In this document: positions 1 through 11,933 of the stretch, piece by piece | Layout of the letters: the number at the start of each line of letters is the position of its first letter | How positions within the stretch are numbered: position 1 is the first letter of the stretch | Source of the DNA: a virus | DNA: 11,933 nt | Direction: 5' to 3' (one strand) | UHGV virus genome: UHGV-0293518 | The notes under the pieces: generated by a model | The model's database searches: none | What the model was told of the DNA's origin: nothing | What the model saw: only the letters and a program-made list of their open reading frames with translations | Position numbers and translations under genes: made by a program

Positions 1-362
1 CTTAACTGATATCCCTTTTAACGGATAAAGGTATTCAAGCCTGACACATCATGCGCTGTATCGTCGCCGTATTCCCGTATTAACAGAGACCGTAGCCCGA
101 CGGGGAACTCCTTCTGCGCGAGTGTGCGGGAATAATCAAAAACGATGCACACCGGGTTTTTACCGCGTTTATGGTTCGCGGGTTTGTCCCTCATGCTCGC
201 CAGTCCTGTGCGGGGGTGGAAGAAACAGGACACTTACACTGATTCTTGTGGGCACGATGCTATGCCTTTCTGGATTATCCCGATGCCATTCATGCAAGGC
301 GTTGTATCAGACGTTCGTCAGAGCTGTCAGGCTGACGGGTCCTCCCGGTGGGGTGGCCTGCC

Positions 363-383
363 ACGGGGCGGGAGCGTCGCGGA
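363..383. promoter_or_regulatory. Candidate cos site (cosN-like terminase nicking region)
   Basis: ACGGGGCGG...TCGCGG at 363-382 resembles the lambda cosN region (ACG-GGGCGGCGACCT-CGCGGG) as I recall it, with flanks matching and the centre diverged. It sits about 170-190 bp upstream of the small terminase start, the same geometry as lambda cosN to Nu1. Exact nick positions are not determinable from sequence. Confidence 0.4.
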
Positions 384-420
384 AAAAGGCTAGTTTTTGA
401 AATTTCATTCGTCATCACCA

Positions 421-457
421 CCACTGTAATAGATTGATATTACAGTGGTTTTATTTT
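421..457. repeat. Perfect 10-bp inverted repeat (CCACTGTAAT / ATTACAGTGG) with 8-nt loop, followed by a T-rich run; possible cosB-like terminase binding element or terminator
   Basis: Read directly: left arm 421-430, loop 431-438, right arm 439-448, then TTTTATTTTTATGG. Lies between the candidate cosN and the small terminase start. Confidence 0.5.
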
Positions 458-551
458 TATGGTGTCGATTTTGGTTGTTTTTTGTTCATCACTAACACCG
501 TTTGCCTAAAGTTGTTCGCGAGATGCATGTTTAAAACATTCTGGAGCGGGT

Positions 552-1046
552 ATGGATCGAGAGTTAAAAAATCTGACGCTGAATATCAGTCAACTGGCGG
601 CACTGTCAGGTGTACATCGCCAGACTGCTGCGGCAAGGCTGCAAAATCTACCCGTTGCAGGGGGGCATGAAAGCAACCTCAAGCTTTATCGGGTGGTTGA
701 TATTGTGTCGGCATTTCTGGCATTGCCACCGCCGGTTGCAGAAGGCGAAATGGACGCGCATGAGCGCAAAGCCTGGTATCAGTCTGAACGTGAGCGTCTT
801 AAGTTCGAACAGGAAACGGCACAACTCATTCCGGCCAGTGATGTCAGACGGGAGTTTGCCATCTGGGCAAAAGCGGTCGTGCAGGTGCTGGAGACATTAC
901 CGGATATTCTGGAACGTGACTGCGGTCTGCAGCCTGCCGCTGTGAGCCGTGTTCAGTCCATTATTGATGATCTGCGCGATCAGATAGCCCTGCGGGTGAC
1001 TGAAGCAGGTGCGGATGATGAGGAGGAATTACAGCAGGAGGAGTAA
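552..1046 (+). CDS. Terminase small subunit (DNA-packaging protein, not the lambda Nu1 sequence family)
   Basis: 164-aa ORF directly upstream of and overlapping (TAATG) the large terminase gene. GGAG lies 6-9 nt before the ATG. Has an N-terminal helix-turn-helix-like segment (LNISQLAALSGVHRQTAAARL) and an acidic C-terminal tail (DDEEELQQEE). Assignment is by position and architecture. Confidence 0.75.
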   Translation: MDRELKNLTLNISQLAALSGVHRQTAAARLQNLPVAGGHESNLKLYRVVDIVSAFLALPPPVAEGEMDAHERKAWYQSERERLKFEQETAQLIPASDVRREFAIWAKAVVQVLETLPDILERDCGLQPAAVSRVQSIIDDLRDQIALRVTEAGADDEEELQQEE

Positions 1047-3154
1047 TGCTGAATCAGGAAACCGCAAAGGCAGCACGAACCGATTCAGGTTATATCCTTC
1101 GCGCACCGAGACGAATGCGGGTTGCTGATGCCGTTGCTCAGTATATGCGGGTGCCCATGGGGGCAGGGAACTCAGTCCCGTGGGATCCGCTGGTGGCACC
1201 GTATGTTATTGAGCCGATGAACTGCCTGGCCTCGCGTGAATACGACGCAGTGATATTTGTTGGCCCGGCACGAACCGGCAAGACTATCGGCCTGATTGAC
1301 GGCTGGGTGATTTACAACGTGATTTGCGATCCTGCTGATATGCTGATTATTCAGATGACGGAGGAAAAAGCCCGCGAACACTCCAAAAAACGACTCGCCA
1401 GAACGTTTCGCGTCAGCCCGGAAGTGGTCAGTCGCCTGAGTCCGAACAAAAATGACAACAACGTTTATGACAGAACATTCCTTGCTGGTAACTACCTGAA
1501 AATCGGCTGGCCGTCAGTCAATATCATGTCCTCATCAGATTATAAATGCGTCGCGCTGACGGATTATGACCGTTTTCCGGAAGATATTGATGGCGAGGGG
1601 GATGCTTTCTCTCTTGCCTCAAAACGTACCACAACATTTATGTCCAGTGGTATGACGCTGGTGGAGAGTTCCCCCGGCAGAGATGTGAAGGATGTGAAAT
1701 GGCGACGGACTTCACCGCATGAGGCTCCACCAACCACGGGGATACTGTCGCTCTATAACCGTGGCGATCGCCGTCGCTGGTACTGGCCCTGTCCACACTG
1801 TGGTGAGTATTTTCAGCCCTGCGGCGATGTGGTTGCTGGTTTCCGTGATATTGCCGATCCCGTGCTGGCAAGTGAGGCGGCTTATATTCAGTGTCCTTCC
1901 TGTTCAGGACGGATTATGCCTGAACAAAAACGTGAGCTGAACGGACGTGGGGTCTGGTTGCGGGATGGTGAATCCATCAATGCGGATGGCAGTCGTTATG
2001 GTGATCCCCGACGCTCACGTATTGCGTCATTCTGGATGGAGGGTCCGGCAGCTGCTTACCAGACACTCTCGCAACTCGTTTACAAACTGCTTACTGCAGA
2101 ACAGGAATACGAGACAACCGGAAGTGAAGAAACACTCAAGACGGTTATCAATACCGACTGGGGATTACCTTATCTTCCCCGCGCCAGCATGGAGCAACGA
2201 AAAAGTGAACTGCTTGAGCAGCGGGCAGAGCCAGTTCCTTCCCGCAGTGTGCCGGATGGCGTTAATTTTCTTGTGGCGACAGTGGATGTGCAGGCGGGAC
2301 GTCATCGCCGTTTTGTGGTTCAGGTAACGGGCTATGGCAGCCGTGGCGAACGCTGGATTATTGATCGTTACAACATCACGCAGTCATTGCGCGGTGACAG
2401 CGACGGGGAGAGCCAGCGAATTGATCCGGCCAGCTATCCGGAAGACTGGGATGTCCTGCTGACGGATGTTTTTCATAAAAGCTGGCCGCTGGCCTCCGAT
2501 CCTTCTCAACAAATGCGACTGATGGCAATGGCGGTGGACTCCGGCGGTGAAGACGGGGTCACTGATAATGCCTATAAATTCTGGCGTCGTTGCCGTCGTG
2601 ATGGCCTTGGTAAACGTATTTACCTGTTTAAGGGCGACAGCATCCGGCGCGCAAAACTGATCACCCGTACATTCCCTGATAACACCGGACGAACGGGCCG
2701 ACGGGCGCAGGCCGCAGGTGATGTGCCGCTCTGGCTTCTTCAGACGGATGCACTGAAAGACCGGGTGAATAACGCGTTATGGCGTGACTCGCCAGGTCCC
2801 GGCTATGTGCATTTCCCTGACTGGCTGGGGAGCTGGTTTTACGACGAACTGACGTATGAAGAGCGGAGCAGTGACGGGAAATGGAGTAAGCCGGGTCGCG
2901 GTGCCAACGAAGCTTTTGACCTGATGGTGTATGCCGAGGCTCTGGTCATTCTGCATGGATACGAAAAGATCCGCTGGCCGGATGCACCGGAGTGGGCGAG
3001 CCGGGAAACCTGGCTGGAGTGTGTCCCGGACAGTATCGAACCGTCACCCTCACCCTCACCGGAACCGGTATCCACGCCTGTTAAAAAACAAAAACGGAAG
3101 AAAACAGTAACTGACGATGTTAACCCCTGGCTGACTTCCGGAGGATGGTTATGA
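1046..3154 (+). CDS. A: Terminase large subunit, gpA family
   Basis: 702-aa ORF. Walker A P-loop GPARTGKT at 1262-1285. CPHC...CPSC zinc-ribbon-like motif at 1790-1906, analogous to lambda gpA CPHC. Start overlaps the small terminase stop and the stop overlaps the next gene start (ATGA). Confidence 0.9.
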   Translation: MLNQETAKAARTDSGYILRAPRRMRVADAVAQYMRVPMGAGNSVPWDPLVAPYVIEPMNCLASREYDAVIFVGPARTGKTIGLIDGWVIYNVICDPADMLIIQMTEEKAREHSKKRLARTFRVSPEVVSRLSPNKNDNNVYDRTFLAGNYLKIGWPSVNIMSSSDYKCVALTDYDRFPEDIDGEGDAFSLASKRTTTFMSSGMTLVESSPGRDVKDVKWRRTSPHEAPPTTGILSLYNRGDRRRWYWPCPHCGEYFQPCGDVVAGFRDIADPVLASEAAYIQCPSCSGRIMPEQKRELNGRGVWLRDGESINADGSRYGDPRRSRIASFWMEGPAAAYQTLSQLVYKLLTAEQEYETTGSEETLKTVINTDWGLPYLPRASMEQRKSELLEQRAEPVPSRSVPDGVNFLVATVDVQAGRHRRFVVQVTGYGSRGERWIIDRYNITQSLRGDSDGESQRIDPASYPEDWDVLLTDVFHKSWPLASDPSQQMRLMAMAVDSGGEDGVTDNAYKFWRRCRRDGLGKRIYLFKGDSIRRAKLITRTFPDNTGRTGRRAQAAGDVPLWLLQTDALKDRVNNALWRDSPGPGYVHFPDWLGSWFYDELTYEERSSDGKWSKPGRGANEAFDLMVYAEALVILHGYEKIRWPDAPEWASRETWLECVPDSIEPSPSPSPEPVSTPVKKQKRKKTVTDDVNPWLTSGGWL

Positions 3155-3363
3155 ACCAGAATGATATCGAAGCCATGATTCAGCGTTATACGGAAGCTGA
3201 AATGGCGGTGCTGGACGGAAAATCCGTCACCTTTAATGGTCAGCAGATGACCATGGAAAACTTATCTGAGATCCGGCAGGGACGGCAGGAGTGGGAGCGC
3301 CGCCTTGCGGCTCTGATTACACGACGACGGGGGCATCCCGGGTACCGGCTGGCGAGGTTCTGA
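3151..3363 (+). CDS. W: Head-tail joining protein, gpW-like
   Basis: About 70 aa, immediately after the large terminase as in lambda. C-terminus ITRRRGHPGY resembles the lambda gpW C-terminus (RRRGPAGFYV) as I recall it. Start at 3151 is preferred over 3145 because GGAGG at 3140-3144 is then 6 nt upstream. Confidence 0.7.
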   Translation: MNQNDIEAMIQRYTEAEMAVLDGKSVTFNGQQMTMENLSEIRQGRQEWERRLAALITRRRGHPGYRLARF

Positions 3364-4871
3364 TGGCAATTCTTGATGATGTGATTGGCGTTTTTTCACC
3401 AGGATGGAAAGCGGCAAGGCTGCGTTCCCGTGCGGTGATCCAGGCTTATGAGGCCGTAAAAACGACGCGGACACACAAAGCCCGGCGGGAGAACCGAACT
3501 GCCGACCAGTTAAGCCAGTACGGGGCCGTGTCGTTACGTGAGCAGGCCCGTTACCTTGATAACAACCACGATCTGGTTATTGGTGTATTTGACAAGCTGG
3601 AAGAACGGGTGGTGGGGAAAAACGGGATTATTGTCGAGCCACATCCGGTATTACGCAATGGGGCCATTGCCCGTGATCTGGCAGCGGAGATTCGCACCCG
3701 ATGGAGTGAATGGTCTGTCAGCCCGGAAGTCACCGGGCAGTTTACCCGTCCGATGCTGGAACGTCTGATGCTGCGTACCTGGCTGCGCGATGGTGAGGTG
3801 TTTGCCCAGATGGTTTCCGGGCGCATAAACAGCCTGACGCCTTCTGCCGGTGTTCATTTCTGGCTGGAGGCGCTCGAGCCGGACTTTATTCCCATGACCA
3901 GTGATGAGAGCAACAGGCTGAATCAGGGCGTGTTTGTTGATGACTGGGGGCGTCCCGAAAAATATCTGGTGTATAAAAGCCGTCCCGTATCCGGACGGCA
4001 GATGGAAACCAAAGAAGTGGATGCAGAGCGAATGCTGCATCTTAAATTTGTTCGCCGTCTGCACCAGATGCGCGGGACGTCTTTGTTGTCCGGTGTGCTG
4101 ATCCGCCTCAGTGCCCTGAAAGATTATGAAGATTATGAGCTGACTGCAGCAAGGATCGCCGCTGCTCTGGGGATGTACATCCGCAAAGGCGACGGGCAGA
4201 GCTATGAACCGGATGGTAATGGCAGCAAGGATAAGGAACGCGAGCTTACCATTCAGCCAGGCATTATTTACGATGATCTGAAACCCGGCGAAGAAATCGG
4301 AATGGTGAAGTCGGATCGCCCCAATCCTAACCTTGAAACTTTTCGTAATGGTCAGTTGCGTGCCGTGGCGGCGGGCAGTCGTCTGAGTTTTTCCAGTACA
4401 GCGCGCAACTATAACGGCACTTACAGCGCCCAGCGTCAGGAGCTGGTTGAATCTACTGATGGCTACCTGATCCTGCAGGACTGGTTTATTGGTGCCGTCA
4501 CCCGCCCGATGTATCGTGCATGGCTGAAACAGGCTGTGGCATCCGGTGTTATCAGGCTACCCCGCGATCTTGACCGTTCTTCACTGTATACCGCGGTGTA
4601 TTCCGGACCAGTGATGCCGTGGATTGACCCTGTTAAGGAGGCTGAGGCCTGGAAAATCCAGATTCGTGGTGGAGCGGCGACAGAATCAGACTGGGTACGT
4701 GCTGGTGGTCGTAATCCGGATGATGTCAAACGTCGGCGCAAGGCCGAAATTGATGAAAACCGCAAGCTGGATCTGGTATTTGATACCGATCCGGCCAGTG
4801 ATAAAGGAGGCAGTAGTGCCGCAACGAAACGACAGGAGCCGCAGCACACCGACGACCAGTCCGAAGATTAA
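3363..4871 (+). CDS. B: Portal protein, lambda gpB-like
   Basis: 502-aa ORF in the portal position after W. Start taken at ATG 3363 (MAILDDVIG...), which overlaps the W stop as TGATG and has GAGG upstream. The ORF-track start at 3291 is an in-frame upstream ATG inside W. Confidence 0.85.
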   Translation: MAILDDVIGVFSPGWKAARLRSRAVIQAYEAVKTTRTHKARRENRTADQLSQYGAVSLREQARYLDNNHDLVIGVFDKLEERVVGKNGIIVEPHPVLRNGAIARDLAAEIRTRWSEWSVSPEVTGQFTRPMLERLMLRTWLRDGEVFAQMVSGRINSLTPSAGVHFWLEALEPDFIPMTSDESNRLNQGVFVDDWGRPEKYLVYKSRPVSGRQMETKEVDAERMLHLKFVRRLHQMRGTSLLSGVLIRLSALKDYEDYELTAARIAAALGMYIRKGDGQSYEPDGNGSKDKERELTIQPGIIYDDLKPGEEIGMVKSDRPNPNLETFRNGQLRAVAAGSRLSFSSTARNYNGTYSAQRQELVESTDGYLILQDWFIGAVTRPMYRAWLKQAVASGVIRLPRDLDRSSLYTAVYSGPVMPWIDPVKEAEAWKIQIRGGAATESDWVRAGGRNPDDVKRRRKAEIDENRKLDLVFDTDPASDKGGSSAATKRQEPQHTDDQSED

Positions 4872-4884
4872 TTCCTGGTTCAGG

Positions 4885-5697
4885 ATGCAGGCTGGTCACC
4901 AGAGTGACGCGGATATTTATATTTATGACGAGATTGGTTTCTGGGGTGTTACAGCGAAGCAGTTTATCAGTGATCTGAATGCACTGGGCGATATCACCCA
5001 CATTAATCTCCATATCAATTCACCGGGTGGCGATGTCTTTGAAGGCATCGCCATTTTTAATGCGCTGAAAACACATGGTGCGTCCATTACCGTTTATGTC
5101 GACGGTGTGGCGGCGTCAATGGCGTCGGTCATTGCGATGGTGGGAAATCTGAACAGCCTTGATACCCGTATGGTGCCACAGGCCAGCGCATGGGCGATAA
5201 ACCGTGTGGCACAGAAAGCGGTCTCGGTTGCCACCCGGCAGGTTGCCGGGAATACCGTTGCGGGAGATAACCAGGTGAAAGGGATACCCCTGAAACTGGT
5301 ACGTCAGCGTGTCCGGGTGTTTAAAGCCAGTCCGTCAGGAAAAATGACGGCCAGGATCCGCGTTAACCGGGGCAATCTGCCTGCCATTAAGCTGGGGACC
5401 GCCCGGGTCAGACTGACCCGGCGTGGTGGAAAACTGCAGTACCGTGGCAGCGTGCTGAAGGTGGGTAAATATCTTTTCCGGGATGCGTTTATTCAGCAAC
5501 TGGCGAATGGTCGCTGGCATGTGATGCGGCGTATTGATGGCAAAAATCGTTACCCCATTGATGTGGTGAAAATCCCTCTGTCCGGACCGCTGACACAGGC
5601 ATTTGAAGATGCCCGCGACCGCATCATTGCTGCGGAAATGCCGAAACAGCTGGGGTATGCACTGAAACAACAACTGAGGTTATGGCTGACCCGATGA
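4885..5697 (+). CDS. Chimeric ORF: N-terminal fragment of ClpP-like prohead protease fused in frame to a gpZ-like tail completion protein (deletion remnant, probably non-functional as a protease)
   Basis: Residues 1-87 carry ClpP/S14-type prohead protease motifs (IYIYDEIG, INSPGGDVFEGIAIFNAL, GVAASMASVIAMVG). From about nt 5146 the sequence (NLNSLDTRMVPQASAWAINRV ... RIRVNRGNLPAIKLGTARV ... QQLANGRWHVMRRIDGKNRYPIDVVKIP ... LGYALKQQLRLW) follows lambda gpZ as I recall it. Ends with ATGA overlap onto U, as Z/U do in lambda. Start chosen at ATG 4885 just after the portal stop. Confidence 0.65.
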   Translation: MQAGHQSDADIYIYDEIGFWGVTAKQFISDLNALGDITHINLHINSPGGDVFEGIAIFNALKTHGASITVYVDGVAASMASVIAMVGNLNSLDTRMVPQASAWAINRVAQKAVSVATRQVAGNTVAGDNQVKGIPLKLVRQRVRVFKASPSGKMTARIRVNRGNLPAIKLGTARVRLTRRGGKLQYRGSVLKVGKYLFRDAFIQQLANGRWHVMRRIDGKNRYPIDVVKIPLSGPLTQAFEDARDRIIAAEMPKQLGYALKQQLRLWLTR

Positions 5698-6095
5698 ACC
5701 GACATACACAAATCCGCCAGGTCGTACTGGCACGCCTTCGGGAACAGTGTGGAGACAGCGCCACGTTTTTTGACGGGCTTCCGGCATTTGTTGATGCGCA
5801 GGAACTGCCTGCCGTGGCGGTGTGGCTGAGTGATGCTCAGTACACCGGAAAAATGACGGATGAAGATGACTGGCAGGCTGTTCTGCATATTGCTGTCTTC
5901 ATCCGGGCACAGGCACCGGATTCAGAGCTGGATATGTGGATGGAGAGCACCATTTTCCCGGCCCTGAATGATGTACCGGCACTTTCCGGACTCATCGACA
6001 CCCTGATCCCACTCGGTTTTAACTATCAACGTGATAATGAGATGGCCACCTGGGCGATGGCGGAAATCACGTACCAGATCACGTACACGAATTAA
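5694..6095 (+). CDS. U: Tail tube terminator protein, lambda gpU-like
   Basis: Strong similarity to lambda gpU as recalled (ATFFDG, ELPAVAV, DWQAVLHIAVF, DSELDMWMES, ALSGLI, ITYQITY). Start at ATG 5694 overlaps the preceding stop and matches the lambda N-terminus (MNRHTQIRQVVL vs MKHTELRAAVL). An alternative upstream ATG exists at 5682. Confidence 0.85.
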   Translation: MNRHTQIRQVVLARLREQCGDSATFFDGLPAFVDAQELPAVAVWLSDAQYTGKMTDEDDWQAVLHIAVFIRAQAPDSELDMWMESTIFPALNDVPALSGLIDTLIPLGFNYQRDNEMATWAMAEITYQITYTN

Positions 6096-6105
6096 GGAGG
6101 TGGCA

Positions 6106-6849
6106 ATGACCACACCAAATCCACTGGCAAAAACGAAAGGTGCGGGAACGACGTTCTGGATGTACACCGGCAAGGGCGATGCGTTTGCGAACCCTTTATC
6201 GGACACTGACTGGCTGCGTCTTGCGATGGTGAAGGATCTGCAGCCTGGCGAAATGACCGCTGATGCAGAAGATGACACTTATCTCGATGATGAAGATGCA
6301 GACTGGAAAACGACAACCCAGGGGCAGAAATCCGTCGGTGATACTTCGGCGACGCTGGCCTGGCGTCCGGGTGACAGCGGGCAGAAAAAACTGGTTCAGT
6401 TGTTCGACTCCGGTGAAGTCTGCGCGTTTCGTATCAAATATCCCAACGGTACTGTTGATGTTTTCCGTGGCTGGCTGAGTTCACTGGGTAAAACCATTGC
6501 CTCAAAAGACGTGATGACCCGCACAGTGAAAATCAGCGGTGTGGGGCGTCCGTATCTGGCAGAAGAAGGCACTGAAACCGTGGGCGTTACCGGGCTGACG
6601 GTGGCACCGGCATCTGCCAGTGTAAAAGTGGGAGCAACCACCACGCTGACCTTTACAGTAAAACCTGACGGAGCCAGTGACAAAGCGATCAGTGTGCATT
6701 CGACAGATCCACAGACTGCCACGGTGACCCTGAACGGGCTTGTGGCCACGGTGAAAGGCGTGAAGCAGGGCAGTGTCAGCATTGTGGGCATGACTTCTGA
6801 CGGCGATTTTGTGGCAGTGGCTACGGTGGCTGTCAGCGCCGCAGGTTAA
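6106..6849 (+). CDS. V: Major tail tube protein, lambda gpV-like, with C-terminal Ig-like (Big_2-type) domain
   Basis: N-terminal region is close to lambda gpV as recalled (KGAGTT, ANPLSD, YLDDEDADW, QGQKS, GDTS, TLAW, PNGTVDVFRGW, RTVK, VGRP). The C-terminal ~90 aa are Thr/Val/Ser-rich, typical of the Ig-like decoration domain. AGGAGG lies 6 nt before ATG 6106. Confidence 0.9.
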   Translation: MTTPNPLAKTKGAGTTFWMYTGKGDAFANPLSDTDWLRLAMVKDLQPGEMTADAEDDTYLDDEDADWKTTTQGQKSVGDTSATLAWRPGDSGQKKLVQLFDSGEVCAFRIKYPNGTVDVFRGWLSSLGKTIASKDVMTRTVKISGVGRPYLAEEGTETVGVTGLTVAPASASVKVGATTTLTFTVKPDGASDKAISVHSTDPQTATVTLNGLVATVKGVKQGSVSIVGMTSDGDFVAVATVAVSAAG

Positions 6850-6869
6850 CAGGACGATACTCATCATTT

Positions 6870-6893
6870 GCCCCGATTATCCGGGGCTTTTTT
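6870..6893 (+). terminator. Intrinsic-terminator-like hairpin between V and G (GCCCCG-ATTATC-CGGGGC followed by TTTTTT)
   Basis: Read directly: 6-bp GC-rich stem 6870-6875 / 6882-6887, 6-nt loop, U-run 6888-6893, about 20 nt after the V stop. Could attenuate transcription after the abundant major tail protein. Confidence 0.5.
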
Positions 6894-6906
6894 GCAGGTG
6901 GAGAAC

Positions 6907-7296
6907 ATGATGTTTCTGAAACAGGGCACGTTTAATTATGAAAAGCAGTCCGTGGTGCTCAGTGAGCTGTCCGGGCTGCAGAGAATTGAATATCTGGCGT
7001 TTGTTCAGCAGCGAACGGCAAAGTTTGATGCCGAAGAGGGAGAACTGCCGGAGGCTGAACGACAGATTGCTTTTCTGCGGATGGGGATGGATATCAATGC
7101 CTGGCTGGTTTCCCGCTCACTGTGGAATGCGGATCAGTCTAAGGATGTAGAGACGCTTTGCGCATCCGTTATTACAACATGGTCGTATGATGCCCTGGGT
7201 GCGGGGGCGGAGATGGTTCTGTCGCTGAGCGGTATGGGGACCATTGATAATGCCGGGGATGATGAGCATGAGGCGCTGACGCCGGAAAAGTCCTGA
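6907..7296 (+). CDS. G: Tail assembly chaperone, lambda gpG-like
   Basis: MFLK...LSELSGLQRIEYLAF...TTW...LSGM parallels lambda gpG as recalled. Start at ATG 6907 (or 6910) has a GGTGGAG Shine-Dalgarno upstream. The ORF-track start at 6868 lies inside the terminator hairpin and is unlikely. Confidence 0.85.
   Translation: MMFLKQGTFNYEKQSVVLSELSGLQRIEYLAFVQQRTAKFDAEEGELPEAERQIAFLRMGMDINAWLVSRSLWNADQSKDVETLCASVITTWSYDALGAGAEMVLSLSGMGTIDNAGDDEHEALTPEKS
7284..7290 (+). promoter_or_regulatory. Candidate -1 programmed ribosomal frameshift site for G-T fusion (GGAAAAG)
   Basis: The T reading frame is -1 relative to G and is open only from 7272. G stops at 7294-7296, so the shift must occur within 7272-7293. 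The only slippery-like sequence there is G GAA AAG (the lambda site is G GGA AAG), where the A-site Lys codon AAG can re-pair with AAA. Confidence 0.5.
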
Positions 7297-7634
7297 CGCG
7301 GGAAATGCAGTTTGTCATGCGGCTTGCCCGGGAGTTCCGGCGGGCAGACTGGCGGCGGATGCTGTCGGAAATGTCGGCCACTGAGCTTGGTGAGTGGGGC
7401 GATTATTTCCGGATGCAGAGCTTCAGTGATGTGTGGATGGATGCGCAGTTTGCCTCGCTGAAGGCATTGATCGTGAGAATGGTGTCCGGCAGTAGTGATG
7501 CTGCGGTGGCTGATTTCAGCCTTTTACCGGAAGAGAACGGGATACCGGAGCGAACGGACGAAGAACTGATGCATCTTGGGGAAGGTATTTCCGGAGGTGT
7601 GCGTTATGGACCAGATAGCCAACCTGGTCATTGA
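7290..7634 (+). CDS. T: Tail assembly protein gpT-like, expressed as a G-T fusion by -1 frameshift (T-frame portion)
   Basis: The -1 frame downstream of G encodes ...MRLAREFRRADWRRML...GEGISGGVRYGP, resembling lambda gpT as recalled (MRLAREFRRPDWRAML ... GIAGGVRYG). There is no convincing independent start or Shine-Dalgarno, which fits frameshift-dependent expression as in lambda. The 3' end overlaps the H start. Confidence 0.7.
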   Translation, partial: VLTREMQFVMRLAREFRRADWRRMLSEMSATELGEWGDYFRMQSFSDVWMDAQFASLKALIVRMVSGSSDAAVADFSLLPEENGIPERTDEELMHLGEGISGGVRYGPDSQPGH

Positions 7635-10563
7635 TTTGGGGATTGATGCGGCAGAGTTTAAAAATGAAATCCCCCGTATCAAAAACCTTCTGAATGGTGC
7701 AGCCAGCGATGCAGAACGGTCTTCTGCCCGTATGCAGCGTTTTATGGAGCGTCAGACTCAGGCCGCCCGGCAGACAACGCAGGCGGCTTCTTCGGCTGCA
7801 ACAGCCGCATCCGTCCATGCGCAGACGGTGGAGAAGAACGCACAGGCTCATGAACGCATGGCCCGCGAGGTGGAGAAAACCCGCCAGCGCATGGAGGCGC
7901 TGAGCCAGAAAATGCGCGAGGAACAGGCGCAGGCCATGGCTCTGGCGGAGGCTCAGGATAAAGCAGCTGCTGCGTTTTATCGTCAGATTGACAGTGTGAA
8001 ACAGGCCAGTGCGGGGCTGCAGGAATTACAGCGTATTCAGCAGCAGATCCGACAGGCCAGAAACAGTGGCGGGATTGGTCAGCAGGATTATCTGGCGCTG
8101 ATTTCTGAGGTTACGGCGAAAACCCGTGTTCTTACGCAGGCTGAGGAAGAGTCTACCCGACAGAAAGTGGCGTTTATCCGTCAGCTTAAAGAGCAGGCAA
8201 CCCGCCAGAATCTTTCTTCTTCTGAGTTGCTTCGTGCCAGGGCTGCCCAGCTGGGGGTAAGCAGTGCTGCAGAAGTGTATATCCGCAAAATGGAGCAGGC
8301 AGGAAAAGCCACGCATTCGCTGGGTCTGAAAAGTGCAGCAGCCCGCCAGGAGATAGGCGTTCTGATAGGTGAACTGGCCCGTGGCAATTTAGGAGCGCTG
8401 AGGGGATCCGGGATAACGCTGGCTAACCGTGCCGGATGGATAGACACACTGATGTCACCGAAAGGCATGATGCTGGGCGGGGTTATTGGCGGTATTGCCG
8501 CGGCCGTCTATGGTCTGGGTAAAGCCTGGTATGACGGTCAGAAGGAGGGGGAAGAATTTAACCGCCAGCTGTCACTGACGGGGCATTATGCCGGAGTCAC
8601 TGCCGGGCAGCTGTGGACGCTCAGTCGTGCTATTTCCGGGAATGGTATCACGCAACATGCTGCAGCCGGTGCGCTGGCTCAGGTGGTGGGGAGTGGTGCA
8701 TTTCGTGGAAACGATATCGGTATGGTGGCGAGAGCTGCCGCACAGATGGAGCGATCGGTTGGCCAGTCGGTCAGCGATACCATAAATCAGTTTAAGCGGC
8801 TGAAGGATGATCCTGTAAATGCCGCGAAGGCTCTGGACAATGAGCTGCATTTTCTTACTGCCACTCAGCTTGAGCAGATACGCGTCCTTGGGGATCAGGG
8901 GCGGTCCAGTGATGCTGCACGGATAGCCATGTCTGCACTGGCAGAGGAAACCGGTCGGCGTACTGCGGATATTGATAATAACCTCAATGCGCTGGGCAGT
9001 ACGCTGAAGTATCTGTCTGATTTATGGAGTCGTTTCTGGGATGCGGCCATGAATATTGGTCGTGAAGACTCGCTGGATGAACAGATTGCCGCTTTACAGG
9101 AGAAAGTGTCGCGGGCGAAAAGACTCCCCTGGACGGCATCATCTTCTCAGGTTGAATACGATCAGCAGCGTCTTAACGATCTTCAGGAGAAAAAACGCCA
9201 GAAGGATTTGCAGGATGCAAAAGAGCAGGCAGAGCGGAATTATCAGGAGCAACAGAAACGCCGTAATGCTGAAAATGCTGCACTGAACCGGATGAATGAA
9301 ACGGAAGCTGCACGACATCAGCGTGAAATTGCGCGTATTAATGCCATGCAGTACGCCGATCAGGCTGTCAGGGATGCGGCGATACAACGTGAAAATGAAC
9401 GTTACGAGAAAGCCCTGGCATCCGGTAAGAAAAAAACACGCGAAACCCGTAATGATGAGGCCACCCGGTTATTGCTGCAGTACAGTCAGCAACAGGCACA
9501 GGTGGAAGGACAGATTGCTGCTGCCAGACAGTCAGCAGGCATTGCCACGGAAAGGATGACAGAAGCGCATAAACAGCTTCTGGCTCTGCAGCAGCGCATC
9601 AGCGACCTGGACGGGAAAAAACTGACGGCAGATGAAAAGAGTGTGCTGGCCCGTAAAGATGAACTGATTCAGGCACTGACGCTGCTGGATGTAAAACAGC
9701 AGGAGCTTCAGAAACAGACGGCACTCAACGAGCTGAAGAAAAAAACAATTCAGCTGACCAGTCAACTGGCTGAAGAAGAGCGCGCTCAGCGTCAGCAACA
9801 TGACCTGGATATCGCCACGGTGGGTATGGGTGATCAGCAGCGACAGCGATATCAGGTACAACTGAGTCTTCGCCAGAAATACCAGCAACAGCTGGAGCAG
9901 TTGAGGCGGGATAGTGAGCAGAAAGGGACATATAACACGGATGACTACAGAAAGGCCGAGCAGGCGCTGACGGAGAGCCTGAACCGACAACTGAATGAGA
10001 ATCGCCGTTACTGGCAACAGCTTGAAGTTGTGCAGGGTAACTGGAAAAACGGAGTCCTGCGTGCATTTCAGGATTTTACCGTGGATGCAGATAATACGGC
10101 AGAAACAGCAGAACAGGTGTTCTCGTCAGCCTTCAGCAACATGGGAAATGGCCTGGCAACTTTTGTCACTACCGGCAAACTCAATTTCAAATCCTTCACC
10201 TCTTCTGTGCTGTCAGATATGGCGAAAATCCTGGCGCAGGCAACCATGATGAAATCGATAAAAGGGATTGGCAGTGTATCAGAGCCGAAAGTGGTGACAG
10301 TGAAGCTGGGCGATGGTTATGAACAGCGTCGTGCGGCGGGACTGAATAACCAGTTGTCGACTTACAGCGTGACGATACGTGTTCGTAAATGTGAACACCC
10401 ATCTTTAAAAGCCTTTCTGGAACGGCACGGTGGCGTCCGTGCATTTCAGTGGACGCCACCTTATGACTGGAAACCGATCAGGGTGGTTTGTCGTAAATGG
10501 TCGGCAAGCGTGGGGGCGCTGTGGGTAACCATAACGGCAGATTTTGAACAGGTCGTGGCATAG
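7606..10563 (+). CDS. H: Tape measure protein (gpH-like) fused in frame to the C-terminal ~95 aa of minor tail protein gpM-like (H-M chimeric ORF)
   Basis: N-terminus MDQIANLVIDLGIDAAEF parallels lambda gpH (MAEPVGDLVVDLSLDAARF) as recalled. The body is a long Q/A/E/R-rich coiled-coil-like region with a Gly-rich hydrophobic patch (MMLGGVIGGIAAAVYGLGKAWYDG). From about nt 10276 the sequence (VSEPKVVTVKLGDGYEQRRAAGLNNQLSTYSVT...FLERHGGVRAFQWTPPYDWKPIRVVCRKWS...ADFEQVVA) follows lambda gpM. GGAGGTG lies 8 nt before ATG 7606. No separate M gene exists before L. Confidence 0.8.
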   Translation: MDQIANLVIDLGIDAAEFKNEIPRIKNLLNGAASDAERSSARMQRFMERQTQAARQTTQAASSAATAASVHAQTVEKNAQAHERMAREVEKTRQRMEALSQKMREEQAQAMALAEAQDKAAAAFYRQIDSVKQASAGLQELQRIQQQIRQARNSGGIGQQDYLALISEVTAKTRVLTQAEEESTRQKVAFIRQLKEQATRQNLSSSELLRARAAQLGVSSAAEVYIRKMEQAGKATHSLGLKSAAARQEIGVLIGELARGNLGALRGSGITLANRAGWIDTLMSPKGMMLGGVIGGIAAAVYGLGKAWYDGQKEGEEFNRQLSLTGHYAGVTAGQLWTLSRAISGNGITQHAAAGALAQVVGSGAFRGNDIGMVARAAAQMERSVGQSVSDTINQFKRLKDDPVNAAKALDNELHFLTATQLEQIRVLGDQGRSSDAARIAMSALAEETGRRTADIDNNLNALGSTLKYLSDLWSRFWDAAMNIGREDSLDEQIAALQEKVSRAKRLPWTASSSQVEYDQQRLNDLQEKKRQKDLQDAKEQAERNYQEQQKRRNAENAALNRMNETEAARHQREIARINAMQYADQAVRDAAIQRENERYEKALASGKKKTRETRNDEATRLLLQYSQQQAQVEGQIAAARQSAGIATERMTEAHKQLLALQQRISDLDGKKLTADEKSVLARKDELIQALTLLDVKQQELQKQTALNELKKKTIQLTSQLAEEERAQRQQHDLDIATVGMGDQQRQRYQVQLSLRQKYQQQLEQLRRDSEQKGTYNTDDYRKAEQALTESLNRQLNENRRYWQQLEVVQGNWKNGVLRAFQDFTVDADNTAETAEQVFSSAFSNMGNGLATFVTTGKLNFKSFTSSVLSDMAKILAQATMMKSIKGIGSVSEPKVVTVKLGDGYEQRRAAGLNNQLSTYSVTIRVRKCEHPSLKAFLERHGGVRAFQWTPPYDWKPIRVVCRKWSASVGALWVTITADFEQVVA

Positions 10564-10572
10564 GAGGCTCTG

Positions 10573-11271
10573 ATGCAGGATATTCCACAGGAAACACATC
10601 ATGAGACGACACGCCTCACTCAGTCAGCCCAGGTGGTGCTCTGGGAAATCGATCTGACAGAGGTCGGTGGTGAACGTTATTTTTTCTGTAATGAGCAGAA
10701 CGAAAAAGGTGAGCCGGTTACCTGGCAGGGGCGGCAGTATCAGGCATACCCCATTCAGGGGACAGGATTTGAACTGAACGGCAAGGGCAGTGCTGCCCGT
10801 CCGACACTGACGGTTTCTAACCTGCACGGTATGGTCACCGGGATGGCGGAAGATCTGCAGAGTCTGGTCGGCGGAACGGTGGTCCGGCGTAAGGTTTACG
10901 CCCGTTTTCTGGATGCGGTGAACTTCGTCAACGGAAACAGTGACGCCGACCCGGAGCAGGAGGTGATCAGCCGCTGGCGCATCGAGCAGTGCAGCGAACT
11001 GAGCGCGGTCAGTGCCTCTTTTGTACTGGCCACGCCGACGGAAACGGACGGCGCTGTTTTTCCGGGACGTATCATGCTGGCCAACACCTGCACCTGGACC
11101 TATCGCGGCGATGAGTGCGGTTATCACGGTCCGGCGGTCGCGGATGAATATGACCAGCCAACGTCCGATATCACGAAGGATAAATGCAGCAAATGCCTGA
11201 GCGGTTGTAAGTTCCGCAATAACGTCGGCAACTTTGGCGGCTTCCTTTCCATTAACAAACTTTCGCAGTAA
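10573..11271 (+). CDS. L: Minor tail protein, lambda gpL-like (C-terminal Cys cluster)
   Basis: 232 aa, the same length as lambda gpL, in the correct position. C-terminal cysteine cluster (CTWTYRGDECGYHG ... KCSKCLSGCK) at 11089-11208 is consistent with the Fe-S-binding region described for gpL. AGGAGG lies 5 nt before the ATG. Confidence 0.9.
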   Translation: MQDIPQETHHETTRLTQSAQVVLWEIDLTEVGGERYFFCNEQNEKGEPVTWQGRQYQAYPIQGTGFELNGKGSAARPTLTVSNLHGMVTGMAEDLQSLVGGTVVRRKVYARFLDAVNFVNGNSDADPEQEVISRWRIEQCSELSAVSASFVLATPTETDGAVFPGRIMLANTCTWTYRGDECGYHGPAVADEYDQPTSDITKDKCSKCLSGCKFRNNVGNFGGFLSINKLSQ

Positions 11272-11276
11272 ATCCC

Positions 11277-11933
11277 ATGACAGAAACAGAATCAGCGATT
11301 CTGGCGCACGCCCGGCGATGTGCGCCAGCGGAGTCGTGCGGCTTCGTGGTGAGAACGCCGGAGGGAGAAAGATATTTTCCCTGCGTGAATATCTCCGGTG
11401 AGCCGGAGGAGTATTTCCGGATGTCGCCGGAGGACTGGCTGCGGGCAGAAATGCAGGGTGAGATTGTGGCGCTGGTCCACAGCCACCCCGGTGGTCTGCC
11501 CTGGCTGAGTGAGGCTGACCGGCGGCTGCAGGTGCAGAGTGATTTGCCGTGGTGGCTGGTCTGCCGGGGTGAGATTCATAAATTCCGCTGTGTGCCGCAT
11601 CTCACCGGGCGGCGCTTTGAGCACGGGGTGACGGACTGTTACACGCTGTTCCGGGATGCTTACCATCTGGCGGGGATTGAGATGCCGGATTTTCATCGCG
11701 GGGATGACTGGTGGCGTAACGGTCAGAATCTCTATCTGGATAATCTGGAGGCCACAGGGCTGTATCAGGTGCCGTTGTCAGCGGCGCAGCCGGGCGATGT
11801 GCTGCTGTGCTGTTTTGGTTCATCGGTGCCGAATCATGCCGCTATTTACTGCGGCGACGGCGAGCTGCTGCACCATATTCCTGAACAACTGAGCAAACGA
11901 GAGAGGTATACAGGTCTGCCAGCAAACAGTACC
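11277..11933 (+). CDS. K: Tail assembly protein, lambda gpK-like (MPN/JAMM plus NlpC/P60 domains), 3' end truncated by the window
   Basis: My translation from ATG 11277 (MTETESAILAHARRCAPAESCGFVV...VALVHSHPGGLPWLSEADRRLQVQSDLPWWLVCRG...GVTDCYTLFRDAYHLAG...NHAAIYCGDGELLHHIPEQLSKRERYT) is nearly identical to lambda gpK as I recall it. The ORF is open to the last base of the window. It is absent from the ORF track, presumably because no stop falls inside the window. Confidence 0.9.
   Translation, partial: MTETESAILAHARRCAPAESCGFVVRTPEGERYFPCVNISGEPEEYFRMSPEDWLRAEMQGEIVALVHSHPGGLPWLSEADRRLQVQSDLPWWLVCRGEIHKFRCVPHLTGRRFEHGVTDCYTLFRDAYHLAGIEMPDFHRGDDWWRNGQNLYLDNLEATGLYQVPLSAAQPGDVLLCCFGSSVPNHAAIYCGDGELLHHIPEQLSKRERYTGLPANST

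What the first reader, a model, noticed from the sequence alone, without database searches (positions are those of the whole stretch)
363..457. Candidate cos region upstream of the small terminase
The motif ACGGGGCGG-(6 nt)-TCGCGG at 363-382 resembles the lambda cosN flanks as I recall them, while the central bases differ. Such divergence would be expected if cohesive-end sequence co-varies with terminase type. It is followed at 421-457 by a perfect 10-bp inverted repeat plus a T-rich tract, then the small terminase start at 552.
Basis: partly seen in the sequence, partly recalled or inferred. Interest (0 to 1): 0.5.

Follow-up and report, generated by a model that had tools for sequence, protein, structure and literature searches.

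The report
Lambda-type cos site of an E. coli prophage
The stretch is a genuine but ordinary lambda-style DNA-packaging (cos) site of a very common E. coli lambdoid prophage, and the inverted repeat beside it lies in the terminase-docking region around a host IHF bending site.

Summary
Window 337-551 is a complete lambda-type cos.

- cosQ is GGGTCCT at 337-343.
- cosN is ACG|GGGCGGGAGCGT|CGCGG, with inferred nicks at 365/366 and 377/378.
- A cosB-like region lies upstream of a DUF1441 small terminase (552) and a gpA-type large terminase.

The 12-nt end differs from lambda only at bp 7, 8, 9 and 11, the half known to tolerate change. GenBank records of phages cdtI and Tritos start exactly at this 12-mer. 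Hafnia phage yong2 is opened at the other nick. The virion-DNA assemblies of Ayreon and mEp460_4F5 break or are garbled here.

The inverted repeat is really 12+12 bp (420-431/438-449). It is not a repeated half-site. It is specific to this terminase subtype and imperfect in most relatives. It encloses the only perfect IHF consensus in the window (427-439), between R3-like and R2/R1-like repeats, where lambda has I1. A terminator role is not excluded.

The suggestion that the end sequence co-varies with terminase type is not supported. What co-varies is cosB with the TerS N-terminal domain.

The site occurs in about 39% of complete E. coli genomes. Low interest; new member of a known kind.

The parts
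337..343 (+). cosQ-like heptamer GGGTCCT (packaging-termination signal in lambda). It lies 22 nt before the top-strand nick, against 23 nt in lambda.
   Evidence: Nearly invariant in 70 distinct relatives, whereas homology breaks just to its left. Literature: the 7-bp cosQ is highly conserved (PMC4669245).
364..379 (+). cosN. The inferred nicks are between 365/366 (top strand) and 377/378 (bottom strand). The 12-nt 5' cohesive end GGGCGGGAGCGT is 366-377, flanked by the conserved CG dinucleotides.
   Evidence: The cdtI and Tritos records start at 366-equivalent and end in ...CCACG. The yong2 record is opened at the 377/378-equivalent. Only bp 12 (T59/G11) varies among 70 relatives.
378..398 (+). 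Conserved spacer block CGCGGAAAAAGGCTAGTTTTT (bp 13-33), the right flank of cosN. It is shared by all DUF1441-TerS phages, including a cyanophage.
   Evidence: 100% identical between cos types A, B and C.
412..420 (+). R3-like element TCATCACCA (bp 47-55), at the position of lambda R3 (bp 50-65). It is a direct repeat of 486-494.
   Evidence: the same scan recovers lambda R3/R2/R1 as a control. Invariant or nearly so among type-A relatives. Equivalent CATCATCATCA blocks occur in relatives.
420..449 (.). 12-bp perfect palindrome ACCACTGTAATA-GATTGA-TATTACAGTGGT. It is specific to cos type A.
427..439 (-). IHF core consensus TATCAATCTATTA (WATCAANNNNTTR), a putative equivalent of lambda I1. The adjoining T-rich tract 450-460 would be the A/T-rich element of the site.
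   Evidence: It is the only exact match in 11.9 kb, against 0.21 expected. The TTGAT core sits at bp 69-73 (types A and B) or 71-75 (type C) despite divergent flanks. The hypervariable positions 431-432 fall in the NNNN part.
450..460 (+). T-rich tract TTTATTTTTAT. It is either the A/T-rich arm of the IHF site or the U-tail of a terminator.
   Evidence: A T/A-rich tract is present at the same place in all relatives.
461..469 (-). R2-like element GGTGTCGAT (bp 96-104), inverted relative to R3/R1. It matches the reverse complement of R3 at 7 of 9 positions.
   Evidence: The match was counted by eye from the window sequence; at 9-mers with at most 1 mismatch the repeat scan did not list it. 462-470 is essentially invariant in type-A relatives. 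The homologous GATGTCGAA/GATGATGA elements are inverted repeats of R1 or R3 in types B, Gifsy-2, Fels-1 and VT1-Sakai. It pairs with R3 in the fold.
486..494 (+). R1-like element TCATCACTA (bp 121-129), a direct repeat of R3.
   Evidence: TTCAYCAYC or TTCGACAYC occurs at the same place in relatives.
399..761 (+). Divergent specificity cassette: cosB plus the first ~70 codons of TerS (the putative DNA-binding domain).
   Evidence: Window against PhiR40_1: 100% identity over 337-398, 68.6% over 399-551, 74.3% over TerS codons 1-70, and 99.3-99.5% afterwards.
552..1046 (+). Small terminase subunit (DUF1441 family, 164 aa). The start codon is at bp 187 from the left end; lambda Nu1 starts at bp 191.
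1046..3154 (+). Large terminase subunit of the lambda gpA type (ATPase and endonuclease domains).
   Evidence: PF05876 at 8.7e-72; PF20454 at 1.1e-85.

Best explanation
Window ~337-551 is the cohesive-end site (cos) of a lambdoid prophage of the mEp460/Ayreon/phi458 type, built like lambda's.

Proposed mechanism:
1. TerS (DUF1441) docks on cosB. cosB consists of R3-like 412-420, an IHF bend site centred on 427-439 with its A/T tract 450-460, an inverted R2-like element at 461-469, and R1-like 486-494.
2. Docked TerS positions the gpA-type TerL on cosN.
3. TerL nicks the top strand between 365/366 and the bottom strand between 377/378. This gives 12-nt 5' overhangs, GGGCGGGAGCGT.
4. cosQ (337-343) serves for termination at the next cos along the concatemer.

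It lies in the R3-I1 part of cosB. Its centre is the IHF core, and its outer arms are a lineage-specific, poorly conserved palindrome.

Shown here: the sequence identity of cosQ and cosN with lambda, their spacing, conservation patterns, record boundaries of relatives, and the co-divergence of cosB with the TerS N-terminus.

Inferred, not shown: the actual nick positions in this phage, TerS binding to the R-like elements, and IHF binding.

The confidence of 0.8 is for the region being the functional cos with these nick sites. The assignment of the palindrome centre as an IHF site is held at about 0.5.
For: 1. Match to lambda. cosQ, its spacing (22 nt against 23) and 16 of the 20 positions of ACG-N12-CGCGG match lambda, with all four differences inside the N12 cohesive end; the TerS start is at bp 187 against 191.
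2. Pattern of differences. Differences from lambda are confined to bp 7-12. Natural variants among 70 IMG/VR relatives (only bp 12 varies) and 120 metagenome contigs also fall almost entirely in bp 6-12 (one contig in 120 changes bp 2). This is the published rule for lambda-like cosN (PMC4669245).
3. Record boundaries.
   - cdtI and Tritos begin at GGGCGGGAGCGT and end in CCACG.
   - yong2 is opened at the other nick.
   - LLS is annotated with a 12-nt 5' end at the homologous site (PMC12315714).
   - Cr-LKS3, with the same TerS family, is reported to have 5' cohesive ends with a 9-bp cos site at the homologous place (PMC9303873).
4. Assembly breaks. The Ayreon virion-DNA assembly has chimeric filler replacing window ~372-382. 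The 4F5 record is opened 5 bp to the left and has a 3-nt loss inside the 12-mer.
5. Terminase type. TerL is gpA-type.
6. cosB architecture.
   - A repeat scan recovers lambda's R3/R2/R1. It finds the same three-part direct/inverted layout at bp ~45/95/120 in Fels-1, two of the three elements in VT1-Sakai, Gifsy-2, type B and Chris1, and the R3/R1 direct repeat in the window.
   - The only IHF consensus in the window sits between R3 and R2 and is positionally conserved across cos types.
7. Specificity cassette. cosB and the TerS N-terminus diverge together (68.6% and 74.3%) between flanks that are 99-100% identical.
8. Remote similarity of TerS to Nu1. A DUF1441 profile aligns colinearly with lambda Nu1, placing the type A/B differences QTAAARLQ/QTVVARLK on Nu1's recognition helix (the helix position is from PMC9026076).
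Against: - No virion-end data exist for this exact phage.
- How the cdtI and Tritos records were opened could not be checked, because Asakura 2007 is not held.
- No IMG/VR or metagenome contig starts exactly at the nick.
- TerS is not a Pfam Nu1-family protein. Its similarity to Nu1 is weak (hhalign E = 0.0033, probability 9.7%).
- The single-sequence structure model was too poor to show a winged helix-turn-helix.
- The window's R2-like element matches R3 at only 7 of 9 positions.
- A 7-9-mer repeat in 150 bp is not significant on its own (shuffles give a mean of 2.6 pairs).
Confidence: 0.8

Rival explanations
1. The palindrome plus T-tract (420-460) is a Rho-independent terminator on the + strand. 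It would stop non-antiterminated transcripts that cross cos from the lysis region before they enter the packaging genes. This is compatible with the region being cos.
For: - The consensus scan calls it terminator-like: a 12-pair stem with TTTATTTTTA just after it.
- The RNA fold is -22.6 kcal/mol, z = -5.0.
- Across 48 distinct type-A variants, 90.8% of cells stay paired and 3 pairs show double changes. The covariation score is 0.109 against 0.089 in shuffles (1 of 500 shuffles reach it).
- Mismatches are biased towards G.T, which is tolerated in + strand RNA (55 cells at 6 positions), over A.C (10 cells at 3 positions).
Against: - One such site is expected by chance in this 1.1 kb.
- The stem is A/T-rich, with only 4 G-C pairs.
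- The loop ATTGA is better conserved than the outer stem pairs, which is the opposite of what a terminator predicts.
- The hairpin energy drops to -0.6 to -8 kcal/mol in several relatives with an identical TerS.
- No equivalent hairpin exists in cos types B and C, mEp213, Fels-1 or CP-1639.
- The covariation control is known to be inflated by relatedness among sequences.
Confidence: 0.22
2. The palindrome is itself the TerS recognition site. A TerS dimer would bind the two CCACTGTAAT half-sites directly, replacing the IHF-bent R3/R2 arrangement of lambda.
For: - The left arm lies at bp 55-66, overlapping the place where lambda TerS contacts R3 (bp 55-63; PMC9026076).
- The palindrome belongs to the cassette that co-diverges with the TerS N-terminus.
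- The core ACTGTAAT/ATTACAGT is conserved in 63-67 of 70 variants.
Against: - Phages with a 100% identical TerS carry imperfect arms: position 422 is T in 55 of 70, and 447/448 and 431 vary.
- There is no third copy.
- Sister types with closely similar helix-turn-helix sequences have no palindrome there but share the R-like repeats and the TTGAT core.
Confidence: 0.12
3. The resemblance to lambda cosN is fortuitous, or the site is a dead relic, and the phage packages from another site.
For: There is no direct end mapping for this phage. The window is G+C-rich enough that GGGCGG-like strings occur.
Against: - The joint cosQ-cosN pattern has 0.00 expected hits.
- The site is invariant across hundreds of relatives, while the flanks are mosaic.
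- Near-identical phages (phi458, Ayreon, mEp460) make virions.
- The genome records of cdtI, Tritos and yong2 are opened at the nick positions of this site.
Confidence: 0.03

Closest known systems
Bacteriophage lambda cos (cosQ-cosN-cosB with R3-I1-R2-R1)
   Same: - The cosQ heptamer is identical.
- The nick-flanking bases ACG|...|CGCGG and bp 1-6, 10 and 12 of the 12-nt 5' end are identical.
- The cosQ-cosN spacing is 22 nt against 23, and the TerS start is at bp 187 against 191.
- An R3-like element sits at bp 47-55 (lambda: 50-65), an IHF consensus lies between R3 and an inverted R2, and a direct R1 follows.
- TerL is gpA-type, with a lambda-type portal and a gpW-like adaptor downstream.
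   Different: - bp 7, 8, 9 and 11 of the cohesive end differ.
- The R sequences are unrelated (TCATCAC-type against CGTTTCC-type).
- TerS belongs to Pfam DUF1441, not the Nu1 family.
- The elements are packed more tightly (R1 at bp 121 against ~150).
- The IHF core is embedded in a 12-bp palindrome that lambda lacks.
cos of phage cdtI and Tritos (GenBank AB285204, OV696610)
   Same: The first 33 bp of the genome are identical (GGGCGGGAGCGTCGCGGAAAAAGGCTAGTTTTT). The right end is cosQ...CCACG in both. TerS is DUF1441 and TerL is gpA-type.
   Different: TerS is only ~42-45% identical. cosB from bp 34 onward is unrelated, apart from the TTGAT core and the T-rich tract. There is no palindrome.
cos of mEp213 and LLS (putative 5' end GGGCGGCGCGCT; Feiss, cited in PMC12315714), and the Gifsy-1/Fels-1 type ends
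   Same: Same TerS family (56-58% identity). Same cosQ, flanks and bp 13-33 block. R-like CATCATCATCA / GATGTCGAA / TTCACCATC layout.
   Different: [quoted passage not shown] There is no palindrome.
lambda versus phage 21 packaging-specificity modules
   Same: cosQ and cosN are identical, while cosB and the TerS recognition helix diverge. Here types A and B are 100% identical over 337-398 and 68.6% and 74.3% identical over cosB and TerS codons 1-70 (concept from PMC4669245).
   Different: The specificity difference between types A and B is inferred from sequence only. No packaging tests exist.

Membership tests
lambda-like cos site (12-nt 5' cohesive ends) | cosN: a 12-bp staggered-nick site with a conserved left half GGGCGG and conserved CG dinucleotides flanking both nicks | tested here: met
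   ACG|GGGCGGGAGCGT|CGCGG at 363-382. The rule is from PMC4669245.
lambda-like cos site (12-nt 5' cohesive ends) | The 7-bp cosQ upstream of cosN at lambda-like spacing | tested here: met
   GGGTCCT at 337-343, 22 nt before the nick (23 nt in lambda). The pattern has 0.00 hits expected by chance.
lambda-like cos site (12-nt 5' cohesive ends) | cosB between cosN and the TerS gene, with TerS-binding R repeats (R2 inverted) and an IHF site | tested here: inconclusive
   The layout is present by sequence and shared with relatives. cosB co-diverges with the TerS N-terminus. Binding was not tested, and R2 is a weak match.
lambda-like cos site (12-nt 5' cohesive ends) | A gpA-type large terminase encoded immediately downstream | tested here: met
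   PF05876 and PF20454.
lambda-like cos site (12-nt 5' cohesive ends) | Virion DNA actually ends at these nicks with complementary 5' overhangs | not testable with these tools
   Only indirect evidence is available: the record boundaries of cdtI, Tritos, yong2 and LLS; the reported 5' cohesive ends of Cr-LKS3; and the assembly breaks in Ayreon and 4F5.
lambda Nu1-family small terminase | A match to the Nu1 family, or a demonstrable winged helix-turn-helix homologous to the Nu1 DNA-binding domain | tested here: inconclusive
   - Pfam gives DUF1441 only.
- There is a weak hit to a second TerS PHROG, phrog_57, at 8e-10.
- hhalign against Nu1 is colinear but weak (E = 0.0033, probability 9.7%).
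- There is no PDB sequence hit.
- The AlphaFold2 single-sequence model is poor.
IHF binding site | Core consensus WATCAANNNNTTR with an adjacent A/T-rich tract | tested here: met
   TATCAATCTATTA at 427-439 on the - strand is the only match in the window (0.21 expected). The A/T tract is at 450-460. The core is positionally conserved in types A, B and C. Binding itself was not tested.
Rho-independent terminator | A stable stem-loop followed directly by a U-tract, and conserved as such in relatives | tested here: inconclusive
   The pattern is met in the window. There is weak covariation. But it is degraded in many type-A relatives and absent in the other cos types.

The most novel reading that the evidence does not exclude
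The type-A-specific palindrome is a functional dual-use element inside cosB. In this reading it is both an IHF site and a + strand hairpin (a terminator or an RNA/ssDNA structure). It would couple late transcription or prophage insulation to packaging initiation. A related reading is that it defines a new, IHF-independent palindromic mode of DUF1441 TerS docking. More broadly, cosB plus the TerS N-terminal domain would be a freely exchanged packaging-specificity cassette, present in ~40% of E. coli genomes, which satellites could exploit.
Probability: 0.12. Interest if true: 0.4.

Novelty: new member of a known kind. Interest (0 to 1): 0.17.

Why it matters
The practical value is modest. The result lets the genomes of mEp460, Ayreon, phi458 and about two thousand E. 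coli prophages be opened at their true ends. It gives the cohesive-end sequence, GGGCGGGAGCGT. It also corrects annotation artefacts: ORFs called across cos, and Ayreon's chimeric 'late gene regulator'. The A/B/C cosB-TerS cassettes that share one cosN form a ready-made natural set for studying the packaging specificity of the uncharacterised DUF1441 small terminases. Conceptually, nothing departs from the lambda paradigm.

Tried and rejected
- Half-site search. CCACTGTAAT with up to 2 mismatches gives only the two arms near cos, and 10 hits in the window against 8.3 expected. The idea of a repeated half-site is rejected.
- Rfam scan of 1-1200 at E <= 1: no hits.
- PDB sequence search with TerS: only noise, E ~1.
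- AlphaFold2 on the single TerS sequence: mean pLDDT 66, with the N-terminal domain below 60. The model is unusable, so no fold search was run.
- Search for contigs that start at the nick. In IMG/VR (exact 28-mer, more than 120 contigs) and in metagenomes (21-mer, 120 contigs), none begins at bp 1 or bp 13; the closest begins 8 nt to the left. This is uninformative, because most are prophage or bulk assemblies.
- Papers not held: Vahanian et al. 2017 (survey of cosN) and Asakura et al. 2007 (phage cdtI). Whether they list this exact 12-mer or mapped the ends could not be checked.
- A full-text search for GGGCGGGAGCGT found no relevant paper.
- ORF 145-393, which runs across cosQ and cosN, matches only a PHROG of unknown function built from similar automatic calls, and has no Pfam hit. 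It is treated as probably spurious, so it was not used as a reason for a terminator.

Full report
**What the window is**

The window opens with about 360 bp downstream of a lysis cassette. The following genes come next:
- a 164-aa DUF1441 protein at 552-1046, which PHROG 141 calls 'terminase small subunit';
- a 702-aa gpA-type large terminase at 1046-3154;
- a gpW-like head-tail adaptor;
- a lambda-family portal.

The DNA is 98-100% identical to E. coli temperate phages phi458, vB_EcoS-569R4, mEp460 and Ayreon. These phages produce virions. The 231 bp spanning 330-560 occur in 2116 of 5426 complete E. coli genomes.

**Check of the observation**

The motif ACGGGGCGGGAGCGTCGCGG is at 363-382. 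Its chance expectation is 0.14 per window, even allowing two mismatches. Lambda's own record reads ...ACG|GGGCGGCGACCT|CGCGG... across its joined ends. So both nick-flanking sequences and bp 1-6, 10 and 12 of the cohesive end are identical. Only bp 7, 8, 9 and 11 differ.

The inverted repeat is real and longer than reported. The arms are 12 bp each, at 420-431 and 438-449, with a 6-nt spacer. TTTTATTTTTAT follows.

It lies 22 nt before the nick, against 23 nt in lambda. The combined pattern has 0.00 expected hits.

**Evidence that these are the genome ends**

1. The pattern of identity follows the published rule for lambda-like cosN. The left half and the flanking CG dinucleotides are conserved, bp 7-12 are free to vary, and cosQ is invariant (PMC4669245).
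2. Natural variation obeys the same rule.
   - Among 70 distinct upstream regions from IMG/VR phages with a 100% identical TerS, cosQ and 363-382 are invariant except bp 12 (T in 59, G in 11). Homology collapses just left of cosQ.
   - Among 120 metagenome contigs, nearly all variants of the 12-mer change only bp 6-12; one contig in 120 changes bp 2.
3. Genome records of relatives are opened at exactly these nicks.
   - cdtI and Tritos begin with GGGCGGGAGCGTCGCGGAAAAAGGCTAGTTTTT and end in ...GGGTCCT...CCACG.
   - Hafnia phage yong2 ends with its 12-mer and begins at CGCGGG, which is the bottom-strand nick.
   - LLS carries a feature '5' extended single-strand cohesive site GGGCGGCGCGCT' at the homologous place (PMC12315714).
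   - The cyanophage Cr-LKS3, with the same TerS family, is reported to have 5' cohesive ends with a 9-bp cos site GGGCTCGCG, followed in its record by CGCGGAAG (PMC9303873).
4. Two virion-DNA assemblies fail precisely here.
   - Ayreon has chimeric filler, including a piece of the TerS gene, in place of window ~372-382.
   - mEp460_4F5 is opened 5 bp left of the nick and lacks 3 nt of the 12-mer.
5. TerL is of the gpA type, which goes with 5' cos ends (the Ayreon authors reasoned the same way).

None of this is a direct end determination for this phage.

**What lies between cosN and the terminase gene**

I aligned ten phages with DUF1441 TerS, plus lambda. They share the following:
- cosQ and cosN;
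- a conserved block CGCGG(G)AAA.GGC.AGTTTTT at bp 13-33;
- a CATCAYCAYCA block at bp ~45-58;
- an A/T-rich stretch with a TTGAT core;
- an inverted GRTGTCGAA or GATGATGA element at bp ~95;
- a TTCAYCAYC or TTCGACAYC element at bp ~120.

An unbiased repeat scan recovers lambda's R3/R2/R1 as a positive control. It finds the same three-part direct/inverted layout in Fels-1. It finds two of the three elements in VT1-Sakai, Gifsy-2, type B and Chris1. In the window it finds the R3/R1 direct repeat TCATCACCA (412-420) and TCATCACTA (486-494).

The only exact match to the IHF consensus WATCAANNNNTTR in the whole 11.9 kb is at 427-439, between R3 and R2. Only 0.21 matches are expected in the whole window. 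This is where lambda has I1.

**What the inverted repeat is**

The palindrome is centred on that IHF core. Several observations bear on its role.
- The exact cosN plus bp 13-33 is linked in nature to three TerS types: A (the window), B (PhiR40_1) and C (cdtI). All three keep the TTGAT core at the same distance and keep a T-rich tract. Only type A has the palindrome.
- Within type A, where TerS is identical, the perfect palindrome is a minority form. Position 422 is T in 55 of 70 variants. Positions 431-432 are hypervariable and fall in the NNNN part of the IHF consensus. Positions 447 and 448 vary. The loop ATTGA and the T-tract are conserved.
- There is no further half-site near cos.

I therefore read the repeat as part of the R3-I1 region of cosB, not as a repeated terminase half-site.

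A + strand terminator remains possible.
- For: the pattern scan flags it. It folds at -22.6 kcal/mol, z = -5.0. In 48 variants, 90.8% of pair cells stay paired, with slight covariation. G.T mismatches outnumber A.C, 55 cells to 10.
- Against: the covariation control is inflated by relatedness. Several relatives have weak hairpins. No other cos type has a hairpin at this place.

**Co-variation**

- The same 12-mer goes with TerS that is 45-100% identical and with TerL N-termini that are 77-100% identical.
- mEp213 has a closer TerL (83%) but a different right half. Only the first ~220 residues of TerL could be compared.

What does co-vary is cosB with the TerS N-terminus. The window compared with PhiR40_1 gives:

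| Segment | Identity |
|---|---|
| 337-398 (cosQ, cosN, bp 13-33) | 100% |
| 399-551 (cosB) | 68.6% |
| TerS codons 1-70 | 74.3% |
| Rest of TerS and start of TerL | 99.3-99.5% |

A DUF1441 profile aligns colinearly but weakly with lambda Nu1 (E = 0.0033). This alignment puts the A/B differences QTAAARLQ and QTVVARLK on Nu1's recognition helix (residues 17-24; PMC9026076). This mirrors the lambda/21 specificity paradigm.

**Verdict**

This is a real, ordinary lambda-type cos. It is a new, unannotated member of a well-understood class, and its cosN is identical to the published termini of phage cdtI. The main claim is supported; the two secondary ideas are not. Interest is low.

Noticed in passing
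window 399-761 compared with L008 (PhiR40_1) 548-910: There is a sharp mosaic cassette. cosB plus TerS codons 1-70 are 68.6% and 74.3% identical, between flanks that are 99-100% identical. This suggests exchangeable packaging-specificity modules among E. coli prophages that share one cosN.
   Followed up: yes
L002 (Ayreon MF807953) 1868-2024: The Ayreon record carries chimeric filler at cos, including a copy of TerS-gene sequence equivalent to window 888-956. Its annotated 'putative late gene regulator' (44298-44582) spans this artefact, so the gene call is probably spurious.
   Followed up: partly
L001 (mEp460_4F5 LR595868) 1-20: The record is opened 5 bp left of the inferred nick. It reads GGGCGGGAGCG-CGG, which is 3 nt short inside the cohesive end. 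This is probably an assembly error at the physical ends.
   Followed up: partly
window 1-231: This stretch is 88-97% identical to unannotated DNA in ~270 phage records, mostly Stx-converting phages that otherwise have different packaging genes. It contains a 71-aa minus-strand ORF (18-233) with no Pfam or PHROG match. Its function is unknown.
   Followed up: partly
window 145-393 (+): An 82-aa ORF runs straight through cosQ and cosN. Similar ORFs are annotated as hypothetical proteins in several relatives and form PHROG 17397. It is probably a gene-caller artefact across the cos site.
   Followed up: partly
L010 (CP-1639) 542-556; L020 (VT1-Sakai) 500-515; L013 (Gifsy-2) 532-550: The distance between the conserved ACG and CGCGG flanks varies among relatives: 10, 11 and 14 nt instead of 12. 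Cr-LKS3 is reported with a 9-bp cos site. This suggests natural variation in cohesive-end length within the family.
   Followed up: no
L009, L013, L019 (Chris1, Gifsy-2, Fels-1), ~30 nt left of cosN: These relatives have AAGGTACTCC where the window and lambda have CGGGTCCTCC/CGGGTCCTTTCC. This may be a second cosQ variant, although the literature states that cosQ shows no natural variation.
   Followed up: no
window 377 (bp 12 of the cohesive end): There is a T/G polymorphism among otherwise identical cos sites: 59 T against 11 G in IMG/VR, and 95 against 15 in metagenome contigs. Mixed infections or recombinants would give mismatched cohesive ends, as has been studied for lambda and N15.
   Followed up: partly

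What the first reader, a model, noticed from the sequence alone, without database searches (positions are those of the whole stretch)
552..11933. Capsid-less lambdoid element retaining packaging and tail genes, with all lesions in frame
Small and large terminase, W, portal, U, V, G/T, L and K appear intact, and overlapping starts and stops (TAATG, ATGA) are preserved throughout. Both deletions are in frame, so polar effects on downstream genes are avoided. This differs from random decay, which usually leaves frameshifts and stops. It raises the possibility of selection for continued expression of downstream genes, or of recombination-mediated deletion at short homologies. The H-M lesion argues against a fully functional tail.
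Basis: inference. Interest (0 to 1): 0.6.

Follow-up and report, generated by a model that had tools for sequence, protein, structure and literature searches.

The report
Recently gutted lambdoid prophage remnant
This is an ordinary E. coli lambda-like prophage (mEp460/cdtI type) that has very recently lost its capsid genes and most of its tail tip through three small-homology deletions; all three join genes in frame, which is about a 1-in-20 coincidence and not good evidence of selection.

Summary
The window is the late morphogenesis operon of an mEp460/cdtI-type lambdoid E. coli prophage, 99-100% identical to intact prophages. It carries internal deletions that fuse neighbouring genes in frame.

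There are three deletions, not two:
- 2,414 bp: ClpP-protease/major-capsid gene joined to the Z-like gene.
- 437 bp: tape measure H joined to M.
- About 7,973 bp: K joined to the tail-fibre assembly gene, 22 nt before the window ends. This removes I, J, lom and the tail fibre.

So K is not intact, and the element can build neither heads nor tails.

The junctions show 2, 3 and 4 nt of microhomology (P=0.002 against random cuts). This is typical of illegitimate recombination.

The case for selection is weak:
- Three in-frame junctions out of three has P of about 0.04-0.05.
- Retained DNA downstream of junction 1 has 0 mismatches in 6,769 nt to an intact relative, and every complete retained protein exists unchanged in intact prophages. 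The absence of frameshifts therefore reflects recency.
- No junction occurs in 5,426 complete E. coli genomes, phage, plasmid, IMG/VR, JGI or GTDB collections.
- Five junctions in three other remnants of this family are all out of frame.

Verdict: a private, recent defective prophage, and ordinary.

The parts
1..551 (+). Non-coding region upstream of the terminase genes, between the lysis and packaging modules. It probably contains the cos site near 355-370.
   Evidence: 97.9% identical to the right end of the mEp460 record. Phage records cdtI, Tritos and mEp460_4F5 start at window 361-366, which suggests their cohesive end lies there. No lambda cosN sequence was found. The cos position is an inference.
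552..1046 (+). Small terminase subunit (DUF1441, Nu1 analogue), intact.
   Evidence: Pfam PF07278, E=2.7e-41. The protein is an exact copy of that in 11 other loci.
1046..3154 (+). Large terminase subunit (GpA ATPase plus nuclease), 702 aa, intact.
   Evidence: The exact protein is on record in 533 blocks of the public collection. All 10 places shown are intact prophages.
3151..3363 (+). W-like small head-tail joining protein, 70 aa, intact.
   Evidence: Same position as mEp460 gp03. Exact copy in 12 loci. No Pfam match.
3363..4871 (+). Portal protein, lambda family, 502 aa, intact.
   Evidence: Pfam PF05136, E=7.5e-82. Exact copy in the LR-25 prophage.
4885..5697 (+). In-frame fusion ORF of 270 aa: the first 88 residues of the ClpP-like prohead protease/scaffold/major capsid protein joined to Z-like tail protein residues 10-192. 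Deletion junction 1 lies at 5146-5147, with microhomology AA. 2,414 bp are missing.
   Evidence: blastn against mEp460 and LR-25. Junction alignment. Pfam: CLP_protease profile positions 29-111 of 182, plus Minor_tail_Z 8-190 of 190. The ORF runs through to the Z stop codon.
5694..6095 (+). U-like tail terminator, intact.
   Evidence: Pfam PF06141, E=1.2e-60. Exact copy in LR-25.
6106..6849 (+). V-like major tail tube protein with a C-terminal Big_2 domain, intact.
   Evidence: Pfam PF16461 and PF02368. Exact copy in LR-25.
6910..7634 (+). Tail assembly chaperones G (6910-7296) and T (7305-7634), intact.
   Evidence: Pfam PF06894 and PF06223. Exact copies in intact prophages.
7606..10563 (+). 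In-frame fusion ORF of 985 aa: tape measure protein H residues 1-891 joined to M-like tail tip protein residues 15-109. Deletion junction 2 lies at 10276-10278, with microhomology GTA. 437 bp are missing, covering the last 130 residues of H and the first 14 of M.
   Evidence: Pfam: TMP_2, TMP_4, Tape_meas_lam_C, then Phage_min_tail profile positions 13-108 of 108. The ORF runs to the M stop codon.
10573..11271 (+). L-like tail tip protein, intact.
   Evidence: Pfam PF05100, E=4.3e-99. Exact copy in LR-25.
11277..11933 (+). K-like C40 peptidase residues 1-212 (of 247), joined in frame to a tail-fibre assembly protein from residue 36. Deletion junction 3 lies at 11908-11911, with microhomology ATAC. 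The window ends 22 nt later. About 7,973 bp are missing relative to LR-25: the K C-terminus, I, J, lom, the tail fibre gene and the Tfa N-terminus.
   Evidence: The last 22 nt match LR-25 locus L013 at 39730-39751 (21 of 22) inside its tail-fibre assembly gene. Translation reads ...KRERYT|GLPANS.

Best explanation
The window is the late (packaging, head and tail) operon of an mEp460/cdtI-type lambdoid E. coli prophage. It has very recently suffered three illegitimate, microhomology-mediated deletions of 2.4, 0.44 and about 8 kb.

The deletions may have been sequential end-joining or slippage events. Alternatively they may be one replication error with several forward template switches. Together they remove the capsid/protease gene, two head-completion genes, the C-terminus of the tape measure, and the tail tip and fibre genes I, J and stf.

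The element can therefore assemble neither heads nor tails. It is a dead remnant, not a specialised capsid-less system.

That all three junctions are in frame is most likely coincidence. That the remaining genes look perfect reflects the youth of the lesions, not purifying selection.

Shown: the identity of the genes, the three junctions, their microhomologies and frames, the zero divergence, and the absence of the junctions elsewhere.

Inferred: the recombination mechanism, and that the frame coincidence is chance.
For: - The window is 98.5-99.6% identical overall to many intact phages and prophages, in which the same sequence spans 14.7 kb rather than 11.9 kb.
- Exact breakpoints and 2, 3 and 4 nt microhomologies are mapped. 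The summed microhomology of 9 nt has P=0.002 against random junctions.
- Window 5146-11911 has 0 mismatches in 6,769 nt to the LR-25 prophage.
- All nine complete retained proteins are exact copies of proteins in intact prophages.
- None of the three junctions, and neither complete fusion protein, is found anywhere else.
- The chance of three in-frame junctions is 0.037 on the naive null and 0.054 given the microhomology lengths.
- Independent remnants of the same family (E. coli B4103-1, 99-3165 and a Qin-like locus) show the same multi-deletion style of decay, with 0 of 5 junctions in frame.
- The closest relative, LR-25, already carries an amber codon in the capsid gene, inside the stretch deleted here. 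The lineage may therefore have been defective before the deletions.
Against: - Three of three in frame is still a 4-5% event. It contrasts with 0 of 5 in relatives (Fisher P of about 0.02).
- Three separate deletions with no accompanying point mutation is an unusual tempo if the events were independent.
- The flanks of the window are unknown, so the state of the rest of the prophage, and any co-resident helper, cannot be assessed.
- The source of the window could not be identified in any collection.
Confidence: 0.8

Rival explanations
1. Selection favoured in-frame deletions. Keeping translation continuous through the late operon would avoid polarity or loss of translational coupling, so downstream genes (remaining tail genes, or cargo genes beyond the tail-fibre assembly gene) are still expressed. 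Alternatively, out-of-frame truncations are harmful.
For: Three of three junctions are in frame, against 0 of 5 in other remnants. Overlapping stop/start signals suggest translational coupling in this operon.
Against: - P is only about 0.05.
- The junctions are private to this sequence, so there is no sign of persistence.
- Zero divergence means no time over which selection could be read.
- Late genes are silent in a lysogen, and Q-antiterminated transcription is resistant to polarity (established lambda biology).
- The genes that would benefit cannot form a tail, because J, I and the fibre gene are deleted.
Confidence: 0.08
2. The remnant is a helper-dependent or interfering element. It keeps cos, terminase and portal, so a related co-resident prophage could package it. 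Alternatively its chimeric ClpP-Z, H-M and K-Tfa proteins poison assembly of related superinfecting phages.
For: - The cos region, TerS, TerL and portal are intact.
- E. coli genomes that carry this module have a median of 3 related places, so helpers are common.
- In-frame fusions could give stable chimeric proteins.
- An independent capsid-less in-frame ClpP-scaffold::Z derivative exists in a divergent relative (L018).
Against: - There is no conservation of this architecture or of the junctions.
- L018 was found by a search that can only detect in-frame fusions.
- No satellite hallmark genes can be examined, because the flanks are missing.
- Nothing distinguishes this sequence from neutral decay.
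Confidence: 0.04
3. The junctions are not biological. They could come from an assembly chimera, in-vitro template switching during amplification, or deliberate engineering.
For: The junctions and fusion proteins are absent from every public collection searched. Template switching in vitro also produces microhomology.
Against: - Assembler misjoins need k-mer-length overlaps, not 2-4 nt.
- All three junctions are simple, co-linear, same-strand deletions within one operon.
- Engineered in-frame deletions are normally designed within single genes or at gene boundaries and leave scars. They are not fusions of different genes at microhomologies (general knowledge).
- Comparable natural multi-deletion remnants exist in finished genomes.
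Confidence: 0.08

Closest known systems
Enterobacteria phage mEp460 (NC_019716), phage cdtI (NC_009514), and the many intact prophages of this type in E. coli (for example strain LR-25, NZ_AP027500)
   Same: Same gene order and 96-100% nucleotide identity across everything retained. The module is DUF1441 TerS, GpA TerL, lambda-family portal, ClpP/scaffold/capsid fusion gene, and Z, U, V, G, T, H, M, L, K.
   Different: The window lacks 10.8 kb in three blocks: most of the capsid fusion gene, the decoration gene and the Gifsy-2-family gene; the H C-terminus and M N-terminus; and the K C-terminus through I, J, lom and stf to the Tfa N-terminus.
Cryptic lambdoid prophages of E. coli (the K-12 Qin type, locus L017) and the multi-deleted remnants next to potB/pepT in strains B4103-1 and 99-3165 (L014, L016)
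   Same: They are defective remnants of the same morphogenesis module, produced by internal deletions that join distant late genes: TerS to stf, TerL to portal, ClpP to U, TMP to stf, portal to stf. The left breakpoint of the ClpP to U deletion in B4103-1 lies within 1-2 nt of the window's junction 1.
   Different: Their junctions are out of frame (0 of 5). They are annotated with several pseudogenes. At least the Qin type is old and fixed in a lineage. The window's lesions are private, in frame, and show no other decay.
F-type (flexible, lambda-tail-like) tailocins
   Same: A lambda-like tail gene cluster without a capsid gene.
   Different: Tailocins lack terminase and portal and keep a complete tape measure, tail tip and fibres. 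Here terminase and portal are present, while the tape measure is truncated and J, I and the fibre gene are missing.
Phage satellites that use a helper's structural proteins (cos-type PICIs)
   Same: It carries a likely cos region and packaging genes but no capsid gene of its own, so in principle it could only be packaged by a helper.
   Different: It is a 99-100% identical deletion derivative of a full phage, not a distinct conserved lineage. No satellite-specific genes can be seen in the window. The junctions are not found in any other genome.

Membership tests
mEp460/cdtI-type lambdoid siphophage morphogenesis module | Gene order TerS(DUF1441), TerL(GpA), W-like, lambda-family portal, ClpP/capsid fusion, Z, U, V, G/T, H, M, L, K, with high nucleotide identity to type members | tested here: met
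   98.7-98.9% identity to mEp460 in three co-linear blocks. Pfam domains found for every retained gene except the W-like gene, which has no Pfam match.
Functional temperate phage (able to form virions) | Complete major capsid protein and prohead protease | tested here: not met
   Only residues 1-88 of 652 remain. The Pfam CLP_protease match stops at profile position 111 of 182, and no capsid domain is present.
Functional temperate phage (able to form virions) | Complete tail tip and tape measure (full-length H, M, L, K, I, J) | tested here: not met
   H lacks 130 C-terminal residues and is fused to M. K is truncated at residue 212 and fused to Tfa. I, J and stf are absent between them.
Domesticated or selected prophage remnant | The same remnant architecture conserved across diverged host lineages | tested here: not met
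   No junction occurs in 5,426 complete E. coli genomes, or in the phage and plasmid collections. IMG/VR was scanned for all three junctions, JGI metagenomes for junctions 1 and 2, and GTDB species representatives for junctions 1 and 3, all without a match.
Domesticated or selected prophage remnant | Evidence of purifying selection since inactivation (synonymous changes without non-synonymous changes or disruptions) | tested here: inconclusive
   There are no substitutions at all downstream of junction 1 relative to LR-25 (0 of 6,769 nt). No divergence exists on which to measure selection.
F-type tailocin | Complete tail, tip and fibre genes, with head and packaging genes absent | tested here: not met
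   Terminase and portal are present. J, I and the fibre gene are absent, and the tape measure is truncated.
Phage satellite (PICI-like) | Own integrase, replication and helper-interference genes in a compact conserved island | not testable with these tools
   The window covers only the late operon. Its flanks could not be recovered, because neither the fusion proteins nor the junctions are on record.

The most novel reading that the evidence does not exclude
The three in-frame fusions are not a coincidence. On this reading, a capsid-less, tail-tip-less derivative that keeps cos, terminase and portal persists as a parasite or antagonist of related helper prophages. It would either be packaged in trans, or be switched on by a superinfecting phage's Q protein and then poison that phage's head and tail assembly with the chimeric ClpP-Z, H-M and K-Tfa proteins.
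Probability: 0.04. Interest if true: 0.6.

Novelty: already known. Interest (0 to 1): 0.17.

Why it matters
As it stands this matters little. It is one more private, recently degraded copy of a very common E. coli prophage family, which is present at 80% coverage or more in 1,795 of 5,426 complete genomes.

It is a clean snapshot of the earliest stage of prophage decay: several microhomology deletions and not a single point mutation. It also gives a worked null for the argument that in-frame lesions imply selection. In this module P(in frame) rises from 0.32 to 0.41 as microhomology goes from 0 to 4 nt.

It would become interesting only if a large survey showed an in-frame excess, or recurrent breakpoints, among deletions in this family.

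Tried and rejected
- **Finding the source or a second copy.** I used exact look-ups of both complete fusion proteins, each with two start choices. I also ran junction searches in E. coli complete genomes, phages, plasmids, IMG/VR, JGI metagenomes and GTDB representatives. Nothing was found.
- **Lambda cosN.** A search for GGGCGGCGACCT with up to 2 mismatches gave no hit. The start of the mEp460 record is the TerS start codon, not cos. The cos position is therefore only inferred from where other phage records start.
- **Chi-limited RecBCD resection as the cause of the breakpoints.** A one-mismatch Chi-like GATGGTGG sits 4 nt 5' of the junction-1 left breakpoint. None of the other five breakpoints has one. 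There are 37 such sites in 22.6 kb, so the chance is about 6%. Rejected as a general explanation.
- **Tailocin and satellite readings.** Rejected or left untestable; see the membership tests.
- **Literature searches** for mEp460 and for in-frame or microhomology deletions in defective prophages returned nothing specific.
- **Protein search with the ClpP-Z fusion.** It found no identical fusion. It did find rare singleton in-frame fusions of Z with other neighbours, and one ClpP-scaffold::Z fusion in a divergent relative. This search can only detect in-frame events, so it says nothing about their frequency.
Full report
**What the window is.** A megablast of the whole window against phage records gives near-full-length matches at 95-98.7% identity to mEp460, cdtI, Ayreon, phi458 and similar lambdoid siphophages. 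In every case the match comes in three or more co-linear pieces that span about 14.2-14.7 kb of the record, against 11.9 kb of window. The same holds for complete E. coli genomes. Of 5,426 genomes, 1,795 carry a place covering at least 80% of the window. The best are 99.6% identical, and all of the best span 14,755 bp. The window is therefore a shortened copy of a very common prophage module.

Annotation of mEp460 and of the LR-25 prophage, together with Pfam scans of the window's ORFs, identifies these genes:
- TerS (DUF1441) 552-1046
- TerL (GpA) 1046-3154
- a W-like gene 3151-3363
- a lambda-family portal 3363-4871
- U 5694-6095
- V 6106-6849
- G 6910-7296
- T 7305-7634
- L 10573-11271

The head gene of this family is not lambda's C/Nu3/D/E set. 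It is a single 652-aa ClpP-protease/scaffold/capsid fusion (CLP_protease plus Phage_capsid_4). It is followed by a decoration gene (Phage_cement_2) and a Gifsy-2-family gene.

**The lesions.** Pairwise blastn against mEp460 and LR-25 places the breakpoints to the base.
- Junction 1 (window 5146-5147) removes 2,414 bp. It joins codon 88 of the ClpP/capsid gene to codon 10 of the Z-like gene, giving a 270-aa ORF (4885-5697). This ORF keeps only Pfam CLP_protease profile positions 29-111 of 182, then almost all of Z.
- Junction 2 (10276-10278) removes 437 bp. It joins H codon 891 to M codon 15, giving a 985-aa ORF (7606-10563).
The last 22 nt of the window do not continue gene K. They match (21 of 22) the tail-fibre assembly gene of the LR-25 prophage 7,973 bp further on. 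The join at 11908-11911 reads ...KRERYT|GLPANS, which is K residue 212 fused in frame to Tfa residue 36.

This third deletion removes the K C-terminus, I, J, lom and the side tail fibre gene. The element therefore lacks capsid, head completion, tail tip and fibre functions. 'Retaining tail genes' overstates what is left, and K is not intact.

**Are the junctions real and how did they arise?** The junctions carry 2 (AA), 3 (GTA) and 4 (ATAC) nt of microhomology. For random cut-and-join the summed ambiguity would average 2 nt, and a sum of 9 or more has P=0.002. This is the signature of illegitimate, microhomology-mediated recombination: end joining, slipped mispairing or template switching. It is not what assembler misjoins look like, since those need k-mer-length overlaps, and it is not a designed construct. 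All three are simple same-strand deletions within one operon. Whether they were three events or one multi-jump replication error cannot be decided from the sequence.

**Is 'all in frame' meaningful?** All three junctions are in frame (for the two complete ORFs; for the third). The naive probability is (1/3)^3 = 0.037. Coding sequence has codon-phase periodicity, so microhomologies are somewhat more likely between positions in the same phase. I sampled 815,156 random inter-gene deletions in the intact LR-25 module. This gave P(in frame) of 0.349, 0.376 and 0.409 for 2, 3 and 4 nt of microhomology, with a product of 0.054. This is a mild coincidence, in one window picked out of a scan.

**Why there are no frameshifts or stops.** From junction 1 to junction 3 the retained DNA has 0 mismatches in 6,769 nt to the LR-25 prophage. 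Upstream of junction 1 it is 99.1-99.5% identical to various genomes, the usual lambdoid mosaic. Each of the nine complete retained proteins is an exact copy of a protein in at least one of only about a dozen intact loci I had fetched. The TerL protein is on record in 533 blocks of the public collection. The deletions are therefore evolutionarily brand new. Point-mutational decay has had no time to occur, so its absence is not evidence of purifying selection. LR-25 itself has an amber codon (Q554*) in the capsid gene, inside the segment deleted here, which 11 other loci lack. The lineage may already have been defective.

**Is the variant conserved anywhere?** No.
- Junction-spanning queries found no record covering junction 1 (0 of 1,887 matching genomes at 80% coverage or more).
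- They found none with junction 2 (the matches are all two-piece and span 537 bp, meaning intact).
- They found none with junction 3.
- The phage and plasmid collections gave nothing for any junction.
- IMG/VR gave nothing for any junction. JGI metagenomes were scanned for junctions 1 and 2 and GTDB representatives for junctions 1 and 3, again with no match.
- The two complete fusion proteins are not on record under either start choice.
- A homology search with the ClpP-Z fusion found no equivalent protein.

**What relatives show.** The junction-1 search turned up E. coli O27:H7 B4103-1. Its prophage remnant next to potB/pepT has a similar multi-deletion architecture: TerL to portal, ClpP to U, and TMP to stf. 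Strain 99-3165 has a different deletion (portal to stf) at the same chromosomal site. A Qin-like locus joins TerS directly to stf. All five of these junctions are out of frame. So multi-deletion decay is normal for this family, and there is no family-wide in-frame tendency. The sample is small, however, and the contrast with the window (3 of 3 against 0 of 5) is nominally P of about 0.02.

Two curiosities remain:
- The left breakpoint of the B4103-1 ClpP to U deletion lies within 1-2 nt of the window's junction 1 (...GGTGGGAAA|), on a sequence background only 85% identical.
- A Logan contig from a divergent relative (65-69% nt identity) carries an independent in-frame ClpP-scaffold::Z fusion that also removes the capsid domain. 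That search could only find in-frame fusions, so it does not bear on frequency.

A Chi-like octamer sits just 5' of the shared breakpoint, but no other breakpoint has one, and such sites are frequent enough (37 in 22.6 kb) that this is about a 6% coincidence.

**Comparison with known systems.**
- It is a member, by sequence and synteny, of the mEp460/cdtI-type lambdoid phages.
- It fails the tests for a functional phage: no capsid gene and no tail tip.
- It fails the tests for an F-type tailocin: packaging genes are present, while the tail tip and fibres are absent.
- It fails the tests for a conserved domesticated remnant: the junctions are private.
- A satellite-like or interfering role cannot be excluded, because the flanks are unavailable. 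Nothing positively supports it beyond retention of the probable cos region (about 355-370, inferred from where other phage records begin) and intact terminase and portal.

**Verdict.** The suggestion of recombination at short homologies is supported. The suggestion of selection for in-frame lesions is not. This is an ordinary, very recent, private defective prophage, of low interest.

Noticed in passing
window 11908-11933: A third deletion junction, 22 nt before the window ends. K (C40 peptidase) residue 212 is fused in frame to tail-fibre assembly protein residue 36, with ATAC microhomology. About 8 kb is missing (I, J, lom, stf).
   Followed up: yes
L014 12049-12052 (E. coli O27:H7 B4103-1, NZ_CP024245), compared with window 5146-5147: An independent ClpP to U deletion in another strain, on an 85%-identical background, has its left breakpoint within 1-2 nt of the window's junction 1 (GGTGGGAAA|). 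This could be a hotspot or a coincidence. A Chi-like GATGGTGG lies 4 nt upstream, but the Chi explanation did not generalise to the other breakpoints.
   Followed up: partly
L013 23538 (E. coli LR-25 prophage, NZ_AP027500): The closest relative of the window carries an amber codon (CAG to TAG, Q554*) in the ClpP/capsid fusion gene, within the stretch deleted in the window. Eleven other loci lack it. The shared lineage may already have been capsid-defective.
   Followed up: partly
L018 3037-4203 (Logan SRR30357571 contig 86): A divergent relative (65-69% nt identity) has its own in-frame fusion of the ClpP-scaffold part (about 279 aa) to Z residue 85 (388 aa, P0116). This also deletes the capsid domain, while portal, U, V, G, T and TMP remain.
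   Followed up: partly
L014 and L016 (next to potB/pepT in strains B4103-1 and 99-3165): Two strains carry remnants of the same prophage at the same chromosomal site, with different sets of internal deletions. This gives a small natural series of decay states. All of their junctions are out of frame.
   Followed up: partly
L013 17552-40207: Exact Chi sites in the fetched LR-25 locus are strongly co-oriented: 16 on the + strand against 5 on the - strand. Within the late-operon stretch named here, Chi-like sites with one mismatch or fewer number 37 against 9.
   Followed up: no

What the first reader, a model, noticed from the sequence alone, without database searches (positions are those of the whole stretch)
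4885..5697. Capsid gene block missing: in-frame fusion of a truncated prohead protease to tail completion protein Z
Lambdoid phages carry the full protease, scaffold, decoration protein, major capsid protein and head completion genes (typically 4-5 kb) between portal and Z. Here the portal stop (4871) and the U start (5694) are only ~0.8 kb apart. The single ORF between them begins as a ClpP-like protease (residues 1-87) and switches at about nt 5143-5148 to gpZ-like sequence lacking roughly its first 11 residues. The junction is in frame, so translation and coupling into U are preserved. The element therefore cannot build its own capsid, yet keeps terminase, portal and a tail gene set.
Basis: partly seen in the sequence, partly recalled or inferred. 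Interest (0 to 1): 0.85.

Follow-up and report, generated by a model that had tools for sequence, protein, structure and literature searches.

The report
Capsid genes deleted from decaying prophage
A 2.4-kb deletion in an E. coli lambda-like prophage removed the capsid genes and welded a stump of the head protease gene in frame to tail gene Z; it is one of three fresh deletions in an ordinary decaying prophage, not a new kind of element.

Summary
Between the portal stop (4871) and the U start (5694) there is one ORF (ATG 4885, or more likely GTG 4816, to 5697). Its N-terminus is a ClpP-like prohead-protease fragment and the rest is tail protein Z from codon 10.

Intact relatives (E. coli LR-25 and IAI39 prophages, phage mEp460) place the junction at 5145|5148, with a 2-bp microhomology (AA). 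The deletion is 2,414 bp, not 4-5 kb, because this lineage has a compact head module. It removes most of a single protease/scaffold/major-capsid gene, the decoration gene, an FII-like gene and nine Z codons.

A 437-bp deletion fuses tape measure H to M (10276-10278). A roughly 8-kb deletion fuses K to the tail-fibre assembly gene (11908-11911), removing I, J, lom and stf.

No junction was found in any other collection searched. Flanking DNA is 100% identical to LR-25, so the lesions are recent and private.

Similar one-off fusions to Z occur in other public contigs, including an independent protease-Z fusion.

Best reading: a cryptic prophage decaying by microhomology-mediated deletion, with a non-functional chimeric ORF. 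Low interest. The only oddity is that all three fusions are in frame (1/27 by chance).

The parts
552..1046 (+). DUF1441 protein in the small-terminase (Nu1) position
   Evidence: Pfam DUF1441, 141 bits. mEp460 annotates the equivalent gene as terminase small subunit.
1046..3154 (+). Terminase large subunit (gpA-like), apparently intact, 702 aa
   Evidence: Pfam GpA_ATPase plus GpA_nuclease. It differs from LR-25 by scattered SNPs and a 6-bp indel in a Ser-Pro repeat at 3047-3053.
3151..3363 (+). W-like head-tail adaptor gene
   Evidence: Position and annotation in IAI39 and mEp460. ORF listed.
3363..4871 (+). Portal protein (lambda family), apparently intact, 502 aa
   Evidence: Pfam Phage_portal_2, 276 bits. 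99.8-99.9% DNA identity to portal genes of many E. coli prophages.
4816..5145 (+). 5' remnant of the ClpP-like prohead protease/scaffold/major capsid gene (first 110 of 675 codons from GTG 4816; 87 codons from ATG 4885). Catalytic Ser codon at 5116-5118; the His and Asp regions are deleted.
   Evidence: The ClpP alignment shows the His motif MMIHKP lying beyond the junction. Ser position.
5146..5147 (.). Deletion junction 1: 2-bp microhomology (AA). 2,414 bp are missing relative to LR-25, IAI39 and mEp460.
   Evidence: blastn and three-way junction print-outs.
5146..5697 (+). Tail completion gene Z from codon 10 to the stop, 100% identical to LR-25 Z
5694..6095 (+). Tail terminator U (ATGA overlap with the Z stop)
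   Evidence: Pfam Phage_tail_U, 204 bits. PGAP coordinates.
6106..6849 (+). Major tail protein V with a C-terminal Big_2 domain
   Evidence: Pfam Phage_TTP_12 plus Big_2.
6910..7634 (+). Tail assembly chaperones G (6910-7296) and T (7305-7634)
   Evidence: Coordinates transferred from the IAI39 annotation.
7606..10563 (+). In-frame fusion of tape measure H (lacking about its last 131 residues) to M (lacking its first 14). Junction at 10276-10278 (GTA); 437 bp deleted.
   Evidence: Pfam TMP_2, Tape_meas_lam_C and Phage_min_tail in one ORF. Junction mapping.
10573..11271 (+). Minor tail protein L, intact
   Evidence: Pfam Phage_tail_L, 330 bits.
11277..11933 (+). K (C40 peptidase) codons 1-211 fused in frame to the tail fibre assembly gene tfa (from about codon 36). 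Junction at 11908-11911 (ATAC); about 7,973 bp deleted (rest of K, I, J, lom, stf, 5' end of tfa). The ORF runs off the window.
   Evidence: The junction is absent from all 5,426 complete E. coli genomes.

Best explanation
The window is the late (morphogenesis) region of a lambdoid E. coli prophage of the mEp460/cdtI type that has recently suffered three illegitimate, microhomology-mediated deletions.

Deletion 1 (2,414 bp) joined codon 110 (from GTG 4816; codon 87 from ATG 4885) of the single protease/scaffold/major-capsid gene to codon 10 of Z. It removed the capsid, decoration and FII-like genes. The resulting 270/293-aa ORF is a chimeric pseudogene product. Its protease stump keeps the catalytic Ser but lacks the His and Asp, so it cannot be an active ClpP-type protease. 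Its Z part carries a foreign N-terminal extension.

Deletions 2 and 3 wreck the tail module (H-M fusion; K-tfa fusion with loss of I, J and stf). The element can therefore build neither heads nor tails. At most it could be packaged with help from a related co-resident prophage.

Shown here: the deletions, their endpoints and their privacy. Inferred: loss of function of the fusion proteins, the deletion mechanism (replication slippage or alternative end joining), and that the in-frame outcome is chance.
For: - Domains: the two halves of the ORF hit two different Pfam families.
- Parent sequences: both halves match adjacent parts of intact prophages at 99.8-100% DNA identity but 2,414 bp apart. 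The viable phage mEp460 has portal, protease/MCP, decoration, FII-like, Z, U, V in that interval.
- Microhomology: the junctions carry 2, 3 and 4 bp. The joint probability under random splicing is about 1.2e-4.
- Recency: window 5146-10278 and 10276-11911 are 100% identical to LR-25.
- Privacy: junction 1 was not found in 5,426 complete E. coli genomes, GTDB representatives, IMG/VR, JGI metagenomes, phage records or plasmid records. Junction 2 was not found in IMG/VR or JGI metagenomes, and junction 3 was not found in IMG/VR or the complete E. coli genomes. The fusion proteins are absent from a collection of 15 billion proteins.
- Precedent in sequence data: comparable one-off deletion fusions of the same prophage family occur in other assemblies. 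L006 is an independent protease/MCP-Z fusion. L008 has a 15-kb deletion. L009 has four deletions, of which only 1 of 3 unselected junctions is in frame.
- Active site: the catalytic His lies beyond the junction.
- Literature: head-defective lambdoid prophages are common in E. coli (PMC2669165).
Against: Three of three deletions are in frame, each at a codon shared by both parents (N, V, T); chance gives 1/27.

Three deletions with no accompanying substitutions in 6.8 kb is a lot of damage in a short time.

The sequence was not found in any public collection searched, so its origin and read support cannot be checked.
Confidence: 0.8

Rival explanations
1. The deletions are not biological. The sequence would be an assembly or sequencing chimera, a laboratory construct or a synthetic/edited sequence, and the source organism carries an ordinary prophage.
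For: None of the three junctions, nor the fusion proteins, was found in any collection searched. E. coli genomes carry several near-identical prophages (median 3 places per genome), which invites misassembly. Public short-read contigs contain odd one-off Z chimeras, some probably artefacts, such as P0056 with Z followed by FII in the wrong order. Three in-frame joins would suit deliberate design.
Against: k-mer assemblers join at long exact repeats, and here only 2-4 bp are shared. That microhomology exceeds what arbitrary cut-and-paste would give (p about 1e-4) and is typical of natural illegitimate recombination. Engineered deletions usually remove whole genes or leave scars. The SNP pattern in the left part looks like natural mosaicism.
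Confidence: 0.12
2. The in-frame fusions are selected products. A domesticated prophage remnant would express chimeric structural proteins (protease-Z, H-M, K-Tfa) that poison virion assembly of superinfecting or co-resident related phages. Alternatively, a capsid-less hitch-hiker would keep cos, terminase and portal and be packaged in a helper's capsids.
For: All three fusions are in frame. Terminase, portal and the upstream cos-side region look intact. Head-defective lambdoid prophages can be packaged by co-resident prophages (PMC2669165). Related helpers are common in E. coli.
Against: There is no conservation at all: each junction is unique to this sequence, and other Z fusions are singletons with different junctions. 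In the comparable multi-deleted locus L009, unselected junctions are in frame only 1 of 3 times. There is zero divergence from the intact relative, so no time for selection to be visible. No dedicated promoter-like site was found near the fusion. Late genes are silent in a lysogen.
Confidence: 0.05

Closest known systems
Intact lambdoid prophages and phages of the mEp460/cdtI type (E. coli LR-25 NZ_AP027500.1 1,944,003-1,967,209; IAI39 NC_011750.1; phage mEp460 NC_019716)
   Same: Same gene order and 99-100% DNA identity for terminase, portal, Z, U, V, G, T, H, M, L and K.
   Different: They contain the 2,414-bp head block, the 437-bp H/M segment and the roughly 8-kb K-I-J-lom-stf-tfa segment that the window lacks.
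Defective lambdoid prophages of E. coli O157 Sakai (Sp4, Sp9, Sp13, Sp15; Asadulghani et al. 2009, PMC2669165)
   Same: Lambdoid prophages with deletions or disruptions in head-formation and other morphogenesis genes. Some keep packaging functions and are complemented in trans.
   Different: Different prophages and lesions. No trans-complementation is shown for this element. Here the lesions are three clean microhomology deletions that all happen to give in-frame fusions.
Logan contig SRR30357571_86 (L006), protein P0093
   Same: Terminase, W, portal, then a protease/MCP-Z fusion ORF, then U, V, G, T, H. This is an independent loss of the capsid block that fuses the same two genes in frame.
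   Different: A different prophage lineage (81% identity over the best local alignment, which covers 37% of the query) and different breakpoints: about 281 residues of protease/scaffold joined to Z at about residue 85, giving 388 aa.
Phage satellites and tailocins (PICI / cf-PICI / P4; F-type pyocins)
   Same: Elements carrying only part of a virion gene set.
   Different: Those are conserved, evolved architectures with their own regulation and interference genes (satellites) or a complete tail module without packaging genes (tailocins). This element is a private deletion derivative with a broken tail module that retains terminase and portal.

Membership tests
Minor_tail_Z (lambda gpZ, PF06763), C-terminal 183 residues of the ORF | Sequence match to the family profile above the curated threshold over essentially its full length | tested here: met
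   238.4 bits against a cut-off of 23.9; profile 8-190 of 190. 100% DNA identity to LR-25 Z from codon 10. The first 9 residues are missing.
ClpP-like (S14) prohead protease (PF00574), N-terminal part of the ORF | Complete protease domain | tested here: not met
   The match covers only profile positions 29-111 of 182.
ClpP-like (S14) prohead protease (PF00574), N-terminal part of the ORF | Ser-His-Asp catalytic residues | tested here: not met
   The Ser motif GVAASMAS is kept (nt 5116-5118). The His motif MMIHKP and everything after it lie beyond the junction in the intact protein.
Functional lambdoid morphogenesis operon | Complete head genes (protease/scaffold/MCP, decoration, FII-like) | tested here: not met
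   The head block is absent.
Functional lambdoid morphogenesis operon | Complete tail genes (Z, U, V, G, T, H, M, L, K, I, J) | tested here: not met
   H-M are fused. K is truncated and fused to tfa. I, J and stf are absent.
Defective (cryptic) prophage | Prophage-derived genes carrying inactivating lesions relative to functional relatives | tested here: met
   Three deletions relative to intact prophages and to the viable phage mEp460. Chromosomal integration itself was not seen, because the window holds no attachment site or host flank.
Phage satellite (PICI / cf-PICI / P4-like) | Conserved partial virion gene set recurring across genomes | tested here: not met
   The junction is absent from all collections searched.
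Phage satellite (PICI / cf-PICI / P4-like) | Own integrase, regulation and helper-interference genes | not testable with these tools
   The early, regulatory and integration regions lie outside the window.
F-type tailocin | Complete flexible-tail module | tested here: not met
   The tail module is broken, with no I, J or fibre genes.
F-type tailocin | No head or packaging genes | tested here: not met
   Terminase and portal are present.

The most novel reading that the evidence does not exclude
The three in-frame chimeras (protease-Z, H-M, K-Tfa) are not accidents. They would be selected 'poison subunits' of a domesticated prophage remnant that sabotage head-tail joining and tail assembly of related superinfecting phages, or the element would be a capsid-less hitch-hiker packaged by a helper prophage through its retained cos/terminase/portal.
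Probability: 0.04. Interest if true: 0.6.

Novelty: new member of a known kind. Interest (0 to 1): 0.15.

Why it matters
It matters little beyond annotation. The 270/293-aa ORF should be called a chimeric pseudogene, and the prophage should be scored as defective in both head and tail. It should not be reported as a new capsid-less element.

The case gives a clean, datable snapshot of prophage decay: three microhomology deletions with no accompanying substitutions. Together with the other one-off fusions found, it shows that the head-tail boundary of this common E. coli prophage family is repeatedly hit by deletions. Only if the in-frame pattern proved to be selected would it bear on prophage domestication or anti-phage interference.

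Tried and rejected
- **Single-family explanation.** Rejected. Two Pfam families hit separate halves, and no database protein covers the whole ORF with the same junction.
- **Finding the source or other carriers.** Junction 1 was searched in GTDB representative genomes, IMG/VR and JGI metagenomes. Junction 2 was searched in IMG/VR and JGI metagenomes. Junction 3 was searched in IMG/VR. All gave 0 hits. Exact look-up of both forms of the fusion protein and of H-M gave nothing. Phage and plasmid collections had no record spanning the junction.
- **Short-query test for junction 2 in E. coli genomes.** Uninformative, because the tool joins pieces 437 bp apart.
- **Solved structure for Z.** None found by sequence, so the role of the lost N-terminus could not be judged.
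- **Systematic in-frame bias.** Checked in another multi-deleted locus (L009). Only 1 of 3 unselected junctions is in frame, so no bias is supported.
- **Tailocin or satellite readings.** Rejected on gene content and lack of conservation.
- **Promoter scan around the fusion.** No promoter-like site found.
- **Structure prediction.** Not run, because it would not change the verdict.

Full report
**What is in the window.** The ORF list and Pfam scan show the late operon of a lambdoid phage on the + strand:
- DUF1441 protein in the small-terminase position, 552-1046
- terminase large subunit, 1046-3154
- W-like adaptor, 3151-3363
- portal, 3363-4871
- one ORF ending at 5697
- U, 5694-6095
- V, 6106-6849
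- G and T, 6910-7634
- a 985-aa ORF, 7606-10563
- L, 10573-11271
- an ORF from 11277 that runs off the end of the window

**Check of the observation.** The ORF between portal and U (ATG 4885 to 5697, 270 aa) hits two unrelated Pfam families. CLP_protease matches residues 23-105 (59 bits, profile positions 29-111 of 182 only). Minor_tail_Z matches residues 86-270 (238 bits, profile 8-190 of 190). So it is a fusion and not a member of one family.

A search of 5.8 billion protein clusters found no protein that spans the ORF with this junction. The best matches are ordinary 192-aa Z proteins covering 62% of the query.

**Mapping the deletion.** Megablast against 5,426 complete E. coli genomes split the region exactly. 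Window 5146-6200 matches Z-U-V of many prophages at 100%. Window 3400-5145 matches the portal plus the 5' end of a 'ClpP-like prohead protease/major capsid protein fusion protein' gene at 99.8-99.9%. No genome holds the two together.

In IAI39 (L001) and LR-25 (L005) the two parts lie 2,414 bp apart. The three-way print-out gives:
- left parent: ...GGTGGGAAA|CCCGG
- right parent: ...ATCCGCAA|TCTGAAC
- window: ...GGTGGGAAATCTGAAC

The junction is therefore 5145|5148, with AA (5146-5147) shared by both parents.

PGAP starts the protease gene at a GTG that corresponds to window 4816. It lies 5 nt after AAGGAGG and overlaps the portal 3' end. The mEp460 annotation uses the ATG that corresponds to 4885. 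The chimeric ORF is thus 293 or 270 aa.

An alignment of the intact protease domain to ClpP structures shows the Ser motif (GVAASMAS; Ser codon 5116-5118) before the junction and the His motif (MMIHKP) after it. The stump therefore cannot carry a ClpP-type catalytic triad.

**The surroundings change the picture.** The same alignments reveal two more deletions.

A 437-bp deletion joins tape measure H, minus about 131 C-terminal residues, to M, minus 14 N-terminal residues. The junction is at 10276-10278 (GTA shared). Pfam finds TMP_2, Tape_meas_lam_C and Phage_min_tail in one ORF.

At 11908-11911 (ATAC shared) the K gene stops matching. The last 22 bases of the window are from a tail fibre assembly gene: exact in L003, and one mismatch in LR-25 tfa at L005 41733. 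This implies a deletion of about 7,973 bp that removes the rest of K, I, J, lom, stf and the start of tfa. The K'-'Tfa reading frame stays open to the window end.

The element can therefore make neither heads nor tails.

**Are the deletions real events?** Microhomologies of 2, 3 and 4 bp are jointly unlikely for arbitrary splicing (about 1.2e-4). They are typical of replication slippage or alternative end joining; that attribution rests on established knowledge and was not tested here. They are far too short for k-mer assembly collapse.

The DNA on either side is 100% identical to LR-25 over 5,133 and 1,636 bp. The differences further left are scattered SNPs and a 6-bp repeat indel that look like normal mosaicism.

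None of the junctions was found in the collections searched:
- complete E. coli genomes: junction 1 and junction 3
- GTDB representative genomes: junction 1
- IMG/VR: all three junctions
- JGI metagenomes: junctions 1 and 2
- phage and plasmid records: junction 1 region
- a collection of 15 billion proteins: both fusion proteins

For junction 2, complete E. coli genomes gave no clean test, though every listed best hit carries the undeleted form.

The lesions are therefore private and very recent, or the sequence is not a faithful copy of a genome. That cannot be decided without reads.

**The in-frame oddity.** All three deletions give in-frame fusions at a codon shared by both parents (N, V, T). 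By chance this is 1/27.

I looked for a systematic effect. The protein search turned up seven singleton Z proteins with foreign domains among the top 120 clusters. Their contigs include:
- L006, an independent protease/MCP-Z fusion with other breakpoints, in a prophage whose fusion protein is 81% identical to the query over the aligned part
- L007, a 62-bp FII-Z deletion whose right breakpoint is the same nucleotide in Z as in the window
- L008, a 15,115-bp Dam-Z deletion
- L009, the same prophage family with four deletions of 11,930, 2,023, 528 and 10,115 bp

The Z fusions were found through a protein search, so they are in frame by ascertainment. Of the three unselected junctions in L009, only one is in frame. 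There is thus no support for a general in-frame bias, and I treat the 3/3 as chance while recording it as unexplained.

**Mechanism and function.** The most likely account (about 0.8) is ordinary decay of a cryptic prophage by deletion, leaving chimeric pseudogenes.

Head-defective lambdoid prophages are well documented in E. coli O157 Sakai. Some of them are still packaged with proteins supplied by co-resident prophages (PMC2669165). With its apparently intact terminase and portal, this element could in principle be rescued in the same way. Nothing here shows that.

The rivals are an artefactual or engineered sequence (about 0.12) and a selected function for the fusions, either as assembly poisons or as a hitch-hiker (about 0.05).

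**Novelty and score.** The kind of object, a defective lambdoid prophage lacking head genes, is known. This particular set of lesions is new but private. I rate it a new member of a known kind, with interest 0.15.

Noticed in passing
window 7606-10563 (junction 10276-10278): Tape measure H is fused in frame to minor tail protein M by a 437-bp deletion with GTA microhomology. H loses about 131 C-terminal residues and M loses its first 14.
   Followed up: yes
window 11277-11933 (junction 11908-11911): K (C40 peptidase) is fused in frame to the tail fibre assembly gene. This implies a deletion of about 8 kb covering I, J, lom and stf. The last 22 bp of the window are tfa sequence.
   Followed up: yes
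window 5146-5147, 10276-10278, 11908-11911: All three deletions are in frame and sit at a codon shared by both parent genes (N, V, T), which is 1/27 by chance. A comparable multi-deleted locus (L009) shows no such bias.
   Followed up: partly
L007 4744-4745 (ENA metagenome scaffold) versus window 5146: An unrelated contig has a 62-bp FII-Z in-frame deletion whose right-hand breakpoint is the very same nucleotide in Z (before TCTGAAC, AA microhomology) as in the window. This could be a deletion hot spot or a coincidence.
   Followed up: partly
L009 5603-5608, 6888-6891, 9584-9590, 13549-13555; L008 7300-7307; L006 3037-4203: Other public SRA-derived contigs carry heavily deleted derivatives of the same prophage family. 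L009 has four deletions, L008 a 15-kb Dam-Z fusion, and L006 an independent protease/MCP-Z fusion. All are singletons.
   Followed up: partly
window 4803-4818 and 4885: There are two candidate starts for the protease-derived ORF. GTG 4816 has a strong AAGGAGG 5 nt upstream and overlaps the portal 3' end by 56 nt (the PGAP choice in relatives). ATG 4885 is the choice in the mEp460 annotation.
   Followed up: partly
L005 23813-25840 (E. coli LR-25): In LR-25, whose prophage is 100% identical to the window from 5146 to 11911 apart from the deletions, the protease/major capsid gene is annotated as a pseudogene with an internal stop. This very similar undeleted copy may therefore also be head-defective.
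   Followed up: no
window 119-520 and 3047-3053: SNPs relative to LR-25 cluster in the non-coding stretch upstream of the DUF1441 gene (the likely cos side). A 6-bp indel lies in a Ser-Pro repeat near the terminase C-terminus.
   Followed up: no
window 6870-6887: A GC-rich hairpin followed by a T run lies just after V. It is in the same place as the rho-independent terminator annotated after the major tail gene of mEp460.
   Followed up: no

What the first reader, a model, noticed from the sequence alone, without database searches (positions are those of the whole stretch)
7272..7296. G-T programmed -1 frameshift with a non-canonical slippery heptamer
The frame relationship (T is -1 relative to G) and the 22-nt overlap window are read directly from the sequence. 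The only slippery-like sequence in that window is GGAAAAG rather than the lambda GGGAAAG. The A-site Lys slip (AAG to AAA) is retained but the P-site re-pairing would involve a middle-position mismatch, which may change frameshift efficiency and the G:GT ratio.
Basis: partly seen in the sequence, partly recalled or inferred. Interest (0 to 1): 0.5.

Follow-up and report, generated by a model that had tools for sequence, protein, structure and literature searches.

The report
Phage tail-chaperone G-T frameshift site
This is the ribosomal -1 frameshift site that lets a lambda-like prophage make a little G-T fusion protein alongside its tail-assembly chaperone G; the slippery sequence GGAAAAG differs by one base from lambda's, but it is the common, strictly conserved form in this gene family and is already annotated as such in phage N15, so it is real but ordinary.

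Summary
G (6907/6910-7296, Pfam Phage_TAC_2) ends at TGA 7294-7296. The T frame (Phage_tail_T) is -1 to G and opens at 7272. The only slip-prone motif in the 22-nt overlap is G_GAA_AAG at 7284-7290.

It sits at exactly the position of lambda's G_GGA_AAG, one G-to-A change away. The predicted junction ...TPEK|VLTREMQF aligns without gaps to lambda's ...SAGK|VFDGELSF.

The heptamer is invariant in 21 lineages down to about 35% protein identity. These include E. coli, Salmonella, Citrobacter, Proteus and Providencia prophages and phages N15, phi80, HK225, mEp213, mEp237 and Gifsy-2. Its flanks vary, and three of its positions are synonymous sites. T-frame residues are conserved from the codon right after the slip, while the first T-frame ATG wanders from +2 to +23 codons. 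An independent T start is therefore excluded.

The N15 GenBank record already labels GGAAAAG as the "slippery sequence for -1 translational frameshift", and Gifsy-2's T is annotated as part of a frameshift hybrid. The variant is therefore known. Only the annotation of this phage group (cdtI/mEp460, and NCBI's PGAP pipeline) misses it.

I found no downstream stimulatory structure. A weak SD-like GAGG 10 nt upstream is suggestive only. Efficiency is untested.

The parts
6870..6893 (+). Rho-independent terminator-like hairpin (GCCCCG/CGGGGC stem followed by T6) between the major tail gene V and G.
   Evidence: Read. The equivalent feature is annotated as a terminator in mEp460, Ayreon and N15.
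6907..7296 (+). Gene G, tail assembly chaperone, 129 aa from ATG 6907. ATG 6910, the start PGAP uses, gives 128 aa. The RBS AGGTGGAG is at 6896-6903.
   Evidence: Pfam PF06894 Phage_TAC_2, E=6e-40. Translation. PGAP annotation of a 99.6% identical prophage.
7269..7271 (+). Last stop codon (TGA) in the -1 (T) frame. It sets the 5' limit of the region where a shift can be productive.
   Evidence: Translation of the -1 frame.
7270..7273 (+). SD-like GAGG, 10 nt upstream of the heptamer. A possible weak stimulator; this is inferred, not shown.
   Evidence: An SD-like 4-mer lies 9-13 nt upstream in 9 of 11 stop-proximal lineages against 1 of 7 lambda/N15-type lineages. The predicted anti-SD pairing is only -5.8 kcal/mol, the 30th percentile of background.
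7284..7290 (+). Slippery heptamer G_GAA_AAG. The P-site GAA (Glu) re-pairs to GGA and the A-site AAG (Lys) re-pairs to AAA.
   Evidence: It sits at the position homologous to lambda G_GGA_AAG. It is invariant in all 21 GGAAAAG lineages examined. The same heptamer is annotated as the slippery sequence in N15.
7294..7296 (+). G stop codon TGA, one codon after the heptamer.
   Evidence: The stop-proximal architecture is shared with Gifsy-2 and with Salmonella and Citrobacter prophages.
7290..7634 (+). T segment read in the -1 frame from GTC 7290 to the stop at 7632-7634. The predicted GT fusion is join(6907..7290,7290..7634), 242 aa.
   Evidence: Pfam PF06223 Phage_tail_T, E=5e-15. T-frame residues are conserved from the first codon after the slip. 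tblastn of the 242-aa fusion covers 100% in cdtI and mEp460 and 99% in Gifsy-2.
7305..7307 (+). The ATG used as the T start in the mEp460 GenBank record and by PGAP. It is not conserved and is probably not a real start.
   Evidence: In relatives the first T-frame ATG lies at +2, +5, +8, +9, +15 or +23 codons after the slip. The only SD-like bases (GGGA 7300-7303) are 1 nt from this ATG.
7606..10563 (+). Tape measure gene H, downstream partner of G/GT, overlapping the end of T by 29 nt. In this window its 3' end is fused to gpM by a deletion.
   Evidence: Pfam TMP_2, TMP_4 and Tape_meas_lam_C, plus Phage_min_tail at aa 890-984. Comparison with the intact prophage L193.

Best explanation
Most ribosomes translating G read CCG GAA AAG TCC and stop at TGA 7294, making the chaperone gpG. 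A small fraction slip back one base on G_GAA_AAG (7284-7290). In that slip tRNA-Lys moves from AAG to its cognate AAA. tRNA-Glu moves from GAA to GGA, keeping first- and third-position pairs with a G-U opposition in the middle. Those ribosomes then read GTC CTG ACG... in the T frame and make a 242-aa G-T fusion. By homology with lambda, the G part binds the tape measure protein and the T part recruits the major tail protein, so tail assembly needs much gpG and little gpGT. What is shown here: the frames, the site's homology to lambda's, nucleotide-level conservation of the heptamer, and translation of T from the slip site. What is inferred: the slip itself, its efficiency and the protein roles. 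No protein product has been observed for this phage.
For: 1. G and T are Pfam Phage_TAC_2 and Phage_tail_T, and they lie between the major tail and tape measure genes.
2. The heptamer aligns base for base with lambda's. Lambda reads GCG GGA AAG T.. and the window reads CCG GAA AAG T... The junctions K|VF.. and K|VL.. align without gaps.
3. In 16 lineages the seven heptamer columns are the only run of invariant columns in a 43-nt span. They include the third positions of three codons, although the residue before Glu varies (Pro, Ala or Leu). Five further lineages agree.
4. The T-frame sequence [VA]xxxExxF..LAREF.R.DWR is conserved from the codon after the slip. The first T-frame ATG ranges from +2 to +23 codons.
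5. The N15 record marks GGAAAAG as the 'slippery sequence for -1 translational frameshift'. Gifsy-2's T is annotated as part of a frameshift hybrid and has the same heptamer.
6. A_AAG is the most shift-prone tetramer in E. coli (PMC4066793). G_GA is a documented substitute for X_XX in other frameshift sites (PMC5009743).
Against: There is no direct evidence of the fusion protein for this phage or its close relatives. In a reconstituted E. coli system, G GAA AAG without stimulators gave mainly 0-frame product and was used as the 'less slippery' comparison (PMC6924986). No significant downstream structure is predicted (z +0.38 and +0.53). The upstream SD-like GAGG is weak. So how a useful shift rate is reached is unexplained. 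This copy also sits in a prophage with two deletions in head and tail genes, so the site may no longer be in use here.
Confidence: 0.9

Rival explanations
1. T is a separate gene translated from its own start, ATG 7305, as written in the mEp460 GenBank record and by NCBI's PGAP. On this reading no frameshift is needed.
For: The databases annotate it this way. An ATG exists at 7305, with GGGA just upstream.
Against: That ATG is Leu or Ile in relatives. The first T-frame ATG moves between +2 and +23 codons, in several phages lying after the conserved LAREF.R.DWR motif. T-frame residues between the slip and 7305 are conserved. The GGGA is 1 nt from the ATG, too close to serve as an SD. In lambda, T is made only as the GT fusion (Levin et al. 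1993, as summarised in PMC5009743).
Confidence: 0.04
2. The shift is a single-tRNA event. Only tRNA-Lys slips on A_AAG (the NNA_AAG 'hexanucleotide' mode of IS3, IS1222 and B. subtilis cdd), either in the A site or in the P site while the A site waits. The two leading G's contribute nothing.
For: A_AAG is the only invariant element shared by all three heptamer variants in the family: GGGAAAG, GGAAAAG and AAAAAAG. NNA_AAG frameshifting is documented (PMC5009743). In Proteus and Providencia the stop codon directly follows AAG, which would favour a P-site slip.
Against: The first heptamer base is the third position of a Pro, Ala or Leu codon, yet it is G in every lineage. That is expected only if the P-site tRNA re-pairs with it. 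A_AAG alone is at background without a strong pseudoknot (about 0.15%; PMC4066793), and no such structure is predicted here.
Confidence: 0.15
3. The frame change is made at the RNA or DNA level instead. The candidates are transcriptional slippage on the A4 run, a sequencing error, or a pseudogene.
For: Rare database proteins join G and T in one frame (P0027, P0044).
Against: Identical frame relations and heptamer occur in hundreds of independent assemblies and isolated phages. Four A's are far shorter than known transcriptional slippage runs (established knowledge). The in-frame database fusions arise from larger internal deletions, not from a 1-nt change in the A run.
Confidence: 0.01

Closest known systems
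Bacteriophage lambda G/GT programmed -1 frameshift (Levin, Hendrix and Casjens 1993; Xu, Hendrix and Duda 2004, as cited in PMC5009743)
   Same: The G and T domains are homologous (PF06894, PF06223). The gene order V-G-T-H is the same. The slip site is at the same alignment position, the A-site AAG Lys codon is the same, and the junction K|V is the same.
   Different: The heptamer is G_GAA_AAG rather than G_GGA_AAG. The P-site tRNA is therefore tRNA-Glu with a middle-position mismatch, not tRNA-Gly with a wobble change. G stops 3 nt after the heptamer rather than 15 nt. GT identity to lambda is only about 35%.
Phage N15 genes 14/15, and the same arrangement in HK225, mEp237, phi80 and mEp213
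   Same: The heptamer GGAAAAG is identical and sits at the homologous site. In the N15 GenBank record it is explicitly annotated 'slippery sequence for -1 translational frameshift'.
   Different: The N15 type keeps the lambda-like spacing, with the stop 15 nt downstream. It has no SD-like sequence 6-17 nt upstream. The proteins are about 36-40% identical to the window's.
Salmonella phage Gifsy-2 STM1039 / STM1041.1n
   Same: It is the closest named phage outside the cdtI/mEp460 group, at 54% GT identity. It has the same ...T P E K S* ending, the same CCG GAA AAG TCC TGA, and the same GAGG 10 nt upstream. Its T is annotated as 'part of G+G' frameshift hybrid protein'.
   Different: The sequence differs elsewhere, and its first T-frame ATG is at +23 codons.
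E. coli dnaX (A_AAA_AAG with an SD 10 nt upstream and a downstream hairpin) and the IS3-family / cdd NNA_AAG sites
   Same: All rely on the tRNA-Lys AAG-to-AAA slip. The window also has an SD-like GAGG at the dnaX-like 10-nt spacing (PMC6924986; PMC5009743).
   Different: There is no downstream hairpin or pseudoknot, the SD-like element is weak, and the genes are unrelated. This is a resemblance in how it works, not membership of the same family.

Membership tests
Lambda-type G/GT tail assembly chaperone frameshift | The upstream ORF is a gpG-family chaperone. | tested here: met
   PF06894, E=6e-40, covering residues 2-122 of 129.
Lambda-type G/GT tail assembly chaperone frameshift | The downstream ORF is a gpT domain in the -1 frame and overlaps the end of G. 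| tested here: met
   PF06223, E=5e-15. The -1 frame is open from 7272 and G's stop is at 7294.
Lambda-type G/GT tail assembly chaperone frameshift | The pair lies between the major tail protein gene and the tape measure gene. | tested here: met
   Phage_TTP_12 plus Big_2 at 6031-6849 and a tape measure protein from 7606. The same order appears in mEp460 and in PGAP annotation.
Lambda-type G/GT tail assembly chaperone frameshift | A slip-prone heptamer lies inside the overlap, conserved at nucleotide level and homologous in position to lambda's. | tested here: met
   G_GAA_AAG at 7284-7290 aligns with lambda G_GGA_AAG. It is invariant in 21 lineages, including synonymous sites.
Lambda-type G/GT tail assembly chaperone frameshift | T has no start of its own, and its reading frame is conserved from the slip site. 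| tested here: met
   The first T-frame ATG varies from +2 to +23 codons, and residues are conserved from +1.
Lambda-type G/GT tail assembly chaperone frameshift | A GT fusion protein is made at a few percent of gpG and is required for tail assembly. | not testable with these tools
   This needs a reporter assay, western blot or mass spectrometry. It has been shown for lambda only (PMC5009743; PMC3296357).
Canonical X_XXY_YYZ tandem-slippage heptamer | The first three bases are identical, so the P-site tRNA re-pairs with only a wobble change. | tested here: not met
   The bases are G, G, A. Moving from GAA to GGA gives a second-position mismatch (the same statement for this sequence is in PMC6924986).
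NNA_AAG hexanucleotide / A_AAG single-tRNA frameshift sites (IS3, IS1222, cdd) | A_AAG is in the 0-frame phase. | tested here: met
   GAA AAG is in G's frame.
NNA_AAG hexanucleotide / A_AAG single-tRNA frameshift sites (IS3, IS1222, cdd) | The bases 5' of NNA are free to vary, because the P-site tRNA does not re-pair. | tested here: not met
   The base before GAA is G in 21 of 21 lineages although it is a synonymous position.
dnaX-type stimulated frameshift site | An SD-like sequence lies about 10 nt upstream and stimulates the shift. | tested here: inconclusive
   GAGG is at 7270-7273 with a 10-nt spacer, and the motif test is positive across the clade. By pairing energy, however, the window falls at the 30th percentile of background.
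dnaX-type stimulated frameshift site | A stable hairpin or pseudoknot lies 5-9 nt downstream. | tested here: not met
   The folding energy of 7291-7340 and 7291-7360 is no better than shuffled sequence (z +0.38 and +0.53). Rfam gives no match.

The most novel reading that the evidence does not exclude
The 'weak' heptamer G_GAA_AAG, not lambda's G_GGA_AAG, is the older and dominant state of the enterobacterial G-T site. In the branch containing this window it may work with two helpers that lambda lacks: an SD-like sequence about 10 nt upstream and a 0-frame stop codon 0-3 nt downstream. Both slipping tRNAs (Glu and Lys) carry the mnm5s2U34 modification. The G:GT ratio of these prophages would therefore depend even more strongly than lambda's on the host's tRNA thiolation state.
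Probability: 0.25. Interest if true: 0.4.

Novelty: already known. Interest (0 to 1): 0.15.

Why it matters
Practically, it exposes an annotation gap. The cdtI/mEp460 phage records and PGAP's calls across many E. coli genomes list T as a free-standing gene starting at a non-conserved ATG. They should instead give a join(...) GT product with ribosomal slippage.

Scientifically, it is a reminder that lambda's textbook heptamer is the minority form in its own gene family. A sequence used in vitro as a 'poorly slippery' control is what most relatives rely on. Measuring its efficiency in vivo would show how much P-site mispairing a natural low-level frameshift tolerates.

Tried and rejected
1. Downstream stimulatory RNA. 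I folded 7291-7340, 7291-7360 and 7250-7360, plus the lambda, N15 and Gifsy-2 equivalents. None was better than shuffles except a weak N15 signal at z -1.6. The GC-rich hairpin around 7326-7346 is 35 nt from the site and lies in the conserved AREFRR coding stretch, so I did not count it as a stimulator.
2. Rfam scan of 6800-7700 found nothing relevant.
3. Chance occurrence of the heptamer is not significant on its own, so I dropped it as an argument.
4. SD-like stimulator. The motif-position test looked strong but is inflated by shared ancestry and by a conserved Glu codon. The energy test did not single out the window. I kept it only as a hypothesis.
5. Database G-T in-frame fusion proteins (P0027, P0044) turned out to be internal-deletion variants. 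They are not evidence about slippage.
6. Literature. Licznar 2003, Xu 2004 and the N15 genome paper are not held in the library. Full-text searches for GGAAAAG with phage, tail and frameshift terms found no paper discussing this variant in G-T. The 64-variant dnaX study does not include G GAA AAG.
7. IMG/VR scans seeded with single proteins mostly returned near-identical copies. Diversity came from the genome scan, named phages and five targeted contig look-ups.

Full report
**What the window is.** Region 6850-7700 is 97.7-99.9% identical to 17 deposited E. coli phages of the cdtI/mEp460 group. The whole window matches prophages in 4,818 of 5,426 complete E. coli genomes.

Pfam assigns the following:
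- 6031-6849: the lambda-type tail tube protein with a Big_2 domain.
- 6907-7296: Phage_TAC_2, lambda gpG (E=6e-40).
- The -1 frame 7272-7634: Phage_tail_T (E=5e-15).
- The ORF from 7606: a tape measure protein.

This is the lambda order V-G-T-H.

**Checking the observation.** G's frame ends GCG CTG ACG CCG GAA AAG TCC TGA, with the stop at 7294-7296. The -1 frame has stops at 7245, 7248, 7260, 7263 and 7269, and is then open from 7272 to 7634.

Codon by codon, the only place where an A-site tRNA can re-pair one base back is A_AAG. With the preceding bases it forms G_GAA_AAG at 7284-7290. The predicted product reads ...TPEK|VLTREMQF..., 242 aa in total. The heptamer alone is not rare, with 3 copies in the window against 1.67 expected. 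The other plus-strand copy, at 8302, lies in the tape measure gene in the wrong phase (GGA AAA G). Occurrence by itself therefore proves nothing.

**Homology of the site with lambda.** In lambda the corresponding stretch is GCG GGA AAG TGT TCG..., and the T frame continues VFDGELSFALKLAREMGRPDWRAML. The window reads CCG GAA AAG TCC TGA..., and its T frame continues VLTREMQFVMRLAREFRRADWRRML. The two align without gaps from the Lys of the slip site. The window's heptamer is thus lambda's with one G-to-A change at position 3.

**Conservation.** I collected G-T loci from five sources:
- A species-level genome collection.
- IMG/VR viral contigs.
- Named phages.
- Five contig look-ups for divergent G proteins.
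- The intact prophage L193.

GGAAAAG sits in the same phase and place in every one of these:
- E. coli cdtI/mEp460-type prophages.
- More distant E. coli types at 63-73% G identity.
- Three Salmonella prophage types and Gifsy-2.
- Citrobacter, Proteus, Providencia and Superficieibacter.
- Phages N15, HK225, mEp237, phi80 and mEp213.

Across 16 such lineages the seven heptamer columns are 16/16 identical while nearly all flanking columns vary. Three of the seven are third codon positions. One is the base before GAA, which stays G although the residue there is Pro, Ala or Leu. E. coli uses GAA for 69% of Glu codons and AAG for 24% of Lys codons (PMC3296357). Unselected Glu-Lys would therefore be GAA-AAG only about one time in six. 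This is nucleotide-level selection, as expected of a recoding signal.

**T is not a separate gene.** The mEp460 GenBank record and PGAP start T at the ATG equivalent to 7305. Phage Ayreon's record starts it at a later codon. The 7305 ATG is Leu or Ile in relatives. The first T-frame ATG falls at +2, +5, +8, +9, +15 or +23 codons after the slip in different lineages. In Gifsy-2, Proteus, phi80 and others it lies beyond the conserved LAREF.R.DWR motif. T-frame residues are conserved from the very first codon after the slip ([VA]-x-x-x-E-x-x-F). The only SD-like bases near 7305 are 1 nt from the ATG.

**Already known.** The N15 GenBank record carries a misc_feature 'slippery sequence for -1 translational frameshift' at 10027-10033, and those bases are GGAAAAG. 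Gifsy-2's T homologue is annotated 'part of G+G' frameshift hybrid protein' and has CCG GAA AAG TCC TGA, exactly as in the window. HK225's is annotated 'tail assembly protein GT'.

A neighbour-joining tree of GT proteins places GGAAAAG on both deep branches. GGGAAAG (lambda, Stx2a phages, PhiR12_5) and A_AAA_AAG (an Stx1a phage) are confined to one sub-branch. Lambda's heptamer is thus the minority form, and the window carries the family's usual one.

**How it likely works.** The tRNA-Lys AAG-to-AAA slip is the most effective A-site slip in E. coli (PMC4066793). The P-site tRNA-Glu would go from GAA to GGA, keeping positions 1 and 3 with G opposite U in the middle. G_GA as a stand-in for X_XX is documented in other systems (PMC5009743). 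The invariance of heptamer position 1 at a synonymous site argues that P-site re-pairing matters, and so argues against a pure single-tRNA slip.

Against an efficient shift, Peng et al. used this exact sequence as the 'less slippery' comparison. They saw mainly 0-frame product in a purified system (PMC6924986). A_AAG alone is at background without a pseudoknot. Lambda needs only about 4% shifting (PMC3296357), so a weak site may be enough.

**Search for stimulators.** No downstream structure beats shuffled controls (z +0.38 and +0.53), and Rfam finds nothing.

The family splits into two architectures:
- **Stop-distal:** lambda, N15 and phi80 types have G's stop 15 nt after the heptamer.
- **Stop-proximal:** the window, Gifsy-2, Salmonella, Citrobacter (3 nt) and Proteus, Providencia, Ewingella (0 nt).

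In the stop-proximal group, an SD-like 4-mer lies 9-13 nt upstream in 9 of 11 lineages, against 1 of 7 in the other group. It is encoded in different ways: GAG-G, G-GAG and CAG-GAA-G. In the window it is GAGG at 7270-7273 with a 10-nt spacer, the dnaX spacing. However, the lineages share ancestry and a conserved Glu codon. By pairing energy the window's element (-5.8 kcal/mol) is only at the 30th percentile of background positions. I treat it as a hypothesis with roughly a one-in-four chance of being functional.

**Context caveat.** Compared with an intact, 99.6% identical prophage (L193), the window lacks two segments:
- 2,412 bp, running from inside the ClpP-protease/capsid fusion gene into a tail gene.
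- 434 bp, covering the end of the tape measure gene and the start of gpM.

Both deletions leave in-frame fusions. This copy cannot build particles on its own, so the G-T site here is intact but possibly idle.

**Verdict.** The observation and the interpretation stand. The feature is a conserved, previously annotated variant of the lambda G-T frameshift site. What is missing is only the correct annotation in this phage group and any measurement of its efficiency.

Noticed in passing
window 5146/5147 and 10277/10278: Relative to an intact 99.6% identical prophage (L193), the window lacks 2,412 bp and 434 bp. The first loss runs from the ClpP-protease/major capsid fusion gene into a gpZ-like tail gene. 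The second covers the tape measure 3' end and the gpM 5' end. Both junctions leave in-frame fusion ORFs (4624-5697 and 7576-10563), with 2-3 nt of overlap at the breakpoints. No complete E. coli genome holds the first junction in one contiguous piece. For the second, the hits listed were all split into two pieces spanning the 434-bp gap. This is either a defective prophage or an assembly artefact.
   Followed up: partly
window 7305-7634, and the equivalent in NC_019716 and NZ_CP100927: The mEp460 GenBank record and PGAP annotate T as a stand-alone CDS from a non-conserved ATG, with no ribosomal-slippage join. Phage Ayreon's record starts T at a later codon, also with no join. The same gap probably affects many E. 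coli genome annotations.
   Followed up: yes
L201 (Stx1a phage Stx1_9793), L017 (Ewingella americana), L012-L016 and L197 (Proteus, Providencia): Other heptamers occupy the homologous site. The Stx1a phage has A_AAA_AAG. Ewingella has CTG GCA AAA TAG, which is A_AAA next to a stop. Proteus and Providencia have GGAAAAG immediately followed by TAG, a 'shifty stop' arrangement.
   Followed up: partly
window 7270-7273 and the equivalent positions in L098, L103, L104, L194, L204-L208: An SD-like element (GAGG, GGAGG, AGGAG or AGGUGA) lies about 10-14 nt upstream of the heptamer in the branch where G stops 0-3 nt after the site. It is absent from lambda, N15 and phi80 types. It is encoded through different codon combinations in different lineages.
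   Followed up: partly
window 6870-6893: A terminator-like hairpin with a T6 run lies between the major tail gene and G. It is also annotated in mEp460, Ayreon and N15, and could lower G/T/H expression relative to the tail tube protein.
   Followed up: no
window 8302-8308: A second plus-strand GGAAAAG lies inside the tape measure gene. It is phased GGA AAA G, so it is not a slip site, and it serves as an internal control.
   Followed up: yes
window 1046-3154: The large terminase ORF is 6 nt (2 codons) longer than in the intact relative L193 (702 aa against 700 aa).
   Followed up: no
proteins P0027 and P0044; H100 and H101: Rare database entries join G and T in one frame through internal deletions. 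Separately, two other E. coli genomes show a ClpP gene next to gpU, a different deletion with a similar left breakpoint. Repeated decay of this head-tail region in prophages seems likely.
   Followed up: no

What the first reader, a model, noticed from the sequence alone, without database searches (positions are those of the whole stretch)
10200..10563. Tape measure protein H fused in frame to minor tail protein M
The 985-aa H ORF ends with ~95 aa that match the gpM family (GDGY...FEQVV), and L follows 10 bp later with no separate M gene. The H-like part stops matching lambda H after the KSIKGIGS segment, so the H C-terminal region and about 15-20 N-terminal residues of M are absent. The junction at about nt 10270-10278 is in frame. 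It is the second in-frame deletion in the same gene cluster.
Basis: partly seen in the sequence, partly recalled or inferred. Interest (0 to 1): 0.75.

Follow-up and report, generated by a model that had tools for sequence, protein, structure and literature searches.

The report
Deletion-made tape-measure/M fusion in decayed prophage
A 437-base deletion in a lambda-like E. coli prophage joined the tail tape-measure gene in frame to the next tail gene, leaving what is most likely a dead remnant in a prophage that has lost much else.

Summary
One ORF (ATG 7606 to stop 10563, 985 aa) consists of tape-measure protein H residues 1-891 joined to minor tail protein M residues 15-109, and L starts 9 nt later.

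Intact relatives keep H (1016-1021 aa) and M (109 aa) as separate genes. These include phage mEp460 and many E. coli prophages, which are 98.8-100% identical across H. The window lacks 437 bp. The junction (10276-10278) is a 3-nt microhomology, GTA.

The deletion removes the H C-terminus, which docks in the lambda tail tip, together with M's start codon and first 14 residues. The same cluster carries two more in-frame deletion fusions: protease::Z (2414 bp) and K::Tfa (8769 bp). The major capsid domain, I, J and the tail fibre genes are gone.

The best reading is a recently and heavily deleted prophage with a non-functional chimeric ORF, an ordinary kind of event. The exact junction occurs in no public collection I searched, so an artefact cannot be excluded without reads.

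One point is unexpected. Other independent public contigs reuse the same breakpoints with different partners, and most junctions centre on a TA dinucleotide. This hints at sequence-directed deletion hotspots of unknown cause.

The parts
7606..10563 (+). Chimeric H::M ORF (985 aa plus stop)
   Evidence: ORF list; Pfam TMP_2, TMP_4, Tape_meas_lam_C and Phage_min_tail in one frame; lambda gpH and gpM both align to it.
7606..10278 (+). H-derived part, tape measure residues 1-891
   Evidence: 100.000% identical to the H gene of the E. coli ET729 prophage over window 5146-10278. The start matches the annotated mEp460 H start.
10276..10278 (+). Deletion junction, GTA microhomology (H codon 891 = M codon 15, both Val)
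   Evidence: Three-way alignment of the window with the left and right reference flanks; 437 bp missing.
10276..10563 (+). M-derived part, residues 15-109 plus stop. M's start codon and first 14 codons are absent.
   Evidence: Pfam profile positions 13-108 of 108. Lambda gpM 10-108.
10573..11271 (+). Intact minor tail protein L gene
   Evidence: Phage_tail_L, E=4.3e-99, full profile. Spacing as in the intact phage.
4816..5697 (+). First deletion fusion: prohead protease N-terminus (about 110 aa) joined in frame to tail protein Z residues 10-192. Junction 5146-5147 (AA); 2414 bp missing.
   Evidence: Removes the rest of the protease/major capsid fusion gene, the cement-like gene, the Gifsy-2-like gene and the Z start (gene map).
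11277..11933 (+). Third deletion fusion: K (C40 peptidase) codon 212 joined in frame to tail fibre assembly protein Tfa codon 36. Junction 11908-11911 (ATAC); 8769 bp missing. The ORF runs off the window.
   Evidence: Removes the K C-terminus, I, J, lom, stf and the tfa start (gene map).
9825..10278 (+). 454-bp H segment (H residues about 741-891) whose two ends are recurrent breakpoints in other public contigs
   Evidence: L013, L029, L030 and L031 each keep L012 29230/29233-29686/29690 flanked by different DNA.

Best explanation
The window is the late (head and tail) gene cluster of a lambda-like, mEp460/cdtI-type E. coli prophage that has lost 11.6 kb through three internal deletions.

The H::M ORF is the scar of the middle deletion. 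A 437-bp stretch was lost by illegitimate recombination between two GTA trinucleotides, one at H codon 891 and one at M codon 15. The stretch covered the last 130 codons of the tape measure gene H, its stop codon, and the ribosome site, start codon and first 14 codons of M. H and M sit in frames offset by 2, and 437 = 2 mod 3, so the product reads through as one 985-aa chimera ending at M's stop. L follows at its normal distance.

Shown: the deletion, its exact ends, the microhomology, the frames, and the absence of this arrangement in intact relatives.

Inferred: the chimera cannot build tails. It lacks the H C-terminal helix that in lambda sits as a trimeric coiled coil on the gpI plug inside the tip. 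It also lacks the first strand of M, which in lambda forms a free hexameric ring. In addition, the major capsid domain, I, J and part of K are gone.

Also inferred: the events are recent, because the surviving DNA is 99.9-100% identical to intact prophages from 5146 onward. They may have arisen together by serial template switching during replication or break repair.
For: - Collinear blocks against mEp460 with 2414-bp and 437-bp gaps.
- The same gaps against the E. coli ET729 prophage, where window 5146-10278 is 100.000% identical and 10276-11911 is 99.94% identical.
- A third gap of 8769 bp.
- Microhomologies of 2, 3 and 4 nt with no filler DNA. Random junctions reach 2 nt or more only 16% of the time.
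- No longer repeat flanks the H-M deletion.
- Intact relatives have H of 1016-1021 aa and a separate M of 109 aa in 10 of 10 loci with identical TerL, in the 14 full-coverage phage records, and in every listed row of the 1,738 E. coli genomes with a full-coverage match.
- The deleted H part contains the segment homologous to lambda gpH 818-842, seen in tail-tip structures 8IYK and 9E7M. Its role, and that of gpM as a hexameric distal tail protein with all 109 residues ordered, are described in PMC10721106.
- Many other deletion-made chimeric ORFs of this prophage family exist in public assemblies (Z::H, V::M, TerL::M, protease::J and others). One, TerL35::M15, is seen in at least 13 contigs from several samples. 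This kind of scar is therefore real and common.
Against: - The exact junction is a singleton. It has no match in 5,426 complete E. coli genomes, phage records, plasmids, GTDB species representatives, IMG/VR or JGI metagenomes. The fusion protein is not on record. No reads are available, so a chimeric molecule or an assembly error cannot be excluded.
- All three fusions are in frame (chance 1/27), which a purely random decay model does not predict.
- The breakpoints coincide with sites reused in other contigs. Something more specific than random microhomology joining is therefore acting.
- Non-function of the chimera is inferred from lambda structures, not tested.
Confidence: 0.75

Rival explanations
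1. Sequencing or assembly artefact: the three junctions come from chimeric molecules or mis-joins, and the real genome carries an intact prophage.
For: None of the three junctions is found anywhere else. The flanking DNA is identical to intact prophages, as expected if nothing had really been lost. The window ends 22 nt after the third junction.
Against: - Junction overlaps are only 2-4 nt, with no shared repeat of k-mer length, so a repeat collapse or de Bruijn mis-join is not possible.
- Three collinear same-strand deletions in one contig would need three chimeras to dominate coverage.
- The same type of junction at the same sites occurs in independent public assemblies. One lineage recurs in at least 13 contigs from different samples.
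Confidence: 0.12
2. Selected, functional chimeras: the in-frame fusions (protease::Z, H::M, K::Tfa) are kept because they are expressed from the late operon. They might poison assembly of related superinfecting or co-resident phages, or keep translation running to downstream genes.
For: Three of three fusions are in frame (p=0.037). L and the other surviving genes are intact. A second, independent in-frame H891::M1 fusion exists (P0001).
Against: - In a comparable multi-deleted contig only 1 of 5 junctions is in frame.
- Nothing selectable lies downstream of the last fusion in the intact prophage.
- The fusions are singletons rather than spreading alleles.
- No expression or phenotype data exist.
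Confidence: 0.05
3. Directed deletion: the breakpoints are cleavage or pause sites of a specific enzyme or structure. Candidates are a type II topoisomerase such as gyrase acting by subunit exchange, or a TA-specific transposase or recombinase acting on pseudo-sites. The H::M fusion would then be one stereotyped product.
For: - H codon 891 is the left breakpoint in five independent contigs with five different partners.
- H codon 741 is a right breakpoint in four contigs.
- M codon 15 is used in two lineages.
- Protease codon 111 is used in at least four.
- Ten of 14 resolved junctions have a microhomology containing TA, against 3.2% expected.
- Flanks are enriched for C at +2 and G at +4.
- The H741 site (GGTATGGG) matches the published gyrase consensus core in the 99th percentile.
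Against: - Overall similarity of the used sites to the gyrase core is not significant (p=0.067), and H891 and M15 score as ordinary.
- The hairpin next to H891 is weak (z=-1.6).
- The protease-111 hotspot has no TA, and one of its junctions rests on a 12-nt near-repeat.
- The contigs were found through protein searches centred on these regions, so sampling is not unbiased.
Confidence: 0.25
4. Natural gene architecture: some phages of this group encode a tape measure protein with a C-terminal M domain.
For: One other protein in 5.8 billion carries both Tape_meas_lam_C and Phage_min_tail (P0001).
Against: That protein lies in a contig with five deletions and is itself a 392-bp deletion product. 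Every intact relative examined has separate H and M.
Confidence: 0.01

Closest known systems
Phage mEp460 (JQ182728) H and M genes, and the near-identical prophages of many E. coli strains (for example ET729, next to prfC)
   Same: Same gene order. 98.8% nucleotide identity for mEp460 and 100% for ET729 across the H part. Same H start, M stop and M-to-L spacing.
   Different: They have H of 1021 aa ending in TAA that overlaps the M start (TAATG), and a separate 109-aa M. The window lacks the 437 bp between H codon 891 and M codon 15.
Lambda gpH (tape measure) and gpM (distal tail protein) as seen in tail-tip structures 8IYK, 8K35 and 9E7M
   Same: The fusion aligns to gpH 127-707 and gpM 10-108.
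   Different: In lambda, gpH ends in a coiled coil (818-842) held by the gpI trimer, and gpM is a free hexameric ring with all 109 residues ordered (PMC10721106). The chimera lacks that helix and the M N-terminus, and ties a trimeric lumen protein to a hexameric wall protein.
Cryptic or defective lambdoid prophages of E. coli (Rac, Qin, DLP12, e14) and their truncated tail-gene remnants
   Same: Loss of essential head and tail genes by internal deletions while neighbouring genes survive. Rac also keeps a tape-measure remnant, ynaA.
   Different: Those remnants are old and diverged, and ynaA shares no DNA similarity with this H. Here the surviving DNA is still up to 100% identical to intact prophages, so the deletions are recent.
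Other public deletion chimeras of the same prophage family: P0001 (H891::M1, Logan SRR17276524) and P0010 (TerL35::M15, human gut metagenomes)
   Same: P0001 uses the same left breakpoint and the same GTA microhomology. P0010 uses the same right breakpoint within 1 nt. Both are in frame.
   Different: Different partner sites (deletions of 392 bp and 11,970 bp) and different prophage alleles, so these are independent events and not the same allele.

Membership tests
Lambda-type tape measure protein (gpH family) | TMP_2, TMP_4 and Tape_meas_lam_C domains in order | tested here: met
   Pfam E-values 2.6e-49, 1e-16 and 4.5e-22. Aligns to lambda gpH 127-707.
Lambda-type tape measure protein (gpH family) | C-terminal region with the helix that docks on gpI in the tail tip (lambda 818-842) | tested here: not met
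   Residues 892-1021 of the intact protein are deleted. They include the stretch matching the 32-residue gpH chain of 9E7M.
gpM / Phage_min_tail (distal tail protein) | Full-length domain of about 109 aa | tested here: not met
   Only profile positions 13-108 of 108 are present. M residues 1-14 are deleted.
gpM / Phage_min_tail (distal tail protein) | Independent gene with its own start codon just after the H stop | tested here: not met
   The TAATG overlap and the M start are inside the missing 437 bp.
Defective (decaying) lambdoid prophage | Collinear with a functional phage but missing essential morphogenesis genes | tested here: met
   Three gaps totalling 11,620 bp remove the major capsid domain, head-tail joining genes, I, J, lom and stf.
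Defective (decaying) lambdoid prophage | Integrated in a bacterial chromosome between att sites | not testable with these tools
   The window holds only late genes. Its source contig was not found.
Microhomology-mediated illegitimate recombination | A few identical bases at both breakpoints, no long repeat, no inserted DNA | tested here: met
   AA, GTA and ATAC at the three junctions. No longer direct repeat spans the deletion ends; the longest pairs in the region (up to 13 nt, imperfect) lie elsewhere.
Programmed translational fusion (as in lambda G-T) | Both separate and fused products encoded by intact DNA through a slippery site | tested here: not met
   The fusion is at the DNA level. Intact relatives carry 437 bp more and a normal H stop.
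Gyrase-mediated illegitimate recombination | Breakpoints at gyrase cleavage sites | tested here: inconclusive
   Match counts to the published consensus core: H741 is in the 99th percentile, H891 and M15 are ordinary, and overall p=0.067. No cleavage data for this DNA.

The most novel reading that the evidence does not exclude
The H::M fusion may be one product of a stereotyped, sequence-directed process that dismantles mEp460-like prophages at a small set of nucleotide-precise, mostly TA-centred hotspots: protease codon 111, H codons 741 and 891, the H stop/M start, and M codon 15. The cause could be an enzyme such as a type II topoisomerase or a TA-specific recombinase or transposase, or strong replication pause sites. 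In-frame chimeras would sometimes be retained.
Probability: 0.25. Interest if true: 0.6.

Novelty: new member of a known kind. Interest (0 to 1): 0.25.

Why it matters
The fusion itself matters little. It is a fresh scar of prophage decay and should be annotated as a pseudogene-like chimera, not as a new tape measure architecture.

What could matter is the pattern around it. Three clean in-frame deletions sit in otherwise near-identical DNA. Their ends are reused in unrelated public assemblies, and the junctions almost always centre on TA. If that pattern survives an unbiased survey, prophage inactivation in E. coli would be partly sequence-directed rather than random. That would bear on how quickly prophages are disarmed and on which remnants persist.

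Tried and rejected
- **Natural H-M architecture.** Rejected: all intact relatives have separate genes.
- **Repeat-collapse misassembly.** Rejected: only 2-4 nt are shared at the junctions and no longer repeat spans the deletion ends.
- **Tracing the source.** Exact-junction scans of GTDB genomes, IMG/VR, JGI metagenomes, E. coli complete genomes, phages and plasmids found nothing. Exact look-ups of the fusion proteins with three alternative starts also found nothing.
- **Degenerate scan for other partners of the H891 end.** It gave only chance hits in unrelated taxa.
- **An old, widespread H remnant explaining the shared breakpoints.** K-12 Rac ynaA is unrelated at the DNA level. Only 31 of 1,862 E. 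coli records with a match (20,395 searched) have a partial match as their best hit.
- **A hairpin or larger fold juxtaposing the deletion ends.** A weak 7-bp hairpin starts right after H891 (z=-1.6). Other sites are unremarkable.
- **Gyrase consensus match.** Inconclusive.
- **A protease::Z fusion elsewhere.** None found, although the protease-111 breakpoint is reused.
- **Chi-like and XerC-arm resemblances at single sites.** I noticed these by eye and did not pursue them. They fit one site each and were found post hoc.
Full report
**What is in the window.** The 11,933-base window is the late-gene cluster of a lambda-like phage. In order, it carries:
- a Nu1-like small terminase gene (552-1046);
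- large terminase (1046-3154);
- a small head-tail gene and the portal gene;
- an ORF with an N-terminal ClpP-protease domain and a C-terminal tail protein Z domain;
- U, the major tail protein V, the chaperones G and T;
- a long tape-measure ORF, then L, then K running off the end.

**Checking the observation.** The long ORF is open from 7576 to 10563. From ATG 7606, which corresponds to the annotated H start of phage mEp460, it is 985 aa. Pfam finds TMP_2, TMP_4 and Tape_meas_lam_C, followed directly by Phage_min_tail. That last match covers residues 900-994 of the 995-aa version, profile positions 13-108 of 108, E=2.8e-33. Against solved structures, residues 296-891 align to lambda gpH 127-707 and residues 886-984 align to lambda gpM 10-108. 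L begins at 10573, and no separate M gene exists.

**What was lost.** Phage mEp460 matches the region at 99.6% identity, but in two pieces that span 1538 bases for 1101 bases of query. Whole-window alignment to mEp460 gives three collinear blocks. Alignment to the prophage of E. coli ET729 gives the same blocks:
- window 5146-10278 is 100.000% identical;
- window 10276-11911 is 99.94% identical;
- window 1-5147 is 99.1% identical.

At the H-M junction the window reads ...GGCAGTGTA|TCAGAGCC.... The left reference flank continues GTA|CTGGGATT, and the right flank is preceded by ...AATGTGGTA|. So 437 bp are missing and GTA is shared by both ends (window 10276-10278). Intact H is 1021 aa and M is 109 aa. 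The chimera keeps H 1-891 and M 15-109, with the valine codon shared. M lies in the +2 frame relative to H and 437 = 2 mod 3, which is why the fusion reads through. No longer repeat brackets the lost stretch.

**Is this a natural architecture?** No. Ten loci from different assemblies encode a large terminase identical to the window's. All of them carry a 675-aa protease/capsid gene, a 192-aa Z, an H of 1016-1021 aa and a separate 109-aa M. The 14 phage records with full coverage show the same layout, as do the listed E. coli genomes out of 1,738 with a full-coverage match.

The exact junction is absent from:
- 5,426 complete E. coli genomes;
- 50,697 phage records and 72,556 plasmids;
- GTDB species representatives, IMG/VR and JGI metagenomes.

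The fusion protein is not on record with either start.

**Context: two more deletions.**
- At 5146-5147 (AA shared), 2414 bp are missing. The protease N-terminus is joined in frame to Z codon 10. The rest of the protease/major capsid gene and two head-completion genes are lost.
- At 11908-11911 (ATAC shared), 8769 bp are missing. K codon 212 is joined in frame to codon 36 of the tail fibre assembly gene. I, J, lom and the side tail fibre gene are lost.

Neither junction is found elsewhere. In total 11,620 bp are gone. All three fusions are in frame, which has a chance probability of 1/27. Microhomologies of 2, 3 and 4 nt exceed the random expectation, where 16% of random junctions reach 2 nt or more.

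**Likely consequence.** In lambda, gpM is the distal tail protein. It forms a hexameric ring in which all 109 residues are ordered. The gpH C-terminus (residues 818-842) forms a trimeric coiled coil held by the gpI plug in the tip lumen (PMC10721106). The homologous segment of the intact H (residues 986-1016) matches the gpH chain of 9E7M and lies inside the deletion. The chimera therefore lacks the tip-docking end of H and the first strand of M, and it ties a trimeric lumen protein to a hexameric wall protein. With the major capsid domain, I, J and part of K also missing, the element cannot make particles. I infer that the ORF is a non-functional scar. This was not tested.

**How it arose.** The clean junctions, the short shared bases, the same-strand collinear order and the near-perfect identity of the surviving DNA point to recent illegitimate recombination. 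The three events may belong to one episode of serial template switching, but that step is inference. An artefact cannot be excluded without reads. It is unlikely, because 2-4 shared bases cannot cause a graph mis-join, and because the same kind of junction is seen in independent public data.

**An unexpected pattern.** A protein search with the 200 residues around the junction returned many other chimeric ORFs of this prophage family.
- One, P0001, is a second H::M fusion. H ends at the same codon 891 but is joined to M codon 1, again through GTA, with 392 bp missing. Its contig has five deletions.
- Three further contigs from other samples keep the same 454-bp H segment. It ends at ET729 coordinates 29230/29233 and 29686/29687 and is flanked by different DNA in each contig.
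- The M codon 15 breakpoint is reused, within 1 nt, by a TerL35::M15 fusion present in at least 13 contigs from gut metagenomes and other runs.
- The protease codon 111 breakpoint is reused in at least three other contigs with other partners.

Of 14 junctions resolved at the nucleotide level, 10 have a microhomology containing TA. The expectation is 3.2% (binomial p about 6e-14, or about 1e-9 after removing reused sites). The flanks of the used TA sites are enriched for C at +2 and G at +4 relative to all TA sites.

I tested two explanations for this pattern:
- A hairpin begins right after H codon 891, but it is weak.
- The published gyrase consensus core (CGGCGGTATGGGGATACCGCCG, supplement of PMC6379681) matches the H741 site very well. 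It does not match the set as a whole (p=0.067).

The cause remains open. These contigs were found through searches centred on these regions, so the sampling is biased. In another multi-deleted contig only one of five junctions is in frame, so reading-frame preservation is not general.

**Verdict.** The feature is a deletion-made chimeric ORF in a freshly and heavily deleted prophage. It is a new instance of a well-known kind of event and of low interest in itself. The reuse of breakpoints and the TA-centred junctions deserve a systematic survey.

Noticed in passing
window 4816-5697 (junction 5146-5147): Protease::Z in-frame fusion made by a 2414-bp deletion with AA microhomology. It removes the major capsid domain and the head-completion genes. 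The junction is absent from 5,426 complete E. coli genomes, IMG/VR and JGI metagenomes.
   Followed up: yes
window 11277-11933 (junction 11908-11911): K::Tfa in-frame fusion made by an 8769-bp deletion with ATAC microhomology. It removes I, J, lom and stf.
   Followed up: yes
window 9825 and 10278; L013 10000-10457; L029 9739-10192; L030 6763-7217; L031 10180-10637: The same 454-bp piece of H survives as an isolated block in four other public contigs, flanked by different DNA each time. Both of its ends are therefore recurrent breakpoints.
   Followed up: partly
window 10276-10278; L021 10105-10107 (also L022-L028): A TerL codon 35::M codon 15 in-frame fusion (11,970-bp deletion) uses the same M breakpoint within 1 nt. 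It recurs in at least 13 contigs from several gut metagenome and SRA samples, so it is a circulating defective prophage lineage.
   Followed up: partly
window 5146-5147; L033, L034 and L036, near locus coordinates 3327-3342: Protease codon 111 is a left breakpoint in at least three other contigs, joined to the capsid domain, gpI or gpJ. One junction rests on a 12-nt near-repeat (AACCCGGTCATT / AACCAGGTCATT).
   Followed up: partly
junctions in the window, L013, L021, L029, L030 and L031: Ten of 14 resolved deletion junctions have a microhomology containing the rare dinucleotide TA (expected 3.2%), often as GGTA or GTAY. The cause is unknown.
   Followed up: partly
L013 (Logan SRR17276524 contig), 8544-11343: A related prophage with five internal deletions within 3 kb of contig, leaving pieces of 458-998 bp. 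Only one junction is in frame.
   Followed up: partly
window 1046-3154: The large terminase ORF is 702 aa here but 700 aa as annotated in ET729. The first block of the window (1-5147) is only 99.1% identical to ET729 with two gaps, against 100% further on. This suggests a mosaic boundary near the first deletion.
   Followed up: no
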